A DNA stretch of 4,446 nt from a virus. Lineage: Duplodnaviria; Heunggongvirae; Uroviricota; Caudoviricetes. The translations under genes and the position numbers were made by a program. The notes beneath the pieces were generated by a model. The model was not told the origin of the DNA and searched no databases. It saw only the letters and a program-made list of their open reading frames with translations. How positions within the stretch are numbered: position 1 is the first letter of the stretch; the number at the start of each line of letters is the position of its first letter. Location of the stretch: IMG/VR virus record IMGVR_UViG_2802429246_000012. The stretch is one strand, 5' to 3'. Below are positions 1 through 4,446 of the stretch, piece by piece.

Positions 1-192
1 ATGTTCGCGCTGGTACTTTTTGTTTGCTATCTGGACGCTGGTTGTGAAGATATTGTGGTTGATGTCTACAATACGGAACAGCAGTGCCTCTACTCAATGG
101 ACGATCAACGGATCCGCCACGGTGGCTGTTTTCCCGTTGAAGATTTCATTGATGGGTTCTGGCGGCCTGCGCAAGATTACAGTGACTTTTAA
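1..192 (+). CDS. yebW: Small uncharacterized protein, YebW-like (63 aa, 4 Cys)
   Basis: 63-codon ORF with TAA stop at 190-192, directly abutting the stop of the convergent phosphatase gene. From memory, E. coli K-12 has a 63-aa YebW next to pphA with a similar MFALVLFVCYLD start; this is recalled, not searched. The start sits at the window edge, so no RBS or promoter can be inspected. Confidence 0.5.
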   Translation: MFALVLFVCYLDAGCEDIVVDVYNTEQQCLYSMDDQRIRHGGCFPVEDFIDGFWRPAQDYSDF

Positions 193-849
193 TTACTGGA
201 GTCGTTCCAACGTGAGTGTTCCACCAAAGACCGCGCCGGTATCAATATAATGCAAGTTACCGATATCTACGCGATGACGTAATGGCGTATGACCAAACCA
301 GAAATGATCAGCGCCGGTAATTCCCTGCCCTTTTCGGCCTTCACGCAATCGCGAGCGACTCCACAACACCTGATGCAGATCGACTTCCTTATGCCACTCA
401 TAAATATCATTGGGGTAATCCGCATGGGCGATGACATGCAGTCCGCTACTACAGCTTAATTCAATTATCCACGGCAAAGACCCGCACTTTTCCAGCGCCC
501 TTCTCGCTTGCTCACGTTGGTGCTCTGTCAGTGCGGCAAACCAGTCGCCACCATTCATAAACCACAAAGACATCTGCTGCGATGCCAGCGCATCCATCGC
601 CATCTGCTCATGATTGCCTCTTACCGCCCTGACCCAGCGTTGATCCAGTAATTGCAGGCAACGCAAACTCTCCGGGCCACGATCGATAACGTCACCAACC
701 GAGATTAACAAGTCTTGCCACGGGTCAAACCGGCAGAACCATAATTTCTCTCGCAGTTGCGCCAGGCAGCCATGAATATCACCCACCAGCCAAATATGTC
801 GCCACTGACTACCATCAATTCTCTGATAGATGTGGCCTGCCTGTTTCAT
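193..849 (-). CDS. pphA: Serine/threonine protein phosphatase, PPP/calcineurin-like metallophosphatase family (PrpA/PrpB, lambda PPase-like), 218 aa
   Basis: The translation carries the three PPP signature motifs in order: GDIHG, GDVIDRG and GNHE, plus downstream HADYP and FGHTP. Length and the MKQAGHIYQRI start match my memory of E. coli PrpA. I chose the ATG at 849 because an AAGGAA Shine-Dalgarno (853-858) precedes it; the in-frame ATG at 870 has none. The symbol rests on synteny with the yebW-like ORF; PrpB or a phage-borne PPase is not excluded. Confidence 0.85.
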   Translation of the reverse strand: MKQAGHIYQRIDGSQWRHIWLVGDIHGCLAQLREKLWFCRFDPWQDLLISVGDVIDRGPESLRCLQLLDQRWVRAVRGNHEQMAMDALASQQMSLWFMNGGDWFAALTEHQREQARRALEKCGSLPWIIELSCSSGLHVIAHADYPNDIYEWHKEVDLHQVLWSRSRLREGRKGQGITGADHFWFGHTPLRHRVDIGNLHYIDTGAVFGGTLTLERLQ

Positions 850-852
850 CAA

Positions 853-858
853 TTCCTT
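853..858 (-). promoter_or_regulatory. Shine-Dalgarno (AAGGAA) for the phosphatase start at 849
   Basis: Minus-strand sequence reads GGGAGTAAGGAATTG ATG AAA CAG; the purine-rich block lies a few nt upstream of the second in-frame ATG. Confidence 0.5.
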
Positions 859-870
859 ACTCCCGCGCAT

Positions 871-1246
871 AAGATCACATTATTTTAACAAAAATGTTAA
901 AAAAGCCTGGACTGAAGCAGTAGAGTGTGTGTTATGGTTGATTGTGAAGTCAGTGAGGGAAAAGCAGTAATGCCATTATCAAACTGGCTTTATAGATAAA
1001 AAGAGACCGAACACGATTCCTGTTTTCGTCAACAAACAAGAAACCCTTTTTAAATTAATGTGTTAAACAAAATCACGCTCATCTTTTAATCCCAAACACG
1101 TACCATTGCATATTAATGCATTCAATTAGTTACCATTTTTTTCGAGTTTTTTAGAGAAAATTTCGGGACTATTTCAGACCAATCCAGGCAGAAATAAGCA
1201 ATCTATGAGTTGAATAATTTCTCAACAATTATGTAAGATTATTTCC
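871..1246 (-). promoter_or_regulatory. AT-rich non-coding spacer: presumed phosphatase promoter region and phage/chromosome junction (promoter not pinpointed)
   Basis: No ORF of 60 aa or more on either strand. Hand counts of 60-bp blocks between 901 and 1200 give roughly 28-45% GC, visibly lower than the flanking coding DNA. Several weak sigma70-like hexamers are present (for example TTGACG and TAAAAT on the minus strand) but none with convincing spacing. Confidence 0.4.
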
Positions 1247-1290
1247 GGCTGACTTTCATTCAGTTTCGCATTATCGAACGTACGTCAGCC

Positions 1291-1327
1291 AGCTGCGGCA
1301 CGTTCTTGCATACGACGTGCCGCAGCT
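1291..1327. terminator. Perfect 12-bp inverted repeat (AGCTGCGGCACG / CGTGCCGCAGCT) with 13-nt loop; putative terminator or RNA-stabilising stem-loop at the 3' end of the tail-fiber operon
   Basis: The repeat is seen directly in the sequence and starts 4 nt beyond the chaperone stop codon (1332-1334). There is no U-tract on the minus-strand transcript; on the plus strand it is followed by TCTGTTATT. It may therefore act bidirectionally or simply protect the 3' end. Confidence 0.4.
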
Positions 1328-1331
1328 TCTG

Positions 1332-1904
1332 TTATTCCACGATAAAATTCCTAACCGAATTCAAATCCTCCAGACTATTCAGTTCATCCTTCATCTCACG
1401 CTGGCGACGATATATCTCGTCATTGCGATCGACCTGTGCCTGCGCCATTGCAGTAAGCAGCTCATCCAGTTTCTGCATCGACAGTTTCACCTGCTGGTTT
1501 TCCGCATCGCCCCATACCATGGTTTTTCGCGCTGTGTCAGACTTTGATGCCATTACTGCCGGATAAAGACGAGCCATTGAGTCGGGGCCAGCATTCCAGG
1601 TACGACCGTTCCATTCGAACGTGAACGGCAGTGCTTCCTGTTCTGTTCGCCACGCCTCGATTTCCCGCTTTTTGGCATCTTTTGCCGCTGCGATAAGTTC
1701 AGGCGTGACTGTAAACGGGGCGATTTCACCCCATTTGCCGCTCTGTAACTCTTCCCAGATGCGCTGGCCTGTCGGGGCGCTATCGTCCTGCATGGCGGTA
1801 TACGGGACGAATTCCCTTTCACCTTCAAATAGCACCTCGCAGTCAACCGCACCATTTTCGAGATAATGCGCGTTTCTGATGCCTTTTACCGCTCTGATTT
1901 TCAT
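1332..1904 (-). CDS. Putative tail fiber assembly/chaperone protein (190 aa), non-canonical type
   Basis: The ATG lies 14 bp downstream of the tail fiber stop and is preceded by a strong GAGGAAA Shine-Dalgarno, the classic position of a fiber chaperone after its fiber gene. The protein lacks the C-terminal IEWP motif seen in the other Tfa here; it has a W-rich middle (EAWRTEQEALPFTFEWNGRTWNAGPDS) and a predicted helical C-terminus. Being a real gene is likely; the function is inferred from context. Confidence 0.55.
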   Translation of the reverse strand: MKIRAVKGIRNAHYLENGAVDCEVLFEGEREFVPYTAMQDDSAPTGQRIWEELQSGKWGEIAPFTVTPELIAAAKDAKKREIEAWRTEQEALPFTFEWNGRTWNAGPDSMARLYPAVMASKSDTARKTMVWGDAENQQVKLSMQKLDELLTAMAQAQVDRNDEIYRRQREMKDELNSLEDLNSVRNFIVE

Positions 1905-1910
1905 GTTTTA

Positions 1911-1917
1911 TTTCCTC
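1911..1917 (-). promoter_or_regulatory. Shine-Dalgarno (GAGGAAA) for the 190-aa chaperone gene
   Basis: Minus strand reads TAA CGAGGAAATAAAAC ATG AAA ATC, giving about 7 nt between the SD and the ATG and suggesting coupling to the end of the fiber gene. Confidence 0.6.
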
Positions 1918-1918
1918 G

Positions 1919-3874
1919 TTACTCGATGCGCACAAACAGGCAGATACGACCGCTTGTTCCGTAAGAGTCCCTGACCCCGGATAACGCCATATAACGCCCC
2001 GGGAAAGTGTACCCTGTAGCTCCTGCACTCGGTGTGGAACCGTAGGAGCCAGCCCCCGCAGAAGATATTGTGCACGAAAGATTAACTCCGCCCAGTTGTG
2101 ACCCTGGCACCACATCACCCAGGCCAATTTTGATTTCTTTATCCCCGGAAGTTGTTCCGCGATAAACAGCAAGCACCGGAACACCCACTGCCGGGTATTT
2201 GAAATATGAGCCTGAGCCTGCCGTTCGGGACAGCAGGAACGCCAGCGAATCGCCGTCGTAAATGATGGGGCTTACTGTTGCATTCCAGTTGTTTCCACTC
2301 CAGCGGTAAGTCAGGCGATGAATGCTGTGCTCACCTTCGTAATACTGGTTAAAACACAGCAGCATTTTGAATTTACGCGTTGTGTCCGATTCATCGTTAT
2401 CAAAGGGCGACCACATCACATCAATGATGCCGTTAAATTTTGTGGTGCCTGCCAGTAGTGTGGAAGAGTCCGCAATACTGACCGCATAACGCCCCGGGGT
2501 GGCCTCTTTCAGCCATTCAGCAAAATCGGCCTGTCCGTCAAACGCCAGAGCGTCGGTGCTGGCAAATGCCTGACCGAATCCGTACATGCCGGACAGTGCC
2601 AGCCTGCCCGGTGTGCGGTCGCGGATATCGCTCTGGGGCTCCATCGTCGCAGCCGTTTTCAGACCAAGATATTCCAGCACCTCATTTTTAGAATTCTGAC
2701 CAATTAACACCCGACCGACCGCAGTCAGATTTGCCAGCGCCATGACGTTTTTATCACTGAAATAAGGCAACTTATTACCGGCAGTAACCAGTCCTGATAA
2801 TGACGTCAGTATTTCATTAAGCGGCTGTTTACCTGCCAGGGCGTTAGTGACCGTTGTTGCAAAGTTCGGGTCATTACCCAGCGCCGCTGCCAGCTCGTTC
2901 AGTGTGTCCAGTGTTTCCGGGGACGAGTCAACCAGCGCGGCGAGCAGTTTGCGAACAAATGCCGCGTTCGCGGTTTCCAGACCGACTGCATCGTCCGGTG
3001 GGGTTGGTGTGGTTGGCGTACCTGTGAACGCCGGGCTGTCCAGTGGCGCTTTTGTTTTCGTCTCGTCCATGACGGTTTTGACAGCCTTTGGCGTGGCTGC
3101 CAGTTCCTCGCTGTCGTTGTCTGTATCACTACAGAGTTGCACCAGACCTTTTTGCGTCGTGCTGGCGTTGGTTCCTTTCAGGTCATCGACTATCCGTTGC
3201 GCCTCGTCCCTGTGCTGTTTCGCGTTCTGCTCGCTTTTTGCAGCCGCTTCGGCGCTGGCTTTTGCCTCGCCAGTCAGCGTTGCGGCTTCGTCGAGTTTAT
3301 CGACCGCTTTCTGGACTATCTTATCGGCATCTTTGACCGCCTGTTCTGCCCGGGCGGCATCCTGTGTGGCAGATGATGCCAGCTGTGCCACCTGCTTTTT
3401 ATCTTCGGCAACGGCTTCTGCATTCTGCTGTACGTTATCCGCCAGCGTCTGACAGTCTTCCTTTATCTTCTGCGCATCAGCGACATGTTGCCCGGCCTGG
3501 CGTTCGCTTTCCGCTGCTGCTTCCGCGCTCTGCTGCGCCTGCGCCACCATTTCCTCGAAGCGTTTCACCACGTCGGGTTTGAGGTCGCCTTCATCAAGGG
3601 CAGTCAGAAAGTCGTTCAGCGTGCCGGGCCTGGAGTCGTCGTATACAGCAATGTCGCCAACACAGTACTCGTCGCGCCAGTCCTGCTTCAGATATACGCA
3701 ATATTTTCCGGTCTGCGCCTTAAAACAGTACTCGCCACAGTTTCCTGTCACCACGTCGGCAACTGTGCGCATCACCACTTCTGAGGTGTTTACCCGGGAT
3801 TTCAGAATTATGTGGCATCCGGACATGGGGATGCCTGCGCCATCAATCAGCGCACCTGATATCACTACAGACAT
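1919..3874 (-). CDS. Side tail fiber protein (lambda Stf / Rac StfR-like), 651 aa, complete
   Basis: The N-terminal ~110 aa (3545-3874; MSVVISGALIDGAGIP ... VYDDSRPGTLNDFL) matches the prophage tail-fibre N-terminal domain as I recall it from StfR. Then come an Ala/Gln/Glu-rich coiled-coil shaft (about 3155-3544), the collar motif KGLVQLCSD...ELAATPKAVK (3077-3151) and the widely conserved fiber segment ANAAFVRKLLAALVDSSPETLDTLNELAAALGNDPNFATTVTNALAGKQP ... LEYLGLK (2657-2971). The last ~245 aa (1922-2656) are a distinct distal tip. Confidence 0.9.
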   Translation of the reverse strand: MSVVISGALIDGAGIPMSGCHIILKSRVNTSEVVMRTVADVVTGNCGEYCFKAQTGKYCVYLKQDWRDEYCVGDIAVYDDSRPGTLNDFLTALDEGDLKPDVVKRFEEMVAQAQQSAEAAAESERQAGQHVADAQKIKEDCQTLADNVQQNAEAVAEDKKQVAQLASSATQDAARAEQAVKDADKIVQKAVDKLDEAATLTGEAKASAEAAAKSEQNAKQHRDEAQRIVDDLKGTNASTTQKGLVQLCSDTDNDSEELAATPKAVKTVMDETKTKAPLDSPAFTGTPTTPTPPDDAVGLETANAAFVRKLLAALVDSSPETLDTLNELAAALGNDPNFATTVTNALAGKQPLNEILTSLSGLVTAGNKLPYFSDKNVMALANLTAVGRVLIGQNSKNEVLEYLGLKTAATMEPQSDIRDRTPGRLALSGMYGFGQAFASTDALAFDGQADFAEWLKEATPGRYAVSIADSSTLLAGTTKFNGIIDVMWSPFDNDESDTTRKFKMLLCFNQYYEGEHSIHRLTYRWSGNNWNATVSPIIYDGDSLAFLLSRTAGSGSYFKYPAVGVPVLAVYRGTTSGDKEIKIGLGDVVPGSQLGGVNLSCTISSAGAGSYGSTPSAGATGYTFPGRYMALSGVRDSYGTSGRICLFVRIE

Positions 3875-3897
3875 AGTTTTTCTCGCGATAAATTAAA

Positions 3898-4446
3898 TCA
3901 GGAAGAGGCTTCCGGAGAGACGGGCCATTCAATGGCGTTATATGAGGTTTTATCAGTGATAATGTTGAAATCCATCGCCTGCAGCGATTTCGCGTAAATG
4001 CGGTACGCTTTCAGTTTTTCCCTGTCTTCGTCGCTGATTAATCCCAGCAGCAGGTCTTTTTCCCATTCGCTGGTCATGATGCTGACCCGTTGTGACAGGG
4101 CATCGCGCTCATCTTCCGCTTTAAGTTTGTAGTCGAAAACAAATTCATCATTGCGGTAGAACCAGTATCCCGACGCCTCAATGCGACGATTAGCGGTAAT
4201 ATCCGGCAACTCAATCACACTTTTATTTTCCGGGCAGATTGAGGTGATGTCTTTTCCAACCCAGACCACTTCGCCAGTTTCAACATAAATAACTTTCAGA
4301 GTGTCTGGCTGAAATTTTTCCTGGGCTTCGTGCCATTCCTGACCATCATCGGAGAACAGCCACAATAAAAATTTATGCTGTCGCGCCAGCTGGTATTGCT
4401 CAATTGTTTTAGGGTTTTGTACCGTAAGATTTTTTAAGTGCATCAT
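3898..4446 (-). CDS. Tail fiber assembly protein (Tfa, lambda Tfa / e14 TfaE-like), 182 aa
   Basis: The MMHLKNL start and the C-terminal stretch DREKLKAYRIYAKSLQAMD...AIEWPVSPE resemble the conserved C-terminus of lambda Tfa (...[27 protein letters not shown]) as I recall it. The ATG is at the window edge, so the upstream context and any upstream in-frame extension cannot be seen. The stop lies 23 bp before the fiber ATG. Confidence 0.85.
   Translation of the reverse strand: MMHLKNLTVQNPKTIEQYQLARQHKFLLWLFSDDGQEWHEAQEKFQPDTLKVIYVETGEVVWVGKDITSICPENKSVIELPDITANRRIEASGYWFYRNDEFVFDYKLKAEDERDALSQRVSIMTSEWEKDLLLGLISDEDREKLKAYRIYAKSLQAMDFNIITDKTSYNAIEWPVSPEASS

Follow-up and report, generated by a model that had tools for sequence, protein, structure and literature searches.

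A hybrid prophage attachment site between the host phosphatase gene pphA and a phage tail-fiber operon, very probably formed by integration at the 3' end of sdsR

The stretch of 4,446 nt analyzed here (in the following called the window) contains two host genes and three phage genes, separated by a non-coding AT-rich gap. We consider it very probable that a temperate lambdoid phage has integrated where the sRNA gene sdsR (ryeB) ends, and that this gap holds the hybrid attachment site on the tail side of the prophage. The phage would have entered the sdsR 3' end by site-specific recombination, catalyzed by a tyrosine integrase. A prophage/chromosome junction at a published attachment site is ordinary biology and has already been described. 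The window is organized as follows:

1 to 192, plus strand: host gene yebW (DUF1482), a 63-aa open reading frame annotated as yebW in E. coli
193 to 849, minus strand: host gene pphA (prpA), a PPP-family Ser/Thr phosphatase of 218 aa
850 to 1331: non-coding gap from pphA to the tail-fiber operon, 482 nt
1332 to 1904, minus strand: DUF4376 protein, last gene of the tail-fiber operon (phrog_1141, E = 1.4e-87)
1919 to 3874, minus strand: phage tail-fiber protein of 651 aa (phrog_2636, E = 3.5e-222)
3898 to 4446, minus strand: tail-fiber assembly protein of 182 aa (phrog_136, E = 1.6e-52)

All three phage reading frames are intact. The best family of the product encoded at 1332 to 1904, phrog_1141, carries the PHROGs name "tail fiber protein". 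The 651-aa protein contains the Pfam domains phage_tail_N and Phage_fiber_2, and the assembly protein contains Caudo_TAP. The source contig PTSO01000009.1 (GCA_002965265.1) ends 76 nt past the window, inside the phage. On the host side, the pphA reading frame could be extended to position 870, but its orthologues begin at MKQ (849). The low-GC spacer between phosphatase and tail-fiber operon, described earlier from the sequence, is present with 482 nt and 37.1% GC, compared to 51% in pphA and 52% in the phage genes. A search for reading frames of at least 20 aa revealed no credible candidate in the gap, only short and implausible frames. The two parts of the gap turned out to be similarly AT-rich (37.9% GC at 850-1023, host; 36.7% at 1024-1331, phage), so that composition by itself cannot reveal where the phage begins.

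Alignment to empty sites and to E. coli K-12 places the junction inside the gap, between 1023/1024 and 1028/1029. An identical PphA is encoded in many assemblies (the index lists 1047 blocks of the collection), and in seven of the eight places among the matches listed for it the order yebY-pphA-yebW-yebV is uninterrupted. Positions 1-1028 of the window are 99.8-99.9% identical to these seven empty-site genomes, and homology ends there. For 1-1023, identity to empty-site genomes with the identical PphA (order yebY-sdsR/ryeA-pphA) amounts to 99.8-100%. Positions 850-1023 are 100% identical to one empty-site locus, L004, with the first mismatch at 1024 (T for A) and no alignment from 1029 on. The alignment to K-12 runs from pphA to ...GATAAAAAGAGACCGAACACGATTCCTGT and is followed by full divergence, inside ryeA/sdsR. 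Host synteny is therefore broken within the last ~23-30 bp of sdsR, in the sdsR terminator (1023-1028), while the uninterrupted attB is found in the seven close relatives. To the right of the junction, a 303-nt arm matches E. coli ETEC4085 with 100% identity, whereas the host sequence on the left shows only ~81% identity with E. coli K-12; this contrast marks the right-hand DNA as mobile. Judged by these alignments, the two sides have separate histories, vertical inheritance on the left and mobility on the right.

The low GC content is uniform over 850-1331 and rises steeply at either edge, as would be expected if the whole spacer were host regulatory DNA, i.e., the native pphA promoter region, with the phage boundary at the stop codon of the tail operon near 1331. 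This explanation is extremely improbable. Empty-site conspecifics and K-12 share only 850-1028. Only 63 of 5426 E. coli genomes contain the remainder (1029-1331); it lies beside prophage genes at all five inspected loci, and in a phage genome it forms one stretch with int. The alignment to the empty sites refutes a host origin of the whole gap. The sequence-only reading had described a sharp phage/chromosome junction next to the phosphatase gene, caused by a prophage or remnant inserted beside pphA. The insertion itself is confirmed by the conspecific genomes with identical PphA, in which an empty yebY-sdsR-pphA order is found. The junction is real as well, but it is located at 1023-1029 and not at pphA or at the tail-fiber gene (1331), about 300 nt away from the place that had been implied. 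Presence of the same spacer in phage-free genomes had been named as an observation against the insertion; such genomes do contain the first 174 nt, but not the other 308 nt. As had been expected, yebY is the K-12 neighbor of pphA on this side. Between the two K-12 genes lie the overlapping sRNA genes ryeA and sdsR, which had been missed, with sdsR on the strand of pphA and ryeA on the opposite one. It had also gone unrecognized that the phage targets the 3' terminus of sdsR/ryeB within ryeA.

The following features were assigned to the host half of the gap and to the attachment site:

850 to 1023: native host half of the spacer (pphA 5' region, ryeA promoter, ryeA start), matching L004 and the K-12 pphA-ryeA interval
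930 to 946, plus strand: putative ryeA promoter core with an extended -10 element TGtTATGGT at 930-938 and a start at about 944-946
946 to 1023, plus strand: truncated ryeA, its first ~78 nt, fused to phage DNA
997 to 1028: att identity segment, in which attB and attP agree at 29 of 32 positions
998 to 1023, minus strand: orphan 3' end of sdsR (ryeB), consisting of the 3' half of the terminator stem and the U-tract

A four-way comparison of sites was used to reconstruct the recombination. The attB site reads ...ataaaaagAGACCGAACACGATTCCTGTattcggtcc... and the attP site reads ...ttaaaaaaAGACCGAATACGATTCCTGTtttcgtcaac...; taken with the two hybrid sites, attB and attP (from phage PP818812) are mutually consistent. 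The window consists of the left part of attB and the right part of attP, and the int end of the ETEC4085 prophage consists of the left part of attP and the right part of attB. In the window, the host base C is retained at 1012 and the phage base T is present at 1024, which confines strand exchange to ACGATTCCTGT (1013-1023). In ETEC4085, a second copy of the core is found next to the integrase gene (core at L003:11205-11224, int at 11361-12437). Core and arm occur together as attP in the free phage genome PP818812, where attP lies between int and the tail-fiber genes in the order int, 137 nt, core, ~300-nt arm, DUF4376 gene. By this comparison, the core corresponds to the 3' half of the sdsR terminator plus the U-tract, and it is at the same time internal to ryeA.

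A full-length example of such an insertion is provided by ETEC4085 (NZ_CP122634, ~2,211,000-2,260,000), in which a lambdoid prophage of ~48.5 kb is located at yebY/pphA and runs yebY-sdsR-int-xis ... tail fiber-pphA. Starting from yebY, it contains int, xis, recET, kilR and an immunity region of the ydaS/T type, followed by replication and lysis genes, terminase, a baseplate-type tail and the tail fibers, and then pphA. From position 1000 on, the window also matches phage PP818812 ("vB_Apl-pPE4") with ~90%. Both matches bear on the question of whether the DNA beside pphA is a decayed remnant instead of a complete inducible prophage, which we regard as unlikely. The source contig does end within the phage, remnants exist at the same site elsewhere (e.g., in APEC E19057, with a truncated tfa and IS200/TnpB), and old insertions at the sdsR locus in Salmonella are described in the literature (PMC7380047, PMC3333887). 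However, all three phage reading frames of the window are undamaged, and both the 100% identity of the arm to a full-length 48.5-kb prophage and the ~90% match to a sequenced phage genome argue for recent acquisition. A contig break in tail genes is moreover a usual effect of repeats in draft assemblies.

Occupation of the site was estimated in 5426 complete E. coli genomes. A 221-nt attB probe is intact in 5191 of them and interrupted in ~235 (4%). A probe for the pphA-side junction of ETEC4085 is covered in 228, which is near the count of split sites. The whole 303-nt arm was found in 63 genomes, and each of the five E. coli arm loci inspected lies beside pphA. An orphan sdsR core on the pphA side was also detected in 7 of 80 species representatives, belonging to Citrobacter (two), Scandinavium, Phytobacter, Trabulsiella, Silvania and Enterobacter; four of the five loci scanned have genes for phage tails or integrases beyond the orphan core.

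By synteny and phylogeny, pphA and yebW are host genes and not phage cargo. pphA sits on the host side of the att core, its locus is present in all 5426 E. coli genomes, and yebW adjoins it in most of the 80 species representatives, with synteny extending to Citrobacter, Salmonella, Enterobacter and others. Identity of PphA to the window protein decreases from E. ruysiae (92%) over E. coli (80%), Citrobacter (68%) and Salmonella (66%) to Enterobacter (~60%), compared to at most 52% for phage phosphatases. The nearest species representative is E. ruysiae, with 91% identity at the nucleotide and 92% at the amino acid level. In a neighbor-joining tree, from which a 1-residue Phytobacter sequence and a truncated E. 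albertii sequence were excluded as both distort it, the window PphA falls within Escherichia in 60 of 60 bootstraps. The phosphatases of lambda, HF4s and P1 are placed apart from all chromosomal proteins, again in 60 of 60. The window protein thus combines chromosomal synteny with a position in a clade apart from phage NinI/Ppp, as expected for a host PphA/PrpA orthologue. A cargo origin had been disfavored before on account of the yebW pairing, and clustering with phage phosphatases had been named as a possible counter-indication; both synteny and the chromosomal clade agree with the host assignment.

It remains true that PphA matches the phage NinI-like family phrog_246 (E = 2e-84), that YebW matches phrog_1092 (E = 4e-12), and that homologous phosphatases are encoded by phage lambda, P1 and many others, all of which would suit a pair of morons carried at the prophage end. 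Against such a cargo pair, the identical PphA occurs with yebW, yebV and rsmF in conspecific genomes that lack the prophage, the locus is universal in E. coli with cross-genus synteny, identity tracks host relatedness, and relative to the att core pphA is on the host side. That the two genes arrived with the prophage is hardly credible, and for the prophage of the window this origin was rejected. A very old phage origin of the PphA family, which is related to NinI (phrog_246), is a separate question and a matter of speculation. Phage homologues of YebW are rare and weak (five Klebsiella phages, 34-37% identity). A "phage" PphA with 63% identity, OR845647, was discounted as chromosomal: it derives from a 1.9-kb contig labeled UNVERIFIED_ORG, is accompanied by yebW and groups with Salmonella.

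The phage half of the gap contains the following features:

1024 to 1290: phage attP arm of the tail side, AT-rich and non-coding, missing from empty-site genomes
1159 to 1167, plus strand: AATTTCGGG, candidate arm-type integrase-binding site
1291 to 1327: conserved hairpin with a GC-rich stem of 13-14 bp, directly followed by UUCUGUUAUU on the plus strand

Across seven examples the arm is 91% conserved. It is retained beside pphA whatever phage gene adjoins it, be it DUF4376/tfa, the pin invertase or the effector gene nleC, which indicates that the arm moves with the att/int module and not with the tail fibers. The 9-mer AATTTCGGG occurs three times in the attP region of the free-phage locus L012, always in one orientation, two copies lying toward int and one toward the tail genes. 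No other copy is present in 10.4 kb; the chance expectation is 0.14, and none of 200 shuffles reaches three copies. These repeats are candidates for arm-type integrase binding.

The hairpin at 1291-1327 folds with -28 kcal/mol on the plus strand and -29.9 kcal/mol on the minus strand (z ~ -4.4), and compensatory changes are found at two stem pairs across seven sequences. In the free phage it is located at L012:1502-1538, with int at 1-1077 (plus strand) and the core at 1215-1234. It thus lies downstream of int, across attP and on the int-sense strand, with a U-rich tract next to it. This is the arrangement of a tI/sib structure. We propose from position and folding that the hairpin is a tI/sib-like element of the phage, which integration would part from int. 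A consensus scan of 700-1500 detected no promoter or terminator on either strand, so no phage-supplied promoter can be claimed. To call a terminator, the scan requires a stem of 5 or more pairs that encloses 3-8 nt, with 5 or more T within 8 nt; the predicted loop of 9-11 nt exceeds this limit, and the hairpin is not a canonical terminator by this definition. As the scan calls none, homology and folding are the basis for both the ryeA promoter and a terminator role of the hairpin.

The hairpin might instead be a plain minus-strand terminator or 3'-end stabilizer of the tail-fiber operon, unrelated to int and ryeA, an explanation which we consider possible but somewhat doubtful. It begins only 5 nt past the stop codon of the last gene of the operon, and its minus strand folds equally well. 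The minus strand also matches the Shigella sRNA family CssrB (Rfam RF02799), although with 32 bits against a gathering threshold of 76 and only in the 3'-terminal hairpin, 131 model positions being skipped. On the other hand, no U-tract follows on the minus strand, UUCUGUUAUU being next on the plus strand, and the hairpin is kept, including the compensatory changes, where its neighbor is pin or nleC and not tfa. This conservation implies that the hairpin moves with the att/int module. The proposed int-linked role and a role at the 3' end of the tail-fiber operon are compatible with each other.

The remains of both sRNA genes were searched with Rfam. For SdsR/RyeB (RF00111, gathering threshold 38 bits), a search of the window at E ≤ 1 gave nothing, whereas the empty site reaches 114 bits and the int end of the ETEC4085 prophage 118 bits. 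SraC/RyeA (RF00101) reaches 23.9 bits at 994-1097, below its gathering threshold of 37, compared to 171 bits at the empty site. Full SdsR and RyeA were found at the empty site and at the ETEC4085 int end, but not in the window. At a permissive threshold, the whole window yields just two partial matches below threshold (RyeA and CssrB), neither of which is a family member. At 998-1023 the window agrees at every base with the final 26 nt of the L004 and K-12 sdsR genes. The native sdsR terminator folds with -15.8 kcal/mol. This fold is lost in the hybrid sequence of the window and rebuilt at the ETEC4085 int end, with -16.8 kcal/mol and a U7 tract. The putative ryeA promoter was placed by alignment to the 5' end of RefSeq K-12 ryeA (L001:4067), with the hexamers read by eye. 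ryeA is known to be sigma-70 dependent and to have three adjacent start sites (PMC6610125).

[quoted passage not shown] Transcription of ryeA interferes with this sdsR-promoter-driven transcription of pphA in the same strain (PMC6610125). Integration would restore a complete sdsR at the int end, on the far side of the prophage. ryeA would be truncated and joined to phage DNA, its host promoter staying in the window. [quoted passage not shown] It might be driven by late read-through from the phage upon induction. Only same-strand phage transcription, coming from the tail-fiber operon, could reach pphA. Since the sdsR promoter must lie beyond the prophage, the transcriptional input of pphA is very probably remodeled. 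The sequence-only reading had suggested that phage-end DNA supplies or remodels the phosphatase promoter. The arm has no promoter-like site in the scan, so that a supplied promoter is not supported; remodeling is very probable. The suggestion appears to be right only indirectly, in that pphA would be parted from an sdsR promoter of the K-12 type (PMC6610125).

We tentatively suggest, as a reading that is rather uncertain, a regulatory lysogenic conversion in which integration changes sdsR, RyeA and pphA at once. sdsR would regain a slightly improved terminator. Full-length RyeA would be lost, the host sigma-70 ryeA promoter then yielding a host-phage chimeric RNA that stops at the tI/sib-like hairpin. 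Sigma-S dependent pphA expression would be silenced through the displacement of its promoter by the length of a prophage (~48 kb in ETEC4085). If true, ~4% of E. coli strains would be natural mutants in which pphA is uncoupled from its promoter and RyeA is lost.

The assignment guards against two annotation errors, as the AT-rich gap is not a promoter island of pphA and pphA is not phage cargo. It also joins two published facts that we did not find discussed together, the attachment site in ryeB and the co-transcription of sdsR and pphA. In combination, these facts lead to the prediction that integration at this site rewires the expression of SdsR, RyeA and PphA. An insertion is present there in ~235 of the 5426 complete E. 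coli genomes. The regulation of pphA in lysogens is a modest and testable corollary.

Phage PhiW104 and the ryeA/ryeB (sraC/sdsR) locus as an insertion hot spot are reportedly the subject of Balbontin et al. 2008, J Bacteriol 190:4075. According to a review citing that work, this Salmonella phage uses an attachment site in the final 23 bp of ryeB; its insertion alters the 5' part of ryeA, with ryeA going down and ryeB going up (PMC7380047). ryeB is also contained as a known phage target in a list by Bobay et al. (PMC3603311), and Fröhlich et al. describe the sdsR locus as one of repeated gain of foreign DNA that still serves as an attachment site (PMC3333887). The window resembles the PhiW104 case in several respects. 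The attB is shared, comprising the ~23 bp at the end of ryeB/sdsR, which lie inside ryeA; sdsR is left whole beside yebY with the 5' part of ryeA displaced; and the site is used repeatedly by different elements. In contrast, the host of PhiW104 is Salmonella DT104 and that of the window a non-coli lineage of Escherichia. The effects on RyeA and SdsR were reported there and are deduced from the sequence here, and the comparison covers the site and its geometry.

The ETEC4085 prophage and phage pPE4 share the att core and the arm with the window (100% in ETEC4085, ~90% from position 1000 on in pPE4) as well as the order at the phage end, i.e., tfa, tail fiber, DUF4376 and att, with int across attP. 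The center of the tail fiber differs; the protein is 651 aa long in the window, compared to 1044 aa (ETEC4085) and 667 aa (pPE4). In its host flank, the window is just ~81% identical to E. coli.

Like the attP of lambda, the attP described here is AT-rich and carries short motifs repeated on both arms. The arm in the window is longer (~300 nt), however, and ends at a tail-fiber operon and not at the b region. As in lambda tI/sib, a strong hairpin lies a few hundred nt past int, across attP and on the int-sense strand, and is separated from int by integration. There is no sequence similarity between the two, and processing of read-through transcripts by RNase III, with decay of int mRNA, and binding of Int are hypothetical for the window.

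Other phages integrate at the 3' ends of tRNA, tmRNA or sRNA genes, e.g., P2 at ryeE/cyaR (Bobay et al., PMC3603311). In these cases, too, the hairpin-containing 3' end of an sRNA is targeted, and a phage copy of the 3' end rebuilds the gene after integration. The locus described here differs in being bidirectional. Rebuilding of sdsR necessarily truncates the antisense gene ryeA, and it would also detach the downstream gene pphA, which is co-transcribed with sdsR in K-12.

Beyond the window's own host species, an attachment core of the sdsR type was also found next to pphA in other genera. In seven of the 80 species representatives examined, belonging to Citrobacter, Scandinavium, Phytobacter, Trabulsiella, Silvania and Enterobacter (L025, L038, L041, L044, L051, L058 and L079), sdsR is reduced on the pphA side to its last ~23 nt. 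Five of these loci were scanned beyond the core, and phage tail or integrase genes follow the sdsR remnant in four of them (L025, L038, L058 and L079). Acyltransferase-like ORFs, judged by eye, are also located past the remnant in L038 and L079. In Escherichia albertii NBRC 107761 (L023, 1-4700), the PphA reading frame is interrupted by a stop after 151 aa, and the 4 kb upstream contain no sdsR, att core or yebY. Here pphA may be a pseudogene, and the locus may have been rearranged in another way.

A record that might have supplied a phage phosphatase is OR845647.1 ("Escherichia phage ECO95 1-6-1", UNVERIFIED_ORG; L099), which comprises only 1.9 kb and carries both yebW and pphA. Its PphA clusters with that of Salmonella diarizonae (bootstrap 96%). 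The record was rejected as a chromosomal fragment that does not represent a phage phosphatase.

Compared to K-12, the 5' part of ryeA contains an insertion of ~16 nt (…AGTAATGCCATTATCAAA…; window 963-981), which is common to the window and its conspecifics, so that their RyeA would have a longer 5' end.

On the phage side, the gene adjoining the attP arm varies. In E. coli 2013C-3342 (L015, 3354-4554) it is nleC, a type III effector gene, and in some prophages at the sdsR att site nleC takes the position of the tail-fibre chaperone gene. The draft source contig of the window (PTSO01000009.1; L100, 1-76) ends 76 nt past it, within the prophage, and this break is probably due to repeated tail genes.

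Phage PP818812.1 ("Actinobacillus phage vB_Apl-pPE4"; L012, 1-4700) was deposited with Actinobacillus pleuropneumoniae as host. This label looks doubtful from its sequence, since the attP core is the 3' end of an enterobacterial sdsR and the late region shows ~90% identity to Escherichia prophages at pphA.

The tail-fibre gene of the window (1919-3874) is mosaic in comparison to that of the E. coli ETEC4085 prophage (L002, 21905-25039). The N- and C-terminal parts agree, but ~1.2 kb of the ETEC4085 middle is missing (651 aa vs. 1044 aa). Both the N-terminus of the fibre and tfa, which lies upstream of it, share 95% identity with the Stx phage phiP27.

Follow-up and report, generated by a model that had tools for sequence, protein, structure and literature searches.

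Two probable fibre–chaperone sets closing the late operon of an sdsR-integrated Escherichia prophage

Organization of the locus

The window, a stretch of 4446 nt, covers the attR-proximal end of a temperate phage's late operon, namely the final portion of the tail-gene operon of a prophage whose host is a non-coli Escherichia (source contig: GCA_002965265.1, PTSO01000009.1). Its features are listed in Table 1.

Table 1. Coordinates of the features in the 4446 nt window.
Feature	Position	Strand	Basis or remark
yebW (DUF1482), chromosomal	1..192	+	PF07358, 120 bits; synteny
pphA, Ser/Thr phosphatase, chromosomal	193..849	-	PF00149; synteny
attR core, prophage/chromosome junction	998..1028	.	3'-terminal 31 nt (terminator) of sdsR (ryeB)
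GC-rich stem-loop, late operon end, directly past DUF4376 stop	1290..1328	-	fold of 1270-1340(-)
DUF4376 protein, 190 aa, probable dedicated F2 chaperone	1332..1904	-	PF14301, phrog_1141
F2, complete second tail fibre, 651 aa	1919..3874	-	PF08400, PF03406, phrog_2636 end to end
F2 variable C-terminal receptor-binding region	residues 401-651, nt 1922-2674	-	identity comparison
F2 Phage_fiber_2 repeat	residues 238-277, nt 3044-3163	-	PF03406; shaft follows
F2 coiled coil, Ala/Glu/Gln-rich	~residues 100-235	-	composition
F2 residues 1-134, Ig-like collar-type anchor (~1-93) and start of coiled coil	3473..3874	-	PF08400
Spacer, Tfa stop to F2 start, 23 bp	3875..3897	-	weak GAGA Shine-Dalgarno-like element
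Tfa, tail fibre assembly protein, 182 aa, Mu U / P1 U' / P2 G family	3898..4446	-	PF02413, phrog_136

The two chromosomal genes are syntenic with yebV–yebW–pphA of K-12; pphA, annotated with 218 aa in the source contig, lies outside the prophage. The attR core coincides with the 3'-terminal nucleotides of sdsR, a gene located inside ryeA, and matches K-12 sdsR at 30 of 31 bases (positions 3105–3135 of L008). To the left of this core the window aligns with K-12, to the right with the attP of phage pPE4. The prophage is integrated at the 3' end of sdsR, adjoining pphA, the same sdsR site at which Salmonella PhiW104 integrates (PMC7380047). No tRNA genes were found in the window.

Tfa, F2 and DUF4376 are intact open reading frames on one strand, and Tfa ends 23 bp before the full-length fibre gene exactly as described in the first-pass annotation. 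The gap between F2 and DUF4376 is 14 bp, and the start codon of DUF4376 is preceded, at 7 nt, by a good GAGGA Shine-Dalgarno element. A scan of the whole window returned no promoter-like sites; a small hairpin at 3913–3901 is within chance, four terminator-like sites having been found against 5.1 expected. The tight spacing together with the absence of promoter-like sites suggests that these three genes and the fibre gene upstream of Tfa (F1, see below) form a single transcription unit. At its end, the stem-loop behind DUF4376 is far more stable than expected (-31.1 kcal/mol, z -4.5, none of 200 shuffles equally stable) and has no U-tract; the only Rfam match, to CssrB, overlaps it and is below threshold (32 bits, gathering score 76).

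Tfa follows its own fibre gene, F1

Tfa is a member of the Caudo_TAP family (PF02413, 75.3 bits, cut-off 22.1) and a homologue of the structurally characterized Mu TfaU (PDB 5yvq_B, E 9e-33 over residues 1–159), with 41–43% identity to the Mu, D108 and P1 U' proteins. The source contig continues for only 76 bp past the window, and these 76 bp hold the last 23 codons of a fibre gene, F1 (MDWANARPVQVLINGVWRNVASL*), whose stop codon precedes the Tfa ATG by 2 nt. A 2.6 kb contig of a sibling assembly (L007) extends F1 to 96 codons, which share 95% identity with the C-terminal end of a 491-aa ‘phage tail protein’ of E. coli HNSQ2209 that is likewise encoded upstream of Tfa. F1 ends in a Mu S/P2 H-type fibre end. 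A full-length F1 precedes Tfa in all close relatives examined, where it comes after the baseplate wedge genes; as the contig breaks off 76 bp past the window, a complete F1 and the tail genes are, for the source prophage, inferred from these relatives. The first-pass annotation had predicted a fibre gene beyond the right edge, as is indeed found, and had pointed out that a Tfa normally comes after its fibre gene, whereas this one stands in front of a fibre. Since it follows F1, Tfa is not misplaced: it lies directly downstream of the fibre gene that it serves and is, by homology and position, the predicted chaperone of F1.

F2 carries a collar-type anchor and a variable receptor-binding end

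The PF08400 (phage_tail_N) match of F2 scores 208 bits. F2 does possess an N-terminal domain of its own, as first proposed, but not one with a demonstrated role in baseplate attachment; it is of the lambda Stf collar type, with Ur-lambda gpStfN as the structural match (PDB 9e7m, E 7e-17), and residues 1–199 also match the collar spike gp40 of the Vibrio myophage XM1 (PDB 7kjk, E 8e-10). Like F2, Ur-lambda Stf consists of an N-terminal Ig-like collar domain (about 45% identity), a coiled coil and a gp37-like shaft, and it is an accessory fibre that exists besides another receptor-binding protein; the lambda Stf collar wraps the tail tube at the gpV/gpM junction (PMC12617516). Lambda Stf is, however, the first and only fibre after J–lom on a non-contractile tail and has a Caudo_TAP Tfa as chaperone, whereas F2, judged from its relatives and from DUF4376, has neither this position nor a Caudo_TAP Tfa downstream: it is a second fibre, its relatives are contractile-tailed and its putative chaperone is the DUF4376 protein.

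With gp40 of XM1, F2 shares an Ig-like N-terminal domain followed by a long coiled coil (about 100 residues; trimeric in the gp40 class). XM1 gp40 is a second receptor-binding structure on a contractile-tailed phage, six trimers being anchored on the neck (PMC10457771), where fibres of this class bind head-completion and tail-terminator proteins, although neck attachment is shown for XM1 only, and its distal part is a tailspike whereas that of F2 is a fibre. By analogy with this contractile-phage precedent F2 may sit at the neck or collar rather than at the baseplate, a placement that is the least supported part of our interpretation and that we find plausible but put a little short of probable.

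The anchor is 97–99% identical in phiP27, Rac-SA53 and pPE4. Its dN/dS is 0.02–0.07 at dS 0.13–0.27 (values involving L020 were excluded because of an offset ORF start), and these low ratios at appreciable synonymous divergence indicate that the anchor is functional and under purifying selection. Identity to the N-termini of siphovirus Stf proteins is only 31–46%, and in a lambda-like locus (L021) lambda-type and F2-type anchors are distinct, with only 43% identity, so that the F2 anchors make up a Stf-like subfamily set apart from the siphovirus proteins. The receptor-binding end behaves differently from the anchor: over the C-terminal 250 residues, identity to phiP27, Rac-SA53, pPE4 and HNSQ2209 is only about 30%. 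With the distal module of the E. coli ETEC4085 F2, a 1044-aa protein from a locus with the same att site and the same receptor-binding type, the overall identity of this region is 75%.

A DUF4376 protein as the probable F2 chaperone

The gene immediately downstream of F2 encodes a PF14301 (DUF4376) domain (58 bits, cut-off 25). The first-pass annotation had credited F2 with its own downstream chaperone; a helper gene is present, and it is a DUF4376 protein, not a Tfa of the Caudo_TAP family. The protein of ETEC4085, whose F2 is of the same receptor-binding type, is 97% identical, while the N-terminal 65 residues fall to 60–72% identity where the F2 C-termini differ. DUF4376 lies directly downstream of F2 in 51 of 80 IMG/VR viral contigs. 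Distant DUF4376 proteins are fibre chaperones that are experimentally required (PMC7289586, PMC10579305, PMC7882524): gp27 of Alteromonas V22, gp9 of A5 and the partner of the Campylobacter CJIE1 H-fibre each have a C-terminal DUF4376 and are encoded directly downstream of the fibre gene. The window protein is only distantly related to these and the function of the enterobacterial proteins is a prediction from them; on sequence and position the DUF4376 protein probably folds F2.

It has been suggested that DUF4376 corresponds to the C-terminal domain of Mu Tfa (PMC7882524). This kinship with canonical Tfa was not reproduced by profile and fold comparisons: comparison of the DUF4376 and Caudo_TAP profiles was negative, and a model of the protein (pLDDT 85) showed no fold similarity to Mu TfaU or to solved chaperones, with weak prefoldin-like matches only.

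Co-variation of fibres and chaperones

Co-variation fits the pairings F1–Tfa and F2–DUF4376. The last 100 residues of F1 co-vary with the N-terminal half of Tfa (rho 0.63) and the last 200 residues of F2 with the N-terminal 65 residues of DUF4376 (rho 0.69), although the co-varying segments are physically adjacent, which confounds these values; cross terms between the two fibre sets are about zero. The F2 receptor-binding end and the DUF4376 N-terminus have been swapped together, as in working fibre–chaperone pairs.

The same comparison bears on the proposal that the upstream Tfa serves F2, alone or with DUF4376, and that the Tfa-before-fibre order is itself functional. The adjacency of Tfa and F2 across the 23-bp gap is conserved, and fibres with two chaperones exist, such as T4 gp37 with gp38 and gp57A. 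Tfa, however, co-varies with the C-terminus of F1 (rho 0.54–0.63) and not with that of F2 (rho 0.02–0.08). In Rac-SA53 and L020, Tfa proteins of only 25–44% identity stand beside F2 anchors of 94–97% identity and various F2 ends, and the F2–DUF4376 pair also occurs without an adjacent Tfa (see below). We regard this proposal as very improbable.

Gene order and tail types among relatives

The order F1–Tfa–F2–DUF4376–att is the rule for the F2 subfamily. It is found in the Stx2e phage phiP27 (L54–L57, then attR; AJ298298), in Rac-SA53 (tail1–tail4) and in vB_Apl-pPE4 (gp67–gp70), as well as in two E. coli strains, HNSQ2209 and ETEC4085, whose loci occupy the same site by pphA and have tail sheath, baseplate hub and wedge genes upstream of the fibre sets. 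Compared with phiP27, Tfa is 94.5% identical, the F2 anchor 99% and DUF4376 78%; the phiP27 record annotates the DUF4376 counterpart, L57, only as ‘unknown’. The window differs from phiP27, Rac-SA53 and pPE4 in its non-coli Escherichia host, and from Rac-SA53 also in its integration site, which in the latter adjoins uspF. We found nothing relevant in the literature on the fibres of Rac-SA53 or pPE4.

When 5426 complete E. coli genomes were queried by junction-spanning BLAST, 88 had the Tfa–F2 junction. In the frequency sample, 80 IMG/VR viral contigs with an F2-type anchor, a full Tfa lies no more than 120 bp upstream of that anchor in 67 loci and F2 directly follows some Tfa in 67–71. (A Tfa search of genome contigs with exact-peptide seeds covered 6 loci only; the statistics come from the junction BLAST and IMG/VR.) The relatives have Rac-SA53-like contractile (40), Mu/phiP27-like (12), P2-like (12) and in only 4 cases lambda-like tails. 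The four-gene module occurs on at least three unrelated contractile-tail types. Exceptions are F2 following gpD of a P2-like tail without an adjacent Tfa (5 of the 80 loci, and L024), DUF4376 remnants (L017, L018), a truncated F2 (L025) and, answering the call of the first-pass annotation for relatives that lack a cassette, the loss of the whole of set 2, F2 and DUF4376, in L015.

A tblastx comparison of phiP27 with pPE4 detected no shared proteins of the head, neck or tail, the matches being confined to lysis genes and the fibre module; the virion components common to both are the C-terminal two-thirds of F1, Tfa, F2 and DUF4376. For the F2 anchor, itself 99% conserved, no conserved docking partner is thus obvious. 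One reading of these data is that F2 works but docks on the F1 shaft, on Tfa retained at the tip or on the baseplate periphery, giving a branched or doubled baseplate fibre. It would agree with the short list of components shared by phiP27 and pPE4 and with the frequent position of F2 directly behind Tfa, and branched fibres exist in T5-like phages (DT57C LtfAB, cited in PMC12617516). Against it stand the loci in which F2 follows P2-like gpD without Tfa, the spread of Tfa identity from 25% to 100% while the anchor holds at 94–99%, and the binding of both solved anchor homologues to ring-shaped tube or neck proteins, not to fibres (PMC12617516, PMC10457771). On balance we consider such docking unlikely.

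A second reading denies set 2 a role in the virion altogether and takes it for a recombination scar or hitch-hiking cargo of the prophage end, captured via homology in the conserved 3' end of Tfa. Set 2 always lies at the prophage's outermost end, a region in which morons accumulate, occurs on unrelated tail types including a lambda-like one, in which it follows a decayed lambda-type stf–tfa pair, and is often decayed; the lack of a visible common docking partner in phiP27 and pPE4 fits this reading too. Yet three deposited phage genomes and most of the loci examined have intact open reading frames, the anchor shows the low dN/dS at appreciable synonymous divergence described above, the genes are embedded in the late operon with gaps of 14–23 bp and no promoter-like site of their own, and the receptor-binding end is exchanged jointly with the DUF4376 N-terminus. 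This makes the cargo interpretation improbable, more so than docking on F1, Tfa or the baseplate.

Comparison with invertible fibre segments

In the G segment of Mu (S-U/U'-S'), the C segment of P1 and the P segment of e14 (pin), two receptor specificities are available to the phage, as is proposed here, and Tfa of the window is a homologue of Mu U/U'. The resemblance ends there. All genes lie on one strand, the window has no serine invertase gene, no inverted S/U arrangement and no crossover repeats, its inverted repeats being only short and imperfect, and of the relatives examined L019 alone has an invertase gene nearby (a pinE pseudogene about 3 kb away). For the window an invertible segment is rejected, in line with the first-pass annotation, which had set the layout apart from the Gin/Pin/Cin type. 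Both fibres are complete and have different anchors, so F1 and F2 would be expressed together, not alternately.

Discussion

We consider it highly probable that the late operon ends in two independent receptor-binding sets. Set 1 would comprise the primary fibre F1 and its Mu U-type chaperone Tfa; set 2 would comprise the complete fibre F2, equipped with a coiled coil and an Ig-like collar anchor of its own, and the DUF4376 chaperone. We infer that both fibres are assembled on the virion, which, as no DNA inversion takes place, would carry F1 and F2 simultaneously. The resulting two receptor specificities could widen the host range or allow a two-step adsorption of the kind performed by lambda Stf plus J.

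Two complete fibre sets (dual host range) and a recombinational mosaic had been put forward as alternatives, and each captures part of the result: the two sets are present in a conserved layout, and the relatives have swapped receptor-binding ends and tail types. The two-set arrangement is real but largely ordinary, since it already exists in published phage genomes such as phiP27. For the window itself the outcome is mainly a correct annotation, the seemingly misplaced Tfa being the ordinary partner of a fibre gene cut by the contig break.

Beyond the window, the comparison reveals a distinct Stf-like anchor subfamily, almost always in the second fibre of contractile-tailed enterobacterial prophages and accompanied by a DUF4376 helper. 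The pattern has some practical use: it can help to predict prophage host range and to annotate DUF4376 proteins, and it can guide the engineering of phages or tailocins that carry an additional specificity. More speculatively, F2 and DUF4376 could constitute an accessory-fibre cassette that plugs into any tail type, its nearly invariant Ig-like anchor self-assembling into a ring on the neck or tail without sequence-specific partners. Recombination, either in the conserved 3' end of Tfa or where the operon ends, would spread such a cassette among unrelated contractile-tailed temperate phages of the Rac-SA53, Mu/phiP27 and P2 types and occasionally among lambda-like ones. We think this rather doubtful as it stands, but if it holds, the cassette would provide a portable second receptor specificity for any tail, and an anchor whose docking is truly independent of tail type would be a convenient handle for retargeting.

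Two fibre sets at the end of the late operon

The ORF map reproduces exactly the gene coordinates of the first-pass annotation (table). Tfa is a bona fide Caudo_TAP tail fibre assembly protein (PF02413, 75 bits) that matches phrog_136 in the family search, Mu TfaU (5yvq_B, E 9e-33) and the U' proteins of Mu, D108 and P1 (41-43% identity). The second fibre, F2, is complete, with PF08400 at residues 1-134 plus a Phage_fiber_2 repeat. It had been credited with a downstream chaperone of its own; a helper gene is present there, but family searches assign its product to DUF4376, not Tfa. The promoter scan found no promoter-like sites in the window, which together with the short gaps (14-23 bp) fits a single late transcript. 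A stable hairpin (-31 kcal/mol, z -4.5) lies 3' of the DUF4376 stop. This element (window 1290-1349, minus strand) is GC-rich, lacks a U-tract and matches Rfam CssrB below threshold (32 bits; gathering score 76). Its role is probably to terminate or stabilise the transcript at the operon end, not to act as an sRNA.

Genes and intergenic gaps of the window
Feature	Position	Size	Strand	Source
Tfa	4446-3898	182-aa ORF	minus	ORF map, PF02413
Gap between Tfa and F2		23 bp	minus	ORF map
F2	3874-1919	651-aa ORF	minus	ORF map, PF08400 + Phage_fiber_2 repeat
Gap between F2 and DUF4376 gene		14 bp	minus	ORF map
DUF4376 protein	1904-1332	190-aa ORF	minus	ORF map, family searches
AT-rich gap, DUF4376 gene to pphA			minus-strand order	ORF map
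pphA	beyond AT-rich gap		minus	ORF map
yebW			plus	ORF map

One recorded contig (GCA_002965265.1, PTSO01000009.1) encodes the exact F2 protein, and it ends only 76 bp past the right edge of the window. These 76 bp encode MDWANARPVQVLINGVWRNVASL*, with the stop 2 nt ahead of the Tfa ATG, so that Tfa follows its own fibre gene in the usual order. A 2.6 kb contig of a sibling assembly (100% identity over the shared 2428 bp) lengthens the fragment to 96 codons, and both fragments are ~95% identical to the C-terminus of a 491-aa 'phage tail protein' 5' of Tfa in E. coli HNSQ2209. The further fibre gene predicted past the right edge (F1) is thus represented by its 3' end in the source contig itself. 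The source contig breaks inside F1 (L003 1-76; L007 1-295 in the sibling) and the sibling contig is broken in both F1 and the F2 C-terminus; fibre repeats in other prophages possibly collapsed the short-read assembly.

Pairing of fibres and chaperones

Co-variation was assessed over 14 loci (Spearman rho). The C-terminal 100 aa of F1 co-vary with the N-terminal half of Tfa (rho 0.63), with co-variation of ~0 against F2 or DUF4376, and the C-terminal 200 aa of F2 co-vary with the N-terminal 65 aa of DUF4376 (rho 0.69). That the upstream Tfa instead serves F2 is very improbable, as Tfa does not co-vary with these 200 residues (rho 0.02-0.08). The pattern is supportive of F1-Tfa and F2-DUF4376 pairings, not decisive, because adjacent segments are physically linked. 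E. coli ETEC4085 is a sharper case: its F2 (1044 aa) ends in the receptor-binding type of the window (75% identity, distal 380 aa) and its DUF4376 protein is 97% identical to that of the window, the N-terminal 65 aa of DUF4376 being 60-72% identical in loci with an F2 C-terminus ~30% identical. The ETEC4085 F2 (L106 10905-14039) carries three tandem modules of this type (residues ~421-503, 529-609 and 785-1044), as if distal modules had been duplicated or stacked within the protein; the F2 of the window has only one copy.

Distant DUF4376 proteins are experimentally required as fibre chaperones (PMC7289586, PMC10579305, PMC7882524). The model of the window protein is confident (pLDDT 85); fold comparison gave no convincing structural neighbour, Mu TfaU being absent from the matches, and a profile comparison with Caudo_TAP was negative. 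The predicted role of DUF4376 as F2 chaperone therefore draws on its family, gene position and co-variation, and fold adds nothing to it. One family, phrog_11571 (223 positions), matches Tfa residues 27-114 (window 3898-4446) with its own N-terminus and DUF4376 domain residues 55-184 (window 1332-1904) with its own C-terminus, which suggests that Tfa N-domains and DUF4376 C-domains are joined in natural hybrids.

Distribution of the tandem layout

The order F1-Tfa-F2-DUF4376-att recurs in Stx2e phage phiP27 (genes L54-L57), Rac-SA53 (annotated tail1-tail4), vB_Apl-pPE4 (gp67-70), and E. coli HNSQ2209 and ETEC4085, the last two at the same pphA site as the window. Of 5426 complete E. coli genomes, 88 carry the Tfa-to-F2 junction according to a junction-spanning DNA query; a chimeric protein query against 50,697 phage records hit it in phiP27, Rac-SA53 and vB_Apl-pPE4 only. 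In an IMG/VR sample of 80 contigs with an F2-type anchor, a full Tfa ends <=120 bp upstream of F2 in 67, a partial Tfa lies upstream in 4, and F2 follows gpD of a P2-like tail in 5; DUF4376 comes directly after F2 in 51, many of the remainder being cut by the contig end. Classified from the 10 kb upstream, 40 of the 80 have a Rac-SA53-type tail (a contractile type with genes for sheath, baseplate hub and wedge), 12 a Mu/phiP27-type, 12 a P2-type and 4 a lambda-like tail, with 12 unclassified.

Set 2 is decayed or lost in some variants, and its being a non-functional mosaic scar is improbable; the F2 anchor is 97-99% identical across the window, HNSQ2209, phiP27, Rac-SA53 and pPE4, with dN/dS of 0.02-0.07 at dS 0.13-0.27. 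The regions common to phiP27 and pPE4 (tblastx) are only the lysis genes and the fibre module from mid-F1 on.

Two relatives at the uspF (Rac) site (L017 and L018, 3415-3525 in each) have an intact 608-aa F2 and then a 37-codon DUF4376 remnant; either this F2 type folds without a helper or the fibre is defunct. In the P2-like prophage of E. coli PSS-15 (L024 2020-5400), gpD is directly followed by an F2-type fibre (798 aa) and DUF4376; beyond them lie a gene for a DUF1353 protein and another DUF4376 copy, a remnant. E. albertii NBRC 107761 (L014 8298-11416) has a P2-type fibre (PF12571 N-terminus, 566 aa) and Tfa, followed, in place of an Stf-type fibre, by a 285-aa protein with a PF12571 N-terminal domain, a different kind of tandem. 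In E. coli VL40 (L019 479-3349), F2-DUF4376 is followed downstream by ipaHb, which encodes a T3SS effector, and by a pinE pseudogene interrupted by an internal stop, the only invertase gene nearby among the relatives examined. For the window, an invertible segment of the Gin/Pin/Cin type, already discounted in the first-pass annotation, is excluded by the minus-strand phage ORFs of the ORF map and by an inverted-repeat scan, in which the repeats found were all short and imperfect.

The F2 anchor

Residues 1-93 of F2 match the solved gpStfN domain of Ur-lambda (9e7m, E 7e-17), twelve copies of which form a collar round the tail tube where gpV and gpM meet (PMC12617516). A second match, over residues 1-199, is to gp40, the collar spike of contractile Vibrio phage XM1 (7kjk, E 8e-10); the Ig-like N-terminal domain and coiled coil of gp40 fix six trimers to the neck (PMC10457771). 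Given this likeness to both the Stf collar domain and the Ig-like domain plus coiled coil of gp40, the N-terminus, previously called a baseplate-attachment domain, is better described as a collar-type anchor. That F2 sits at the neck or collar is a tentative placement, held at slightly below even confidence; attachment to F1, Tfa or the baseplate is unlikely. In unrelated virions the conserved anchor may assemble by itself into a ring that makes loose contacts, may dock on the F1 shaft or Tfa, or may not be incorporated at all. The F2 anchor forms a subfamily of its own: Stf N-termini from lambda, Stx phages and Seuratviruses reach only 31-46% identity with it. At a lambda-like locus (L021), the fibre after Lom is a pseudogene with a lambda-type anchor (91% to lambda), and a second fibre, after a Tfa remnant, has an F2-type anchor (87% to the window, 43% to lambda).

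Integration site and host

Homology to K-12 spans yebW to pphA and ends at window position 1028; positions 998-1028 are the 3'-terminal 31 nt of sdsR (30/31 bases matching). To the right of the att core, the window matches vB_Apl-pPE4 in its attP region. The site is the sdsR/ryeB site reported for Salmonella PhiW104 (PMC7380047). As the 9 kb chromosomal flank (L003 3600-12604) shares 89.2% identity with E. coli (HNSQ2209), we infer that the host is an Escherichia other than E. coli, diverged to an E. albertii-like degree. Within this flank, the yebW-pphA segment (window 1-962) is only 80.7% identical to K-12, and divergence may be unusually high in the genes adjoining the integration site. The database record of phage vB_Apl-pPE4 (PP818812.1) gives Actinobacillus pleuropneumoniae as the host; where it matches, the phage shares ~91% DNA identity with the Escherichia prophage end of the window, its baseplate proteins are 99% identical to E. 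coli prophage counterparts and its attP core corresponds to the 3' end of enterobacterial sdsR. The Actinobacillus attribution appears doubtful.

Two probable receptor specificities from one operon

The phage genes of the window most probably belong to a single late operon ending in two independent, co-expressed fibre-chaperone sets. F1 and Tfa would be the primary set, with F1 probably baseplate-attached because its gene comes straight after those for the baseplate wedge; F2 and DUF4376 would provide an accessory fibre with its own anchor, and the phage would thereby gain two receptor specificities with no DNA inversion involved. Phages that carry two receptor-binding proteins are well known, and the tandem layout is already present in the annotated genomes of phiP27 and Rac-SA53. 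The literature searched contained no statement of the pattern seen here, an F2-type Stf-like fibre with DUF4376 as the systematic second fibre on several unrelated contractile tails. It is conceivable, if rather doubtful, that F2-DUF4376 is a plug-in fibre cassette independent of tail type.
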